From Candidatus Poribacteria bacterium (GTDB taxonomy: Bacteria; Poribacteria; WGA-4E; JAJDTR01): a stretch of DNA of 64,000 nt. A program made the translations under genes and the position numbers. Where the stretch lies: positions 416,001 to 480,000 of the forward strand of contig CBDCTK010000002.1 of NCBI GenBank assembly GCA_965222225.1. The letters run 5' to 3'. The notes below the pieces were generated by a model. It had not been told where the DNA came from. It was given only the letters and a program-made list of their open reading frames with translations, and made no database searches. Each line of letters starts with the position of its first letter. Position 1 is the first letter of the stretch. This document shows, one piece after another, positions 1-64,000 of this stretch.

Positions 1-498
1 CTTTAGACTGGCATACCAACTATCAAAACACACACATTCAGGAGCAAAACCGCGTGTTTTCGCTTCTTCAAGCATGGCGCGGAAATGCTCATTCTTCGTC
101 AAGCCGTCTTTGGCTTTATCATAGATTCGATAATCACACGGAATATGTCTATCGCCATCCGTCCAGAGCAAAGTGACCAAGTTAATCCCATTCACAACTC
201 GGTGGTGTTTCCCTGACCAGTGTTTTGTCACGAGTTCAATCTTTTGTGAATAAGGTTTATCCAGAGTCGAGTCATCTATAACTAAAATTCCGGATTCTAA
301 TTTCACCTGATTTCTCGATTCTTGCCACAGTTTGCCAGTATCGGGTTCCTCTCGATGCAAGAGCCGTGTTATCGAATCGTGAGCCGGAGGATTATCAGCT
401 TGGGGTTGAACTTTTTCCGATTCAAGACAACTGTAACTTTTCTGAGCGGCTACCAAGAAATCAATATAGTCAGTGTCAGTATATTTAGGGGGATTCAT
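1..498 (-). CDS. IS701-family transposase (N-terminal part, runs off window start)
   Basis: Manual translation from ATG at 498: MNPPKYTDTDYIDFL...HDSITRLL...LVIDDSTLDKPYSQKIELVTKHWSGKHHRVVNGINLVTLLW...FDSWYAS, with IS701/DDE-type motifs. Not in the ORF track. Confidence 0.88.
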   Translation of the reverse strand, partial: MNPPKYTDTDYIDFLVAAQKSYSCLESEKVQPQADNPPAHDSITRLLHREEPDTGKLWQESRNQVKLESGILVIDDSTLDKPYSQKIELVTKHWSGKHHRVVNGINLVTLLWTDGDRHIPCDYRIYDKAKDGLTKNEHFRAMLEEAKTRGFAPECVCFDSWYASLK

Positions 499-540
499 AC
501 TCAAATTATAACCTATTTTCACTCAACTGCGTAACTCCTA
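1..540 (-). mobile_element. IS701-family element end
   Basis: Terminal sequence TAGGAGTTACGCAGT (minus strand, 526-540) ~30 bp upstream of the transposase start; related ends recur at 27881 and 61875/61981. Confidence 0.65.
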
Positions 541-593
541 TTAAAGACAATCCAGACCGTATCATTTACCACGGCGTAATAGAGAAAACACAC

Positions 594-1742
594 ATGAACA
601 GTGGTAGGAAGATTCACGTTGTGGTCGTTGGCGCCGGCATTATTGGGGCCTCAATCGCTTATTTCCTATCGCGTCGCAACAATGTTAATGTAACAGTATT
701 AGAGAAATCCGTACCCGGATTGGGTGCATCGGGGCATTCCTTCGCTTGGCTGAATTCCTTTGAAAAGGATCCGGTAGGTTATCACAATCTGAATTGTCGA
801 TCCATGGATGCCTGGCATCGGTTTACCCAAGGACTCGACCGAGACATCGGGTTCCACTGCGGCGGACAACTCCGATGGGAAAACACCGACGAAGGAGCGA
901 GGGCATTACGCGAACGTGTCAAACAGTTGCAGGTATGGGGATATGCCTGTCGGATTATCACAGCGACTGAAATGCGCCAACTTGAACCAGGGTTGTTACC
1001 CGGGACCGTGAAGGCGGCATCTTTGTCACAAGCCGATGGCTGCGTCGAGCCGCTCAAAGTAATTGAAGCATGTTTAGAGAAAGCGCGCGAGCATGGAGCC
1101 GTCGTGCAAATGCAAGCCCCTGTAACCGGCATCTCTGTCGGAAATGGTTCAAACACATCGCGACATGTCAAGGCACTAAGAACACTGCGTGATGAAGTTG
1201 GTTGTGACATTGCGGTGTTGACTGGCGGCGTTCACACGACGCAGCTTGCCGCTATGGCTGGAGTGCATATCCCTCAACAGGAAAGCCCGGGTGTTGTTGT
1301 TCGGACCACTCCCTGTCCACCCCTGCTGAGCAGCGTATCCGTTATCCATGCCCCTAGGATTGGCATTGGTCGGTTGGATGTGCACTTCCGACAAGCATCT
1401 GACGGTACACTGATGATTGGTCAGGGCACTCAAGAGAGCCTGAATCGCGACGATTCACAGGAACACGCCGATGAACTGCTAGCCCGAGCGAAACATTACT
1501 TGCCATCAATTGCCGATGCATCCGCGGTTCCCGTGCCTGTTGGTTATCGTCCAATGCCGATTGACGGTTTCCCGGTGCTAGGATTCGTACCATCCGTACC
1601 CAATCTCTATATTGCGCTCATGCACAGCGGCGTCACGTTGGCTCCACTGGTAGGTGAGTTGGCAACTCTTGAGATTGCTGATGGCGTGCGTGTTGAGATG
1701 CTAAACCCTTACCGACCTAGGCGGTTTGGACAGAATTGTTAG
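594..1742 (+). CDS. FAD-dependent oxidoreductase (DAO/glycine oxidase family)
   Basis: N-terminal VVVVGAGIIG Rossmann motif, GYRPMPIDGFP and HSGVTLAP C-terminal motifs. Confidence 0.9.
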   Translation: MNSGRKIHVVVVGAGIIGASIAYFLSRRNNVNVTVLEKSVPGLGASGHSFAWLNSFEKDPVGYHNLNCRSMDAWHRFTQGLDRDIGFHCGGQLRWENTDEGARALRERVKQLQVWGYACRIITATEMRQLEPGLLPGTVKAASLSQADGCVEPLKVIEACLEKAREHGAVVQMQAPVTGISVGNGSNTSRHVKALRTLRDEVGCDIAVLTGGVHTTQLAAMAGVHIPQQESPGVVVRTTPCPPLLSSVSVIHAPRIGIGRLDVHFRQASDGTLMIGQGTQESLNRDDSQEHADELLARAKHYLPSIADASAVPVPVGYRPMPIDGFPVLGFVPSVPNLYIALMHSGVTLAPLVGELATLEIADGVRVEMLNPYRPRRFGQNC

Positions 1743-1813
1743 AAACTTGATTGCTCATGAGTTTTGGTACAATTGTTTCCTGATGCAGTTGAACAGGATG
1801 AGCGTGTTTCATC

Positions 1814-2311
1814 ATGAAAATTGGATACGCGGTTTATGAAAGTTACATCTAGACCTTTTGCAACCGCCTGAAATCATCTTTCGGCAATGAAAAGATTCTC
1901 TCAATGACGCTTTTCGGATCCGTGGCGAGAGGGCAAGCCCGATTGGACAGTGATATTGACCTCTTGGTAGTCCACAAAAAAGTGGATTTCAACCCGGTAC
2001 ACCGGTCTGTCGATATTGCTCTTGCGTTACGAGAGGAAAACGAGTATAAGCGCCTCATAGAGCAAGGGCTGGATCCGCAGCCTTCATGCATCTTTATGAC
2101 CGAGGGCGAACTTTGGGATAGACCACATATCTTACTCGACATTCTTGTCGAAGGCATCCTTCTCTATGACGTAGGCATATTGGAATCTCGCCTCGAAGCA
2201 CTGAGAGAGCGACTCAATGCCTTGGGGTCGAAGCGAATTGGGTTGCCGGACGGCACATGGTATTGGGATTTGAAACCGGATTGGAAGCCGGGGGAGATAA
2301 TTGAGCTATGA
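1814..2311 (+). pseudogene. Minimal nucleotidyltransferase (MNT) antitoxin, in-frame TAG at 1850-1852
   Basis: LFGSVARG...SDIDLLVV motif and WYWDLKPD tail; ATG at 1814 is in frame with the 1904 ORF but is followed by a stop at codon 13. Confidence 0.7.
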
Positions 2312-2733
2312 ACAATACCGACCTAAATGGCAGGTTAGTCCTAGAGGCCCAGATGATTTTGGAGGAGGCAAAACGTGCGTTCGACAGCCCAGCTTGGAAT
2401 CTCGTGGTAAGGAGAGCGCAGGAGGTGGTTGAATTATCACTGGAAGGGCTATTAAAGCTCATGGGCGTCGAATTTCCGAAAACGCACGATGTTGGCGACA
2501 CCTTCGCAAAAATCTGCACAGAGAAGAGAATTGAGATTGAAGGTGAGAAACTAGCGGAGATACAACAAATTACACAGCAGTTGGCACGAGATCGTGCACC
2601 GGCGTTTTATATAGAGACGGAATAGCCGCGAGAACAGGGCTAGCCAAGCCTTGCGGTCCGCCGAGACGGTGTTAACCGAAGCCCAAGAACTGACTCAGAG
2701 ACTCTTGGTAGCTAGGCTACCGTTTTTCGCTTG
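2308..2733 (+). pseudogene. HEPN-domain toxin, premature TAG (2623-2625) plus +1 frameshift
   Basis: AQEVVELSLEGLL...PKTHDV...RAPAFY; the final helix (ASQALRSAETVL...) continues past the stop in a shifted frame; ATGA overlap with the MNT gene. Confidence 0.72.
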
Positions 2734-2965
2734 AATCGCAGTCCATACGGTGTTTTTCAATTATACTATTATGACACACCCAATCGAATTGTTGCCCTTC
2801 ACACCAAACCGTGTAGGCAGGGATCGAACGAGTGGACAACGAGGACGATAGAGATCTCCTTGCCCCGCCTTGGAAGGCTTGATTGACGCTATTAATGCAC
2901 TGCGAATATAGAGAAATGGTATAACTAACAATCTTTCTGGAATTGATTCAAGGAGTACACGATTT

Positions 2966-3985
2966 GTGAAAGCGGCAGTATTTGAGCAGGCAGGTAAACT
3001 AAGTATACAGGACAAACCTATACCGAGTCTTGTCTCGGGTGACGTCCTTATCAAAGTTGATTTGTGCGGTGTCTGTGCCTCTGATCTTGCCGCCCTCAAC
3101 GGAGACGTTACAGATTACTCGCCACCTGTTGTAATGGGTCATGAACTTGCTGGCGTTGTTGTCGATAGCCGGCGTTCTGACGTGAAAGTGGGCGAGAAAG
3201 TTACCGTCAACCCAATGCTCTCGTGCGGGACCTGCGAATACTGTCGGGCTGACCTAGACAAATATTGCGAAAAGATTGAAGGAATTGGCCACGATATTGA
3301 TGGAGGATACGCTGAATACATCCGCATGCCGAAACACGGGATTGACACCGGAAAACTCATTTCTGTCCCGGACTCAATCCCTGCCGAAGAGCTTCTTTTT
3401 CTTGAGCCGTTAGGCTGTTGTCTCAATGCGATGCGCGAGACCATTTTCGATAAGAGTGTGGCAATCTTGGGCGCGGGTCCCATCGGACTTCTTTTTGCGC
3501 AACTGACCCAAAAAAGCGGCTTCCAAACATATATGTTGGAGCCACTTGCCCATCGCCGCGAAGTCGCAGAAAGAGTTGGGGTTGAAGCAGCTATTGACAT
3601 TACCGGAGAGCACCTTGCCGCGCTCATTGAGACCACCAGTGGCGGCGTAGATACAGTAATATCGGCGACGACCAACAATCAACGGGCTATTGACCTCGCG
3701 TTCAAAGTTGCCCGGCGTGGAGGCTGCATTAACTTCTTCGGACTTGCCCCCGCCGGACAAGAAATTCGGGTCAATCTTGAGCATTTTCACTACATGGGCC
3801 ATAAGTTGATGGCGTCGTGGGCGTTCTCGCGCTGGAGTCTGAACGAGTCTCGCCGGGTGCTCATCGAAAAGGAACTTGATTTTGCGCCACTGCTAACCCA
3901 CCGGTATCCCATTGAACAAGCAGTAGGAGCGTTTGAAAACGCACGAAAACAACGAGGCGTGAAAAGTGTTCTTGTTGGCGAATGA
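2966..3985 (+). CDS. Zinc-dependent alcohol/polyol dehydrogenase (MDR family)
   Basis: CGVCASD, GHE, CGTCEYC...C structural Zn site, GAGPIG. Confidence 0.92.
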   Translation: MKAAVFEQAGKLSIQDKPIPSLVSGDVLIKVDLCGVCASDLAALNGDVTDYSPPVVMGHELAGVVVDSRRSDVKVGEKVTVNPMLSCGTCEYCRADLDKYCEKIEGIGHDIDGGYAEYIRMPKHGIDTGKLISVPDSIPAEELLFLEPLGCCLNAMRETIFDKSVAILGAGPIGLLFAQLTQKSGFQTYMLEPLAHRREVAERVGVEAAIDITGEHLAALIETTSGGVDTVISATTNNQRAIDLAFKVARRGGCINFFGLAPAGQEIRVNLEHFHYMGHKLMASWAFSRWSLNESRRVLIEKELDFAPLLTHRYPIEQAVGAFENARKQRGVKSVLVGE

Positions 3986-4106
3986 ACTGCCCGAAATCGG
4001 ACAATTCCGAGGACGCGATTGGACGCATTGGTTCATTTTCAAGCAGAAAAGGGAAATCACGACGTAAAATAACTGGCACTGAAAGTGCATTCAATACACT
4101 TGTACG

Positions 4107-4286
4107 AATAACGAGAATCTCCTAGACGGATTGTTCGATCTGCTGAAGCATGCCAAGGATGAACATCTGCTGTATGAAGGACGAACTTATGGCGGAGGAC
4201 TCAACAAAATTGAACCCAAGGAACTAGCACGAGTGCCATTGCCTAACCATCCACGACTTGAACAGATTGATGCTATAGTCATTTAG
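4107..4286 (+). pseudogene. C-terminal remnant of an N6-adenine DNA methyltransferase (Eco57I-like class)
   Basis: Manual translation ...LLYEGRTYGGGLNKIEPKELARVPLP resembles the GRxYGGGLxKxEPxEL C-terminus of such methylases; no 5' part present. Confidence 0.55.
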
Positions 4287-4484
4287 ACTCATATTTACAC
4301 ATACTTGTTGGTGATTTGATGATTGAAAGTTATTACGAAAGATTTATTGTAGGAGCGATCTCCCGATCGCGACCTCCTGTCGCGCGCAAAGCTCGGTCTG
4401 ACAGAAGTCGCGTAATGAATTGCGCTACTACGAACCGAACCAAGTCGATTCCACATGTGTAATCCTTAATTGCAATGACTATAC
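4273..4484. mobile_element. ~210-bp MITE (CTATAGTC...GACTATA ends) containing an inverted GTAG-REP pair, copy 1
   Basis: Full-length similarity to 8545-8754; internal GTAGGAGCGATCTCCCGATCGCGAC and inverted GTCGCGTAATGAATTGCGCTACTAC. Confidence 0.8.
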
Positions 4485-4517
4485 ATCCAAACAACTTATT
4501 CTTTTTGAGCGTCATTC

Positions 4518-5441
4518 TTGATGAAAACCTTAAAAGCCTACCTTGAACTCATCCGATATCCTCTCTTTGCCATCCCGATTGTCGCCACGCTGCCGGGAAC
4601 TTTAATTGCGTCCGAAGGGCGAATAAACTGGCGTGTGGGGGTTACACTATTCACAGCCCTGCTTGGATACTTCGCGGGGATGATGAAGAATGATTATTTT
4701 CACCGGGGACAAGATGCCGTCGTCAATCCACACCGCCCACTTCCGTCACACCGACTCACGCCTCGACAGGCGTTGATCACGGCAAGCGCCACCTACATCC
4801 TCTGCGTTATTCTAGGGTTTGTGCTCCACATCAAAGCCGGGCTACTCGTGATTACCCTTGTGATGATTTCCCACTGTTATAACGCCATTTTCAAGGAGCG
4901 AGGAGTGTGGGGGAGCATCAGTTTACCGGTTGGCATTGGGCTGCTAAACGTATTTGGCGCTCTAGCCGTTAGCGGCGGAGTGCCGCGTTTGGTCTGGTAC
5001 GCGTTTGCCGCGACAACGCTGTACGATTGCGGCACGCATATTACGACAACTTTCAAGGACATTGAGCGTGATAAGCGGATCGGGATAACTACCACGCCCG
5101 TACAATTGGGTATCAAACCCGCCCTTACAATTTCCGCGATCGCAACAGTCTCCGCCTTCGTTGTTGCGGCTTTGCCACACTTGCTGGAAGGTGTCAGTTG
5201 GCACTACACTCTATGGATCCTCTGTGCGTTGATTGCCACGGGTATTACCCGACTGCCGCTCTATCTGGATGCAAACGAGAAGAACGGATATCGCGCATTG
5301 AAGGGTTCCATGATTGGCGCCATCACATTTTTTCCCTGTTTAATCGGAGTTCAATTCTCGATATGGCAATCCGCGCTAATCATTGTACCGCTCCTCTTGA
5401 TAACCCTGGTTCTGTTGCAGATTACAAAGCGGGAAGTTTAA
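4518..5441 (+). CDS. UbiA-family prenyltransferase
   Basis: NDYF...D...NPHRPLPS and FKDIERD Asp-rich motifs; multiple TM segments. Confidence 0.85.
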   Translation: MMKTLKAYLELIRYPLFAIPIVATLPGTLIASEGRINWRVGVTLFTALLGYFAGMMKNDYFHRGQDAVVNPHRPLPSHRLTPRQALITASATYILCVILGFVLHIKAGLLVITLVMISHCYNAIFKERGVWGSISLPVGIGLLNVFGALAVSGGVPRLVWYAFAATTLYDCGTHITTTFKDIERDKRIGITTTPVQLGIKPALTISAIATVSAFVVAALPHLLEGVSWHYTLWILCALIATGITRLPLYLDANEKNGYRALKGSMIGAITFFPCLIGVQFSIWQSALIIVPLLLITLVLLQITKREV

Positions 5442-5609
5442 GCTGTCTTTGTGTCTCTTAAAATTGCTATACTCTACGTAGACATGGATATTGGTTACGA
5501 TGCGACAACTGTGGAAGTAGGATAAAAAGAGCAAGCAATTTTCTTCGACATAAGGTCTTGCAACCCACCAGCCAAATGGAAACACACGGCACGAATATCG
5601 GAATATGAA

Positions 5610-6638
5610 ATGCAGCATATACTGTTTGCATTATTCTCGGCTATTCTGTTTGGTGCATCTACGCCGATAGGGAAGATACTGCTTAACAGTCTTCCGCCTT
5701 TCCAACTCGCGGGATTGTTGTATATTGGTGCAGCAGTTGGCGTTCTTCCTTTCGCGGTACGACAGAGAACCACTAAGAAAATCCATCGGATTGGGAAACG
5801 CAATTTACTTCGCCTAGTCGGAGCAATCTCTTTTGGTGGCATCGCGGGGCCCGTGTTGCTCCTGTTCGGATTGCAGAAAGCGCCCGCTGCCTCCGTCGCC
5901 ATGTGGTTAAACATGGAACTAGCCGCTACCGCCATACTAGGATGTCTACTGTTTCGAGAATATCTGGGTGGCTATGGGTGGCTAGGAGTTATTGGCACGA
6001 TTGGGGCATCGGTAATGTTATCATGGCACGAGGGGACTATCGGTTTTTTTGCGATGCTACTCGTGGCTGCAGCTAGCATCTGCTGGGGATTAGACAATCA
6101 TCTGACCGCTTTAATTGACGGGATTACTCCGACTCAGAGCACATTTTGGAAAGGGGCGATTGCGGGCACAACGAATCTGATTATAAGCATTTTACTAGAA
6201 CTCCAAGGAAAAGCGATGTGGGTTCTGGCATCAGCCGTAATTGTGGGAATATTCTCTTACGGTTTCAGTATTAGTCTTTACATCTTGGCGGCGCAAAATC
6301 TTGGCGCAACCCGGAGTCAAATGATCTTCGCTAGCGCACCGTTCTGTGGCGTAGCTTTATCCGTTGTTCTAGTGGGGGAGACCATTTCAGTCATTCAAGC
6401 TATGGCTGCTGTGATTTTGGTCATTTCCCTCACTGTCTTGTTGCGAGACCAACATACCCATTCGCATACGCATGAACCCCTGCACCATAAACATAGACAC
6501 AGACATGATGATGGCCACCATGACCATGTCCACACTGACGGTGAAGGGGCAGTTTATCACAGTCAATGGCACACACATGAACCAATAACCCATGCACATC
6601 CCCATTGGCCGGATATTCACCATCGGCATCGGCATTAG
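5610..6638 (+). CDS. DMT/EamA transporter with His-rich C-terminal tail
   Basis: About 10 TM helices; tail HTHSHTHEPLHHKHRHRHDDGHHDHVH...HWPDIHHRHRH. Confidence 0.88.
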   Translation: MQHILFALFSAILFGASTPIGKILLNSLPPFQLAGLLYIGAAVGVLPFAVRQRTTKKIHRIGKRNLLRLVGAISFGGIAGPVLLLFGLQKAPAASVAMWLNMELAATAILGCLLFREYLGGYGWLGVIGTIGASVMLSWHEGTIGFFAMLLVAAASICWGLDNHLTALIDGITPTQSTFWKGAIAGTTNLIISILLELQGKAMWVLASAVIVGIFSYGFSISLYILAAQNLGATRSQMIFASAPFCGVALSVVLVGETISVIQAMAAVILVISLTVLLRDQHTHSHTHEPLHHKHRHRHDDGHHDHVHTDGEGAVYHSQWHTHEPITHAHPHWPDIHHRHRH

Positions 6639-6737
6639 TCCACATACCGAGAGGGATTGATGTATATGTGGTTGGTTCTGTGGAGGTCCAACGCAACACC
6701 TAATAATGACTATAGATTGGAAGTGGTGTACCCATGA

Positions 6738-7514
6738 ATGCACACTATGAACATGACAACCGTACTCGGAAGGCTTGGTGTTGATAAACACACACTGAGT
6801 GTAGATGAGAAAAGAGCGCTAGACGAAGACGGATTTTTGCGTCTTGAGAACCTGATGACATCGGAGGAAGTCGAGGCATTTGTCCGCCGCCTTGACGAAC
6901 TTGCGAAAATTGAGGGCGACGATGCCGGAAAGGAGGTACATCAAGAGCAAGGCACAATTCGTTTGAGCAACTTGATTGACAAAGATCCGATTTTTGAGAA
7001 ATGTGTAATATCGCCACGGCTTTTGGCGGCGATTCGGCATGTTCTTGGCGATGAGTTTAAGAGCTCCTCGTTGAACAGTCGTGCCGCATTGCCCGGATAT
7101 GGACGACAGGGGTTGCACGCCGATTGGGGCGGAGCCGTGATACCGGGTGACTATTTTGTATGTAACTCTATTTGGTTACTTTCCGATTTTACACGTCAAA
7201 ACGGAGCCACTCGCGTTGTACCCGGATCGCATCGCTGCGGTAAAACCGTGACAGATGTGATGTCCGATACAAATTCGGACCACCCGAATCAGGTTCAACT
7301 CATTGGAGAGGCTGGCACCGTTGTCGTATTTAACTCGCACCTCTGGCACGGCGGCATGGAGAACGAAACAGATGTTCCAAGGCGAGCGATGCATTCCTAC
7401 TTCTGTCGCCGCGATCAGCGTCAACAACTGAATCAGCGCAAGTGGCTGCGAAAGGAAACAATTGCTAGATTATCCTTGGAAAGCCGGGTTATACTGGATG
7501 TGGACGAGCCCTAA
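6738..7514 (+). CDS. Phytanoyl-CoA dioxygenase (PhyH) family protein
   Basis: LHAD, NGATRVVPGSH, LWHGG and R facial-triad/2OG motifs. Confidence 0.9.
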   Translation: MHTMNMTTVLGRLGVDKHTLSVDEKRALDEDGFLRLENLMTSEEVEAFVRRLDELAKIEGDDAGKEVHQEQGTIRLSNLIDKDPIFEKCVISPRLLAAIRHVLGDEFKSSSLNSRAALPGYGRQGLHADWGGAVIPGDYFVCNSIWLLSDFTRQNGATRVVPGSHRCGKTVTDVMSDTNSDHPNQVQLIGEAGTVVVFNSHLWHGGMENETDVPRRAMHSYFCRRDQRQQLNQRKWLRKETIARLSLESRVILDVDEP

Positions 7515-7567
7515 CAAGGAAGTAATACAGTGATGTCTCTAAACTAAATAGGAGAGGGTACGAACCA

Positions 7568-8362
7568 ATGACGAAACTGACTCCCGAAGAAATCAGATTT
7601 TTTAGAGGCGAAGGTTTTCTCATCAAACGCAGAATCATGGATGAAAGTCTTACGGCACAGGCGCGTGAGAGATTATGGGAGAACGCGCCGCCTGAAATTG
7701 ACCCCAATAATCCCGACACATGGGTTGGCCCAATTCAGGAATACAGGGAAAAGAATAACGAGAAGGGCAATGATGGCGGCGGGTACGGATGGTGGTACCG
7801 TGGGATAGGCGGCGAAGAATGGATGGTACGAATGCTTGTGACTCACCCGCCAATTTGGGAGATAGTGGAGCAGATGCTGGGAGAAGGGGAAGTCGTTAAA
7901 CCAAACAGCGTCCGTGGTATTTATTGCCGCCTTCCCGAGGGCAATGCCCCGAGAAAACCCCTTGGTTGTCATATCGACGCTCACGCATTTCATCTGGGCG
8001 TGGTGGGATATATTGATGATGTCGCGCCAAATGGAGGAGGCTTTTCGGTTTGGCCCAGAAGCCACCGTGTTTTCTATTACAGTAATCAAACCCGAAATCT
8101 GAGAGACGATACAGAACAGTACGCGAATAACCTCGCATACTTCAAGCACAATACTCCGATCGATTGCCATGGTCGAGCCGGCGATGTTGTCTTTTGGCAT
8201 CACCGGTTGGCGCATTCTGCGGGCAGTAATCGGTCAAAAGGGATTCGCAAGGCGGTATTGGGTGATTATGTGAAGAAGAATATCGAACGCACAATGAACG
8301 AGCCGCCATGTGAAGACATGTGGGAGGAATGGCCCGGAATCCCCTCGGATGGGAAAGCGTAA
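7568..8362 (+). CDS. PhyH family Fe(II)/2OG dioxygenase
   Basis: HID, GGGFSVWPRSH, GDVVFWHHRLAHSAGSN...R. Confidence 0.88.
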   Translation: MTKLTPEEIRFFRGEGFLIKRRIMDESLTAQARERLWENAPPEIDPNNPDTWVGPIQEYREKNNEKGNDGGGYGWWYRGIGGEEWMVRMLVTHPPIWEIVEQMLGEGEVVKPNSVRGIYCRLPEGNAPRKPLGCHIDAHAFHLGVVGYIDDVAPNGGGFSVWPRSHRVFYYSNQTRNLRDDTEQYANNLAYFKHNTPIDCHGRAGDVVFWHHRLAHSAGSNRSKGIRKAVLGDYVKKNIERTMNEPPCEDMWEEWPGIPSDGKA

Positions 8363-8544
8363 CCGGTCAAAGTGACATCGCTAAACGACCAAAAAATCAT
8401 GGCACGTCGATCTATCTGCCGTGAACCAGACTTCCAACAACGACAAGATTGTTTCACCGGACCAAGGCGTACGATAACCGGTGAGCGCTCGAGAGTCACG
8501 ATCGCCGAATATGGAAAAGCGCGATCGGCTCCGGATATTTCAAT

Positions 8545-8754
8545 CTATAGTCGCTTAGATTCATATTTACACACACTTGCTGGCGATTTGATGGTTGAAA
8601 GTTATTGCGAAAGTTTTTTGTAGGAGCGATCTCCCGATCGCGACCTCCTGTCGCGTGCAAAGTTCAATCCGACAAAAGTCGCGTAATAAATTGCGCTACT
8701 ACGAACCGAACCAAGTTGATCCCACATGTGTGATTCTTAATTGTGAGACTATAG
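8545..8754. mobile_element. ~210-bp MITE with REP pair, copy 2
   Basis: Perfect CTATAGTC/GACTATAG termini; homologous to 4273-4484. Confidence 0.82.
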
Positions 8755-8810
8755 TGGCGAGAGAATTTCTAGCCCGTCAAACCCTTTGATATCCGACACC
8801 CATCAATGTA

Positions 8811-9947
8811 ATGAGTCTGACAGAGCAGATTAAAGCGCATGCGCAGAGATTGGGATTCGAGTTGGTTGGCATTACCCCTGCCGAAGAAAGTCAGACCATC
8901 CGACTCTATGAGAAGTGGTTAGAGAACGGATACGCCGGGAAAATGGGGTATCTTGAAAAACACCTTCAGTTAAAACGCGATCCGCGTAATTGCCTGCCGG
9001 AAGCCAAGTCAATCATCAGTTTAGCAATCAATTATTATACGCACGATCCTACCCAAACACTTGCCGAAAATCCGGCAAGAGGCCAAATCTCCCGGTACGC
9101 ATGGGGAGATGATTACCACGAGATTATTCGCGCCAAATTGCGTAAACTCACAGAGTTCATTGATGAGACTGGGCAGAAAAAACTTAAGCAAAAAATCTAC
9201 GTGGACACGGGACCAATTATCGAACGTGAATACGCTCAGAAGGCGGGCATCGGATGGATTGGCAAAAATACAAACTTCATAAACTGGCAATCGGGTTCAT
9301 GGTATTTTCTCGCTGAACTTCTCGTAAGCATTGAATTGGAGTACGATTGGCAGTTACCGCGTGGAAGTTGCGGTACGTGTACCCGTTGCATTGAAGCGTG
9401 TCCGACGGATGCGATTGTTGCCCCAAATGTACTTGATTCCCGTCTCTGCATTTCCTACCTTACCATCGAGTTGAAGGATAGTATTCCAAGGGAGCTACGC
9501 CCACAGATGGGCAACCTGATTTTCGGTTGCGATATCTGCCAAGAAGTCTGCCCATGGAATAGCAAGGCGACACCGTCAACTGAACTAGGGTTTTACTCAC
9601 GCGAGGAGAACATCGCACCAAAACTGCTTTCCCTTATCGACATGACGCAAGCAGAATTTAGCAAACGCTTTAAAAATAGTCCCATTAAGCGCGCCAAAAG
9701 ACGTGGATTCCTCAGGAATGTCGCCGTCGCCCTCGGGAATTGGGGAAATCGGCGGGCGGTCCCGGCTCTCAAGCGAGCGTTGAATGATGATGAAGCGCTC
9801 GTCAGAGAACACGCCGCCTGGGCGCTGGGCAAAATCGGCGGGCGATCGGCACGCGAAGCTTTAGGTGGGAGACTGAGCGTGGAAACTGAAGCCCAAGTCG
9901 CAAGTGAAATCAGGGAGGCCTTACGAGGGATGACACGTTCAGCATGA
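8811..9947 (+). CDS. queG: Epoxyqueuosine reductase
   Basis: ISRYAWGDDYH, CGTCTRCIEACPT, CISYLTIE, FGCDICQEVCPWN, HEAT tail. Confidence 0.96.
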   Translation: MSLTEQIKAHAQRLGFELVGITPAEESQTIRLYEKWLENGYAGKMGYLEKHLQLKRDPRNCLPEAKSIISLAINYYTHDPTQTLAENPARGQISRYAWGDDYHEIIRAKLRKLTEFIDETGQKKLKQKIYVDTGPIIEREYAQKAGIGWIGKNTNFINWQSGSWYFLAELLVSIELEYDWQLPRGSCGTCTRCIEACPTDAIVAPNVLDSRLCISYLTIELKDSIPRELRPQMGNLIFGCDICQEVCPWNSKATPSTELGFYSREENIAPKLLSLIDMTQAEFSKRFKNSPIKRAKRRGFLRNVAVALGNWGNRRAVPALKRALNDDEALVREHAAWALGKIGGRSAREALGGRLSVETEAQVASEIREALRGMTRSA

Positions 9948-10017
9948 AAACCCGCAGCTGCGAATCCTCTTTTATATTGAAGAAACTTTGGACACTTCGC
10001 AGACCATTGATGGGTAA

Positions 10018-11190
<1,173 letters not shown>

Positions 11191-11211
11191 ATAATTTGCG
11201 CATTTCTTCCA

Positions 11212-11946
11212 ATGCGAAACATTAAGCTGACAATTGAATACGATGGGACAAATTATCATGGCTGGCAGATTCAACCCAACGGCATCACCGTCCAAGAAGT
11301 TATTCAAAACGCTCTCGCGGCGCTCACCAAAACGCAGGCACAGATTATTGGCGCGGGCAGAACGGACACGGGGGTACACGCCGCGGGTCAGGTTGCCAAT
11401 TTTTTCACTGATTCCAAGATGTCCTCAGGTTCTATCCAGAAAGCGTTGAACTCACTTCTTCCTGAAGATGTCGTGATTACTGAAATCCAAGATGTCTCAC
11501 CTGATTTTCACGCCCGTTTCAGTGCACTAAGCCGAACCTATCAATATACCATCCTCAATCGAGAATTTCCGTCCGCATTTTTAGGCAATACTGCTTACTT
11601 TTTACCGCGTCCAATCCATGTCGAGCGAATTGATGATATCTGCCGCGCGTTAATTGGAAAAAAGGATTTCTCCTCATTTCAACGTTCTGGGAGTGAGCGC
11701 ATCAACCCTATCTGTGAGGTTTTTGGGGCGTCGTGTTGGCGTGATGCTGATTTGGTTTACTTTCAAATTGAGGCAGATGCGTTTTTGCGAGGAATGGTTC
11801 GAGCCATAATTGGGACTGCGCTCAAATTGCAGGAGACTCCAGACAAAATCAATCAGTTTCAGAAGATCTTGGACGCCAAGGACAGGAGTGTTGCCGGTCC
11901 TTCCGCGCCTGCACATGGGCTATCGCTAATCGCCGTGAAATACTGA
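11212..11946 (+). CDS. truA: tRNA pseudouridine(38-40) synthase
   Basis: YDGTNYHGWQ, AGRTDTGVHA, FHARFSA, FLRGMVR, SAPAHGL. Confidence 0.97.
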   Translation: MRNIKLTIEYDGTNYHGWQIQPNGITVQEVIQNALAALTKTQAQIIGAGRTDTGVHAAGQVANFFTDSKMSSGSIQKALNSLLPEDVVITEIQDVSPDFHARFSALSRTYQYTILNREFPSAFLGNTAYFLPRPIHVERIDDICRALIGKKDFSSFQRSGSERINPICEVFGASCWRDADLVYFQIEADAFLRGMVRAIIGTALKLQETPDKINQFQKILDAKDRSVAGPSAPAHGLSLIAVKY

Positions 11947-11951
11947 AGAGA

Positions 11952-13589
11952 TTGTTAATGACAAGTAAAAAAGCCTACCCAAATCTCGGGAACGAAACCA
12001 AGAAAAGCATCTACCGTGTGTCTGTCGGATACCATTGGCTACGGTATGTTCTGTGCATCTTGACGTGTTTGGGTAGCATGGCGTGCACTAAGCCACCATC
12101 GCCGCATTCTACGGCAGCCCTGCGCTCGCTCCTTCAACCTTGGAATGGAATTGGGACGTACGCGGGGTTTGACTCGGCAAGAGGATTGTTATATTTGGGG
12201 AATAGCCTGATAGAACGTCGCTTTCACTTGGATGGAGATGGTAGCGTGCCTCAGACAAGCCATTATTTCCACAAACCATCGGGACGGGACTATGTCTCGG
12301 TTTCGTGCGACGAATTCAAGTTTCGAGTTGGCGAAATCGCATTCACTGCGAACACAGATACCCTCAAATACAAGTCTCATAAGATTCGACAAAGCGTTGC
12401 GGAGTCGAAACATCTAACCGTTGAACTCGGATATTCGGAGACATCGAGGGAACCTATCTGTTCTGTCAAAATTCACTACGAAGTGTATCCGAATCTGCCG
12501 ATAATCCGAAAGTGGATTACCTTTGAGAATTTAACGGATTCGGCATTCTTTGTCGAGGATATTATTATTGAATCCTTATCCTTGCCTGTCGATAGCAAGG
12601 CACAGCCCCGAGTTTTTGGAAATCGTCCGGAATTGACAGTTGACCCGCAACCATTCATCGTTGTGTATGATACGGAAGACGATGGCGGCATCATAGTGGG
12701 AAATGAGGCTCCGGGGATACTTAAATATTACAATCTCCCGTCCGGTGATACCGAGATCGAGGTTGGTCTACTTCCGACACCTGCCATCAATGGGTTCGAG
12801 ATTCGTGTGCCGCCTAACGTAGTAATGTCGACTCCGAAAATCTGGACAATGTTATTTGAAGGCGATTATTCCACGGCTTCCGAAGCGCTCAAGCACGTTG
12901 TTGGACAACGGTTAGTATCCTTGAAGGAGGCAGCGGCTCAGGTGCCGTCTATCACTTGGGCAAAGATTCCCTCGGATGGAGAAATGCCTACCGGTGATTT
13001 CATCGCCGTGGATTATGACTGGAACGGAGACAATCTATCGGCTCTGCAGCGACTGGCAGAACAGGCCCATGAGGAAGGTAGAAAGTTTGGGATTCGCTTG
13101 CCAATCGCCGAGGTTGATGTCCGATTCTTGAACCAGAGTGCGTGGCGGTTGTCACCCATAGCAAGTTTCGGAAGCTTTGCTACGGAGAATAAGACAACCC
13201 AAAACTCTGGTATTCTTGATATGGAATCTCCAAACACAATCAGCGATGAAAAGGCTGTTTACTGTGTGCTGAGTGACTATGGCTACTATCTTTTGCATGC
13301 TGCACACGCCTTGCTAGAAGAGACAGAGGCACATCTCCTTGTCTTTGATGGTGCATTAATTGGTATGCCCGATAATGCCTTGAAGGGCTGCGGGGTACTT
13401 GGACACCAACATTTGAGTCGTAGGGAATCAATCAGCTTGATTTATCAGTGGTTGTTTGATTTCGCTGATTACCTACGTCAGCAATATCCTAATCTGCAAC
13501 TTGGAATTACCTCAACGGCTTTCGGCGTTGAGGCCCCGGATATGGCGGTTTTCAACCACTTCGATCTGTTCTTCCCTAAACGCGATTAA
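11952..13589 (+). CDS. Hypothetical protein, possibly a degenerate GH36/alpha-galactosidase-like fold
   Basis: Long ORF; YEVYPNLPIIRKWITFEN resembles the GH36 N-terminal domain; clear catalytic motifs not seen. Confidence 0.5.
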   Translation: MLMTSKKAYPNLGNETKKSIYRVSVGYHWLRYVLCILTCLGSMACTKPPSPHSTAALRSLLQPWNGIGTYAGFDSARGLLYLGNSLIERRFHLDGDGSVPQTSHYFHKPSGRDYVSVSCDEFKFRVGEIAFTANTDTLKYKSHKIRQSVAESKHLTVELGYSETSREPICSVKIHYEVYPNLPIIRKWITFENLTDSAFFVEDIIIESLSLPVDSKAQPRVFGNRPELTVDPQPFIVVYDTEDDGGIIVGNEAPGILKYYNLPSGDTEIEVGLLPTPAINGFEIRVPPNVVMSTPKIWTMLFEGDYSTASEALKHVVGQRLVSLKEAAAQVPSITWAKIPSDGEMPTGDFIAVDYDWNGDNLSALQRLAEQAHEEGRKFGIRLPIAEVDVRFLNQSAWRLSPIASFGSFATENKTTQNSGILDMESPNTISDEKAVYCVLSDYGYYLLHAAHALLEETEAHLLVFDGALIGMPDNALKGCGVLGHQHLSRRESISLIYQWLFDFADYLRQQYPNLQLGITSTAFGVEAPDMAVFNHFDLFFPKRD

Positions 13590-13723
13590 TCCGATATTGG
13601 TAATTAGTGTACTTAAAGCGCTTGAAAACCAACTCTCATTTCTGATACAATGGCAACGATTTAAGACAGTTATGTCTTTTTCGCTATGATATGTGAGAAA
13701 CCGATTTAACCTTAGGAGACAAG

Positions 13724-14890
13724 ATGCAAATCGCCAACCGATTAGGGAAAATCCCGCCTTATCTGTTCATGGAATTACGGAACAAAATCAACAAAGCAAA
13801 AGCCGATGGGATTGATGTGATTAGCCTCGCTGTGGGCGATCCGGTGGATCCGACACCGCAGCCGGTGATTGATGAACTTAGCCGAACCGCGGCAGATCCT
13901 GAGAATCATCGCTACCCTACGGACGAAGAGAAAGGAATGCTGGCATTTCGCCAGGCAGTGGCTGATTGGTACGCGGCAAGATACAACGTTCACGTCGATC
14001 CGGAAGATGAAGTTTTAGGCCTAATCGGATCCAAAGAGGGATGCCACCATTTTGTTTTGGCAGTTGTGAATCCAGGCGAAACGGTGCTAATGACAGATCC
14101 GGGGTATCCTGCATACCGCGCAAGCATATTAATGGCAGAAGGTGAAACTTACAATGTGCCCATTACTGCTGAAAACAACTTTCTGCCCGAATTGGAAAAT
14201 ATTCCATCAGATGTCGCCAAGCGGGCAAGCGCGATGTTCTTGAACTATCCCAATAACCCTACTGGGGCTACCGCAACACCGGAGTTTTTTGCGGACGTTG
14301 TTGCGTTTGCCGAGACATACGACATTGCGATTTGTCACGACAATCCTTACAGCGAAGTCGTTTTTGACGGTCTTAAACAGTTGAGTTTTCTATCGACTCC
14401 CGGCGCGAAAGATGTCGGTGTGGAACTTAATTCACTATCCAAACCATTCAATATGACCGGTTGGCGGATTGGTATGGCGCTGGGAAACTCCGATCTCATT
14501 GGAGGCATGGCACAGGTCAAAGAAAACACCGATTCTGGAATTTTCAACGCGATTCAATATGCGGGAATCGTTGCCTTGACCCAATGTCAGGGTAATATCG
14601 GCAAGATGTTAGAAGTATATTCGCGCCGACGTCAACGGATCCTAGACACGTTTGGACGGCTAAACTGGGGCGATTATACTCCCCCAAAAGGCACGTTTTA
14701 CCTCTGGATGCCTACGCCAAATGGAATGAGTTCCATTGAGTTTGCGACGCAGATTTTCGAGGAGGCAGCAGTCGTAATCACTGCGGGATCGGCGTATGGT
14801 GATTACGGTGAGGGATATTTTCGTGTAGCGTTAACGGTTCCCGATGACCGATTGGAGGAAGCCCTGGGCCGAATAAAGAACGTTCTCTAG
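13724..14890 (+). CDS. dapL: LL-diaminopimelate aminotransferase (class I/II PLP enzyme)
   Basis: IPPYLF, GSKEG, LNYPNNPTG, SLSKPFNMTGWRIG, KENTDSGIFNAIQ. Confidence 0.8.
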   Translation: MQIANRLGKIPPYLFMELRNKINKAKADGIDVISLAVGDPVDPTPQPVIDELSRTAADPENHRYPTDEEKGMLAFRQAVADWYAARYNVHVDPEDEVLGLIGSKEGCHHFVLAVVNPGETVLMTDPGYPAYRASILMAEGETYNVPITAENNFLPELENIPSDVAKRASAMFLNYPNNPTGATATPEFFADVVAFAETYDIAICHDNPYSEVVFDGLKQLSFLSTPGAKDVGVELNSLSKPFNMTGWRIGMALGNSDLIGGMAQVKENTDSGIFNAIQYAGIVALTQCQGNIGKMLEVYSRRRQRILDTFGRLNWGDYTPPKGTFYLWMPTPNGMSSIEFATQIFEEAAVVITAGSAYGDYGEGYFRVALTVPDDRLEEALGRIKNVL

Positions 14891-15327
14891 ACTAGATGAA
14901 TCTGCGCAGTGCTGGAATGCGATGGTACGCTCACAACGGATTCGGACAAGATTGTGCCATTGCATTCCTGCGGAGTGTAACGGGTCAATTCCGATGACGT
15001 TGAAGATCCAATTGACTTTCTTTTTCCCTTGCGTTACCAATCAAACGATAAACGTATATCAATCTGCCACGCCAAGTTTTTTCTCGACGATGCTCCATAC
15101 GTTCTTCTCGTTCCATGGTAGATAAATGCGGACAGACAGCCACCGAATGGAGATTGAGCGTATCGGTAACTTTACGTGCCGACATGCCATTTCGTCGCTT
15201 TAGGAGCGTGATGATTTCTCCCCCTGTATCACTGTTAACATATCCAATCCACCTCTTCTAGATTAATCATGGGATTATGGCGGATTTAGCAGAGAAATTA
15301 CAAGTCAACAATTTTTAAGGTACTTAC

Positions 15328-15356
15328 TTGACAAAACATAAAAAAGATGTTACTAT
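15328..15356 (+). promoter_or_regulatory. sigma-70 promoter of the sigma factor gene
   Basis: TTGACA-17 bp-TACTAT; RBS GGAGG before ATG 15428. Confidence 0.75.
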
Positions 15357-15427
15357 TCGCAAAGGACCTTTATGGAATGTATTAATGAGAAAAGTAGCAC
15401 GATTCTAGTGGGAGGAAAGAGAGGCAA

Positions 15428-16408
15428 ATGGAACCGGAGGAAGTAGTTGAGGCTAAGGACGAAATACTCAAAGGCGAAATTCTGGACGATGAAATTCCTG
15501 AATCCGAGGATAACATAGAATATCTACTCAGGGAAGAGGTCAATTTCAAACCTGTTCAAACGGATGCTTTGAGTAGCTGGCTGCGTCAGGTCGCGCACCA
15601 TTCTCTTCTGTCACGTGAAGAGGAGATTGCGCTTGCAAAGCGTATTGAGAATGGAGACGAGTCGGCGTGCGAAGAGTTGGTTCAAGCGAATATGCGTCTA
15701 GTTGTTTCGGTGGCTTCAAAATATCAGGGGCGAAATGTTCCTCTTGAAGATCTGATCCAGGAGGGAAACATCGGTGTTATGCGTGCCGCGAAGAAATTCG
15801 ACTATCGCAGAGGCTTTAAGTTCAGCACGTATGCAATTTGGTGGATTAAGCAGGCAATTCGGCGGACACTTGATAACTGTTCGCGGTCTATTCGTCTGCC
15901 ATCTTACATCGTTGCCAAAGTCAATAGATTTGACTCAACTTATGCCCGACTTTGTCAGGAGCTGCAGCGAGAGCCAAAGATTGGGGAACTGGCAGAAGCG
16001 CTGGAATTAACGGAAGCTCAAGTGAAGGAAATTTTGACGTTAAATGCCAATACCATCTCAATGGAAACTCCGCTGAGCGATGAAAAGGCTGCAGCAACGC
16101 TTGGCGACTTGGTTGAAGACACGTCCGAAAATCCGGGAGCGGGACCTATTGCGGATATGATTGAGCAGAATTTGGTCAATCAGCTTCTCAGTAAGCTTAG
16201 CACGAGAGAGCAGCAGGTACTTAGTATGCGATACGGCCTTGAAGGCGGCAACGAAAAAACGCTACGCGAAATCGGAGAAAAGCTGAATGTGACACGTGAA
16301 CGTATCCGTCAGTTGGAAATTGAAGCTATTCATCGGCTGAGACGATTCTACGATGAGATGGGCGAATTTCGTCATCCCATGCAAGACACGCGACAACCAG
16401 CGGCTTAG
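15428..16408 (+). CDS. RNA polymerase sigma-70 factor, RpoD/RpoS-like (no region 1.1)
   Basis: ANMRLVVSVA, DLIQEGNIG, FKFSTYAIWWIKQ, TLREIG...VTRERIRQLE. Confidence 0.95.
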   Translation: MEPEEVVEAKDEILKGEILDDEIPESEDNIEYLLREEVNFKPVQTDALSSWLRQVAHHSLLSREEEIALAKRIENGDESACEELVQANMRLVVSVASKYQGRNVPLEDLIQEGNIGVMRAAKKFDYRRGFKFSTYAIWWIKQAIRRTLDNCSRSIRLPSYIVAKVNRFDSTYARLCQELQREPKIGELAEALELTEAQVKEILTLNANTISMETPLSDEKAAATLGDLVEDTSENPGAGPIADMIEQNLVNQLLSKLSTREQQVLSMRYGLEGGNEKTLREIGEKLNVTRERIRQLEIEAIHRLRRFYDEMGEFRHPMQDTRQPAA

Positions 16409-16743
16409 TCGTGTCTCACTATTTTACCCGCGTACAAACCGCCTGCGCTCGGAGTAATATCCGAAAGATGGAAATCCAACGCGGTTGCGAGTCGGCAAAG
16501 TGGGCGATTCGGTCTGTTTTACTACCGATTAAGTTTGAGTATTTGAGTTTGGAATTGCACAATTCTGACGACATGCAATCGGGTTTGCGTTGCACCAAAC
16601 CACACGGAGCCGCCGAAATGCCCGGCTCGCAAATTGTTTTCTCCATTGATAGGTCACTAAGACATGAGGGCTTGAATGTTCACTGAGGTGAGGCTTACTA
16701 ATGAAAGGGGATTGCTGCTTTCTTTTTTGAAGGTGGCGCTACA

Positions 16744-17373
16744 ATGAAAAATCTACTCAACAAGCTACACGCAAAATCCAGGTCAGACGAACAAGAGCCA
16801 CTCCTCACGGTAACCGAGGCAGCGAAGGGAAAAATTGTGTCGATTATAGAGGACGAGGAAGTGCAAGTACAGGGACTGCGTGTTAGCATACAAGGACGCA
16901 CGGCATCTGCATTTGAATATGGCTTAGGGCTTGAAACTGAGCCTGAATCAGACGACCTCGTGGTGGATGGGAAAGCATTCAAAGTCTTTGTGGATCCCAA
17001 GAGTGCCGAGGACTTGAAGGGGGCAACAATCGACTATGTGGAAGACCTCAATTCAAGCGGATTCCGAATTGATAATCCAAACACGCCAACTTGGGATAAC
17101 TCGAAGGCGCAAGCGATTCAAGCGCTCATTGACGATCGTATTAATCCTTCTGTCGCTGCACACGGGGGGCACATAGACCTCTTGGATGTCACTGATGACT
17201 CAATTTACGTCCACATGGGCGGGGGATGTCAAGGGTGCGGAATGGCGAGTGTTACCTTAAAACACGGAATCGAAGCTATGGTTAAAGAGTCGTTCCCCGA
17301 AATAAAAAACATTATTGACTCAACCGACCACGCCTCTGGGACGAATCCTTACTACCAACCCGCAAAAGGGTAA
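16744..17373 (+). CDS. nfuA: Fe/S biogenesis protein NfuA
   Basis: Degenerate A-type carrier N-domain plus NifU domain INPSVAAHGG...GGCQGC; DHASGTNPYY. Confidence 0.9.
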   Translation: MKNLLNKLHAKSRSDEQEPLLTVTEAAKGKIVSIIEDEEVQVQGLRVSIQGRTASAFEYGLGLETEPESDDLVVDGKAFKVFVDPKSAEDLKGATIDYVEDLNSSGFRIDNPNTPTWDNSKAQAIQALIDDRINPSVAAHGGHIDLLDVTDDSIYVHMGGGCQGCGMASVTLKHGIEAMVKESFPEIKNIIDSTDHASGTNPYYQPAKG

Positions 17374-17449
17374 TCGTTTCCTAGACCCATCGTATCCTTG
17401 GTAAATGGGCACAAGGAGCATGTTGTTCTCAAGTATTTTTCCCTCTTAA

Positions 17450-17706
17450 GAACTTGTTTGAAAAGCCTTCCTTTCCCAACGAAAGCGACGTCAATCTGCA
17501 ATTTCAATTGTTCTGGATGGCAACTACAGTTTCATACCATCCTTGCGATGGCATTAATGTCGAAACGGCTGGGAAGCCAGTCATAACAAGAGTTTTCTCT
17601 CCTTTTTGTCTCTATTGAAAACTCCGATTTAATATGAAAAGTATGAAATTGGCCAAAACTGGCAATTGACGTTTTCAAGTCGCATTTTGGGTTTTCAAAC
17701 AAGATT
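17450..17706. mobile_element. Putative MITE with CTTGTTTGAAAA/TTTTCAAACAAG inverted ends, flanked by TTAA
   Basis: 12-bp perfect IR (17453-17464, 17692-17703); TTAA at 17446 and 17707; similar ends at 43921 and 52475. Confidence 0.55.
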
Positions 17707-17787
17707 TTAAAATTTCCTGCGTTCCAATCTTTTTTGCGACCCACTTGGACTCAACATCATCTACAACCTAAGGTCAGGGTGACAAGG

Positions 17788-18798
17788 CTATTCAAACTCG
17801 TAGGGTACCGTCTCCGCTTGGTGCGTTTTGGAGGATTTCTCGGCGAGCTCCAAGATAGCCACGACACGCCGCGCGGATTCGGCAGTTGTAATGAGTTGTT
17901 CACCGGTGTTGAGATGCGCGACGATGTTCTCATAGAAGCTAGGACCGGGGCGGCCTCTGAACTCCACAATCTTTTCTTCGGTTCCTACCTCGGTTTCCGA
18001 GAGCACCCTGAAGTGTGCGGCTTCAGAGACAATTGAGCCGTGGGAGCCGAGCAATTTCCATCGAGGTTCCTCAACCTTCGCTATGCACGACATCTGAACA
18101 TTGGCAACCGAGTCGTTGGCAAAGCGAATAATCGCCTGAACATGATCTTCGTTTGAAATGTCTTTCCATACCAAATTTGGCTGGAAGAATCCCGTAATAT
18201 TGACCATTTTTTCTTCGATTATATGAAGTAACCAGTCAACGTAATGCGCTCCCCAATCATAGAAGTTCCCGCCGGAAATCGCCTTCACACTGCGCCACCA
18301 GTTCGGATTGGGACTTCCGTACCCGGCGCTCCACATTTCAACGCTAAATACCTGACCGATTACGCCGCTTCGGACCAAGTCACGCAATGTCCAGAAATCT
18401 GCGTCCCAGCGACGGTTATGGTGGACTGATAACATTAAGCCGTTCTCCTTGGCTGTGTTAATCATTTCGGTTGCCTCGGCGATTGTGATACACATAGGCT
18501 TTTCGACGACGACGTGCTTTCCCGCTCTTAAACACTCCAGTGTTACTGAACAGTGCAGGTTATGAGGCAGAACATTTACGATTAAATTTACCGCTTCATC
18601 TGTCAAGAGATTCTCAACCGCGTTGTAAGTTCTGATGTCGGGAAAGTCCTTTTTTGCCGCTTGAGTTCGCTCTTTATCAACATCGCATATAGCGACGCAC
18701 TCAATCCCCTCTGTCTCCTGCATCATAACCGCGTGTGCACGCCCCATGTTGAACGCCGCGCCGTAGCCAATTACCGCGCCCCGTATCATATCTTCCAT
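17788..18798 (-). CDS. Gfo/Idh/MocA oxidoreductase
   Basis: AVIGYG, GKHVVVEKP, NRRWD, DWGAHYVD. Confidence 0.93.
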   Translation of the reverse strand: MEDMIRGAVIGYGAAFNMGRAHAVMMQETEGIECVAICDVDKERTQAAKKDFPDIRTYNAVENLLTDEAVNLIVNVLPHNLHCSVTLECLRAGKHVVVEKPMCITIAEATEMINTAKENGLMLSVHHNRRWDADFWTLRDLVRSGVIGQVFSVEMWSAGYGSPNPNWWRSVKAISGGNFYDWGAHYVDWLLHIIEEKMVNITGFFQPNLVWKDISNEDHVQAIIRFANDSVANVQMSCIAKVEEPRWKLLGSHGSIVSEAAHFRVLSETEVGTEEKIVEFRGRPGPSFYENIVAHLNTGEQLITTAESARRVVAILELAEKSSKTHQAETVPYEFE

Positions 18799-18965
18799 TC
18801 GCGTAGAACTCCTTAATTCAGATTCTGACTTGTGAAGATTCTTTGTTCATGCTATGCTGTACCATCAGCGTTTGTATCAAACTATATTATCATGGCATCT
18901 ACGAGTTGTCAACGGTACCCGATGGGAACGGAATCCATCTATTCTTGTTAAGTGAAGGTGAAAAA

Positions 18966-19466
18966 ATGCAAATAATCGATCTGCTGATTCGGTGGTTGCA
19001 TGTGACCTCTGCAGTTGTCTGGATTGGCGGAAATCTAATACTCGCGATGGTAATCGTGCCCTATTTCAAAAAATCGGTTGCACCGGTGGAAAGAATCAAG
19101 ATACTGACTCGAATCGGCAAACAATTTCAGCCAATTGTCTGGGGGTGCGTCATAATTCTCATTTTTTCCGGTCTATTTAACGTATTTCGTGCAATCGGTG
19201 GAGATCCTGAGGCGATAGGACAGTTCATGAGAACACTTGGCATTAAGCTGATTTTATTTATCATCCTGATTATCCTCACGGGAATCCACAGTTTCATCAT
19301 GGGCCCAAGGCTGGGACATGCCATTGAGGCTCTTGGTCCGGATGTCGAGGAACTCCCTGAAGAGATTGATAAAATACGACGTAGTATGGCAATTGTATCA
19401 AGCTTAATGGGCTTCGTTTCTCTTCTCGTATTGCTGGCGGCGGTTGCGCTACGGATGGGAATTTAG
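18966..19466 (+). CDS. CopD/DUF4149-like membrane protein
   Basis: RWLHVTSAVVWIGG motif, 4 TM segments; start reassigned to ATG 18966 after AAGGTG. Confidence 0.7.
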   Translation: MQIIDLLIRWLHVTSAVVWIGGNLILAMVIVPYFKKSVAPVERIKILTRIGKQFQPIVWGCVIILIFSGLFNVFRAIGGDPEAIGQFMRTLGIKLILFIILIILTGIHSFIMGPRLGHAIEALGPDVEELPEEIDKIRRSMAIVSSLMGFVSLLVLLAAVALRMGI

Positions 19467-19517
19467 AGGGGTTGGATGGTTTGCGGATGTGAAAGACAAA
19501 AGCTTGAGGATGTCCGT

Positions 19518-19928
19518 TCAAATCTCCTTGAACACTCGTCCGAGAGATTCACCACTGACATGAAGTGAGAATTCGTGCAGGTAACCGAACGGCGTCATCT
19601 GAGTTGTAAATCCGACAGTCTGCAGGCGTTTTTGTGCATCAACTAGAATCTGTTGCGCAAACTCGGGTGAGGCGCTACTTGCGGAAAGGTGGGAAAAAGA
19701 ATGAAGCACCACGTTTTTACTGCCGAACTTCCCGGCAATCCATTTTATGTTCTTGACCATCTTGGTTAGAATTTTACTCGATTGCTTCTCATCTTCAGCT
19801 TCAGCATGGATGAAAACCACCACGGCTTCTTTAACCCTTTCGTCACGGTCTAGTTCCCCAACGGAGTCGAGCACCCTGTGGGTCGTCCGGAACCAGAATT
19901 CATGGGCATAGAACATCAGCAGTTTCAA
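19518..19928 (-). CDS. Free-standing archaeal-type threonyl-tRNA synthetase editing domain
   Basis: MKLLMF, VVLHSFSHLS, TPFGY, GESLGRVFKEI match the archaeal ThrRS editing-domain pattern. Confidence 0.85.
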   Translation of the reverse strand: MKLLMFYAHEFWFRTTHRVLDSVGELDRDERVKEAVVVFIHAEAEDEKQSSKILTKMVKNIKWIAGKFGSKNVVLHSFSHLSASSASPEFAQQILVDAQKRLQTVGFTTQMTPFGYLHEFSLHVSGESLGRVFKEI

Positions 19929-20865
19929 GGTTATGGTCCAATCGAAGTTCAGTTTCCAAGACCTTCAGAGCGTCTTGCCAATAATCAACAGCATAAGCCT
20001 TGACCTCATCCGATAATGAGGCAAGATCGAGGTAGTGTTTAATCCAATTAATAAGACGAATGCAGGTATCGCCTTTTATCTGTCCGCTTTCTGAATCATA
20101 CGCAATGTCGCGGAGATTCTTCAAATCGCGGCTATCAAAATGGAAATCTATCTCATGATACAAAACTAGGTTTACCATCAGAGCAATTGTAATTTCCCGT
20201 GCGGTGTCTCCATCCGAGTTAACTCGGTATTCAGCGTCAAGAACCTTCTGAAGCGGGAGTGACTGAATATAGGCTAACCGATTGTCAATAGTATTGAGCT
20301 GTTGTCTAACAATTGCTAAATCTGTGAGGTTGGTTATTGGGCGTGAGGTGGTAACGTCGCGGAGCATAACCTGCGGGGAATCGATAGCTAGTTTATGGTC
20401 GTTAATTGCGTCAAGGAAATGACGCTCCCATTCATTGTACAAAGGTATGTCTTCAATATCATTCTGGGTTAGCGCCGAGGATTTGGGAGAAACCAGGACG
20501 GCATTCTCAAGTGTATCATGGCAGCGATCGATGAGTTCACTGATAAGCGTATTTCCAATCTGAAAGAATTTAACGACCCGGTTATTCTTCAGTAATCGAA
20601 CCGACCTATCCAAATCGCCGTGACTCCCATACTCTAAGCCTAAATTGACCAACACAAAGGCCTCTTGAACCTGTTGACGTAGTTGTGGTAGCGAGGCAAC
20701 ATCTTCTGTTTTTACGGTGATTAGCTTGTGTGATAGCGTTGCAATTTCTTGCCGAATTGCCTCCTCCTTGGAACAGGAAAGTTTCCCCGTTTCGTCTCCA
20801 CGAACAAGCGTCCGAGACAGAAACAAGCGCCGATCATGTTGCACCGGGACATCAATCTCGAACAT
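19900..20865 (-). CDS. DUF6178-like protein, C-terminal half
   Basis: VNLGLEYGSHGDLDRSVRLLK...FFQIG motif. Confidence 0.55.
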   Translation of the reverse strand: MFEIDVPVQHDRRLFLSRTLVRGDETGKLSCSKEEAIRQEIATLSHKLITVKTEDVASLPQLRQQVQEAFVLVNLGLEYGSHGDLDRSVRLLKNNRVVKFFQIGNTLISELIDRCHDTLENAVLVSPKSSALTQNDIEDIPLYNEWERHFLDAINDHKLAIDSPQVMLRDVTTSRPITNLTDLAIVRQQLNTIDNRLAYIQSLPLQKVLDAEYRVNSDGDTAREITIALMVNLVLYHEIDFHFDSRDLKNLRDIAYDSESGQIKGDTCIRLINWIKHYLDLASLSDEVKAYAVDYWQDALKVLETELRLDHNLETADVLCP

Positions 20866-20868
20866 AGT

Positions 20869-21711
20869 CTAGTGCGTCCTTTTTGTTGTCTTCCCCGCAT
20901 CGCCGTTTTCAGACACATCCACTTCCTCTTCAAGATCAAGATTGCCAAGATCAACCTTCTCCAGAATATCCTCTTCCGTAATTTCGATACCTGCGACTTG
21001 ATCTCGACTTCGTACTCGTTCATCACGTTCATCTTTGGCGCGCGTAAGCGAGGCTGAAAGTTCCTCATCTGCTGAGACGTATTTATCTAAGGCGAATAAC
21101 TCATAGAGCACACGGGTAAAAAGATGTTCATCCGTTACCCAGATGGTGTCCAAGATTTCCCGAGCGCGCTCGTCGGCATACTCAATTTCAGCCGATGAGG
21201 GGTCGACCACTCCACTTTCAATCATTAGTGCGCCGAAATCGGTTTTGAGTTCGATTCGGTCCTGAAGTAGAACGGCGAGAATTGCGACATCAATGTGGGT
21301 TAAAAGGTTGCTGATTTCATCGGGATCGCAGTTCGATAACTCAAAAAGCCAAAGATCGACCTCTCGCTTGTTGACCGCGCCGTTGCGCCACACAGACAGG
21401 TCAATCACCTCTTCAAACTGTTCGGCTGACAGACACGGCAATAGAGCTGACGCTAAACCGGTACCCAACATTGTGTTCAACACTTGCAACACCTGTTCTG
21501 TCGGGCTTTGCTGGATTAGCTCGGTGCAGTCGGGGACAAGGTAATATAGTTTTTCCCGTTCCTTTGGATGTGGAGTTGAAAGAATAATCTCTAGTTGCCG
21601 TTCCGTTGGATGGCTCTGGAACAACGCTTCGGCTTCCGCAAGCGGCATTTCAAGTAATGATTGAACTTCCAAATGTCGATTAGCAAGTTTTGCAGTGCTC
21701 ACTCTGACCAT
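20869..21711 (-). CDS. DUF6178-like protein, N-terminal half
   Basis: LSAEQFEEVIDLSVWR...DLWL motif; acidic tail; RBS GGAGG. Confidence 0.55.
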   Translation of the reverse strand: MVRVSTAKLANRHLEVQSLLEMPLAEAEALFQSHPTERQLEIILSTPHPKEREKLYYLVPDCTELIQQSPTEQVLQVLNTMLGTGLASALLPCLSAEQFEEVIDLSVWRNGAVNKREVDLWLFELSNCDPDEISNLLTHIDVAILAVLLQDRIELKTDFGALMIESGVVDPSSAEIEYADERAREILDTIWVTDEHLFTRVLYELFALDKYVSADEELSASLTRAKDERDERVRSRDQVAGIEITEEDILEKVDLGNLDLEEEVDVSENGDAGKTTKRTH

Positions 21712-21730
21712 TCCTCCAATATCTCACTTA

Positions 21731-22792
21731 TCATTTCGCCGGGTGAATCTTCTGAATGGCATCCACCAATTTCTCCGATCCAAATCTAACGACATCAGTT
21801 GCAGGTAACCCCGTTTGTTCCTCCACAGCTTTAATAGCCTTCAACGCTTCCATCTCAGTTAAGTCAAAACAGTTGAGGGCAATCCCAATCACTTTCGCTG
21901 GTTTAATCGGCTTCGCGAGCATCTCGTATTGTTGAATCAGATCGCCAATTGGGGGTATGGGTACAGTGTATCGGGAAACAATTTTTCGCGATGGTTGGTG
22001 ACAAAAGATCATTGCGTCTGGCATTGACCCGTGTAAAAGACTCAACGTTACTCCAGAGTAGCCGGGATGAACGAGTGAGCCTTGGCCCTCCACAATTAAC
22101 ACATCATGGTTCTCAGCGCCATCAAGGACGATGCGCTCCGCCGCTCCAGCCGTAAAGTCGGAAACAACGGCATCAATGGCGATACCCCAACCCCAAACCA
22201 TAATCCCATTTTGGCCGGTAGGACAGAATTCGGCATTCAATCCCGCCTTTTGTAAGGCATTTGTAATCTCAATTCCAGCCAACATCTTTCCAACGCGGCA
22301 ATCCGCCCCTACCGTCAATACGACGGTTGCGTCAACATCAGCCGCTTTACATGTGGCGACAGGCAATCCCGAAGGCGGCTTGCGCGCATCCCAGAGCACG
22401 ACGTTGTGACGTTTCGCACGTTCGGCGAGTTCGGCGTCTTCGCTCAGAAATTGGTGGAGTCCGCTCACAACGTGCATTTTGTGGTCAATCGCTTCGCACA
22501 ACACATCTCTCCATGCTTGAGGCAATTTTCCTCCCGGAGGGGAGATACCGATTGCCAACATTGTTGGTTGGAATTTCAAGGCTTCCGACAGGTTGGCGAC
22601 TACAGGGATTCCTTCGCCAATTTCAAGCACTTCACTTACATCTTTTCCGGCGTTTTCGCTGTCAATAACCGCGACGACGTTTTCAATCAGGTAACGAACC
22701 AACACAGTCGCAGTTTTGGATTCGAGAATGCCGAATGACCCTTCGGCAAGGATTACAATTCTTTGCGCTCTTGGTTGTACGCGCGTATCCAT
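21731..22792 (-). CDS. DUF1611 family P-loop protein (DgcN-like)
   Basis: KTA, SGLHQFL, VGADCRVGK, TGQNG, VEGQGSLVHPGYSGV. Confidence 0.88.
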   Translation of the reverse strand: MDTRVQPRAQRIVILAEGSFGILESKTATVLVRYLIENVVAVIDSENAGKDVSEVLEIGEGIPVVANLSEALKFQPTMLAIGISPPGGKLPQAWRDVLCEAIDHKMHVVSGLHQFLSEDAELAERAKRHNVVLWDARKPPSGLPVATCKAADVDATVVLTVGADCRVGKMLAGIEITNALQKAGLNAEFCPTGQNGIMVWGWGIAIDAVVSDFTAGAAERIVLDGAENHDVLIVEGQGSLVHPGYSGVTLSLLHGSMPDAMIFCHQPSRKIVSRYTVPIPPIGDLIQQYEMLAKPIKPAKVIGIALNCFDLTEMEALKAIKAVEEQTGLPATDVVRFGSEKLVDAIQKIHPAK

Positions 22793-23099
22793 AAAACTCC
22801 TCAGTTTTTCTGCAGCGGATGCGTTTGCCTGTGACGAGATTCGCTAGTCAGGGCATGCGACGGATACCGTAACAATAGAATCTTGTGTAGGATTCCGCGA
22901 AGTATCCTGATGCTATGTCAATCACCGAATCTTAACAGAATGACTTAATTCCGATCAAAGCGAAAGTGCACTTCAGGGAGGCAATCGTGATTATGGTGTT
23001 TAGGGGCGTCCTGTATGGGGGATCTGCGACCTTACGAACTTTCAAGTCCTAAAATAGACTTGCGCAGGACGAGTCTTTTTCTTCATTAAGTTTCACGTT

Positions 23100-23963
23100 T
23101 CACTGCGATCTGATTAGAAGGTCCGCAACAGAAAGGACCGAAAGTACCAAACTCACCATTCCGTTCAGCGTGAAGAAAGCGAGATTGACACGCGAGAGAT
23201 TGTTTGACCTGACAATTGCGTGTTCATAAATCAAAATCAACGTTACAACACCGACGCCGATGAGGTAAAGCGCACCCAGGTTCGGTAGCACGGCAAGTCC
23301 AACGAGTATTGAGACCGTTATCAAATGAAGTGCGGAAGAGAGCCATAACGCCCACCGAATTCCGAAGCGCGCCGGGACTGAGTGCAACCGGTTTTTGCGA
23401 TCGAACTCAAAATCTTGGCAGGCGTAAATGATGTCAAATCCTGCTGTCCAGAGAAGAACGGATAAACCGAGCAACATCGGTATCCAATCGAAACTACCTT
23501 TGATAGCGATCCAAGCGCCAACCGGGGCAATTGAAAGGGACAAACCGAGCCAGAAATGCGATAGTAAAGTAAAACGTTTTGTATACGAATATCCCAAGGT
23601 GATTCCCAAAGCAAGGGGAGAGAGCGCAAAGGCAAGCGGGTCAAGTTGGTACGCTGAAGCGACGAGCAGTGTAGCAGAGACCACTGTAAAAATCCATACC
23701 GAGCCCGTGGATATCAATCCGGCGGGGATAGCTCGCATTGTCGTTCGCGGATTTTCGCCATCAATCTTCGCGTCAACTAACCGATTAAACGCCATTGCGC
23801 AACTTCGCGCACCGACCATTGCCGCGAGAATCCAACCACATTTACCCAAAGGGGGTAGCCCATCCGAAGCAAGGAATGCACTCATAATCGCAAATGGAAG
23901 CGCGAAAATAGTGTGCTCGAACTTAATCATGTCAAGGATGATTTTGAGCTTACGATAAATCAT
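23100..23963 (-). CDS. UbiA-like polyprenyltransferase (MqnP type)
   Basis: IKFEHTIFALPFA, ARSCAMAFNRLVD...NPRT, YSYTKRF, GFDIIYACQD. Confidence 0.9.
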   Translation of the reverse strand: MIYRKLKIILDMIKFEHTIFALPFAIMSAFLASDGLPPLGKCGWILAAMVGARSCAMAFNRLVDAKIDGENPRTTMRAIPAGLISTGSVWIFTVVSATLLVASAYQLDPLAFALSPLALGITLGYSYTKRFTLLSHFWLGLSLSIAPVGAWIAIKGSFDWIPMLLGLSVLLWTAGFDIIYACQDFEFDRKNRLHSVPARFGIRWALWLSSALHLITVSILVGLAVLPNLGALYLIGVGVVTLILIYEHAIVRSNNLSRVNLAFFTLNGMVSLVLSVLSVADLLIRSQ

Positions 23964-23995
23964 GGTTTCTCACACTCGATAATTCGATTAGCGAA

Positions 23996-24610
23996 CTACG
24001 CTGTTTCTTTCCAGCGTCGAGTAAGCCCCGGGTCAAGCCCGAACTGATCGAGCAACTTCGTGATAACAAAGTTAATTTGATCATCCACAGTTTCCGGGAA
24101 GTGATAGAAGCCGGGCATGGCAGGAAGAATGCAGATACCCAGCTGAGAGAGTTTGAGCATGTTCTCTAGATGGATAGAACTCAGGGGAGTTTCGCGGGGA
24201 AGAAGAACCAACTTGCGTCGTTCCTTGATACAGACATCAGCCGCACGATGAATGAGGTTCCGTGATATGCCCGCGGCAATTGAGCCAACTGTTCCCATGC
24301 TACAGGGCGCGATTATCATGCCATCAGTTCGGAATGAGCCGCTCGCAATTGGAGCGGCGATGTCCGATTGGTGGTGATAAACTATCTTATCCGAGGGACG
24401 CCCTAGTAAGGACTCGATTTGGAAATTGTCGAGGTCAACACGAATTTCAAGCTCTTCCCAGAGGGCTCTCATGCCCGAGTCGGAAATTGTAAGATGAATC
24501 TCATAGGCATTTAGTTGATTGAGGACATCAAGTAAGCGTACACCATAAATGACGCCACTCGCACCTGTAATTCCAACCACTAGGCGTTTCAACGGACACT
24601 CCTTGAGCAA
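23996..24610 (-). CDS. ubiX: Flavin prenyltransferase
   Basis: VGITGASG, IASGSF, APCSM, RAADVCIKERR, RETPL, PGFY. Confidence 0.95.
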   Translation of the reverse strand: MLKECPLKRLVVGITGASGVIYGVRLLDVLNQLNAYEIHLTISDSGMRALWEELEIRVDLDNFQIESLLGRPSDKIVYHHQSDIAAPIASGSFRTDGMIIAPCSMGTVGSIAAGISRNLIHRAADVCIKERRKLVLLPRETPLSSIHLENMLKLSQLGICILPAMPGFYHFPETVDDQINFVITKLLDQFGLDPGLTRRWKETA

Positions 24611-24755
24611 GGTTGAAGATATAGAACAGATTATCTTCCGGCTCTACGCGCTTTGGATTGTGGACATTGCAATTGGATGTCCCGTCGCTCGTTCTTTCAG
24701 GCGGGTTCTGCAGTTTACTGTCATCCAGCCAGCTCTAGGGGTAGGCCTCTCAGTT

Positions 24756-26009
24756 TTAGAATGGAGCAAGGTTGCCTGAAGCATCAAATTCAAACGATTT
24801 CACCTCACCGACAATCTCAAGGTCACTGCGCAGTTTCGCATCCTCAATGAAGGCTTCGGAAATATCCAGAGTTGCTAACGTGAGTGTGCTTTCCACTCGC
24901 GCGACTTTCGCTTCTTCAGGAGGCGTCAGTCCAATGGTGTTTAACGCGACCTCAATTGCTTCTTTATCTGTGTCGTAGTAGAACGGAATTTTGGACTTTT
25001 GGGGCCCCAAACCTGTGATGCCGTTCATGTAGGTCGCGTGACGGTCGACCTTTTCAACGAGTCGATTTGTCGTGAAGTCTGCTAGACCAACGCCCGTAGC
25101 GTTGCCGCTGCTCTCTTCCGTTAGGTCTCGAACGAAGATTCGCAGAATTGCGGGCTTTTCAGGTTCAGGCTCGAAATTCTGCATCATTCGACCGATGATA
25201 TTCGTGTCCATGCCGGTACCGCTTATATTCTTCCCCATCCAATCTATCATCAAGAGATCGAGCGTGTCGAACGGAAGCCGCCCCATCAGAGATTTCGCTT
25301 CTACCAGCAACTCCCGCTCCCGCCTGATAAGTTCATTGGGACGCATCGCGGCAACCTTCGCTGTATGCTCATGTGCATTTTCGACCAAACCCAAGCCAAA
25401 AACGACTCTTCCCGTGTCCATCATCAAACTACTGACGGTTATGATGACATGTTCAAACCCGTACTGAAAAAAGGCACGATGATACATATTGGCGCCGCTC
25501 TGCTTACCCAGCCCAATTGCCATCATCTTCATCAAACCACTCTCGATGGATCCCTTGAAATCTGTATGGGCTTTGATGCGATTCAACGGAACAATGCCAT
25601 CCGCTTCAGCAGCGTTTCGATCAAGAAAGACAGGCAAACCATCGGCTGTTTTTCCGATTTCCACCGTGTCCATTGTGGCTTCGATAGGCGCGCCGACGGT
25701 CTGTTCGGTGATGCCGTAATGCGCCAGAACGTCACGCTGCCCCTCCGCCGTTGCACCACCATGGCTACCCATTGCTGGCACGACGAAAGGCTTCGCTCCG
25801 AGTTCTTTGAGGTAATCAACTGTCGCTTTAATTACGATGTCAATATTTGCAACGCCGCGACTCCCACCCGTAATAGCGATTCTATCGCCTCTCTTTACCA
25901 GTGATGATGCTTCAATCTCATCCAATTCCCCCCGGACTGCCGCTGGAATATCCTCAACTACCGGCGCCTCAATGTGCTGCTTTATACGTACCATATTTGG
26001 TAATGCCAT
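24756..26009 (-). CDS. Lactate racemase-like domain (DUF2088/DUF362) protein
   Basis: GSRGVANI, PAMGSHGGAT, NRIKAHTDF, GKNISGTGMDTN. Confidence 0.8.
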   Translation of the reverse strand: MALPNMVRIKQHIEAPVVEDIPAAVRGELDEIEASSLVKRGDRIAITGGSRGVANIDIVIKATVDYLKELGAKPFVVPAMGSHGGATAEGQRDVLAHYGITEQTVGAPIEATMDTVEIGKTADGLPVFLDRNAAEADGIVPLNRIKAHTDFKGSIESGLMKMMAIGLGKQSGANMYHRAFFQYGFEHVIITVSSLMMDTGRVVFGLGLVENAHEHTAKVAAMRPNELIRRERELLVEAKSLMGRLPFDTLDLLMIDWMGKNISGTGMDTNIIGRMMQNFEPEPEKPAILRIFVRDLTEESSGNATGVGLADFTTNRLVEKVDRHATYMNGITGLGPQKSKIPFYYDTDKEAIEVALNTIGLTPPEEAKVARVESTLTLATLDISEAFIEDAKLRSDLEIVGEVKSFEFDASGNLAPF

Positions 26010-26273
26010 AACATCCGTCCTCCTTCAATGAATGAGCGCAAACTATCATGCAACTCCTATCGTTACATGTTACCAAAAACTGGAATTGGATTGCAAGTCA
26101 AATGCAGGCGTGAGCCGAGGAAGATTGAGTTTACTGCCTGGCGCTGGAGAATTCCTGTTGTACCTCTCCACGACCTATGCTAAACTTCATCGTTGACAAG
26201 GGTGTCTCTGATTGGGACTGACTTGGTAAGATTTAGTCCATCACTTGGAGTCAACAGTGGGAGAATAGGAAAG

Positions 26274-27575
26274 ATGGCCGTGGAACTTGCCGAATGGGTA
26301 CGTGATTCTCGTCAACGAACCTTAGACCTCATTGCAGATCTCAACGATGAACAGCTGATGGGACCCTATCTTCCAATCATCAACCCGATGCTCTGGGAGA
26401 TTGGACATGTAGCGTGGTTCCAAGAGAAGTGGGTGCTGCGGTATGTGTGTAAACGGAAACCGATCCGTGAGGACGCGGACGCAATTTGGGATTCGATTGC
26501 TATTTCTCATACTATCCGCTGGGATCTCCCGCTACCTTCCCGTGCCGAGACAATCGCGTACCTGAGTGAAGTTCGTGACCTTGTCATCGAAGCACTCCAG
26601 AGCGATGCACAGTTTAAACAGTTGCTCTATTTTGTGCGCTACACGACTTTCCACGAAGATATGCATAACGAGGCATTTACTTATACACGGCAAACGTTGG
26701 CGTATCCGCCTCCAAGGTTTTCGGTTGCTGCCGCTGATTTTCGAACGCCCATCTCTCAGACTCCTCTGATGCCAGGTGATGCCGAAGTCCCAGGCGGCAC
26801 ATTTCTCTTGGGGGCAGCCCAAGATGAACCGTTCGTTTTCGACAACGAAAAATGGGCACATCCCGTGAATATTGAACCATTTGCAATCGGTCGGGCTCCC
26901 GTGTCTCAAGCGGAATATGTTGCGTTTGTCGAAGATGACGGTTATTGCCGCAGTCAATTCTGGACCACCGATGGCTGGAAATGGCGAGAATCGGTGAACG
27001 CTGAGCATCCTGTGTATTGGCAGAAAACAAGTAGTGGGCAGTGGACACGACGGCACTTCGATCAGTGGTTTGCGCTTGAACCGAACCTGCCCATCATTCA
27101 TGTCAATTGGTATGAAGCTATGGCGTATTGTCAATGGGCAGGACGCCGTCTACCGACAGAGGCCGAGTGGGAATTCGCAGCCGTAATAGAACCGGAGTCG
27201 GGTGAAAACGCGATGCCCTTGGGGAAACGCCGTTTTCCTTGGGGGGATGCGAACCCATCATTAGAGCGTGTCAATATGGACTGGAAAAAGATAGGCTGCA
27301 TTGATGTCAGCGCGCTGCCTGAGAGCGACAGCGCGTTCGGATGCCGTCAGATGATTGGCAACGTCTGGGAATGGACAATCAGCGGTTTTCAACCCTATCC
27401 GGGGTTCGTAAGGGACGCATACAAAGAGTATTCCGAACCTTGGTTCGGGACACACAAAGTCCTGCGCGGCGGATGCTGGACAACGCGTTCACGAATGCTG
27501 AGGAATACATGGCGGAATTTCTATACTCCGGACCGACGAGATGTGTTCGCGGGATTTCGCACTTGTGCATTGTAG
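26274..27575 (+). CDS. senA: Selenoneine synthase (EgtB-like DinB plus FGE-sulfatase domains)
   Basis: WEIGHVAWFQE, HEDMHNEAF, FDNEKWAH, RLPTEAEWE, GNVWEW; adjacent SenB-type glycosyltransferase. Confidence 0.85.
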   Translation: MAVELAEWVRDSRQRTLDLIADLNDEQLMGPYLPIINPMLWEIGHVAWFQEKWVLRYVCKRKPIREDADAIWDSIAISHTIRWDLPLPSRAETIAYLSEVRDLVIEALQSDAQFKQLLYFVRYTTFHEDMHNEAFTYTRQTLAYPPPRFSVAAADFRTPISQTPLMPGDAEVPGGTFLLGAAQDEPFVFDNEKWAHPVNIEPFAIGRAPVSQAEYVAFVEDDGYCRSQFWTTDGWKWRESVNAEHPVYWQKTSSGQWTRRHFDQWFALEPNLPIIHVNWYEAMAYCQWAGRRLPTEAEWEFAAVIEPESGENAMPLGKRRFPWGDANPSLERVNMDWKKIGCIDVSALPESDSAFGCRQMIGNVWEWTISGFQPYPGFVRDAYKEYSEPWFGTHKVLRGGCWTTRSRMLRNTWRNFYTPDRRDVFAGFRTCAL

Positions 27576-27698
27576 CGATTCATTATGCCACTACTCGCAT
27601 TACTTGGGAATGCGAACCTAGGGTGTAGAATCAATCAGTGCGTAAGCAAAAAGCAGAAATGACAAATTTCTGCGACAATCTTATGTTGCAGAGGTCTT

Positions 27699-27894
27699 GT
27701 AGGGAATAACGATTGTTATTCCCTACGTAGACATTACCCGCCAACTCCTTGTCTCTTTCTATGAATCAGGCAAGTACGTAACGAAGATCCGCGTAGAGAT
27801 CTCTATCGTAGTCACTATGGGATTCCTATCGCCCTCCCTATTCAGTCGGTTGTTCGTTCTCTTAATCCCTACAATCTGAATTGCGTAAGTCCTG
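27699..27894. repeat. REP/micro-element cluster ending in an IS701-like terminus
   Basis: Perfect hairpin GTAGGGAATAAC-GATT-GTTATTCCCTAC (27699-27726); nested ~35-bp units (27796-27866); TTGCGTAAGTCCTG end. Confidence 0.7.
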
Positions 27895-27926
27895 ATAAGT
27901 AATAACAAAGCCAAACCTAAACAGTT

Positions 27927-28877
27927 ATGAAAATATGCCTGATAACTCCAGCTCCGGCGTATTCACGCACTGGAAATCGAGTGGCGGCGCTTCGATGGGC
28001 TAAACTATTGCGACAACTCAATCATCAGGTGGTTCTCGCTCAAGAGTACAAGTCGCAGTCGTGCGATCTGATGATCGCACTCCATGCTCGTCGGAGTCAC
28101 GTCTCCATGGTGCGATTCCGAGAGAGGCATCCGAATTTGCCGCTGATTCTCGCATTGGTAGGGACTGATCTCTATGGAGATATTCACACGGACTCATCAG
28201 CACAGGAATCCTTGGAATTGGCAGACCGCTTCGTCGTGCTTCAACCGATGGGAATCAATGAGTTACCCGAACGCATGGCTGGCAAAGCGCGAGTCATTTA
28301 CCAATCGGTGGCACCGCCACCAGGGAAATTCACTCCAAGGAAAGATGTGTTTGAAGTGAGTGTAATAGGGCACATGCGTCCCGTAAAGGACCCGTTTCGG
28401 ACAGCAATGGCTGCTCGGCTGCTGCCTTCCTCGTCACGTATTCGGGTCTTGCACGCAGGGGCGGATCTTAGCGGCGACATGGAGGAAACGGCCCGTAGGG
28501 AGTCATCGCTTAATCCACGCTATCGCTGGTTGGGCAACCTTCCACATTGGAAGTCAATGCGTCTACTTGCTCGCAGCAGGCTTCTCTCGCTAACGTCAGA
28601 GTCGGAGGGTGGAGCGAATGTAGTTTCCGAGGCTCTAGCCTGCTCGGTGCCGGTTATTTCGTCTCGCATCTCGGGTTCCATCGGACTTCTAGGCGAGGAT
28701 TATCCCGGTTACTTCACGGTTGGTGATACCCGGCAGTTGGCAGCTCTGCTTCAGCAATCCGAGACCGATGCCGGTTTTTACAACAGGTTGAAGTCGTGGG
28801 GTGAGAGACTGAAAGCACTTTTTGAACCCGCGGATGAACGCCGGCGTTGGGATAAGTTGCTAAGGGAGTTTCATTAA
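27927..28877 (+). CDS. senB: Selenosugar synthase, GT-B glycosyltransferase
   Basis: GNRVAALRW, ALHARRS, GTDLY, GHMRPVKDP, EGGANV, GLLGEDYPGYF. Confidence 0.88.
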   Translation: MKICLITPAPAYSRTGNRVAALRWAKLLRQLNHQVVLAQEYKSQSCDLMIALHARRSHVSMVRFRERHPNLPLILALVGTDLYGDIHTDSSAQESLELADRFVVLQPMGINELPERMAGKARVIYQSVAPPPGKFTPRKDVFEVSVIGHMRPVKDPFRTAMAARLLPSSSRIRVLHAGADLSGDMEETARRESSLNPRYRWLGNLPHWKSMRLLARSRLLSLTSESEGGANVVSEALACSVPVISSRISGSIGLLGEDYPGYFTVGDTRQLAALLQQSETDAGFYNRLKSWGERLKALFEPADERRRWDKLLREFH

Positions 28878-29014
28878 CATTTCTCGCAGGGACTTCGTCT
28901 ATTGAGGTATTCCGCAAACTCTGATAGTTCTGTAAATCACAGTGCCTGAAAGACGTCGCAGCGTTGGGGCATTTTACTGGCTTCATCGCATTCGTAGCGA
29001 AAGGAATGACGACT

Positions 29015-29365
29015 ATGCTTGAATGTATAACACCGATACTAAGTGTCAAGAACCTAGCCGCCACCATTGATCATTATGTGAATAAGCTCGGTTTCAAAAA
29101 AGATTGGGACTGGGGCGACCCACCAGATTTCGGGTCCGTCTCACGCGACGGTTGGGCCATCATGATGTGCCAAGGGGGACAAGGCAAATCGGGAACATAC
29201 ATTTGGATCGGTGTCCAAAATGTTGATGACTGTTATGAAGAGTTCAAGGTGAGCGGTGCCACCATCCGGAAACCGCCAACAAACTATCCTTGGGCGTGCG
29301 AAATGTTAGTGGAGGACCTTGACGGTCACATTCTGCGGATTGGATCTGGGCCAAAAGAAGATTGA
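29015..29365 (+). CDS. VOC/glyoxalase-bleomycin resistance family protein
   Basis: PILSV...LGFKKDW...PTNYPW...EDLDGHILRIG; RBS AAGGA. Confidence 0.85.
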   Translation: MLECITPILSVKNLAATIDHYVNKLGFKKDWDWGDPPDFGSVSRDGWAIMMCQGGQGKSGTYIWIGVQNVDDCYEEFKVSGATIRKPPTNYPWACEMLVEDLDGHILRIGSGPKED

Positions 29366-29490
29366 TTTAATCCAAGCACTGATTGATTTACTCCAATCAG
29401 ATCGGGCGGGTGAATCCTCGGGAATTGTAAAGTTCGTTCACCATCTCGTCAGCAAATACAGTATATTTCCAAAGGGAGAGGAATCGACTT

Positions 29491-30150
29491 ATGGCAATCA
29501 ATGAACTGGAATGGAGAAAAGTTGCAGATATCAGCGAGATTCCCAAAGGCGGTGCCAAAAGCGTAGAACTTGATGAAGGTCGTACCATTGCGCTATTCAA
29601 CGATGCGGGGAAAATCCACGCGACCGACAACCAGTATCCCCACATGGGTTATCCGTTAACGCGAGGGGTGATACGACACGGAATACTAACTTGCGATTGG
29701 CATGGTCGGAGTTTCGACTTTGAGGTAGGAGGATGCTTCAACGTCGAATGTGACGATTTGCAGACCTTCCCCGTTCAAGTACGAAACGGTGAAAATTTGG
29801 ATCAAAGTCGGTGATTTTACGTACAAACGCAAAGACGAACATCTCGAATCAATGAAATCGGTAGGCAGGCGCGTCAATACCTCAATGCCGGGTTATCTGG
29901 CGATCGGCTTCTGTCAGATCTTGGACAGTGCATTCTTAGAGATGATAATGGCTGGGACATCCTGAACACATTGCGCACCGTGTATGATGAGTGGAAGCGG
30001 TGCGAGGGCCACCCGGTCCGTAATCAGTTGCTTGTTGGCATTGCCCGTTGGACGACTGATGTCCGCAGGCAGGCGGACAGTGAATCCGCCGCGAAAACCG
30101 CGAAACGTTTAGCGCGCGGCCAAACAGCCGTGGACTTGTACGAGTCTTAG
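29491..30150 (+). pseudogene. Rieske (2Fe-2S) domain protein, disrupted
   Basis: CPH ligand replaced by YPH, frameshift near 29792, then an apparent internal deletion joining to a C-terminal segment (...TAKRLARGQTAVDLYES*). Confidence 0.7.
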
Positions 30151-30366
30151 GTTGACTAGTGTTGAAGTCTTGACTCTATTTTGATTGGTTGATGTCAGAT
30201 TCCAACGACTGCGGATGGCATTTCCATTAAAAACCTTGTTTGAATAATAGGAAGAATAGCCAATTTCAGTCATTTGGGTTTTTATAAACCTGTCGCGCCG
30301 CTGGCGCTTTCAAAGGCTGGGGGGGCCTATCACGTCGTTATCCATACAGACCAGCGTTCTCTATTG

Positions 30367-31293
30367 CTACGACGATTGAATTCTACGGGCCTCATCAATA
30401 TGACGCTTAATCATCTCTTCAATCGGCGGCAGTTGCATCTTGAGGTCTCGTTCAATCCGCTCGCTCGACCACAGATAGATATTCGGTTGATCCGGGGCAG
30501 TTTCATCAAAGGTTACCTGTGCATCCGGTAAGAGCGCCTCAATCTTGTCAACCAACTCTTGTGCGGTTACCGAATAGGCGAGCGAATTGTAGACTGCGTA
30601 TCTCAATGATTCCGCTAGACAGAGTTTAGCGAAAATTTCTGCAGTATCATCTACATAAATAATCAATAGTTCCTGGTCCCGTCGAGACGGAATTGTGGCA
30701 GGTTTACCAATTGCGAGATTGTCTATACATCGCCCCTGCCACGCCGATACACCTTTCGTTCTCCCGGGTCCACTGACATTGGCGATACGGAGCCCAGGAA
30801 TAATTATGTTATAGCGCTCCATATACTTACGCGCCATGAATTCATTCCACAATTTGTGCGCCATGTAGACAGTTTCGGGGTAACAGTCATCCTCCTCAGT
30901 CACCTGTCGATCGCCATAAGACGACTGAAGACCGTAGACAGCGATGCTGGAGGCATAAACCACGCGTTTTATTCCCATGAGTCTCGCAGCTTCAAATACA
31001 TTATTCATTCCCATTAAATTCACGCGCACCGCGAGCTGAAGTTTTTCCTCGGATTCGGGTGGGAGAATATAGGCTAAATTGACAATTCGTCTCACCTGAA
31101 ATTTCTGAACTGCGTCTATGAGGTCTTCAATGTGCGTAACGTCACCAACAAAAACTTCCACGTTATCCAAGTGAGCAACCTTGGCGTAATCAGGGCACAG
31201 GTCGAAGCAAATGACCTTATGTCCACGATTGACAAGTCGTTCCGTCAGACGAGATCCAATAAATCCGGTTCCTCCCAAAACAAGAATTGTCAT
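30367..31293 (-). CDS. NAD-dependent epimerase/dehydratase
   Basis: GGTGFIG, ASSIAVYG, YxxxK (YMAHK). Confidence 0.92.
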   Translation of the reverse strand: MTILVLGGTGFIGSRLTERLVNRGHKVICFDLCPDYAKVAHLDNVEVFVGDVTHIEDLIDAVQKFQVRRIVNLAYILPPESEEKLQLAVRVNLMGMNNVFEAARLMGIKRVVYASSIAVYGLQSSYGDRQVTEEDDCYPETVYMAHKLWNEFMARKYMERYNIIIPGLRIANVSGPGRTKGVSAWQGRCIDNLAIGKPATIPSRRDQELLIIYVDDTAEIFAKLCLAESLRYAVYNSLAYSVTAQELVDKIEALLPDAQVTFDETAPDQPNIYLWSSERIERDLKMQLPPIEEMIKRHIDEARRIQSS

Positions 31294-31565
31294 CGGTCTC
31301 TCTCTTCGATGCGCATATCCGGAAGCGCTTTCTTAGTCAGTTTGGCTGGTCCAAGGTAGCCGACATCTGCATCCGAGACTCCTACCTCATAAAGTTTTTC
31401 CGCGATCTTCAGCTTGTCGCTGGGATTCATGAACATGCCTAGAGTTTCATCTCCCTCTCGTGTCGTCGTATCGTTCACACGGAATCTCTGTGGAAGATTA
31501 GGGTACTCTGTACTTCCTCGGTATACATGTAGCGGTCTAAACACCACTTGTCGGGCATGTAGCAA
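31290..31565 (-). pseudogene. N-terminal fragment of a DRE-TIM metallolyase (LeuA/homocitrate synthase-like)
   Basis: DTTTREGDET...KLKIAEKLYEVGV...VG; only about 90 aa remain. Confidence 0.65.
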
Positions 31566-31659
31566 GGTCCAAACTCTGGCATACGAATTCCTTTCTTTGG
31601 ATATAACCGACGGGAGAAAACGACAACAATTCGCGTCTCACCATTTCACGGCTTACGAT

Positions 31660-32562
31660 TCAGTTTTCAAATAAATCCACGTCAGCCTGGCGCATAAACT
31701 CTCGAACTACCTCTGTTTGATCTGCCTTGCCAAGGCCGGCATCGCACAGTTGAGTGAACGCAGCATCAACCAGTGAAGTGAGTTCTGACGGGGTGCCCAT
31801 CTCCTTGGCGAGTTCAAGCCCCAAGTGTATGTCTTCTGCCGCCGAATCTATGCTGGAAGATATCGCTTCGCCTTTCAAGGCAAGCTGTACATGTGTGTCC
31901 AGAGCCTTGCTCTGTCCCATGCCGGTTGTAATGACCTCGTACAAGGCTTGTGGTCGGAGCCCTGCTTCGGCGCCCATAGCTAGACTTTCGCACGCCGCCA
32001 TGAGATTAATGAACAACATGGTATTATTAACTAACTTGGTGACGCTTCCTGCTCCCGCTGGTCCCATATAAACAACATTTTTTCCCATACACTGCAATAA
32101 GGGTTGAAAGTGCTCAAAATCTCTGCTTTTTCCGCCCACAAATATCGTGAGTGTCCCGTCCCGTGCGCCAAACACACCTCCGCTAACCGGCGCATCTAGT
32201 ACACGAAGCCCCTGTTCATCTCCGATTTCAGCAAGTCTGCGCACCATTGCCGGCGAATTGGTGCTCAGGTCGATATACCCTTCACCGCCACGCAATCCGG
32301 CGAAAACTCCGTCGTCGCCCAAAACCACAGTTTCAACTTCGCTTGGTCCAGGGAGTGATGTGCATACCACGTCAGAAAGAACCGCCACCGCTTTTGGGTT
32401 TTCCTCCCATTGCGCCCCGGCATTCTCAAGATTGTGACCTGCTTCACGACACACATCGTGGATCGCTAGGTCGTAACCGGCCTTAAGGAGGTTACATGCC
32501 ATCGGATTGCCCATATTTCCAAGGCCTATGAAACCGATTCTCACAATTGCCCCTTCCCGCAC
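31660..32562 (-). CDS. NAD(P)-dependent beta-hydroxyacid dehydrogenase
   Basis: FIGLGNMG, DAPVSGG, KLVNN. Confidence 0.92.
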   Translation of the reverse strand: MREGAIVRIGFIGLGNMGNPMACNLLKAGYDLAIHDVCREAGHNLENAGAQWEENPKAVAVLSDVVCTSLPGPSEVETVVLGDDGVFAGLRGGEGYIDLSTNSPAMVRRLAEIGDEQGLRVLDAPVSGGVFGARDGTLTIFVGGKSRDFEHFQPLLQCMGKNVVYMGPAGAGSVTKLVNNTMLFINLMAACESLAMGAEAGLRPQALYEVITTGMGQSKALDTHVQLALKGEAISSSIDSAAEDIHLGLELAKEMGTPSELTSLVDAAFTQLCDAGLGKADQTEVVREFMRQADVDLFEN

Positions 32563-32647
32563 ATATTTTCACTCACGAATATCCTACAGCCGTAATGTGA
32601 TGAATCGCGGCGATTTCGCCTGAGTTTTAAAATTCATTTATGCCACA

Positions 32648-33034
32648 CTAACGCGATATCTCATGGGTCGGGAAATCTGCTGGCATTGTGATTTCCAACA
32701 CTTCGAAGTCGTCGGAATACTCCAACACCTCATGCTTGACGTTGGGCGCTTGATACCAAACATCTCCGGCTTTAACATGAATCTCGCCGATGTCTTCCAG
32801 GTAGACCCGTGCCGATCCCTTGATTAGGTAATTCATCTGGAATTCCAGATCATGATAGTGATAGCCCATAGGGCCTTCACACGTTTCGTTTGCGCGAATG
32901 ATGTGTGCCATCACTTTGCCATTGGTAGCCTCCTTTATTTCGAGGCCACGGTATGACATATACGATCGCAGACCTTCTGTCCAAGTGGCGTCCGTTGCAT
33001 GTGCAGCAAATGATTTGCCTGTCGCTTCAGCCAT
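32648..33034 (-). CDS. Cupin domain protein
   Basis: HYH...Q...GD...H; RBS AAGGAGG before ATG 33034. Confidence 0.85.
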   Translation of the reverse strand: MAEATGKSFAAHATDATWTEGLRSYMSYRGLEIKEATNGKVMAHIIRANETCEGPMGYHYHDLEFQMNYLIKGSARVYLEDIGEIHVKAGDVWYQAPNVKHEVLEYSDDFEVLEITMPADFPTHEISR

Positions 33035-33343
33035 CGTGTCGTTCCTCCTTCTTCTCTGGGATAAAGGAAAAATACAAGGAATCGATTGGTAATGCCCTGT
33101 ACATTCCACCTCTTACGCCACAGTGAATCGCCATTACGAGGCACTAGAGTATTCAACTGCATAAGTCCTATAAACCTCAAGCGATTATAGCATAACATCC
33201 GAAAAAGACAACGAAAAACCTCCTTGGGGCGTTGTGTCATGATGTGCTAATCCCGACCTTTTGACTGTATTGACGGGCATCTATTGATCGAAGTCGATTA
33301 GCCGGGACAGCGTTTGTCTGCGCGAATCGTATATAGAATAATA

Positions 33344-33372
33344 TTGACAAAAATACCGCCTTAATATACTAT
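33344..33372 (+). promoter_or_regulatory. sigma-70 promoter
   Basis: TTGACA-17 bp-TACTAT about 100 bp upstream of 33473. Confidence 0.72.
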
Positions 33373-33472
33373 GCCCCCAACTCTAATCGTCGTTATTTGG
33401 ACGGATTGATTGGGTGAGAACTCATGCCAATTTATAATTCATTTTAACCGCAAACTAAGGGAGTAGATAGAG

Positions 33473-34504
33473 ATGAGTGATGAAACAATCCGAGTTGGCG
33501 TTATTGGCGCAGGTGCAAACACGACTTCGCGCCATATTCCGGGACTACAAGCCATTGATGACGTTGAAATTGTCGGAGTTTGCAATCGAAGCCGTGAGTC
33601 ATCGGAGCGAGTTGCAAAGGAATTCAACATTCCAAAGACCTATGAGGGGTGGCAAGACGCAATCTCCGACCCGGACACAAATGCCATTGTCATTGGGACA
33701 TGGCCATATATGCACTGTCGTACGACAGTGGCGGCGTTGGAGGCGGACAAGCACGTGATGTGCGAGGCGCGAATGGCGATGAACGCCCAAGAAGCACATG
33801 CAATGCGCGACGCATCTCGCGAGAAACCCCATCTCGTTGCGCAGATTGTCCCGTCGCCGATGACGCTAGGGCAAGACAAGGGGATTACGCGGCTCATTGC
33901 CGAAGGCTTCCTTGGTGAAGTGTTGGTAATTGAGATACGTAGCGGGGGTCTATTCCTCGACCCCGATGCACTGCTGCACTGGCGCGAAAACTTCGACTTG
34001 AGCGGACTCAACATTATGAGCATGGGAATTTGGTATGAAGCCGCCATGCGTTGGGTGGGGGAAGCAACGCGTGTGATGGCAATGGGAAAGACCTTTGTCA
34101 GAATGCGTAAGGACGCCGAGGGTGTCATCCGTTCCACCCGTATTCCCAATCACATTGATGTGACTGCCGACATGGCATGCGGCGCTCAATTGCACCTTCA
34201 AGTTTCAAACGTTGCGGGGCTGGCTGGACCAGACGAGGTCTTCCTGTTCGGAAGTAATGGAACGCTTCGTATCGCCGACGACACGCTCTACGGAGGACAG
34301 AGGGAAGATTCCGCGCTTTCAGAGATCTCGCTTTCGTCCGACGAGATAGGCGCGTGGCGTGTGGAAGAGGAGTTTGTGAGTGCGATTCGAGGAAACGGAC
34401 CCATAACCCACACTAATTTTGAGGATGGCGTGAAGTATATGGAATTTACTGAAGCGGTGAACTTAAGCATGGAAACGGGGACGGTGGTCAGCTTGCCGCT
34501 GTAG
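33473..34504 (+). CDS. Gfo/Idh/MocA oxidoreductase
   Basis: VGVIGAG, KHVMCEARMA. Confidence 0.9.
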   Translation: MSDETIRVGVIGAGANTTSRHIPGLQAIDDVEIVGVCNRSRESSERVAKEFNIPKTYEGWQDAISDPDTNAIVIGTWPYMHCRTTVAALEADKHVMCEARMAMNAQEAHAMRDASREKPHLVAQIVPSPMTLGQDKGITRLIAEGFLGEVLVIEIRSGGLFLDPDALLHWRENFDLSGLNIMSMGIWYEAAMRWVGEATRVMAMGKTFVRMRKDAEGVIRSTRIPNHIDVTADMACGAQLHLQVSNVAGLAGPDEVFLFGSNGTLRIADDTLYGGQREDSALSEISLSSDEIGAWRVEEEFVSAIRGNGPITHTNFEDGVKYMEFTEAVNLSMETGTVVSLPL

Positions 34505-34691
34505 GCGGAAATACGACGCAGCGACCGACAAAGAACCGAATCTCCTCATACCGGATCTTATTAGTGGGCGCTTATCGCTTCAGTGCGATACAGTGGTGTT
34601 ATAGATGCCTCACCGCTCCCTGAACACCAATAGCTGGAATCGGCGCATAGTGCCTACCAGCACTCCTGGGGAAATTGAATGGCGCAACTGC

Positions 34692-34808
34692 AAAGCGTGG
34701 ATTGAAAACGGCCTTCCGCGCCACAACGATTATTTGAGTGCCCTAGCAGGGATTGCCGAAAGATTGGGCGTTGAGACATTTTGGGATGTGCGTGAAACTG
34801 ATAGATAG
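34692..34808 (+). repeat. Left island boundary: 3' remnant of a possible Ldh_2-family gene, direct repeat of 57552-57668
   Basis: Encodes KAWIENGLPRHNDYLSALAGIAERLGVETFWDVRETDR*, colinear with the right-hand copy; preceded by PGEIEW. Confidence 0.75.
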
Positions 34809-35000
34809 CGGAGATTAACTAAAGCGATGGCAAGTTATGCCATTTCGCTTGAATAATGTTGCGGAGTTAGTCGTTAGAGACTTCTCAAACAAAATCACCC
34901 TAGAAGCCTTCCGTTTTAGATTTCAGTGTTAAGTGTTAAGGTAAGGTACAGAACACTGGGAAAGAATTGCTTCTAGGGTGATTTCTGAGCTATCTTAAGT

Positions 35001-35441
35001 CTACTCGTTGAATGAAACCTTGATAATGTGTCCTTCCAGATTCACCTTGGCTCTCGCAGATTGAGGAACGATACCTCCAAACATATTTGAAGCGCGATAT
35101 TTAGTCAAGACAATGATATGATCTCCGTTGTCTATGTATCCTGTTTCCACGTGCTTATAGAAATCAGGATCTAGGAGATTTTCCTTAATGCGTTACGTAA
35201 GATTGATGTGAGAACCGTCCCAGAAATGAAATTGAGCTTTGATTGACTTCTTCCTTTCCAACTCTTTTTGTTCAGCTTCAGTCAATACAGGCTCAGTTTC
35301 AACTTCTTCCTTGTCTGATTCTATCAATTCATCTTCATTCCCTCCAGAAAAGATTCCAATCAGAATCAAAGCGACAATCCCTATCACTATGAATGCCGAT
35401 CGTTTTTCCTTCTTGGTTAATTCCTCCCATTTCTTACTCAT
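35001..35441 (-). pseudogene. Membrane-anchored hypothetical protein with internal TAA (35193-35195)
   Basis: Frame continues after DGSHINLT*: RIKENLLDPDFYKHVETGY...YRASNMFGGIV...; RBS GGAGG. Confidence 0.7.
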
Positions 35442-35454
35442 TTTCCCCTCCATG

Positions 35455-35488
35455 AAAAAGAGGGGACAACCCGCAGGCTGCCCCTCTT
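35455..35488 (-). terminator. Intrinsic terminator or attenuator
   Basis: AAGAGGGGCAGCC-TGCG-GGTTGTCCCCTCTTTTT on the minus strand. Confidence 0.75.
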
Positions 35489-35593
35489 ACTGAGGCAGAC
35501 CTAACGGGAATATCATTACGTTTCCCATTCAGGTTCTCCCTTTGTTTTTGTATTGACGCAATACCTATGCGCCACCCGAATTCACGGGATCAA

Positions 35594-35622
35594 TTGACAG
35601 AAATCCCTACAGATGTTATAAA
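35594..35622 (+). promoter_or_regulatory. sigma-70 promoter of a putative antisense sRNA
   Basis: TTGACA-17 bp-TATAAA with extended TGn. Confidence 0.72.
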
Positions 35623-35628
35623 GACAAC

Positions 35629-35730
35629 AGGTGACGCAAGTGAGTTTCCCACTCGCATACCTTTGCGTTGCCTATGGCGTTCCTCTGCCTGTGGATACTG
35701 GCATATCTGCAGGCATGAACGGCATTTTAT
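35629..35730 (+). ncRNA. Putative ~100-nt two-hairpin small RNA
   Basis: Starts 7 nt after the -10 box; stems 35629-35673 and 35674-35725 have G-U pairs on this strand only; ends in a U-rich tail. Confidence 0.55.
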
Positions 35731-35757
35731 CGTAGGAAAAATCTATCGGTGATTGTC

Positions 35758-35787
35758 ATGATATACGGGAAGCGCGATGTATGTCAA
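35758..35787 (-). promoter_or_regulatory. Convergent sigma-70 promoter
   Basis: TTGACA-18 bp-TATCAT on the minus strand. Confidence 0.55.
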
Positions 35788-35889
35788 CTCAAAACTCTCT
35801 ATACGTTTTGAGGGAATTAGATTTGCACCGGGCAAGGAAATATGGTAAAGAAGTGAACTTGTACGTTTAACAAAAAGGGAGGAAATAGA

Positions 35890-36123
35890 ATGTTTATAAG
35901 CAAAAAAGGCGATAATCGAATTCACAATCTTAGAAATGCCAGCACTATATATTTCCAGAAAGTGAGAGACGGTCATTACACTATCTTCGCCAGATTTCCT
36001 ACAGAAGAAGATAATTCACTAAAGAAAATAGCAGAAGGACTATCAGATAAGGAAGTTGTATTCACATTTATTTCGATTAAGAATGCGCTCGCCGAAGGTA
36101 AGAATTTCTTAGAGTTACCATAA
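35890..36123 (+). CDS. Small hypothetical cargo protein (77 aa)
   Basis: RBS GGGAGG; ends at the hairpin at 36129-36152. Confidence 0.65.
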   Translation: MFISKKGDNRIHNLRNASTIYFQKVRDGHYTIFARFPTEEDNSLKKIAEGLSDKEVVFTFISIKNALAEGKNFLELP

Positions 36124-36152
36124 AAAAAGGCTGAGAGCGTCAACTCTCAGCC
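36122..36152 (-). terminator. Intrinsic terminator downstream of the transposase
   Basis: GGCTGAGAG-loop-CTCTCAGCC followed by T7 on the minus strand. Confidence 0.75.
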
Positions 36153-36210
36153 AAACCATATTCATCCCCCACAGGGAAAATTCTATGGCACCAAAGGAAG
36201 GTGATTTCCT

Positions 36211-36384
36211 ATGGCAAGATTCTATACGTCTAAAGGGAAAGTGATAAAATTGAGACCAGTTAAGGATTTCCGTGAATTCTTCAAGAAAAGGCAAGCATGG
36301 AGAACATGGACACCGGAATGCCACCGAGATCTCAAGCGAAAATCCTCTCCATATAGAAACCGAAGATATCCTTTTCCTTCCTGA
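36211..36384 (+). CDS. Putative basic micro-protein (57 aa) convergently overlapping the transposase 3' end
   Basis: RBS AAGGAAGGTGA; MARFYTSKGKVIKLRPVKDFREFFKKRQAW...; below the ORF-track cutoff. Confidence 0.45.
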   Translation: MARFYTSKGKVIKLRPVKDFREFFKKRQAWRTWTPECHRDLKRKSSPYRNRRYPFPS

Positions 36385-37192
36385 GATTATACTTGTAGCA
36401 GGCTTCTCGAACATACATCGGAAGCCACTTGACGGAGTAGTGATGATGCGTTCCGTGGAAGGCTCTCTTGAGTAACGCCCAGAAGGATTCAATCGTATTC
36501 GTGTGAGTGAATCCATCTTCGCTCACATATTCCTTGGATTTGTGACTTATCACATGTCGTTCCATTTCCGTATTCATGATGTTGTATGCTTGAAATTCAT
36601 CTGTCATGAGAGTAGAATCCTTTGAGGCATTCCCTAGGATAAAATCTTTGAGATTCACGCCAGTTAGTTTCCGCATCATCTGAGCAACAACTCTCCCGCC
36701 ACGCTCTACTATTCCAACAACTGGCGTCTTCTTTGTTCCTCTACCTCTCTTGTTACCTCTGCCTCTTGGCTTTCCACCGACATATGTTTCGTCCACTTCC
36801 ACGATTCCATTGAGAAGCGCATCGTCTCCCTCCGCCATCTTTTCTCTGATTCTCATTGCCATATACCACGCTGTCTTCTGATTCATATCCAATTCACGAG
36901 CGAGCTGGCACGAGGAAACGGATTTTTTGGCGTTGGAAATAATGGAAATTGCCATGAACCATTTCCTGAGAGGGACTCTCGTTTTGTGAAACATAGTCTG
37001 AGCTGTAACAGTGAAGGTTGAGTGACAATCGTGACAATTCCAGCCATGGTCAAGATGTAACTTATTCCTGCGACCTACATGTGTACTTCCACAATGGATA
37101 CAAGCGACTCCGTCAGGCCATCGGAGAGACTCAAGATGTAAGATGCAGGAATCTTCGTCTGGGAAAGTTTCCATAAGGTTAAAGATGTTCAT
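36332..37192 (-). CDS. IS1595-family transposase
   Basis: Zn ribbon CIHC...CHDC, VEVDETYVGG, MTDE, HTNTIESFW. Confidence 0.96.
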   Translation of the reverse strand: MNIFNLMETFPDEDSCILHLESLRWPDGVACIHCGSTHVGRRNKLHLDHGWNCHDCHSTFTVTAQTMFHKTRVPLRKWFMAISIISNAKKSVSSCQLARELDMNQKTAWYMAMRIREKMAEGDDALLNGIVEVDETYVGGKPRGRGNKRGRGTKKTPVVGIVERGGRVVAQMMRKLTGVNLKDFILGNASKDSTLMTDEFQAYNIMNTEMERHVISHKSKEYVSEDGFTHTNTIESFWALLKRAFHGTHHHYSVKWLPMYVREACYKYNLRKEKDIFGFYMERIFA

Positions 37193-37363
37193 GGCACGAA
37201 CTATACGTACCGATGAACTATGAAACTGTCACCTCAGAGAAAAACGTATAAGATAGGTTGGTTCATTTGATCCAATTTACGAATTTTTGAGTTGCTATTG
37301 CGTACGAATCTGTATCTTTTTGACTTTACTTTTCAATTAATGCAAGTTATAATAAATGTCAAA

Positions 37364-37406
37364 TAAAAAAAGCAGGACATCTGTGGCTAGACAGAATGCC
37401 CTGCTT
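37364..37406 (-). terminator. Intrinsic terminator after the micro-protein genes
   Basis: AAGCAGGGCAT...ATGTCCTGCTTTTTTT on the minus strand. Confidence 0.7.
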
Positions 37407-37423
37407 GGTTGAGTCAAACGCTA

Positions 37424-37513
37424 TTAACGTCTGACTCTTCTGACGGTGACAACCTTCTTGACGCGAATCCTGCGTACACGTCTAACGATTGTCACCGTTT
37501 TTCGAACAGCCAT
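37424..37513 (-). CDS. 29-aa Arg/Val-rich cationic peptide
   Basis: MAVRKTVTIVRRVRRIRVKKVVTVRRVRR; RBS AAGGAGGT; tandem TAA TAG stops; terminator follows. Confidence 0.65.
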   Translation of the reverse strand: MAVRKTVTIVRRVRRIRVKKVVTVRRVRR

Positions 37514-37609
37514 GGTATTACCTCCTTGGCTTATTTATGAGGAATTGCCCAAACATCAATTCCCCGTGAATATTCAGACATGGTTTCCGTTCGGGATGTC
37601 TGTAAACGC

Positions 37610-37732
37610 TTATTTGCGTTTGGTACACTTTTTGTCTTTTTCGACAACAGTGGTTCTGGGATTACGTTTCGCAGTTTCCTTTTTGACGTATCTCCCAGTT
37701 ATTGCACTTCGTGCCTTTCCTTTGGAAGCCAT
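37610..37732 (-). CDS. 40-aa basic micro-protein (RSAITGRYV...PxTTV type)
   Basis: MASKGKARSAITGRYVKKETAKRNPRTTVVEKDKKCTKRK; RBS AAGGAGG; promoter TTGAAA-17-TATCAT at 37787-37815. Confidence 0.75.
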   Translation of the reverse strand: MASKGKARSAITGRYVKKETAKRNPRTTVVEKDKKCTKRK

Positions 37733-37979
37733 TGTTATTCCTCCTTCTGTGGCGCTGATTCTAGCAGGATTGGCGCCATGATGAGGATGATATCACACTG
37801 AATCCTATTTTTCAACTAAAAATTCATTCCAGCCTACAGAATCGGATTTTACACCCCTCTCCACTATCCTACCATTGATTGACGCTCTAATCGCCCTGTG
37901 TGACAAATACGATGGATTAAAAGGCTTATATTTGCATCTTTAACTATCAGTTTTGAGGTGAATTACTCAAATGTGATAC

Positions 37980-37999
37980 TTATCCACAAGTTATCCACA
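37980..37999 (+). promoter_or_regulatory. Two tandem consensus DnaA boxes
   Basis: TTATCCACA-AG-TTATCCACA. Confidence 0.7.
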
Positions 38000-38084
38000 A
38001 TTAACAGACTAACGCTGTAAATCTATTTCCCCTTATACTTATACGCATTGAGCGAAAATGGGAAGTCTCTAACGACTAATTCCG

Positions 38085-38834
38085 AACAATTTTCAGTTCT
38101 AGTATGCGATACGATGCCGGACGTGCAATTGATAGCTAATGGCCAGTGCTTTCCACGATACCGCTATCGGAAACCGTCGGAGCAGGGATCTGAGCTTCCG
38201 GGTGTTGAGGAGGATTCTCATTGTGTTGATAACATATCGGACACGGTGTTGCGTGTCTTCCGTGAGCACTATTGCAACGACGCAATTACGAAAGACACTA
38301 TCTTCGACTACGTCTATGGCGTTCTGCACACGCCCAGATATTGTGAAGAGTTTGCAAACAACCTGTCAAAGGAGTTGCCGCGTATCCCTTTCGCGCCCGA
38401 TTTCTATGCGTTCGCAGAAGCGGGGAGAGCGCTTGGCGAACTCCACCTCAGTTACGAGCGATGTGAACGATACTCGCTGAATCTCGTATTCGCACATGAA
38501 GGGGAACCGTTGCCTAGACACTTCCTAACTAACTGAGAAGGCGATGCGTTTCGCGGACGATGAGAAAACGACGCTCAGGATCAACGAGCATGTGAGTTTG
38601 TCCGGCATTCCGGCGGAAGCGCATCGGTACATCGTCAACGGGAGAACACCGCTGGAGTGGTACATTGATCGGTATAGAATTAAGAAGGACAAAGAGAGCG
38701 GGATTGTCAACGATCCGAATGGGTGGTTTGAGGATCCGCGTGACTTGGTTGCCGCGATTGAGCGGATTGTGTATGTGAGTGTGGAGTCAACGCGGATTAT
38801 TGAGGGGTTGCCGAGGGACGTGACGGGACAATGA
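38085..38834 (+). pseudogene. Type ISP restriction-modification enzyme C-terminal domain, 5'-truncated at the IS end and frameshifted near 38530
   Basis: GQCFPRYRY, ITKDTIFDYVYGVLH, NLSKELPRIP, YIVNGRTPLEW, SGIVNDPN. Confidence 0.88.
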
Positions 38835-38943
38835 GAGGTGTAAGGGTTTCAGTATAGTGTGTTTCCATCAAACGAAGATTTAAGGAGAGATCCGATGAGA
38901 AGACTTAGAAGAGGACTTGGATTTTTGGAGGTCTGCAATTTAT

Positions 38944-39312
38944 ATGTCTCCAGCCGCGTTCTCTGTTATCATCAGCGTGTCTCTTGCGGGTTGTGTAGCC
39001 AGTAAACAGCCTTCAACGCGGGAAATAATGAACTCTTGGATGGGAAACCATATTTCACAGGTTATCCGTAGCTGGGGAGCATATGACCAAGTCGTTTCAG
39101 ATGGTGCAGGTGGAAAAATCTACATTTGGATAACATACCGCGACGATAGTATTCTTGATATCTTGCCTCCTCCGCGCGGCAATAGTATCTCAGCAGCAAT
39201 TGCTCGAGTACAGCGAGCTGAAATAAGGAGGCGCGCCGCTACACCGCTAAAGAGGGAAATGTATGTAGGCCCAAATGGCGGCGTATACTCGTGGAGAGTT
39301 TCAGGGGAATAA
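38944..39312 (+). CDS. Putative lipoprotein
   Basis: Lipobox LAGC; MNSWMG...WG...DGAGGKIYIW. Confidence 0.6.
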   Translation: MSPAAFSVIISVSLAGCVASKQPSTREIMNSWMGNHISQVIRSWGAYDQVVSDGAGGKIYIWITYRDDSILDILPPPRGNSISAAIARVQRAEIRRRAATPLKREMYVGPNGGVYSWRVSGE

Positions 39313-39536
39313 CGCTGACACAAGTACACATTGCGAATTGATTAGATTGCTCAACGCCTCTTACAGACGGACATACTTCAGGGGAAAAAATGGTGCGCAG
39401 CAGGATGGCTATGAGACATTCAATCGCCTTCCGTATTCGTTGGGTCGATCTCAGTTGATCTGTCGACTCATAGCTTAGGGTTTAGATTGATATCGCTTTG
39501 CTCAACCCAACCTACATTTCAAGACTGAATCCATTG

Positions 39537-40007
39537 CTACTTTGTAGACTCCGTCCAGAAATTTGTGACATCGCCATCGGCATCCATGATTTCACATGAA
39601 ACGAACCCCATTTTTCCTAGATACTTCTCCCCTGCTTGAAAATTTTGGAGATATATGTATCCGTAAGGTTCAAGTACGTATGTCCATATACCTCCATTGA
39701 CCACCAAGTATTCCTCTGACGCGATTGTAATCGTACCTTGTACGGTTACTTCCTCCCACCCGTCATTTTTCAGATACTCTACTGCGCCGCTTTTAACTGA
39801 GGAATCACCCATCGCGAAGCGCAGAATAAGGTCCAAGATTGCGTTGTTAAGTGCCTTCCTCTGCAGCGAAGTCAACCGATGAAGTCCAGCTTGTTTTTGT
39901 TGTGGGGCAGTCATAAGCCTTATGAAGTCAATAGTCAGCGTATCTGCACACAGTCCTGTCAATAGTAGGGTTAACGCACCTATTACTATCATGCATCGTA
40001 CTTTCAT
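39537..40007 (-). CDS. Hypothetical secreted protein
   Basis: Signal-peptide-like N-terminus; RBS AAGGAG. Confidence 0.65.
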   Translation of the reverse strand: MKVRCMIVIGALTLLLTGLCADTLTIDFIRLMTAPQQKQAGLHRLTSLQRKALNNAILDLILRFAMGDSSVKSGAVEYLKNDGWEEVTVQGTITIASEEYLVVNGGIWTYVLEPYGYIYLQNFQAGEKYLGKMGFVSCEIMDADGDVTNFWTESTK

Positions 40008-40269
40008 GGTTGGCTCCTTCCTAGAAACGGTAGTCGGTCCATGTTTGCACTTGACGGAGCTAGACGCTCCAGCCCAAGGAAGCGTGTCAGATTATTCACG
40101 GATTTACCAAGGGATAGCGAGAGACTTCGCTAATCGCTCGGTTTAGGGTCTTACTATCGCCCTCGTTGTCCACTTGACCGAACAGTGCCCGCCCACGAAT
40201 TCGAGCAGGTTAAGCACGCTCCAGATGCTCCAAAATTACTTAAACCACGCGATATAGTTGCGGGTTGGG

Positions 40270-42432
40270 TTAATCTAGTCGCCGAAGCCAGTCCTGAATC
40301 CCTGCTTCGACGCTGTGATTTCCTTGCTGCTTCGCCAATTTCAGCGCAATGTTTAGATCTTGCTTTGCCCCGTGAACTTGGTTGAGGGTGTACTTTGACA
40401 AGCCGCGATTCTTGTAGGCTGGGGCAAAGTCAGGATTAAGCCGGATGGCGATATCGTAATCGGCGATGGCAGCCGAAAATTGGTTCAAGGCGGTTTTCGA
40501 AGCGCCTCGATTCAAGTAACCGGCAGCATCTTCCGGGTCGAGGCGAATCGCGATGTCGTAGTCCGAGATTGCTGCGAAGTGTTGTTCTAGGTCTAGTTTG
40601 GCATTTCCCCGATTGAAGTAGGCGGAGGAATCCTCCGGGTCGATGCGGATTGCAGAGTCATAGTCGGCGATAGCATCAAAGTTTCGCCCCAAAAGGTTTT
40701 TCGCTCTACCGCGTTGTATGTAAACGTAGGCATCGTTTGGATTGAGTCGGAGGGCTGTGTCATAATCAGCGATTGCGGCGTCAATTTGATTCAATTCTTC
40801 CTTTGTTTTCCCACGCCGCTCGTAAGCGTAGGAATAGTTTAGATTAAGGCGGATGGCTGTATCATAGTCAGCGATTGCGGCGTCAAATTGATTGAGTTCC
40901 TCTTTCGCGTTCCCACGTTGCACGTAAGCATAGGCATTGTTTGGATTGAGTCGGATGGCCGTGTCATAGTCAGCGATGGCGGCGTCAAATCGACTGAGTT
41001 GCTCCTTTACCCACCCACACCACAAGTAAGTTGTAGCTTCATTTGGATTGAGTCGGATGGCTGTGCCATAGTCAGCGATGGCCGCATCAAATTGATTGAG
41101 TTTCTTCTTTGCGTGCCCGCGTTGTACGTAAACGTAGGCATCGTTTGGATTGAGTCGGATGGCTGTGTCATAATCAGCGATGGCGGCGTCAATTTGATTC
41201 AATTCTTCCTTTGCGTTCCCACGTCGCTCGTAAACGTAGGCATCGTTTGGATTAAGTCGGATGGCTGTGTCATAATCAGCGATAGCCGCATCAAGTTGAT
41301 TGATTTTCTCTCTTGCGTCCCCACGTCGCTCGTAAGCGTAGGCATAGGTTGGATTAAGTCGGATGGCTGTGTCATAATCAGCGATGGCGGCGTCAATTTG
41401 ATTGATTTTCTCTCTTGCGTATCCGCGCCACACGTAAGTTGTGGCATCTTTTGGATTGAGGCGGATGGCTGTATCATAGTCAGCGATTGCGGCGTCAAAT
41501 TGGTTGAGTTTCTCTTTTGCGTGCCCGCGCCTCACGTAAGCGTAGGCATCTTTTGGATTGAGGCGAATGGCTGTATTATAGTCATCCACGGCGCTAGTGT
41601 ATTGCCCCAAAGAGTGCTTCGCCTGCCCACGCATGGTATAGAGAACAGGATTGTCAGGACTTAAACGTATCGCTTTAGCTAAATCGACAATCGCCCCATT
41701 ATAGTCCCCCAGTCGAAACTTCTCCCAACCTCTTTGTCGGAAAGTATCGGCAGATGTCGTTTGTTTCGAATACAACATCGGCTTAGTCTGGCGAGAGCGT
41801 GTGAGCAACTCCCTCAGCGAGTTGGATGGTATCGCAAAATTGAGATTTTGCCCAAAACGTGGGCTGAACGTTGACACGGAAACGCCAATGACTTCGCCGC
41901 TGGTGTTGAGCACGGGACCGCCGCTGCTGCCGGGGGAGATCGGGGCAGTCATCTGGAGGCGTTCAATTCCGTAAGTGTTACGCCGGCTACTAACAATTCC
42001 GTCAGAAAACGTGCCGTCAAAGCCTAGGGGATTGCCTGCGACGTAGACGGTTTGTCCAATTTGAACCTTGTCGCTATCGCCGAGGGAAAGTGGGATGACG
42101 CCGTGAATCGTGACTCTGAGGAGTGCGAGGTCGTTGATTTCATCGGTGCCAGCGAGGCCTTCGATAGGGTATGCGGTGCCTTTGTTGACTAGTGTTGCGA
42201 AGCCCTTCGCGGCGCTGTCAATAACGTGGAAGTTCGTGGCGATGAGGTTGGCGGTCACGAAGAACCCGCTGCCTTGACCGAGCGTAACGCCGTTTTCGTC
42301 CTGTACCTCCAGGGAAACAGTTGCGCCTAGTGCTTTTTCGGCGAGTTGCGGCACCGACCGAGATGAGGCATGGGTCAGTAGGGATAGGAGTAGGACGAGC
42401 AGGACCGTGACTAATCTAATCTGAAAACGCAT
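40270..42432 (-). CDS. Secreted trypsin-like serine protease with about 14 TPR repeats
   Basis: Signal peptide; triad TNFHV / DLALL / GSSGGP; 34-aa repeats AIADYDTAIRLNP. Confidence 0.93.
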   Translation of the reverse strand: MRFQIRLVTVLLVLLLSLLTHASSRSVPQLAEKALGATVSLEVQDENGVTLGQGSGFFVTANLIATNFHVIDSAAKGFATLVNKGTAYPIEGLAGTDEINDLALLRVTIHGVIPLSLGDSDKVQIGQTVYVAGNPLGFDGTFSDGIVSSRRNTYGIERLQMTAPISPGSSGGPVLNTSGEVIGVSVSTFSPRFGQNLNFAIPSNSLRELLTRSRQTKPMLYSKQTTSADTFRQRGWEKFRLGDYNGAIVDLAKAIRLSPDNPVLYTMRGQAKHSLGQYTSAVDDYNTAIRLNPKDAYAYVRRGHAKEKLNQFDAAIADYDTAIRLNPKDATTYVWRGYAREKINQIDAAIADYDTAIRLNPTYAYAYERRGDAREKINQLDAAIADYDTAIRLNPNDAYVYERRGNAKEELNQIDAAIADYDTAIRLNPNDAYVYVQRGHAKKKLNQFDAAIADYGTAIRLNPNEATTYLWCGWVKEQLSRFDAAIADYDTAIRLNPNNAYAYVQRGNAKEELNQFDAAIADYDTAIRLNLNYSYAYERRGKTKEELNQIDAAIADYDTALRLNPNDAYVYIQRGRAKNLLGRNFDAIADYDSAIRIDPEDSSAYFNRGNAKLDLEQHFAAISDYDIAIRLDPEDAAGYLNRGASKTALNQFSAAIADYDIAIRLNPDFAPAYKNRGLSKYTLNQVHGAKQDLNIALKLAKQQGNHSVEAGIQDWLRRLD
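40730..41570 (-). repeat. 102-bp near-identical tandem TPR-coding repeats
   Basis: Recurrent ggattgagtcggatggctgtgtcataatcagcgatggcggcgtcaa at 102-bp period; boundaries approximate. Confidence 0.85.
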
Positions 42433-42603
42433 GGAAGATTCTCCCGGCGACAGTCAGAAATCTACATCAAGCAGGGGTTGTACATTGATGGGGTAAGGTG
42501 ATCTCTACTATATCATTTTCAGTGGCGGATTTCAATGATGAAAGCGATTTTGGTTTGGAAATCGTGAGTAAGGCGGTGGAGAGAGGTGGGAGTGCTATCA
42601 CAC

Positions 42604-42702
42604 GGGATTATCTATCGCCTTCACTGAGAGATTTACTATCGCGGTCATTATCCATTCCCTTGAGGGATCTTCTATCGCCTTCGTTATCCACTCAGTTGAT
42701 CG
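42604..42702 (+). repeat. Cluster of ~35-bp CTATCGC micro-units
   Basis: Three GGGAT..CTATCGC heads; two complete units ending TTGA(T). Confidence 0.75.
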
Positions 42703-42796
42703 CTATTCGATATTCTCGAAGAGGGTGAGAGTCTCGGTGGTGCCCGGGAGCCTTCCCAGAGGGGCACCTTTGTGGTTGTTAAATCAAAAAAAAGGC

Positions 42797-42825
42797 TTGA
42801 CGTTTACGTTGTTAGGTTTTATAAT
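42797..42825 (+). promoter_or_regulatory. sigma-70 promoter
   Basis: TTGACG-17 bp-TATAAT. Confidence 0.72.
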
Positions 42826-42903
42826 TCATGTTATGAGACGTACCTTGTATTAGCGTGGTTTACTCATTTCACGTCACGAATTCAAAAAGAGAGGGCTATG
42901 ATA

Positions 42904-43920
42904 ATGGCGAAAAGGACTAGGAACAGGAAAAAGACAATCGAACTTAGAGACGATCAACTTATCTTTCGGTTTGCGGGAGTACACGAGGATGCGGAAGTCG
43001 AGATTGGATTCCAACGGACGCTGCGGATTCCGGACGACAACCGGGAACATTATCTCCCGCCGGGACTCGGTGAATTTCCGCTGAGCCGCGTGGACGACTA
43101 TCCGGATAACTTGCCGGATAGGTGGGCAGAACATGGAGGGGTATTCATCCCCATGTACCAAGCGGAAGCGCTGTGGATTAATTTTAGCGGCGACTATCCG
43201 ATGGCGGTGAAGATTGCGGCGGGGAAGGTGAACGCGGTGACCGGAGAGGCATGGGAGGAGGGACTCTCGGAGGTACCGCAGGACTACTTAGTGGTGCCGG
43301 GTCAACCGTGGTTGGACGGGTTTTGCGTGGAGAAGGGCTTGATTCGGCAGTTCGTGGCGATGCCGCTGGGAGAGGGTTATACGGTGGAAGAGCAGTTAAC
43401 CGGAGAGGCGGAACACGGCGGGCTTCAGATTGCCGTCTATCCGATGAAGACATCAATATACGAAGAGCGGCTACGCCAACGACTTGAAAGGCTTAAGGAT
43501 GGCGAGATTTCACCACGTAGGTCGCCACGTGGGTCGCCTGATATGGGGTTCGCGCCGGGAGGTCTTATGCGGCAGGAAATATATAAGGACCAACACGGTA
43601 TCGATGCGTGGGACACGTCGAACGGCTCACGTTGCTTCGTGCATATCGTCAATAGCGTTCAGCTCTTGCACTTGACGGGGTGCCAGCCGCCAAGTGAGCC
43701 GCCGACGGCTCAGAATTACACAAACGCGGGGCTGCCTTGGTACGATTACTACGGGGGCGATCTAAAGGAATTGCAAGGGGCAAAGGAGTTGACTGAGCTG
43801 GACAGTGTTGCTTCCGTTAAACTAAAGAAGGGTAAGGGATTCCTCCTGGACAACGATCCGGTGACGCCGTCGGTGGTGAAGAGGTTGAGCCGATCGATGG
43901 TCAGGGAGGGTGTGTTCTAA
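42904..43920 (+). CDS. Conserved hypothetical protein (FQRTLRIPDD...LPPGLG...QFVAMPLGEGYTVE)
   Basis: Long ORF with family-like motifs; start placed downstream of the predicted promoter. Confidence 0.75.
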   Translation: MAKRTRNRKKTIELRDDQLIFRFAGVHEDAEVEIGFQRTLRIPDDNREHYLPPGLGEFPLSRVDDYPDNLPDRWAEHGGVFIPMYQAEALWINFSGDYPMAVKIAAGKVNAVTGEAWEEGLSEVPQDYLVVPGQPWLDGFCVEKGLIRQFVAMPLGEGYTVEEQLTGEAEHGGLQIAVYPMKTSIYEERLRQRLERLKDGEISPRRSPRGSPDMGFAPGGLMRQEIYKDQHGIDAWDTSNGSRCFVHIVNSVQLLHLTGCQPPSEPPTAQNYTNAGLPWYDYYGGDLKELQGAKELTELDSVASVKLKKGKGFLLDNDPVTPSVVKRLSRSMVREGVF

Positions 43921-44136
43921 GAGCCTGTTTGAATAATCGGTGGCAAAGCCATTTTTGGTCATTTGTAGAAAGTTTTTTCATGTTTTCATTGTTGGCTGCT
44001 ACATACCTATGGGATTGCTATCGCCTTCGCTAACCACTCAGTTGATCGTTCGTTTGATCCCCGCTGGGGCTTTTAGAGGCTGGTGCGCAGTGGATCTCTA
44101 TCGCAGTCATTATTCATTCCTTTGATCGCACCCTAC
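43921..44136 (+). repeat. MITE-like repeat with a GTAG-REP, carrying two micro-unit insertions
   Basis: GAGCCTGTTTGAA end; shares GGCAAAG..ATTTTTG and TTTAGAGGCTGGTGCGC...CGCACCCTACAA with 52292-52487. Confidence 0.65.
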
Positions 44137-44254
44137 AAACTGTAGGTAACGACGTTCGTGTTGCCGTATTCACTTGGCGTGCCAGCTATGGACGGAAGGC
44201 TAGGACGGTCGATGAATATGGCAACGGAGGCGTAGGTCTGACGAGGGTTTTATC

Positions 44255-45202
44255 ATGAAACAGGCGAAGGAACTGGACACCGGTTTGCGAATCGCCTCGG
44301 GTACGGGTGAAGCGATTCGGGCGAACGTGTCGGACAACACGTTGAAGGCGTATGAGCACGCGACGCGCAAGCTGGAGGCGTGGCTAGAGGGACGCGGCCT
44401 TACCGATGCAGTGTTGGCGGAATATATCAGGTTTCTGCATGCAGAGGGGAAGTCGCCGGCTACAATCAATCTGGTCGTTTCCGCGGTGAAGTGGATGGCT
44501 GAGTACCGTGGGGCTGATACTGTGGTTGGGGATATCACGGCTCGGACAATGTCTGAAATCCGTGGAGAAGGTAAAGAACGGGCGCGCCGCCAGGTCGACG
44601 GGCTTACATGGGACGACGTGGAACGGGTGTGCGCGGCGGCGGAATCGTCAGATACAGCGGCAGGGATGCGCGATGCCGCCATGATAAGCCTGATGAGCGA
44701 TTGCCTGTTGCGCATCTCGGAGGCGGTCGCGGTCAATGTGGAGGATGTTAAAACCGAGGGACTTCAGGTGCGCGGCAAAAAAGCAGATGCGGAGAAGCGG
44801 GGCGAATTCCTGTATATCTGCGAATCGACACGGCGGTTGATAGAGCGGTATCGAAGGACAGCAGGGATTGAAGCGGGATCAAGCGACCGAATAGGGAGCG
44901 CGATAGGAAATCCCCTGTTCCGGAGGATACGCTTCCAGAATCATGTGACTGACGATCGGCTGGGCGTGAAGGGGGCACGAGAAGCGATACGGCGGCGGGC
45001 GGCGGAGGCGGGCGTGGAGGGATTGATTAGCGGGCATTCGCTTCGTATCGGTTCCGCGGTATCGCTTGCCGACGCCGGGGCAAGTGTGAAGGAGGTGCAA
45101 CGGGCGGGGCGGTGGCAGGACCCGACGATGCCGGCGCGGTATGTGAGGGAGGCGCCGGAGGAGGAGGGGAGTCCGGTGCAGAAGTATAAGGATGGGAAGT
45201 GA
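44255..45202 (+). CDS. Tyrosine recombinase/integrase (Cre-like)
   Basis: RDAA...LRISE, SGHSLRIG, GRW, ARY catalytic residues; N-terminal SAM-like domain. Confidence 0.9.
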   Translation: MKQAKELDTGLRIASGTGEAIRANVSDNTLKAYEHATRKLEAWLEGRGLTDAVLAEYIRFLHAEGKSPATINLVVSAVKWMAEYRGADTVVGDITARTMSEIRGEGKERARRQVDGLTWDDVERVCAAAESSDTAAGMRDAAMISLMSDCLLRISEAVAVNVEDVKTEGLQVRGKKADAEKRGEFLYICESTRRLIERYRRTAGIEAGSSDRIGSAIGNPLFRRIRFQNHVTDDRLGVKGAREAIRRRAAEAGVEGLISGHSLRIGSAVSLADAGASVKEVQRAGRWQDPTMPARYVREAPEEEGSPVQKYKDGK

Positions 45203-45283
45203 TAGGGCGAGAGCGGAATAGGATGAATTTGAACAGTATCGAATAGCGCCCTAACGGCGGTAGAGGGTTCGGGGCAAGATAAA

Positions 45284-45530
45284 GGACTTTCTATCGTACG
45301 CGATTTGCTATGGGAACTCTATCGCGTGGGATTTTCTATGGGATTCCTATCGCAGTCATTATCCATTCCTTTGATCGCTATTCGCTTGCTTGATCTTCTT
45401 ATTCAGTCGCTTGATCGGATTACGCAGATTTCACGGATTAGGATTGGCTAAGTGGTATCCCTTGTGGGATTGGGCTGAAAGAGATCTCGATAGGAGTTCT
45501 ATCGCCTTCACTATTCGTTCAGTTGATCGC
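45284..45530 (+). repeat. Multiply nested CTATCGC micro-units
   Basis: Several 5' halves (GGA..CTAT) followed by several 3' halves (TATTC...TTGATC); a further unit at 45493-45528. Confidence 0.7.
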
Positions 45531-45780
45531 GCGGGATTGGGCGAGGTTAGGGGGAGTTGGGTTTCGCTGTTGCCAAGCCAACCGACGGGCTGTCGCTTAA
45601 TCGAAGCGTATAGAGACGAAAAGGCATACACGTATTGCGCACGCGACAACCGTGGTAACGTAGGCGTAGGTGGAAAATGCGCCGAGAAATTGATAGGACG
45701 GTGGAACGGAAGGGAAAGAGTCCGAACCACTGAAGCAGCAGTGGTTGTCCCGCATTATACTGTAGTGGCCGACATAGGAT

Positions 45781-45972
45781 TTAATCATCTTTGTTACGGA
45801 CAATATTGATGAACCACGCTACTACGCCAAAAACAAGAAGGGCAGCAATGAGTCCAAATATAGCGCCGGTAACGACACTAGCGACTCCATGGAGTCCGCT
45901 GAACAAATCCTTGGCCCAAGAAGCGCCAAAGATTAATCCAATTATACCTATCACTATGAGCCAGAAACACAT
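45781..45972 (-). CDS. Small two-TM membrane protein
   Basis: RBS AAAGGAGG; MCFWLIVIGIIGLIFG...; strongly hydrophobic. Confidence 0.6.
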   Translation of the reverse strand: MCFWLIVIGIIGLIFGASWAKDLFSGLHGVASVVTGAIFGLIAALLVFGVVAWFINIVRNKDD

Positions 45973-46676
45973 GAATAACCCTCCTTTCAATTGAGATTGG
46001 CCCCGTATTTGGAAGTAGCTGTCGCGGAACGACCTACTAGGACTAGGCAATACTCACTAATACCCTAGATATTTGTTATTCCAAACCTAACGCGTAAAGA
46101 CTAAATGGCCGTATGTGCAAGACGCGTGAATTCGGTCGTCTAAATTAGCAAGGATTTCTATTACAAGTGGAAACTCTGACGGGCTTGAATTCTCGAAATG
46201 TAAAGTAACCCGAAGACAATCTCTTTTAAGACTGCCAGCGACGATTGGCGGGGCCAATTCTGGCGCGCCGTTGCTCTGGCGATATTCCGAAATATAGATG
46301 TTTCCCCCCAAGAGGCGCTTCATTGTTTTGACTGAATCAAGCCAGAGTTTGAAGTTGAAATGTGTCTCATAGACTTGGATTCACACTATCAACAACCTAC
46401 TGCGATATTGTAAAACTCGCAGCAGAATGTATCATGCCCAAAAACAATACTGAATGCCATCATTATGAGTTGAGGGTTAGGTACTTAGCGTCATTGGGGT
46501 AGGGTAGTTCTGCTAGACGCATTGTATTCGCGGCGGCTATTCCTCATCGCAAGTTTTCAGCCAAACCCAGTCGAGTTATCGCTATCCATTCGGTTGAACG
46601 GTCAATTGGAGGCACCCAATGACTATGCCATTTTTTGTTTTTTGGTTCGCCTATTGTAGACGTTAGCAAAGCGTGC

Positions 46677-49354
46677 TTAGGGTCGTTCAAGTCTTCGCAA
46701 CTGCTTCTCGATACTCGCTCTAAGGTCCTGGTCCTGTGGGCGTGTCGCGAGTCTTAAGGCATTCTTAAAATCCACGGTCGCCGACTGCGTTCGATTTAAC
46801 AGCGTCCACGCCAATCCCCGGTTAAAATAGGTTGTGGCATTGTTGGGATTCAGGCGGATCGCATCGTCGTAATCAGCTATAGCAGCAGCGTAACGGCCTA
46901 ATTTAGCTTTCTCAACTCCCCTATGGATATAGGCTTTGACATAGGTAGGATTGAACTGGATTGCCTGGTTGTAGTCGGCTATTGCGGCAACGTGTCGGCC
47001 TAGCCTACTCTTGATAACACCCCGATCGTAATAGGATAAGGCATCAATGGGATTCAAGCGGATGGCCTCGTCGAAATCGGCGATCGCGTCAGAATGCCGA
47101 CCAACATTGCCTTTAGCAAGCCCCCGATTGTAATATGCATCGGCAAACTTTGGATTCCGGCGGATGGCCTCATCGAAATTAACAATCGCGGCGGAGGCAC
47201 GACCTACATTACCGTAAGCAACGCCCCGATTGTAATAGGCTTCGGCATAATTCGGATTTAAGCGGATTCCCGCGTCGAGATCGGTTATCGCGGCGTTGTA
47301 TTTACCTAACTTCGCATTGTTTACTGCCCGATTGTAGTAGGCTTCGACATATTTGGGATTCAGGCGGATAGCCTCACCGAAATCGGCTATCGCCTCGGAG
47401 GCACGACCTACATTACCGTAAGCAACGCCCCGATTGTAATAGGCTTCGGCATATTTGGAATTCAGACTTATGGAAGCGTCGAGATCGGCTATCGCGGCGT
47501 AATATTGGCCTAACCTCGCCTTGCTAACCGCCCGATTGTAATAGGACAATGCATGATCGGGATTGAGGCGGAGTACTTCATTGTAGTCGGAAATGGCCGC
47601 CGCGTGTTGGCCCATGTTTTCCTTAGCTAGTCCCCGATAAAAGTAAACCCCGGCGGAGGAAGGATTGAGACGAATTGCCTCATCGAAGTCAACAATCGCG
47701 GCGGAGGCACGACCTAGTTGAGCCTTGACAATTCCTCGATTGTAATAGGCTTCCGCGTCAGAAGAGTTGAGGCGGATGGCACAGTCGTAATCAGCAATCG
47801 CTTCCGTGTTTCGTCCCAATTGCCGCATGGCATATGCGCGATTGATAAAAGTATCGGCATCGTTGGAATTAAGACGGATAGCTTCGTCGTAATCAGCAGT
47901 GGCCTCAGAGTATCGCCCCAATTGGCTCTTGGCGTATCCGCGATTGACGTAAACTTCGGCATCGTGCGGAGCTAGGCGAATTGCAACGTCAAAATCGGAG
48001 ATTGCAAACGCGTGCCTACCATTTGACGCTTAAAAATTCCACGCATGAAGTAAGTGTCAGCATTGTTGGGATCTAGGCGGAGGACAGTGTCAAAATCGGA
48101 AAGCGCGGCAGAATATAGGCCTAAGTGACCATTAACAGTTCCCCGATTGTAATAGGCATCGGATAATTTGGGATTCAAGCGGATGGCGGTGTCGAAATCC
48201 GCTAGTGCCGCAGAGTATCGGTCCAATTGAAGGTTGACGACCCCACGATTATAGTGGGCAGCGACATAATCAGGGTTGAGTCGGAGGGCAGCATCAAAGT
48301 CGGAAACCGCAGCGGTGTATTGGCCTAATTCAGCCTTAGTCACTCCCCGATTGTAATAGGCAGCGACATAATCGGGGTTGAGTCGGAGGGCAGCATCAAA
48401 ATCGGAAACCGCAGCGGTGTATTGACCTAATTCAGCCCTAGCCATTCCCCGTTTGTGGTAGGCAGCGGCAGAGTCGGGGCTGAGACGGAGAGTGGCGTCG
48501 AAATCAGCGATGGCAGCGGAATTCTGGCGCGACTTTAGTTTAGCGTCGCCGCGATTGACATAGGTTAATGCTTCATTCGGATTGTTGTGAACGGAGCGGG
48601 TTGACCCCTGAGATGTCCGGTTGCGATCGCCGAATCCTGATGTCTCATCACCCCGATGGTCGGATTTAACGGCAGGTGTAAGATCTTTGCGTCGCAACAA
48701 CGGCTCTGCGCGCTCTGACTGCGTCAGGAACGTATTTAGCACATTTGATGGGATGGCAAAACTATGATATTGCCGTGAAATGGGATTGAAGGCTGAGGCG
48801 CACACACCAATCACTTCGCCCTTCCGATTGAGCACGGGACCGCCGCTGCTGCCGGGAGAAATCGGTGCGGACATCTGGAGGCGTTCTTTTCCGTCCGCAT
48901 TCCGCCGGCCACTGATAACCCCGGTTGAGAATGTGCCGTCAAAGCCTAGGTGATTGCCCGCAACGTACACGGTTTGGCCTATTTGAACCCTAGTGCTATC
49001 GCCTAGTAGAAGCGGCGTGACACCGTGAATGGTAACTTTGAGGAGTGCGAGGTCGTTAATTTTATCGGCGGCAGTGAGGCCTTCGATAGGGTATGCGGAC
49101 TCTTTGTTGGCCAGTCTTGCGATTACCTTCGTGGCGCCGTCAATGACGTGAAAATTCGTGGCAATGAGGTTGGCGCGGACGAAAAAGCCACTGCCTTGAC
49201 GGAGTGACACGCCGTTTCCGTCTTTTACCTCCAAGGAAACAGTTGCGGCGAGCGCTTGTTCTGCGAGTTGCCGCACAGACTGGGATGAAGCATGGCTCAG
49301 TAGGCTGAGGGGTAGGGCGAGAAGGAATGCGACTAATTTAATCTGATAACGCAT
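46677..49354 (-). pseudogene. Second trypsin-TPR protein, single-base frameshift near 48020
   Basis: Paralogue of 40270-42432 including its upstream region; restoring one G in ATG G[G]T AGG joins the ORFs and recovers TPR register (MGRHAFAISDFDVAIRLAP). Confidence 0.85.
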
Positions 49355-49795
49355 GGATGATTCTCCTGGTGACAGGCAGAACATCTGCTAGTAGCAGGGC
49401 TTCGTTTGGATGCGGTAAGGTCTGTATCATTATATCATTTTCATCTGTAGTCTTCAATGATGAAAGCGATTCTGGCTTGGATTTCGTTGGGACTCTTATC
49501 GGGGTTCGATTTTTTACGGGACCTTTTCAAACAGAGTCGGGGCAAGATGCCCCTCCGACAGATGGATTGATCGGTAGAAGGTCCGAATCCTAATTTGGTG
49601 AGTTGATGGTAATCTGAGAATTGGAGGGCACGGGTGCTGTCCCTTACAGTATGCGATGTGGGTGACAAGCGGTCCTGGGTCAGGCGATCGCGGTGATTCG
49701 TTGACATTTACTGTTGAAGTTCAGGAGGACGTTAGCGTATCGCGTCACTGACACGGATCGCACGCTGCGGGAGTGCGGTATGAAAGGATGAAAAC

Positions 49796-50377
49796 ATGCA
49801 AACGAAAGAGCGGCTGTATGCGGTAATCGGCGGTATTGTTGGGGCTGTAGTGACGTTGGCGGTGTGTTCGTTCGCTCCGCTTGGAGCGCACAGCCAATCG
49901 GACGGCAGTTTTGATGTGGTAACTTGTAGAGAGTTGAAGGTGGTTGATTCAGAGGGCAATCACCATGTTTTCATTAGCAGCGAAGAACATGGAGGAAGTA
50001 TCGGAGTATATGGGGAGAAGGGTGTAGCGTTGATGACCATTGATGAACATGGTGGCCGGGTCAATGTTTCGGGCAATAGATGTGGGGCGTGGATGTCCAT
50101 CGGCGGGCACGGCGGATTCGTGACTGTTTATAACAAGGGCGGAAAGAATGGAGACGGAGCAATGATGAGCGTAAATGAACATGGTGGGATGGTCTGGGCT
50201 TATAGCGGGGGGAATCCTAAGGCGACGATGGACATCGATGAAAACGGTGGGCGAGTGAACGTTGCCGGCAAGGGCAGCCAAACGTCACAAGCGAGCATGG
50301 CGGTGACTTCTTCCGGGAGCGGCGGGGTGTTCACGTGGGATAGGAACGGGAGACGGTTGCATAAATTGGGGGACTGA
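49796..50377 (+). CDS. Secreted/anchored Gly-rich beta-repeat protein
   Basis: N-terminal hydrophobic segment; CRELKVVDSEGN; repeats of about 20-23 aa (D/N)E(H/N)GGxVxV. Confidence 0.7.
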   Translation: MQTKERLYAVIGGIVGAVVTLAVCSFAPLGAHSQSDGSFDVVTCRELKVVDSEGNHHVFISSEEHGGSIGVYGEKGVALMTIDEHGGRVNVSGNRCGAWMSIGGHGGFVTVYNKGGKNGDGAMMSVNEHGGMVWAYSGGNPKATMDIDENGGRVNVAGKGSQTSQASMAVTSSGSGGVFTWDRNGRRLHKLGD

Positions 50378-50467
50378 ATTTTCGATTAGATGGCGGCATG
50401 CCCGCGCGAAACCGCCGTGGCGGGGGCTATCGCTCGGTTCAAAGAGGGCAGATAAAGGAGGACTATT

Positions 50468-50932
50468 GTGAAATACGGAGAGAGACTGGGATATATTGCG
50501 GTAGGCGGGTTATTGATGCTCGTGGGCATGTTGGCGGCTAACCTAACGCCGCTCACGGCGCAGAGGGATTCCTTCGGCGAGATAACGTGCACAGGGCTGA
50601 GGGTGGTTGATTCAGAAGGCAACCAGAGGGTCAGCCTCATGGGGTATCCGGAAGGGGGAATTGTTGCCGCGTGTGACTCAAACGGTAATCTACGCACAAG
50701 TCTCGTTGGTTTTGAAGAGGGAGGAAAGATTGTCGTATCGAAAAAAAACCTCGAAGAGTGTGTTACTATAGGCATCAATGAAAACGGTGGACAAATCGTC
50801 ATTTTCGACAAAGACGGTAAGGACCGTGTGGCGATGTGGAGTACCAAGGATGGCGGGCAGTTTGTGGTCTATGGGAAAGATGGCAAGCCGCGTGGGGACA
50901 TAGGCGTCAATGAATATGGCAAGGCGAAATAA
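50468..50932 (+). CDS. Paralogous Gly-rich beta-repeat protein
   Basis: RBS AAGGAGG; CTGLRVVDSEGN; 22-aa xxGGxIxxxxxxG repeats. Confidence 0.7.
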   Translation: MKYGERLGYIAVGGLLMLVGMLAANLTPLTAQRDSFGEITCTGLRVVDSEGNQRVSLMGYPEGGIVAACDSNGNLRTSLVGFEEGGKIVVSKKNLEECVTIGINENGGQIVIFDKDGKDRVAMWSTKDGGQFVVYGKDGKPRGDIGVNEYGKAK

Positions 50933-51171
50933 GCACTTGGGACAGGAAGGGTAATCGTTTAGCAACTTTGAAGTGACGGGGGAGTGAGCGGAAAGCTAGG
51001 TGACGGCGTGATATGGGGCAGGAGAGAGAAGTCCGGTCGAGGGATAAGAGTTGGAGGTGATGGGACGGATCAGGGCCGTCCCTTACATGGACCGGTGCGT
51101 ATTACTAAAGGGACATCAGGAATCCGATGATTGGCAATCCTGCCTCTATGCAGGATTGCGCTCCCCCGAAA

Positions 51172-52266
51172 CTAATCATTCCCAGAGGCAGAAGGAAACT
51201 TCTCAAAGTAGCCATTTTCTTTCGCCCACATCTTTAGTTTCTTCCAACGCCGGACTTTTATTTTGTACACCTTAGGGCACTCACGCCTGTAAGATTTGTA
51301 ATTCTTTTTTTGCTGTTTGAACCACCCTCGATAGCCCGATGGATGACACTTGATGAGAAGTTTTTCAAAATGCTCCTCTTGAACCCGTATTTGGTCCTGT
51401 GTTATATCTGGTAGGTCATTTATCTGTTGAGCTATCCGGCTTGCGTCCAGATCAGCGTCACTAATCGTTTGCAATGTTTCTAAAATCCCTTTGTCAAGAA
51501 ATTTCCTGACGCGTTCTACGTCATTTGACCGCAATAATCCGCCGATCGGAGGATTTAACCCAAATTTGCCAAACAAATTGATGTCTTGAAGTCCAACCGG
51601 ATATTGAAGAATATGGATTGTGATGACAATTTTCACAACGCGTTCCATAAAGTCAAGCCATCTGCGGATTGACTCACCATTAAACCTGTTAAAATTTCCT
51701 CTTGAAAGTTCCGTGCTGGAGAAACTTATACCTTTTGTGTGTGAAAAATCGCATAATTCGTGGTAAAGATCCCTTATCGGCGTAAAGATGTTATGTTCTT
51801 CATCAAACGCAACAATTTGTTTATTTTTCTTCAGTTCCTCAATAACTTTGCTGTGAAACGGAGTTTGTTCGTTTGAGGATAGCCATTTTGGTATGTTGAT
51901 GTGGCTATTTCCATCTATATCCCAATAAACCGAAAGTAAGCCGAGTTCCAGCACGTTTCTCAGTGCAATAATGGCGTGTTTATAAAATCCCAATTTACAA
52001 AGCTGGATAGAACTTTCAAGTTCATATCCACATTCACTAATTGGGAAAACATGACCGGAAGTTGCTTTTTCCAATGTTTGTGGAATTAAATCGATCATAG
52101 CTCGGTATACCCACAATATTTCGTTAATCTTGTTTACTATTCCCTCATTGTCTTGCAGGTAAGCGTTCGTCAATTCTCGAATTTCAAGAATGTCGCGATC
52201 AGATTGTCCGGTATGTAAAAAGCGACTAGGTGTGACCTTCTTAGGCCAATTGAGGGGGTTCTTCAT
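51172..52266 (-). CDS. Hypothetical low-GC protein, possible HEPN-like fold
   Basis: AIIALRNVLE and LYHELCDFSH helical motifs; RBS AAGGTGA. Confidence 0.55.
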   Translation of the reverse strand: MKNPLNWPKKVTPSRFLHTGQSDRDILEIRELTNAYLQDNEGIVNKINEILWVYRAMIDLIPQTLEKATSGHVFPISECGYELESSIQLCKLGFYKHAIIALRNVLELGLLSVYWDIDGNSHINIPKWLSSNEQTPFHSKVIEELKKNKQIVAFDEEHNIFTPIRDLYHELCDFSHTKGISFSSTELSRGNFNRFNGESIRRWLDFMERVVKIVITIHILQYPVGLQDINLFGKFGLNPPIGGLLRSNDVERVRKFLDKGILETLQTISDADLDASRIAQQINDLPDITQDQIRVQEEHFEKLLIKCHPSGYRGWFKQQKKNYKSYRRECPKVYKIKVRRWKKLKMWAKENGYFEKFPSASGND

Positions 52267-52291
52267 GGTAATCACCTTCATTTCTGGCGAA

Positions 52292-52487
52292 GAGCCTAGT
52301 AGAAACGGAGAAGGCAAAGTTATTTTTGAGCAATCGCATGCTATTGTCCGTCGCCCTGCAGGGGCGTTTAGAGGCTGGTGCGCGGTGCGCACCCTACAAG
52401 ATGGCGCATGGCTTCCATCTTAGTTTGATGATTGAGATTGGTCTCAATGCGGCTTGTATCACTACAGATGACTCTTCAAACAAGCTC
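52292..52487 (+). repeat. MITE-like repeat with an uninterrupted GTAG-REP
   Basis: Right end TTCAAACAAGCTC; REP GGTGCGCGGTGCGCACCCTAC at 52377-52397. Confidence 0.6.
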
Positions 52488-52705
52488 TTAAGCCTTGAGA
52501 AATTCGCGCCAATCAATACCTAAGTTTCGGATGGCAGCACGTAGGGTTCCAATTTTCAAGTCGCGTCCGCCATGATCCGGGATAATCGCAGCCCCCCTCG
52601 GTGAGCGGGTTAGACCATTTTCGATGGGATCCGCGCATCTTCTGATTGTTTCGTGACAGCCGAGTGTTCTTAGCTTTCGTGCAACCTCTCGGTATTTGAC
52701 AGAGC
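52488..52705 (-). pseudogene. hicA: HicA toxin, inactivated
   Basis: KYREVARKL...IPDHGGRDLKIGTLRAAIRNLGI; the catalytic GSHRKW segment lies in another frame; no proper start codon. Confidence 0.8.
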
Positions 52706-53059
52706 ATGGGGTCTTGATTCTAGTCCGGACACTATCGCTTGAAACCAGAAATCGGGTAGGTCTTTGTCGAGAGAAGATTTCGATTCTAATCTGGGGGTCA
52801 TTGTTTGAAACCACGTTGTTTGAAAACACGGACGCTCAGTTTTTGTAGGCAACTCCTCGCTAGCAAGTTGAATGTCTTCGGGTAATGAACGCCCCAAATC
52901 TTCGTATAGTTCAAGTGTCGCAGTGAAGGCATCTAAGACATTGTTTAGTGCCTCGTCTACTGAATCACCTTCGGTTACGAGTTCGGGTAACTCCTCGCAT
53001 GTTACTGTATAACCGCCCTCGGGTTGCGGTGTTAGAATCACGGTTACCTTGTAATTCAC
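52670..53059 (-). CDS. hicB: HicB-family antitoxin
   Basis: EGGYTVTCEELPELVTEGDSVDEAL; RBS GGAGGT. Confidence 0.88.
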   Translation of the reverse strand: MNYKVTVILTPQPEGGYTVTCEELPELVTEGDSVDEALNNVLDAFTATLELYEDLGRSLPEDIQLASEELPTKTERPCFQTTWFQTMTPRLESKSSLDKDLPDFWFQAIVSGLESRPHALSNTERLHES

Positions 53060-53139
53060 TGCGATACCTCCGTTGTGGTGAGTAACGTCAGACTAGTTGT
53101 TTACCGGAGTCACCAGATAACACTAACAGTATAACTGTA

Positions 53140-54388
53140 GGGACTTAGTAGTTAACTGCTTTTTGGTCGATTTGCTTGCTTTTCTCTTCTTAATGTACAA
53201 TCATTTTAGACAGTGTTCGGAATCTTGATTCACACTAAAATACATCTCTATAAGAGAGAAATGGAGGCATATCATGTTGACCAAGCGTTTGTACATGCTC
53301 GCGGGAGCATTGCGGGTTATCTGCGGGATTTTAATTTCCAACACTATGGGATTTTCAGCACACCATGATGTTGTCGTTGACAGAATATACCGATAGCCAA
53401 ACAATTCATGTGGCTCAGGTGAAGCATTCATCAAAAAATCTTATGAAAATCTCATCATCTTTTCTGCGATTATATTTCCAGCAAGACTCCATGATATACA
53501 GTGGCAGCCACTTCTTGCTGTAGTGATGATGCGTTCCGTAGAATGACCTCTTGACACAAGCCCAAAACGACTCGATGGTGTTGGTGTGAGTTACGCCGTC
53601 CTCAGAAACATATCTCTCTTGGTGATGGATAACATGTCTTTCGATATCTTCGTCCAGACTATTGTAAGAGCGAAATTCATCAGTCATAAGAATAGACTCA
53701 TCGGGTGAGACATTGCTAAGGATGAATTCTCTGATATTTTCACCAGATAGAACCTTCATGAATTTAGCAACCACCCGACCGCCTCTCTCGACTACGCCGA
53801 TGACGGGAGATTTATTTGTGCCTCTACCTCTCTTAGATTTTGCTCTGGGTTTGCCGCCGACATAGGTTTCGTCCGCTTCAACTATCCCTTTCAGCAATTC
53901 ATCACTATCACTCATTTTCTCACGGAGGCGCATTGCCATATACCAAGCGGACTTTTGATTCATGTCCAAGTCACGAGCAAGCTGACAACTCGATATGCTT
54001 TTCTTGGCATTGGAAAGAATTGAGATAGCCAAAAACCATTTCTGGAGAGGTATCTTGGTACCATGGAAGATGGTTCCTGCTGTAGCCGAAAAGCTAGATT
54101 CACAATCGTAGCAATTCCAACCAGTAGTAATGTCGTTTTTGTTCTTGCGTCCAACTTTTTCACTGCCACAGTGGATACAGCAAACACCGTCCTTCCAACG
54201 TTTTTCCTCTATAAATCTGAGACAAGATTCTTGATTTGGAAACTCTTTCATAAGATTCAAAATGTCCATAGCAAACTCCTACGAGAAGAATAGTCACTAT
54301 GGACATCTACGTGTGACGAAAAGATTTACGACAGGGTACCAAGTTTTATGTTTGTCGTCAGTCTAAAAGCTACAAGCTACTAATTCCG
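53140..54388 (-). mobile_element. IS1595-family element (1249 bp) with 8-bp TSD
   Basis: Imperfect TIRs (G/C)GGA(C/A)TTAGTAG...GCTTTT; TAACTGTA duplicated at 53132-53139 and 54389-54396. Confidence 0.9.
53415..54269 (-). CDS. IS1595-family transposase
   Basis: CIHC...CYDC, VEADETYVGG, MTDE, HTNTIESFW. Confidence 0.96.
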   Translation of the reverse strand: MDILNLMKEFPNQESCLRFIEEKRWKDGVCCIHCGSEKVGRKNKNDITTGWNCYDCESSFSATAGTIFHGTKIPLQKWFLAISILSNAKKSISSCQLARDLDMNQKSAWYMAMRLREKMSDSDELLKGIVEADETYVGGKPRAKSKRGRGTNKSPVIGVVERGGRVVAKFMKVLSGENIREFILSNVSPDESILMTDEFRSYNSLDEDIERHVIHHQERYVSEDGVTHTNTIESFWACVKRSFYGTHHHYSKKWLPLYIMESCWKYNRRKDDEIFIRFFDECFT

Positions 54389-54880
54389 TAACTGTATCTT
54401 GCAATAAAACGCAACGCGAACCAAAGGTGTTTCTCAGCCGATTGTTCCTTATGCAGGCTAACATGTTTTTACTCTTTATACCTTTGCTCGAAGTTCAGAG
54501 TTCATGCTCCTCATGCAGACAAACATGCCCGAAATCCATTGTTAATTTCGGTAGGAGGGTTACCCTATACCACACCTGGCGGCAAACGCCCCATTCACGG
54601 CGCGGGTTTTGGCGATCATTTCCCCAGAACAGGGTATTTGCACGGAATTTTGTCGTGTTTCCGCGGATTGCTAACATTGTGAATGAGAATAACGGTGAAC
54701 AAGTGCAGTCGGGGCACGAAATTTGGGCATTCGCGACTCCACGAAATGGCAGAATTTGAGAGGAACTGAGGTAGGATTTGGTCCGTGGCGATATGACATA
54801 GAACAAATCCAGTCGTAGCTTGCGATGAGAGGGGTCGTAGGTCGAATAAAGCCTTATTATTATTGCCAGCCAAAAGAGCA

Positions 54881-55739
54881 TTACTTCAACTGCTCGGCGA
54901 TTGGATCTATGTCCTCATCTGGTATCAAAGATAGTTTCATGAGATTGAAAAGATCTATGCCTAACCCATTGAGAACCATGCTCTTCGGGTTTAGATGGGT
55001 AGGAACGAACGCCTTAGTATCTCCAACGTCCAATTTTCCCTTGTGATAAATATATCCGCCGTGGAAGAGACTATGACATTCATGAAGTATTTGATACAGG
55101 GATTTATCTTGGATCCTCGGTTCCCTGTAATGTTGACCTCGAAGTTGGTATTTATCCTTCACATCGCAGAGCTTCAGGATGCATAGTTGTCGGTAGGTCA
55201 GTTGTTCGGCGACCTTAATGAGTTGATGTGCGTAGGGTAGGCTAATCTCCGAATCGAAGGGAATGCTTGAATACAAGAGTCCTAAGTGACGGATTTTCTT
55301 TTCTTCGGGTTCTCTCTGAGCTTTTAACAACACGCTCTCCAAAACTTCACCGGCGTCGGATCTACCACCTTGATTTTTGTCGAAGAAGCCATCGTCACGG
55401 AGTAATTCCCCGTTTTTCTGTCGCCGCTTAATTTCCGCAGTCGCAATGATTAGCGCGGCACCTACACGGATTTCTTCTCGGGGCCCCCAACTGGCGCGAT
55501 GAAATGTCCGTGCCAACATCTCGTAACACTATCTCAATACCCTTACTAGCAAGCCCTCCAATTGCTTTTGCCTCTGGTCCTTCTCCGAGGAGCAATGCGA
55601 CTGCTCCGCTCGTAACGGCGGCAGCGCTAGCGGCTAGAATCTCTGTACCGCGATCAATCAATCTTATGAGACCGTCTCTCGATTCTTTACCTTCTACAGT
55701 TTTTTTGGACACGATTAAACGTCTATCCCTAGTTGTCAT
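54881..55739 (-). pseudogene. Hypothetical protein split by a frameshift in a G/C run near 55485
   Basis: ORF 55428-55739 (...ISSRQLG) continues as PREEIRVG...RDDGFF...EEKK in ORF 54881-55519. Confidence 0.7.
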
Positions 55740-55900
55740 TCTTCGGCTTCATCAGATTTCAGGACGAAGATAGATGCTATAGCCAATCCGATGGTGACTA
55801 GGTTGACCACAGACCAGATTTCGCGGGTTGCGTGGACACGCAGAATGGGGTTGTAGATGGCGGCTGTGACGCCAAGCACCCAAACCCAGCCGTTTTTTAT
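55736..55900 (-). pseudogene. DUF6804-like membrane protein, C-terminal fragment
   Basis: WVWVLGVTAAIYNPILRVHATREIWSVVNL motif. Confidence 0.5.
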
Positions 55901-56344
55901 AACCCCCATGCGTGAATGGCGAGATAGGCGAACGCGGCACAGCAAATCCAGCGCCTATGAGAAATCCCCACCACTCCGAATTAAAGGCTTCTTTCCCTAG
56001 GCCGAGCGTCACCAATTCAATGGCGGCTCCCGCCTGCGGCAATTGTCATTCGAGCCTGCAATGAAAGCGAAGCTTGTCTTAACTTCGCTTATTTGTGGTC
56101 TAAATTTCCGTTGGCACTTCATTTCTCGTCCACATTATACTATACATATGTATAGTTATTAGCCAAAAAGACACTGATTTGTGATTGAAATCCCCCCAAC
56201 TTTTAGACAAGCATGTAGGAGATTCAAGGAAAAGAACCCTACCAATTCGGTCGGGTTTAAATGCTTGATGATAAATCCAGCGCCGAATGTGTAAGTCACC
56301 CCGACAACGCCGAGCGAGAAAACCGACTCGTAGTTGCTGCCGCA

Positions 56345-57277
56345 TTACTCCGCTTTGCCTTGGTCCACGCCCGCATCGGCAGGCAGCGCCTTAACTCCAT
56401 TACCATTGCTTTCGCCCTGTGGCGCTTTCAAGGCAAGTGCTAGGCACTCCAAAACTCCAACCAGTTCCTTTGCCTCGCCGCCAAGCTCTAACTGCTCGGG
56501 TGCGTTCAACGCAAGCGTCAACCGCTCCAGCACGCCGACAAGCTGAGGCCCCGATAGACTCACAGGCATCGGTTGTTCAACCGCTGATAGCTTTCGCAGA
56601 CTCTCCAGCGTTTTGGTCAGCGCATTTGTCAGCATTTGAAATTCTTTAGGGGAATGCTCTTCCTTGTCCAAAGCACGGCTTATCCGCTCCGCATTCTTGG
56701 CTAAAAGCGCAACCTGCTCCACCTGGGAGGTGAACGGAATGTCACGGACCTGCCGCCTATACTCTTCCCGCGCTTCACGCCACACCGCACCGTACTTCGC
56801 TTCGGGCCATCGCGCCGAACCAGGCTTCAGATACGACAACCGATGGATCAAAATAGTTCGCACGTCTGCCACACCCACCGCGTCCTCTCGCGCCAGCCGA
56901 TTCATCGTACGGTCTTCCAATATTAACTCCCGAACCGCGTCGGCGGTAGATAACCCCCGCGCATGAGCGCGCACGACTAATCCCCGGTGCGCATCGGAGA
57001 TAAAGGACGATACGTATGCAGCCAATTCTTGGCGGATTATCTTCCTAATCTCATCTGCTAGGTGCTTCCCCATCAGGTGAAAGTTGGAGTCTACGGTTTC
57101 AGCCGCTGCCTCGACCGCATATCGCTGTACGCGCTCAATAACTGCCTCAACGCGTTCCTCCCCCTCCAACGTATCAAACAGTTTCTTTATGTCCAATTTT
57201 AGCTCCGGGCGCCCCTCGCCTATCATTCTGCCTTGGAGTGCGTTTTGAAGTGAAGTATTGGGTTTCTTTGTCGCCAT
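56345..57277 (-). CDS. Hypothetical alpha-helical protein
   Basis: 310-aa ORF with RBS GGAGG. Confidence 0.7.
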   Translation of the reverse strand: MATKKPNTSLQNALQGRMIGEGRPELKLDIKKLFDTLEGEERVEAVIERVQRYAVEAAAETVDSNFHLMGKHLADEIRKIIRQELAAYVSSFISDAHRGLVVRAHARGLSTADAVRELILEDRTMNRLAREDAVGVADVRTILIHRLSYLKPGSARWPEAKYGAVWREAREEYRRQVRDIPFTSQVEQVALLAKNAERISRALDKEEHSPKEFQMLTNALTKTLESLRKLSAVEQPMPVSLSGPQLVGVLERLTLALNAPEQLELGGEAKELVGVLECLALALKAPQGESNGNGVKALPADAGVDQGKAE

Positions 57278-57551
57278 CGTTATCCTCCGTATTGTGCCAG
57301 AATAGCCTTGGCCATTGCCTCCGTTTCAGAGTATTATTCCGAGTACCCACCTCGTACAAACCGCCGAGAAATCAGTCCTGCCAAGGGTTTACGCCGTTTC
57401 CTGGCTTGCATCATCTCTCCCGTTTTCTCTGAAAACTCTGAAAATACATGATTACAATTGCTTCTGATAGCATGTTATCATTGCCACCGCGGTTTGGCAA
57501 CTTTTTCTCGGGTGCAATCCACGGCAATCGCGTCCGAATCTCGCGCTTTAT

Positions 57552-57668
57552 GAAGCGTAGGTCAAGGACGGTCTTCCGTTCCACCGCGATCATTTGAGCA
57601 TCCTAGCGAAGATTGCTGAAAGACTTGGCGTTGAGACCTTTTGGAATGTGGATGAAACTGATAAATAG
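57552..57668 (+). repeat. Right island boundary, direct repeat of 34692-34808
   Basis: Encodes EA*VKDGLPFHRDHLSILAKIAERLGVETFWNVDETDK*. Confidence 0.75.
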
Positions 57669-57732
57669 TGGGAAAAGAGGCGCGGCAGCGCCTACTCTAT
57701 TCTCGTTTTCTGCCACTTAGAGGGAGCATGAT

Positions 57733-58863
57733 TTGAGCGCGATCGGTATAGCGGCAGCGCGCAAGAAATGCGCACGGAAGGTTCGGATATCCGGATTGCT
57801 GGCAAGTTTTATCGTTCTGTTCCTGATCAATTGTTCACGCGGCATCGGAGACGAAAATTTTATCCTGAACAACGGAATCGTTCAGGTATCGGTAGCTTCG
57901 AGCGGCGGCGGAATCACAGATTTTAGGTTTCTCGACCACGCAGTAAACCCTCTAAACTGGGAAATTGAGCGCGACCCCGCATCCACCGAAAAACCGTATT
58001 TGCGCGGGCATTTCCTCTGTTTGGATCGGTGGGGCGCTCCTTCGAACGCCGAGGCCGAAAACGGGATGACCTTCCACGGCGAGGCAGCTTATGCTTCATG
58101 GCGCCTCGTGGATCGAGGAGAATCAGCCGAAAGCCGTCAAGAGGCAGAGATGATTTGCGAGCTGCCGATTGCTCAAATGACGGTGCGGCGGGTGATGTGG
58201 CTTGAAGATAATCAAGCCGTGTTGGTCGTTCGTGAACACATCACGAATACGGGAACACTTGGGCGCATTTACAACATCGTTCAACATCCCTCAATTGCTC
58301 CTCCCTTCTTGGATTCCGCCACTATCGTTGACAGCAACGCACAATACGGCTTTGTCCAAGGAAGCGTGATGCCCGAATCGGTCGCTGCAGCAGACCTATG
58401 GCCAAACGTCATGATTGAAGGCGAACTAGTAGACTTGCGTCGATTTCAAAATGATGAAACTGGGACACGGTACAGTGATGTCAGCACTTTCATATTCGAC
58501 GATGCGCAAGAATACGGATGGGTTACCGCGTCTAGTCCTAACACCGGCCTTCTTCTCGGTTATCTGTGGCGAGTCGAAGCGTATCCGTGGCTTGCTATTT
58601 GGCGGGCGAGATCGAACGGACGGGTAGCGGCGAGGGGATTAGAATTCGGGACGACAGGTCTTCATCAACCGTATGCGGAGTTGGTGCGAGTAGGGCGGAT
58701 CTTGGGGAGGTCTATATACGAATACATTGACGCGAACGAAACTGTCGAGAAATCGTACATCGCTTTTCTTGTAAAGATACCGCACGAATTTCAAGGGATT
58801 GCGGAGATTAACTATAATGACGGTAGGTTGGAGCTAATCGAGCGTCGGTCTTATAATCGCTAG
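57733..58863 (+). CDS. Hypothetical protein, galactose mutarotase-like beta-sandwich
   Basis: GHFLCLDRWG...HGEA, QHP, RGLEFGTT motifs. Confidence 0.6.
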   Translation: MSAIGIAAARKKCARKVRISGLLASFIVLFLINCSRGIGDENFILNNGIVQVSVASSGGGITDFRFLDHAVNPLNWEIERDPASTEKPYLRGHFLCLDRWGAPSNAEAENGMTFHGEAAYASWRLVDRGESAESRQEAEMICELPIAQMTVRRVMWLEDNQAVLVVREHITNTGTLGRIYNIVQHPSIAPPFLDSATIVDSNAQYGFVQGSVMPESVAAADLWPNVMIEGELVDLRRFQNDETGTRYSDVSTFIFDDAQEYGWVTASSPNTGLLLGYLWRVEAYPWLAIWRARSNGRVAARGLEFGTTGLHQPYAELVRVGRILGRSIYEYIDANETVEKSYIAFLVKIPHEFQGIAEINYNDGRLELIERRSYNR

Positions 58864-59013
58864 GTATACTCTATGGCGATAAGCGCCCAATTTTGATACA
58901 TCGCAATCCGGCTTTATTGTATCCTAGGTTCAGGGTAGTGAAGTTCACCGTGCGTCTCATGACTTATCAAGTTTCCGAGGAGGAGCAGAGAACTGATTTA
59001 CGCTGTCCCACCA

Positions 59014-59760
59014 CTAGCATTGCACGCCGTTAGCATTTGCTGCTGTTTGATAGCTTTCAATCACTCTTCCTGCCCCACGCAGTTTCTGAAAAAGCCTTTC
59101 ACTGATTTTTCCGCGGGGCAGGGGCAGTTGATCGATACCTATTCCATCTCGCCCATGGTCTTTGCCAGAACTATGGATGTAATTCCCCTCACCGATATAA
59201 AGCCCAACGTGCGTAGCTCGTTTTTCTGAGCCGAAAAATATTAGGTCTCCGGGTTCAAGCCCGTGGATATCAACAGGATGAACAAAGGCCTCTTGCTGAT
59301 AAGCGTCGCGAGGAACCCATATCCCTACCGAGTCAAACGCGGCTTGTACCAGTCCGGAACAGTCGTAATTTGGCCCAACCGTCCCGCCCCACTGGTAACG
59401 ATTGGGTTGTGCCATCGCGTCATTTGCAAACGAGATTACGTCTGGTAGCCGTGCGCTGATTTCTGCAGGGCTCAAATCTTGTGCCCGATATGGCTTATCC
59501 GCCAGTTTCAGTTGATTGGGGTCTTCAACCTTCAACCACCCCGGGTAGTCATCCTCACATAAACGCACTTCGACTGCTTGATGAGCATCGGCATTAACCA
59601 TACCCAATAAGATGCGGAGATGGCGATCAGCTCTTGCTTGAGTTGCCAATCGCGTACATTCAGGCGAATCATACAGGTTCAAATGAGTTAGAACTTGATA
59701 TTCCTCCGCGATAGGTTTAACGGCATCCTGATTATTCCCTGAGTTTCCTTGGTGACTCAT
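59014..59760 (-). CDS. NlpC/P60 (C40) peptidase with an N-terminal SH3-like domain
   Basis: YQWGG...DCSGLVQ, PRDAYQQ, GDLIFF, HVGLY, YIHSSG. Confidence 0.92.
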   Translation of the reverse strand: MSHQGNSGNNQDAVKPIAEEYQVLTHLNLYDSPECTRLATQARADRHLRILLGMVNADAHQAVEVRLCEDDYPGWLKVEDPNQLKLADKPYRAQDLSPAEISARLPDVISFANDAMAQPNRYQWGGTVGPNYDCSGLVQAAFDSVGIWVPRDAYQQEAFVHPVDIHGLEPGDLIFFGSEKRATHVGLYIGEGNYIHSSGKDHGRDGIGIDQLPLPRGKISERLFQKLRGAGRVIESYQTAANANGVQC

Positions 59761-59781
59761 GGTTTTTGCCTAACTTCTGAA

Positions 59782-60585
59782 TTAATCGAGATTCGCCTCA
59801 TAGGCCTCAACTTCTCGGAAACGGGTTTTACCTCGAACTAACTTGCCCAACCGAGGTTTGCGGTTATTGTAGACTTCGACCGCATCGGCATCGGCGTAGC
59901 GCAAGAAAAGAAGCCGCCGGTCACGGTCTGATGTGTTCCCTAGCGATTTGTGGGGCATCCATCCGTGAAAGATTAGACTTTCACCTACTTTCATCGGTAT
60001 CGGGATAGCACTGGTTTCATCCACTTCAATGGAGACTTCTACCATCGCGTCCTTGGATTCGACAGTGAGTTGGTCGCTAACATCAATTTGCCCAAGGCGA
60101 TGTCCGCCGGGAATAATCCATAGACAACCGCTTTCCAAATCAGTGTCATTCAGTGCAGTGATACAGGTAATCGCCGTATAAGGATCGAGCTCGCCATAAC
60201 CGTTATCCTGATGCCATGGTGCCAGTTTGGTGTTGCCACGCAACTTAAAACTGAGTTGTGAGGTGACTCCCTTGAGATTCGGTCCCACCAGTTGCTCTGC
60301 CGCGTCAACGAATGGACCGTGGAAGTAGTAGCGTCGGATTAAGTTTGAACGTCGATGTATGTTTGTAAGTAATGAATTCTTCAACCATGTTTGGCTTTGG
60401 TCGAATTTTCGATTTTCCTCGTTCCACGCCTCCATTGCCTCTTCACGCATCTGTGCCAGTCCATGGTGGGTCAATAGACTGCCATAATAGATATATCCCT
60501 GATCCCGGAATGATTGTATTTGTTCATCGCTCAGACGACGAAAGATGAACAGTTTCTGGTCAGATTCTGCCCCGTATTCTGTCAT
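59782..60585 (-). CDS. PhyH family dioxygenase
   Basis: PWHQDNGY, GCLWIIPGGH, HKSLGNTSDRDRR. Confidence 0.9.
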   Translation of the reverse strand: MTEYGAESDQKLFIFRRLSDEQIQSFRDQGYIYYGSLLTHHGLAQMREEAMEAWNEENRKFDQSQTWLKNSLLTNIHRRSNLIRRYYFHGPFVDAAEQLVGPNLKGVTSQLSFKLRGNTKLAPWHQDNGYGELDPYTAITCITALNDTDLESGCLWIIPGGHRLGQIDVSDQLTVESKDAMVEVSIEVDETSAIPIPMKVGESLIFHGWMPHKSLGNTSDRDRRLLFLRYADADAVEVYNNRKPRLGKLVRGKTRFREVEAYEANLD

Positions 60586-60646
60586 GCTCGTTGATGATCC
60601 TCCTTGCGTCCATTATCAAGGCTATTGTGCTCACATTCCGTCAAAT

Positions 60647-61843
60647 TCAACTCAGTTTTGCCAGAATTTCTTCATACACGCGGAAATGTTCCCCTTCTTC
60701 GTCTGCTGGTCCCACGTGCTTTAACCAAGGCGCTTGATTGGGCTTGTCACGGTGCAATTCTCTCCAACTACCTAACGTCTGGGTATCCACCCCGTGCCAC
60801 GTTACCTCTCTGTCTTGGAGGAGGACGTATTGACCCGCGTATTCATTCATTATTTCATCTTGATGGGCACGGTAGAACAGCGCCTGTTCACAAGTGGTCT
60901 TACGCCACGCCGCTATCTCTTGTGCCGAGTCGAATTCGCATGAGTCGAATTCAGCGAGTGGTGGCTCCAAATCGGTTTGGAAATCAATCTCGTCCAGATT
61001 TACGGTTCCTAATCCACTTTCCGCGGCGATTGCCAGTGCATTTCGATCTCGCTTGAATGGGGGCGTGGGCCAATCCGAGGCTGGATCGTGGCCCATCAGC
61101 CAAGTGCCGCAGGCGTCCGTGGAGATTGGGTGATCGCCTGCAATCAGGGCGTTGCAAATACGCCCCTCCCCATCCCATTCGCGCTGAGATTGTCCCACCA
61201 GTGCGTCAACGACATTTAGGCAGGGTTGCATAATCATGCCCAAATCCACTAGAAAATAGGGAAGCCTAATTAGGTGGTGGAAGTAGTTTCTAGGTCTGTT
61301 ATGCGGCGGCAGCGGAAGCACGCCAAACAGGTTCTTCAAGCATAAGGTAATACCCATGAAAGCATGGTTTTTCATTTTTGATACCGATACCACGGCATCC
61401 GCGTCATCAAAACACGCGTGAAGTTTGTACCTCGAAAACATCAAACCTCCGCCGGGCACCTCATAGGTCTTGAACGGGGGCATCGTCGAGTCTATATATT
61501 CCACCCCAAATTCTTGGAGTAGAGGAATATAGTTGATGGTCTCAAGCCCGCCCTTAAAATGGGTGTCGGTTGCTACGATCTGAGCGTTGCTGTGCTCTTT
61601 GAGGAAGATAAGGACAGCGCGCATAACTGAATCATCCACCAATTCACGGCGGCGCCCGGCAAATCGCTCAATGGGTGCCCGCATCATATTGGTTTTTATC
61701 ACGATTTTGCGTGCTTTCCGTATTTTTTCGATCGAGCGTTTCAGGGGTTCAGCGATTCTACAGAGATGATGGTATATCTCATCATCGGAAGCGCGATGAT
61801 GGCAGTGGATGGCGCGAACTGAGTAGTTAGTGGAAGGTGCCAT
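60647..61843 (-). CDS. DUF362 domain protein
   Basis: IVIKTN, KMKNH...TLCLKNLFG, VVDALVG, AGDHPISTD. Confidence 0.85.
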   Translation of the reverse strand: MAPSTNYSVRAIHCHHRASDDEIYHHLCRIAEPLKRSIEKIRKARKIVIKTNMMRAPIERFAGRRRELVDDSVMRAVLIFLKEHSNAQIVATDTHFKGGLETINYIPLLQEFGVEYIDSTMPPFKTYEVPGGGLMFSRYKLHACFDDADAVVSVSKMKNHAFMGITLCLKNLFGVLPLPPHNRPRNYFHHLIRLPYFLVDLGMIMQPCLNVVDALVGQSQREWDGEGRICNALIAGDHPISTDACGTWLMGHDPASDWPTPPFKRDRNALAIAAESGLGTVNLDEIDFQTDLEPPLAEFDSCEFDSAQEIAAWRKTTCEQALFYRAHQDEIMNEYAGQYVLLQDREVTWHGVDTQTLGSWRELHRDKPNQAPWLKHVGPADEEGEHFRVYEEILAKLS

Positions 61844-61874
61844 AATTATTCCTCATGTGATATTCAGGCAAATA

Positions 61875-61992
61875 GGACTTGCACAGCAACAGAAAGTCGC
61901 GATTCCGAGTTCGCTCCTACAGGGATTTTAACGCAGAAGCGTGCAATAGACTCCCTTACCGCGAAACTTTAGGTATTAAACTGTGTAAGTCC
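61875..61992. mobile_element. ~120-bp MITE with IS701-like ends enclosing a GTAG-REP
   Basis: GGACTTGCACAG / CTGTGTAAGTCC IRs (11/12); REP GTAGGAGCGAACTCGGAATCGCGAC (minus, 61896-61920). Confidence 0.6.
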
Positions 61993-62355
61993 GAACAAAT
62001 TAATAAACTATAAAAACGAACGGTTCATGATAGCGCGATCCATTGAGCGTTTTTGTTCAGACAGAGCTCTTGGATGCTGATTTGGTATGGGATTATTATA
62101 ACTCGCATTGTTATTTCTGTATAGTCAATTATCTGAGTTGGGAGGGAAGCGTTCCCAGCGCCATTTACGTTTTCGGTTGACTGCAAAACTGAGAAACGAT
62201 AAAATCACACATTAGCGTCGATCTCGGTTGCGTGAGATTCGATGAAGGAACGAGCGAAGTTTCATTTATTACGCCACTGAGAATCGTCGTATACGCGCTT
62301 ATCGGACCATTTGGTCGGATGTCAATAATCCTCCCAGAACGGAGCAAAGTCAGTT

Positions 62356-64000
62356 ATGAACAGCTTACACCCAGACACGCGGATATTGCATATTTCCAAT
62401 GAGGCAAGATGTCAATCAAATGACGCGCTACGATGGCGCTGCATTGGGCCTCCGCGCGGTGGGCGCGTTGTCGCTGTGGCAGGACATCCCTCGGAATTAA
62501 TGACCTTCTACTTTGGCGCGTGTGCTGGCGGCGTTTGGAAAACAGTTGACGGAGGCACGTATTGGGAGAATATCTCGGACGGGTTCTTCAATACTGCATC
62601 TATCGGAGCGCTTGCCGTATCGGAGTCCGATCCAAACGTTATCTACGCAGGCACTGGTGAGACAACAATTCGCTTGGATGTTTCATACGGCGATGGCATC
62701 TATAAGTCGGTTGATGGCGGGAAGACATGGGCTCACCTCGGGTTGGATGAGACACGGCATATCGGCGAAATTCGTGTCCATCCGCAAAATCCCGACTTGG
62801 TCTATGTGGCAGCACTGGGACATGCCTTTGGTCCAAACTCGGAACGCGGCGTCTTTCGTTCCAAGGACGGCGGAGAGAATTGGGAGAAGGTGCTGTTTCG
62901 GAGTGACAAGGCGGGAGCCGTAGATTTGACGATGGACCCCAACAATCCGCGTGTCCTTTTTGCGTCCATTTGGGAGACACATCGCAACTTCTGGGAGCTA
63001 TCGAGTGGCGGTCCCGACAGCAGCCTCTACAGATCGACTGATGGCGGCGATACTTGGGAAGACATTACAAACAATCAAGGTATACCGACGGGCATCAAAG
63101 GAAAAATCGGCGTCTCAATCTCGCCAGCCAAATCTGACCGCGTCTGGGCAATCGTTGAAGCAGAAAAGGGTGGTGTATACTATTCGGAAGATGGCGGTGA
63201 CAAGTGGGAGCTGCTTACATCGAATCATGCGCTCTGGGAACGTCCGTGGTATTACTGTCACATTTTCGCCGATCCACAGGATTCTGAAACAGTATACATC
63301 ACGAATCTCTCAATGTGGAAATCGACCGATGGGGGCAAGACTTTTACCGACATCACTACCCCTCACGGCGACAACCACGACCTATGGATCGATTCGAATG
63401 ACGCGCAGCGCATGATTCTGGGCAATGATGGCGGCGCGTGTGTCTCATTTAACGGGGGTGAAAGTTGGTCATCCATTTACAACCAACTTACTGCGCAATT
63501 CTACCGCATTGCGGTGGATAATCGATTCCCCTACCGTGTTTACGCTACGCAACAGGACAATTCGAGCATTAGCGTTCCCAGCGCCACCGAGTATGGTGGA
63601 ATAAGATGGAACGACTGTTATCCGGCAGGCACGGGTGAAAGTGGTGACATCGCCGTACGCCCCGACGATCCAAATATTGTGTACATCGGAGCGGTTGGCA
63701 GTTCGCCGGGGGGCGGCGGAGTGCTACAACGCTATGATCATCGTACGCGGCATGTTCGACTAATCACCGTTTGGCCCGAGGGATATTTTGGCTGGGGACC
63801 AAGAGATCTCAAGTACCGCTTTTCGTGGACATTTCCCATCACATTGTCCCCGCACAATCCGGATATTCTTTACACCGCGGGAAACTTGGTGTTCCGATCG
63901 ACTGACGAGGGAAACAGTTGGGAAGCTATCAGCCCGGATCTCACGCGTAATGATCAAACCAAGCTTGGACCATCTGGTGGCCCAATTACGCTTGACTGTA
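62356..64000 (+). CDS. BNR/Asp-box (VPS10/sortilin-like) glycosyl hydrolase, partial
   Basis: Manual translation WRCIGPPRGGRV...GGVWKTVDGG...YAGTGE...YKSVDGGKTW; runs off the window; not in the ORF track. Confidence 0.9.
   Translation, partial: MNSLHPDTRILHISNEARCQSNDALRWRCIGPPRGGRVVAVAGHPSELMTFYFGACAGGVWKTVDGGTYWENISDGFFNTASIGALAVSESDPNVIYAGTGETTIRLDVSYGDGIYKSVDGGKTWAHLGLDETRHIGEIRVHPQNPDLVYVAALGHAFGPNSERGVFRSKDGGENWEKVLFRSDKAGAVDLTMDPNNPRVLFASIWETHRNFWELSSGGPDSSLYRSTDGGDTWEDITNNQGIPTGIKGKIGVSISPAKSDRVWAIVEAEKGGVYYSEDGGDKWELLTSNHALWERPWYYCHIFADPQDSETVYITNLSMWKSTDGGKTFTDITTPHGDNHDLWIDSNDAQRMILGNDGGACVSFNGGESWSSIYNQLTAQFYRIAVDNRFPYRVYATQQDNSSISVPSATEYGGIRWNDCYPAGTGESGDIAVRPDDPNIVYIGAVGSSPGGGGVLQRYDHRTRHVRLITVWPEGYFGWGPRDLKYRFSWTFPITLSPHNPDILYTAGNLVFRSTDEGNSWEAISPDLTRNDQTKLGPSGGPITLDC

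Follow-up and report, generated by a model that had tools for sequence, protein, structure and literature searches.

Genomic context of the regulated gene

The window, i.e., the whole stretch of 64,000 nucleotides of Candidatus Poribacteria DNA analyzed here, includes an IS1595-type element that carries, next to its transposase gene, a gene for a small protein with an N-terminal membrane segment and a long structured leader (Table 1). We placed the start of this gene at the ATG at 35441, which aligns with homologues, rather than at the ATG at 35453 given in the list of open reading frames, and no Pfam or NCBIfam family matched it above cut-off. At related loci, the genes downstream of the leader encode unrelated types of exported proteins of 70–180 aa with hydrophobic N-terminal segments, including one type with a YHYH domain (32.7 bits, cut-off 30) and two with lipocalin-like matches below cut-off. 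Several of these genes are broken: besides the internal TAA in the window, the reading frames at L021 and L044 end after 30 codons, and at L015 the start codon is replaced by ACG. While every sequence feature named in the initial annotation of this DNA is present where it had been placed, its suggestion of an addiction or type I toxin–antitoxin module was not borne out, the peptide of the leader mini-ORF being unconserved and the downstream genes unrelated and in several cases broken.

Table 1 Features of the module and its carrier element (window coordinates; SD, Shine–Dalgarno sequence).
Feature	Position	Strand	Details
Left terminal inverted repeat, IS1595-type element	34855..34887	.	33 nt, 85% complementary to right repeat
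Regulated gene	35001..35441	-	Small protein, N-terminal membrane segment; SD GGAGGGG 35451-35445; in-frame TAA 35193-35195
Structured 5' leader, ~310 nt	35442..35751	-	Conservation and covariation
Intrinsic terminator	35453..35484	-	Stem 35484-35463 and U-run; 3' arm CCCCUC can pair with main SD
Leader mini-ORF	35487..35528	-	13 codons, MGNVMIFPLGLPQ; start inside H4 (arms 35530-35534, 35499-35503)
Candidate antiterminator arm CUGCCUC	35492..35498	-	Predicted to pair with GGGGCAG 35484-35478, terminator 5' arm
Mini-ORF SD AAGGGAG	35536..35542	-	SD-like box and ATG or GTG in 16/16 loci keeping the region
Site B (hairpin H3)	35555..35573	-	Loop UAGGUAU 35561-35567, outside overlap, 12 nt upstream of mini-ORF SD
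Antisense promoter in leader	35594..35622	+	TTGACA 35594-35599, 17-nt spacer with TG 35614-35615, TATAAA 35617-35622
Predicted antisense sRNA	35629..35730	+	Hairpins 35629-35673 and 35674-35725, then TTTTAT; 3' end uncertain
Site A, core AGGUAU	35654..35667	-	Inside overlap, within leader hairpin H2
Predicted sRNA recognition loop AUACCU	35657..35662	+	3'-side internal loop of 5' hairpin; complement of site A
Sense (leader) promoter	35758..35787	-	TTGACA 35787-35782, 18-nt spacer, TATCAT 35763-35758; predicted start ~35751
IS1595-family transposase	36332..37192	-	Pfam PF12762 DDE_Tnp_IS1595 8.2e-36; PF12760 Zn_ribbon_IS1595 1.8e-08
Right terminal inverted repeat	38059..38091	.	Abuts remnant of Type ISP restriction enzyme gene

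Conservation, distribution, and mobile context of the module

Positions 35437–35794 form a conserved non-coding module that we detected at 18 loci in 11 of the 151 genomes of the source order, nearly all of these loci lying within one genus of Candidatus Poribacteria. In a DNA search, the stretch 35437–35814 was found in 9 of 61 genomes, all of genus g1, along with a second module copy in the window's own genome, and DNA comparison gave leader identities of 69–78% in 8 of the 9 other genomes of the genus. Since the surroundings are unconserved, this level of identity among relatives indicates more than chance similarity: the limits of conservation coincide exactly with the promoter and the start codon, and the flanks diverge among loci. 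The covariance model R1 matched 9 of the 11 genomes of the family and, over the order, 11/151 genomes (f1, 8/10; f2, 1/104; f3, 1/29; f4, 0/7). Decayed copies also exist, namely L042, which lacks the 3' half, L045, without a clear downstream gene, and L022, without H1.

Several other candidates were set aside. Two weak R1 hits of 25–26 bits (L046 and L047) were rejected as module loci; one sits in a 1022-aa ORF, and the other (L047) consists mainly of a promoter-like TTGACA-17-TGATATAAT box before two ORFs. Five pattern matches in metagenome contigs and three in non-Poribacteria genome contigs (Fulvivirga, Bacteroidales, Brocadia) were treated as chance because none of the eight matched R1, and viral contigs gave 0 pattern matches to the module. 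A coding explanation was likewise discarded: the 61-aa plus-strand ORF at 35567–35752 belongs to no family, and alignment indels are not multiples of three. An Rfam 15 scan of 33000–39000 on both strands, with E up to 10, returned no match in 35440–35800 and three weak hits elsewhere (15–22 bits against cut-offs of 42–88), so that the module fits no described Rfam family, in line with the novelty proposed for it. Judging from these sequence comparisons, the stretch is probably a copy of a Poribacteria-specific regulatory module.

IS1595-type inverted repeats enclose the module at 2 of the 18 loci, the window and L043, where a related 28-nt repeat pair surrounds both transposase and module. One further locus adjoins a transposase fragment, three lie beside IS3-type genes, and no IS is apparent in the 3 kb read around the remaining loci. 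The earlier proposal that the switch spread as IS cargo is thus only partly supported, with IS1595 carriage holding for the two loci named above. In the window, the element borders at its right end on a truncated Type ISP gene, and the missing N-terminal part of that gene is not present on the left side either. IS1595 insertions are associated with an 8-bp target-site duplication (ISfinder), and none was found at the element ends, where the flanking 8-mers differ; the unequal flanks and the truncated gene fit an adjacent deletion after insertion. The whole element had no blastn match in plasmid and phage collections, and no second full-length copy was found among the 40 of 97 candidates scored or in the 61-genome DNA search. 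Near-identical element copies were detected at low depth in three further samples when contigs of four runs were compared with 34500–38400, and a search for RNA runs matching 35380–35880 listed none.

Covariation and organization of the minus-strand leader

The minus-strand promoter scored 11/12 in a consensus promoter scan, and its -35 and -10 boxes align in most homologues. From this promoter, the leader would include, in order, two long hairpins (H1 and H2), the small hairpin H3, an A-rich linker, the mini-ORF SD, and the mini-ORF with its start in H4, followed by the intrinsic terminator, an SD that can be masked by the terminator 3' arm, and the gene for the small exported protein. Comparison across loci was consistent with this predicted fold. 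In the 5' half, 95.3% of cells are paired, with double changes in 11 of 30 pairs; none of 500 shuffles reached these values, and slid controls were 28–47% paired. The 3' half (H3, H4, and terminator) is 94.1% paired and has 4 pairs with double changes, for a total of 15 pairs with compensatory changes over both halves. The sense leader also bears two conserved single-stranded blocks, CAGAGGAAC and UAGGCAAC. A structured minus-strand leader with a terminator placed directly before the RBS, as first read from the window, is therefore backed by covarying hairpins in homologues.

Within the 3' half, H3 shows double changes in 3 of its 6 pairs, and in H4, where 100% of cells are paired, an AU-to-UA swap divides the loci 6 to 6. 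The mini-ORF, with its RBS and a start codon in a stem, could be confirmed at 35528–35487, and its SD and start are kept throughout the loci that retain the region (Table 1). Its length varies from 5 to >45 codons and its peptide is not conserved, the conserved bases being read in different frames. The terminator stem has 9 bp, including 6 GC pairs, and is paired in 89.8% of cells in homologues, while the anti-SD helix between the terminator 3' arm and the main SD is paired in 85%. The candidate antiterminator helix (CUGCCUC:GGGGCAG) is paired in 90.5% of cells, with one-sided changes only and 0 double changes. We also considered long-range pairings of the H2 base with the terminator (UAGGC:GCCUA and GGCAAC:GUUGCC), which were dropped as they are not kept in the L021 group; by inspection of alignments, the same is true of the pairings of UAGGCAAC with the terminator.

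A predicted antisense RNA and its duplicated recognition core

The second promoter lies inside the leader and points toward the first. Across 17 loci, its TG and ATAA are found in 17/17 and its TTGACA in 15/17, and the spacer keeps a fixed length of 17 nt while its sequence varies. At the final position of the -10 box, 13 of these loci have A, 3 have T, and 1 has G. In sigma-70 promoters, the last T of the -10 box is usually the most conserved base. The rule of the consensus scan demands this final T, and the scan therefore omits the plus-strand promoter, whose box in the window ends in A. The box at the rejected hit L047 is located upstream of, and reads towards, two ORFs that by eye resemble ribosomal proteins, which suggests that such boxes serve as promoters in the phylum Poribacteria. 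Both members of the near-consensus convergent pair were read as initially described, and both are conserved among loci, in keeping with their predicted role as promoters.

A strand bias in folding further separates the two parts of the leader. In the region where the predicted transcripts overlap, 11 of the 12 distinct loci compared fold more stably as antisense (mean -47.1 kcal/mol, against -37.8 for sense), with 51 G-U pairs in the antisense folds against 29 in the sense folds of these 12 loci. Outside the overlap, the sense strand is the more stable in 12/12 loci (-53.7 vs -45.2 kcal/mol for antisense), with 58 G-U pairs against 33. The lower stem of the antisense 5' hairpin (lower H2), compared over 11 distinct arm pairs, contains 88 Watson–Crick cells, 14 wobble cells of the antisense-only and 1 of the sense-only type, and 7 other cells; H3, the terminator, and the antiterminator candidate bear G-U pairs of the minus-strand type. 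The stems of the overlap region thus appear to be built for the plus strand. That G-U pairs are strand-specific had been claimed for the window alone and applies broadly across homologues, but the word "only" was too strong for the second antisense hairpin, which includes one sense-type U-G column.

The fold from 35629 and the conserved promoter together favor the small two-hairpin plus-strand RNA predicted at the outset. Only the window and the L021 group show a clear U-rich tail behind the second antisense hairpin, that of L013 being weak, which leaves the 3' end of this RNA undefined. At the position of the recognition loop, an internal loop of 6–9 nt is present in 15 of 17 folds, L018 and L022 folding differently there.

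The leader also contains a repeat: CGCATACCTTTGCG at 35654–35667 (site A) recurs as CGCAATACCTATGCG at 35557–35571 (site B). Among homologues, the 5–8-nt core of site A is identical to that of the H3 loop in each of the 16 loci retaining the two sites, and the core itself changes from locus to locus (AGGTA, TGACA, AGACA, TGGTA, TCGTG, AAGCA, TCGTA, TGGAG, and TAGACA were observed). Site B lies 12 nt from the mini-ORF SD in the window and roughly 12–20 nt in aligned homologues. We evaluated the correspondence between the two sites by permutation over 10 non-redundant loci, with the H3 window as site B: the summed A/B match was 58 vs 37.1 +/- 3.4 when permuted, and 0 of 200,000 permutations reached 58, figures that overstate independence since the loci come mostly from one genus. 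The cognate A/B pair was the unique best in 8 of the 10 loci. An earlier version of the test, in which the whole downstream leader served as site B, was replaced because it was noisy; there, 8 of 100,000 permutations reached the observed value. RNAduplex runs on 110-nt vs 190-nt sequences gave long meaningless duplexes, with no cognate preference. Paralogues within a single genome do not always have distinct cores, as both G000 copies have AGGTA and both L015 and L043 have AGACA.

We looked for a complement of the core at a consistent place within the sense leader and found none, which leaves the antisense strand of site A as the only common complement found. Among the ideas put forward in the initial annotation, pairing of the sRNA with a second site just upstream of the mini-ORF RBS is the best-supported guess, A and B co-varying across loci. 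The conserved promoter, the strand bias, and the second site are thus three comparative findings in favor of an antisense RNA that would be transcribed from the plus strand within the leader.

Proposed mechanism and alternative explanations

We propose that the plus-strand promoter gives rise to a small RNA of about 45–100 nt, whose internal loop would form a kissing contact with the H3 loop, located 12 nt (window) to about 20 nt before the SD of the mini-ORF, and which would also pair with the fully complementary region of its template. As the second copy of the code sits in a hairpin loop beside the leader ORF and attenuator, the sRNA would act away from its own coding site. Pairing may refold the leader and change how readily the 30S subunit reaches the mini-ORF, and these effects would decide between formation of the terminator and anti-SD helix on the one hand and read-through on the other. 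No covariation-supported pairing linking the sRNA target to the terminator was found, and the step from sRNA binding to read-through is therefore one that we infer. Antisense control of leader-ORF translation and terminator read-through is the most likely mechanism, and on the present comparative data we consider it a fairly probable one. The analogy with par RNA II, pT181/pIP501, and pCF10 Anti-Q suggests that the sRNA would most likely be a repressor, placing the cargo gene under negative feedback proportional to dosage.

Alternatively, the leader could work in cis only, as a riboswitch-like or protein-dependent element in which H1/H2 bind a ligand or protein to control the terminator, while the promoter-like boxes and the A/B repeat contribute to RNA tertiary structure or bind factors, without any functional antisense RNA. 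The covarying sense hairpins, the conserved single-stranded blocks, and the terminator/anti-SD platform would suit such an element, as would the missing final T of the putative antisense -10 box in 14 of 17 loci. Yet the H1/H2 stems are better as antisense (11/12 loci; lower H2 wobble 14 antisense-only vs 1 sense-only), and two identical cores that change together need a common complement, of which the sense RNA offers none found. A protein would not track 9 different cores, no function common to the regulated genes hints at a shared ligand, and Rfam gave no match even at E up to 10, all of which makes this reading unlikely.

The plus-strand promoter might instead mainly serve a divergent upstream gene (in the window, a 77-aa ORF at 35890–36123; at other loci, other small ORFs), control being achieved through convergent transcription, by interference or in an excludon-like manner, rather than by a discrete sRNA. 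A small same-strand ORF does lie ~230–260 nt past the antisense start in the window, L018/L022/L042, and L039, a conserved terminator is absent after the second antisense hairpin, and prgX of pCF10 is expressed in this way (PMC3181467). However, the upstream ORFs are mutually unrelated, and are absent or >600 nt away in L012, L020, L014, L016, and L019, and interference alone leaves the A/B co-variation unexplained. We thus regard this as a quite improbable primary role, even if it is compatible with our preferred explanation and does not exclude an antisense sRNA.

Convergent promoters, oppositely read direct repeats as described for par of pAD1 (PMC7472228), hydrophobic starts of the regulated proteins, broken downstream genes (window, L021, L044, and L015), and the location of some loci in or beside IS elements could also evoke a type I toxin–antitoxin or addiction system, in which a toxic downstream protein or mini-ORF peptide is countered by the antisense RNA as antitoxin and the IS or mobile DNA is stabilized. 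This is very unlikely given that no toxin is conserved, neither the varied mini-ORF peptide (5 to >45 codons) nor the unrelated downstream proteins, which at 70–180 aa are far larger than typical type I toxins, and that a bidirectional terminator is absent. Finally, a conserved remnant or chance similarity without regulatory role, to which one might relate the decayed copies L042, L045, and L022, is hardly credible in view of conservation that stops exactly at promoter and start codon while flanks differ, compensatory changes in 15 pairs, and the co-variation of sites A and B.

Returning to the antisense mechanism, the module seems to be a self-contained RNA switch that has not yet been described. 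Whether it founds a new class is a more tentative matter, possible if somewhat short of probable: this would be a self-contained, sequence-programmable antisense switch, with the sRNA code present twice in its own target leader, at least 9 natural codes, and movement between genes and mobile elements, including as IS1595 cargo. A full-text literature search found no antisense RNA or riboswitch described in Poribacteria, making this the first regulatory RNA candidate in an uncultivated phylum. The module can be tested without culturing, as the loci provide a ready-made comparative data set and a surrogate host is possible, and its natural code variants are a possible source of orthogonal RNA regulators. 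It also documents IS1595-type elements whose passenger gene is predicted to carry its own RNA control circuit.

Comparison with known antisense systems

In the attenuation systems of pT181 repC and pIP501 repR, a small antisense RNA is made from a leader-internal promoter convergent with the mRNA promoter, and an intrinsic terminator closes the leader immediately ahead of the RBS. The module resembles these systems in having an antisense promoter within the leader, convergent with the mRNA promoter, and an intrinsic leader terminator upstream of the regulated ORF. It differs in that it controls genes other than replication genes, in the chromosomal or IS-borne position of its loci, and in that the comparisons brought out no alternative pairing between sRNA target and terminator (preemptor). 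To our knowledge, neither a second target site outside the overlap nor a translated leader ORF is part of the pT181 and pIP501 systems.

Another parallel is with prgQ/prgX of pCF10 (Qs leader, Anti-Q, and IRS1 terminator), where convergent promoters yield transcripts overlapping by 223 nt, the leader includes a small ORF, the small RNA Anti-Q, which derives from the antisense transcript's 5' end, increases termination in the leader, and transcriptional interference is possible (PMC3181467). The module likewise has convergent promoters, overlapping predicted transcripts, and a leader ORF. In contrast to pCF10, its predicted overlap is only about 120 nt, and it includes neither a PrgX-like repressor, nor a conserved peptide, nor a conserved gene downstream of the antisense promoter. 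We know of no counterpart of the duplicated recognition core in pCF10.

Contact outside the overlap has a precedent in SprA1/SprA1AS of Staphylococcus aureus, a toxin–antitoxin pair with a 3' overlap in which the cis-encoded antisense acts at a non-overlapping domain near the ribosome binding site. The module would similarly have a regulator encoded opposite its target and a proposed contact outside the overlap near a ribosome binding site, but here the overlap falls in the 5' leader, and the remote site duplicates one that lies within the overlap.

The par locus of Enterococcus faecalis plasmid pAD1 (RNA I/Fst – RNA II, a type I toxin–antitoxin system) has convergent promoters, and its RNAs pair at oppositely read DNA direct repeats, at or near the translation start, recognition beginning as a loop–loop kissing contact (PMC7472228). 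Like the par repeats, sites A and B form a direct repeat near an RBS, only site A being inside the sRNA gene. Unlike par, the module has neither a conserved toxin peptide, Fst-like or otherwise, nor a bidirectional terminator shared by the two RNAs; its intrinsic terminator lies outside the sRNA gene and precedes the regulated gene, and the regulated genes encode varied exported proteins of 70–180 aa. Full complementarity, again unlike par, is also present, because the sRNA gene is wholly inside the target leader. If the model is correct, a recognition loop duplicated in its target outside the antisense overlap would represent an unusual design rule, and the module would bridge cis-antisense attenuators and the dispersed-repeat pairing of the par type.

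Distribution of the leader family

The module (35437-35794) comprises a minus-strand leader of ~310 nt preceding the gene of a small exported protein, with a predicted convergent plus-strand sRNA gene inside it. The features listed in the initial annotation, i.e., both promoters, the mini-ORF (short leader ORF), terminator, Shine-Dalgarno box (SD), ATG, and two near-repeats, are all present in the sequence, and our consensus scan missed the plus-strand promoter for one reason only, namely that it accepts no -10 box ending in a base other than T.

Features of the module and its carrier element in the window
Feature	Position and sequence	Strand	Basis
Plus-strand promoter	TTGACA 35594-35599, 17 nt, TATAAA 35617-35622; TG two bases before -10 box	+	sequence read
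Minus-strand promoter	TTGACA-18-TATCAT, 35787-35758	-	consensus scan, 11 of 12
Near-repeat pair	35654-35667 and 35557-35571	-	sequence read
Mini-ORF	35528-35487	-	sequence read
Terminator	stem 35484-35463 + U-run	-	terminator scan
Main gene start	SD GGAGGGG, ATG at 35441	-	sequence read
Inverted repeats bounding low-G+C block	34855-34887 and 38059-38091, 33 nt		inverted-repeat search
Perfect 16-nt inverted repeat, 61-nt loop	34892-34984
Terminator-like hairpin	37357-37436
Basic ORF 1, 40 aa (MASKGKARSAITGRYVKK...)	37610-37732	-
Basic ORF 2, 29 aa	start 37513	-	read by eye
Type ISP C-terminal remnant, two ORFs	38048-38834		Pfam Type_ISP_C, 1.3e-38 and 2.3e-16

With 34855-36330 as a DNA query, 9 of 61 genomes matched, all on 35437-35814, at 69–78% identity over 230–380 nt. 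They comprised 8 of the 9 other genomes of the genus and an additional copy elsewhere in the window's own genome; the 52 genomes from other genera had none. The conserved stretch begins at the minus-strand -35 box and reaches the first few codons of the downstream gene. A covariance model built on the leader 5′ half (R1) had hits in 9 of the family's 11 genomes, in 11 of 151 genomes at the order level (E up to 1e-4; 8/10, 1/104, 1/29, and 0/7 in families f1 to f4), and, at the class level with E up to 0.01, in 13 of 151 genomes, two of these 13 (25–26 bits) being rejected. Altogether, the module was found at 18 loci in 11 genomes; 17 were analyzed, without L023, which appears indistinguishable from L019 in the alignment. 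Among 185,579 species genomes, a pattern scan picked up 10 loci, each titled Candidatus Poribacteria, and 3 further chance matches; the metagenome scan yielded chance matches only, and no match was found in the plasmids, phages, and viral contigs searched. The Rfam scan was likewise without match, in line with the earlier proposal of an undescribed RNA.

Leader structure, mini-ORF, and downstream genes

The leader hairpins are named H1 to H4 and T (the intrinsic terminator) in leader order. RNAalifold on 12 sequences predicted 55 pairs, 17 of them with compensatory changes. Pair counts were made on MAFFT alignments not fitted to any structure. In the 5′ half (H1 and H2), 95.3% of cells were paired and 11 of 30 pairs had double changes, values reached by none of 500 shuffles, while slid controls were 28–47% paired. 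H3, H4, and the terminator together were 94.1% paired, with double changes in 4 pairs. Two further helices displayed one-sided changes only, CUGCCUC:GGGGCAG, which competes with the terminator (90.5% paired), and CCCCUC:GGAGGGG, which masks the main SD (85%); from these alignments, it is plausible that this antiterminator-type helix and the SD-masking helix are real parts of the leader. That the antiterminator showed no covariation is a weak point of the mechanism proposed below.

All 16 loci keeping this part of the leader have an SD-like box with an ATG or GTG after it. The mini-ORF itself varies from 5 to >45 codons, short versions ending at a UAG within the 3′ arm of H4, and the frame in which the conserved bases are read changes from locus to locus. 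On this comparative evidence, it is the RNA of this region that is conserved, not the peptide. In one genome (L039, identical to L025, about 1790-2130), a ~140-aa ORF (MGRPNDLKLSDVRYLG...) with the same SD start replaces the mini-ORF, inserted between H3 and the terminator.

The genes after the leader also vary: one type encodes a protein with a YHYH domain (NCBIfam, 32.7 bits against a cut-off of 30), others putative lipoproteins or further small proteins; no other protein family was found at cut-off, all have a hydrophobic N-terminus by inspection, and several are broken. The window's membrane-protein gene has an in-frame TAA (35193-35195), its frame running 63 codons further through a WDGSH-type C-terminal part to a stop at 35001-35003. 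At L017, where the terminator, SD, and a homologue of this gene are present and the leader is absent, the homologue is likewise split into two frames. An addiction module had also been proposed; with no conserved toxin, a mini-ORF peptide that is not conserved, and downstream genes that differ between loci, this reading finds no support here.

Convergent promoter, strand bias, and a two-site code

Three independent lines of comparison speak for the antisense/attenuator reading: the plus-strand promoter, a switch in strand bias, and a second site. The extended -10 box retains TG and ATAA in 17/17 loci and its first T in 16/17, the -35 TTGACA is kept in 15/17, and the 14 bases between the boxes are fixed in number and variable in sequence. 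One weak point is the last -10 base, a non-consensus A in 13/17 loci. Across the 100 nt following the predicted plus-strand start, the plus strand gave the more stable fold for 11 of the 12 distinct loci (-47.1 vs -37.8 kcal/mol, with 51 vs 29 G-U pairs), whereas in the remaining leader the minus-strand fold was the more stable in all 12 (-53.7 vs -45.2 kcal/mol; 58 vs 33 G-U pairs). The lower stem (10 bp) of the plus-strand RNA's first hairpin had 14 cells able to pair on the plus strand alone and 1 on the minus strand alone (11 distinct arm pairs). Another weak point is that no conserved sRNA terminator was found across the predicted plus-strand folds.

Site A, the core of the H2 internal loop, lies inside the overlap, and site B, the core of the H3 loop, lies outside it; in the window, site B precedes the mini-ORF SD by 12 nt. 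The two cores are identical in all 16 loci keeping both, although the core varies among loci (nine versions); in 10 non-redundant loci, the cognate match sum was 58 vs 37.1 ± 3.4 when permuted, a value reached by none of 200,000 permutations. Being identical, the two sites are unable to form pairs with one another, and no complement of the core recurred in the sense leader; the one common complement found is the predicted plus-strand transcript of site A. It sits in a 6–9 nt internal loop on the 3′ side of the sRNA 5′ hairpin in 15 of 17 predicted folds. Six of 12 distinct H3 loops begin with UUNR, which is familiar as the U-turn motif of antisense recognition loops. One locus (L042) retains the antisense promoter along with H1 and H2, has lost the leader 3′ half, and may represent an orphan sRNA gene with core TCGTG.

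An IS1595 carrier in the window

In the window, the module sits in a block of ~40% G+C (surroundings 50–55%) that is bounded by 33-nt inverted repeats and encodes an IS1595 transposase. Spread as IS cargo, as initially suggested, fits this copy and L043, each of which lies together with a transposase inside related inverted repeats, but not most other loci: a transposase fragment adjoins the module at L039 and IS3-type genes at L021, L015, and L044, while no IS was seen near the remaining loci within the 3 kb read. Another IS1595-family element is present in the same genome in at least 39 copies (G000:C2; L002-L010 and others), with 68% identity to the window transposase over 735 bp (36362-37102); among the 40 of 97 candidates that were scored, none carried the leader module.

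The right IS end cuts into a Type ISP restriction-modification gene remnant whose N-terminal part is not found beyond the opposite end, and no target duplication is visible. Upstream of the transposase (37432-37732, minus strand) lie two small, highly basic ORFs, each with a strong SD, the second arginine- and valine-rich, followed by the terminator-like hairpin, a weak match to Rfam ncr982 (22 bits, cut-off 50). The perfect 16-nt inverted repeat lies within the element close to its left end, downstream of the cargo gene. In sequencing runs X4 and X5, left-flank contigs (34500-34860) were 5 to 20 times deeper than contigs of the element; the insertion may therefore exist in only part of these populations, or a related strain may be the source of the flank contigs.

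Proposed mechanism and relation to known systems

Sequence comparison shows which parts the module has and that they are conserved, as well as the strand bias and the two-site code. In the proposed mechanism, the predicted sRNA would kiss the H3 loop and pair with its own template region, which would alter how accessible the mini-ORF SD is and how H4, antiterminator, and terminator fold; the exported-protein gene would then be either silenced by the terminator and anti-SD helix or expressed. By analogy, repression is the more likely sign of this regulation.

A promoter inside the leader combined with a terminator before the RBS is the layout of pT181/pIP501, and is common to the module. The same layout appears in pCF10 Anti-Q/prgQ (PMC3181467). 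The par locus of pAD1, in which DRa and DRb have opposite reading directions and the fst start is sequestered by the pairing, follows a dispersed-repeat logic like that of the module (PMC7472228). The module belongs to none of these systems, being without a toxin, replication, or conjugation gene or a bidirectional terminator. For the code duplicated outside a 5′ overlap, we know of no earlier example.
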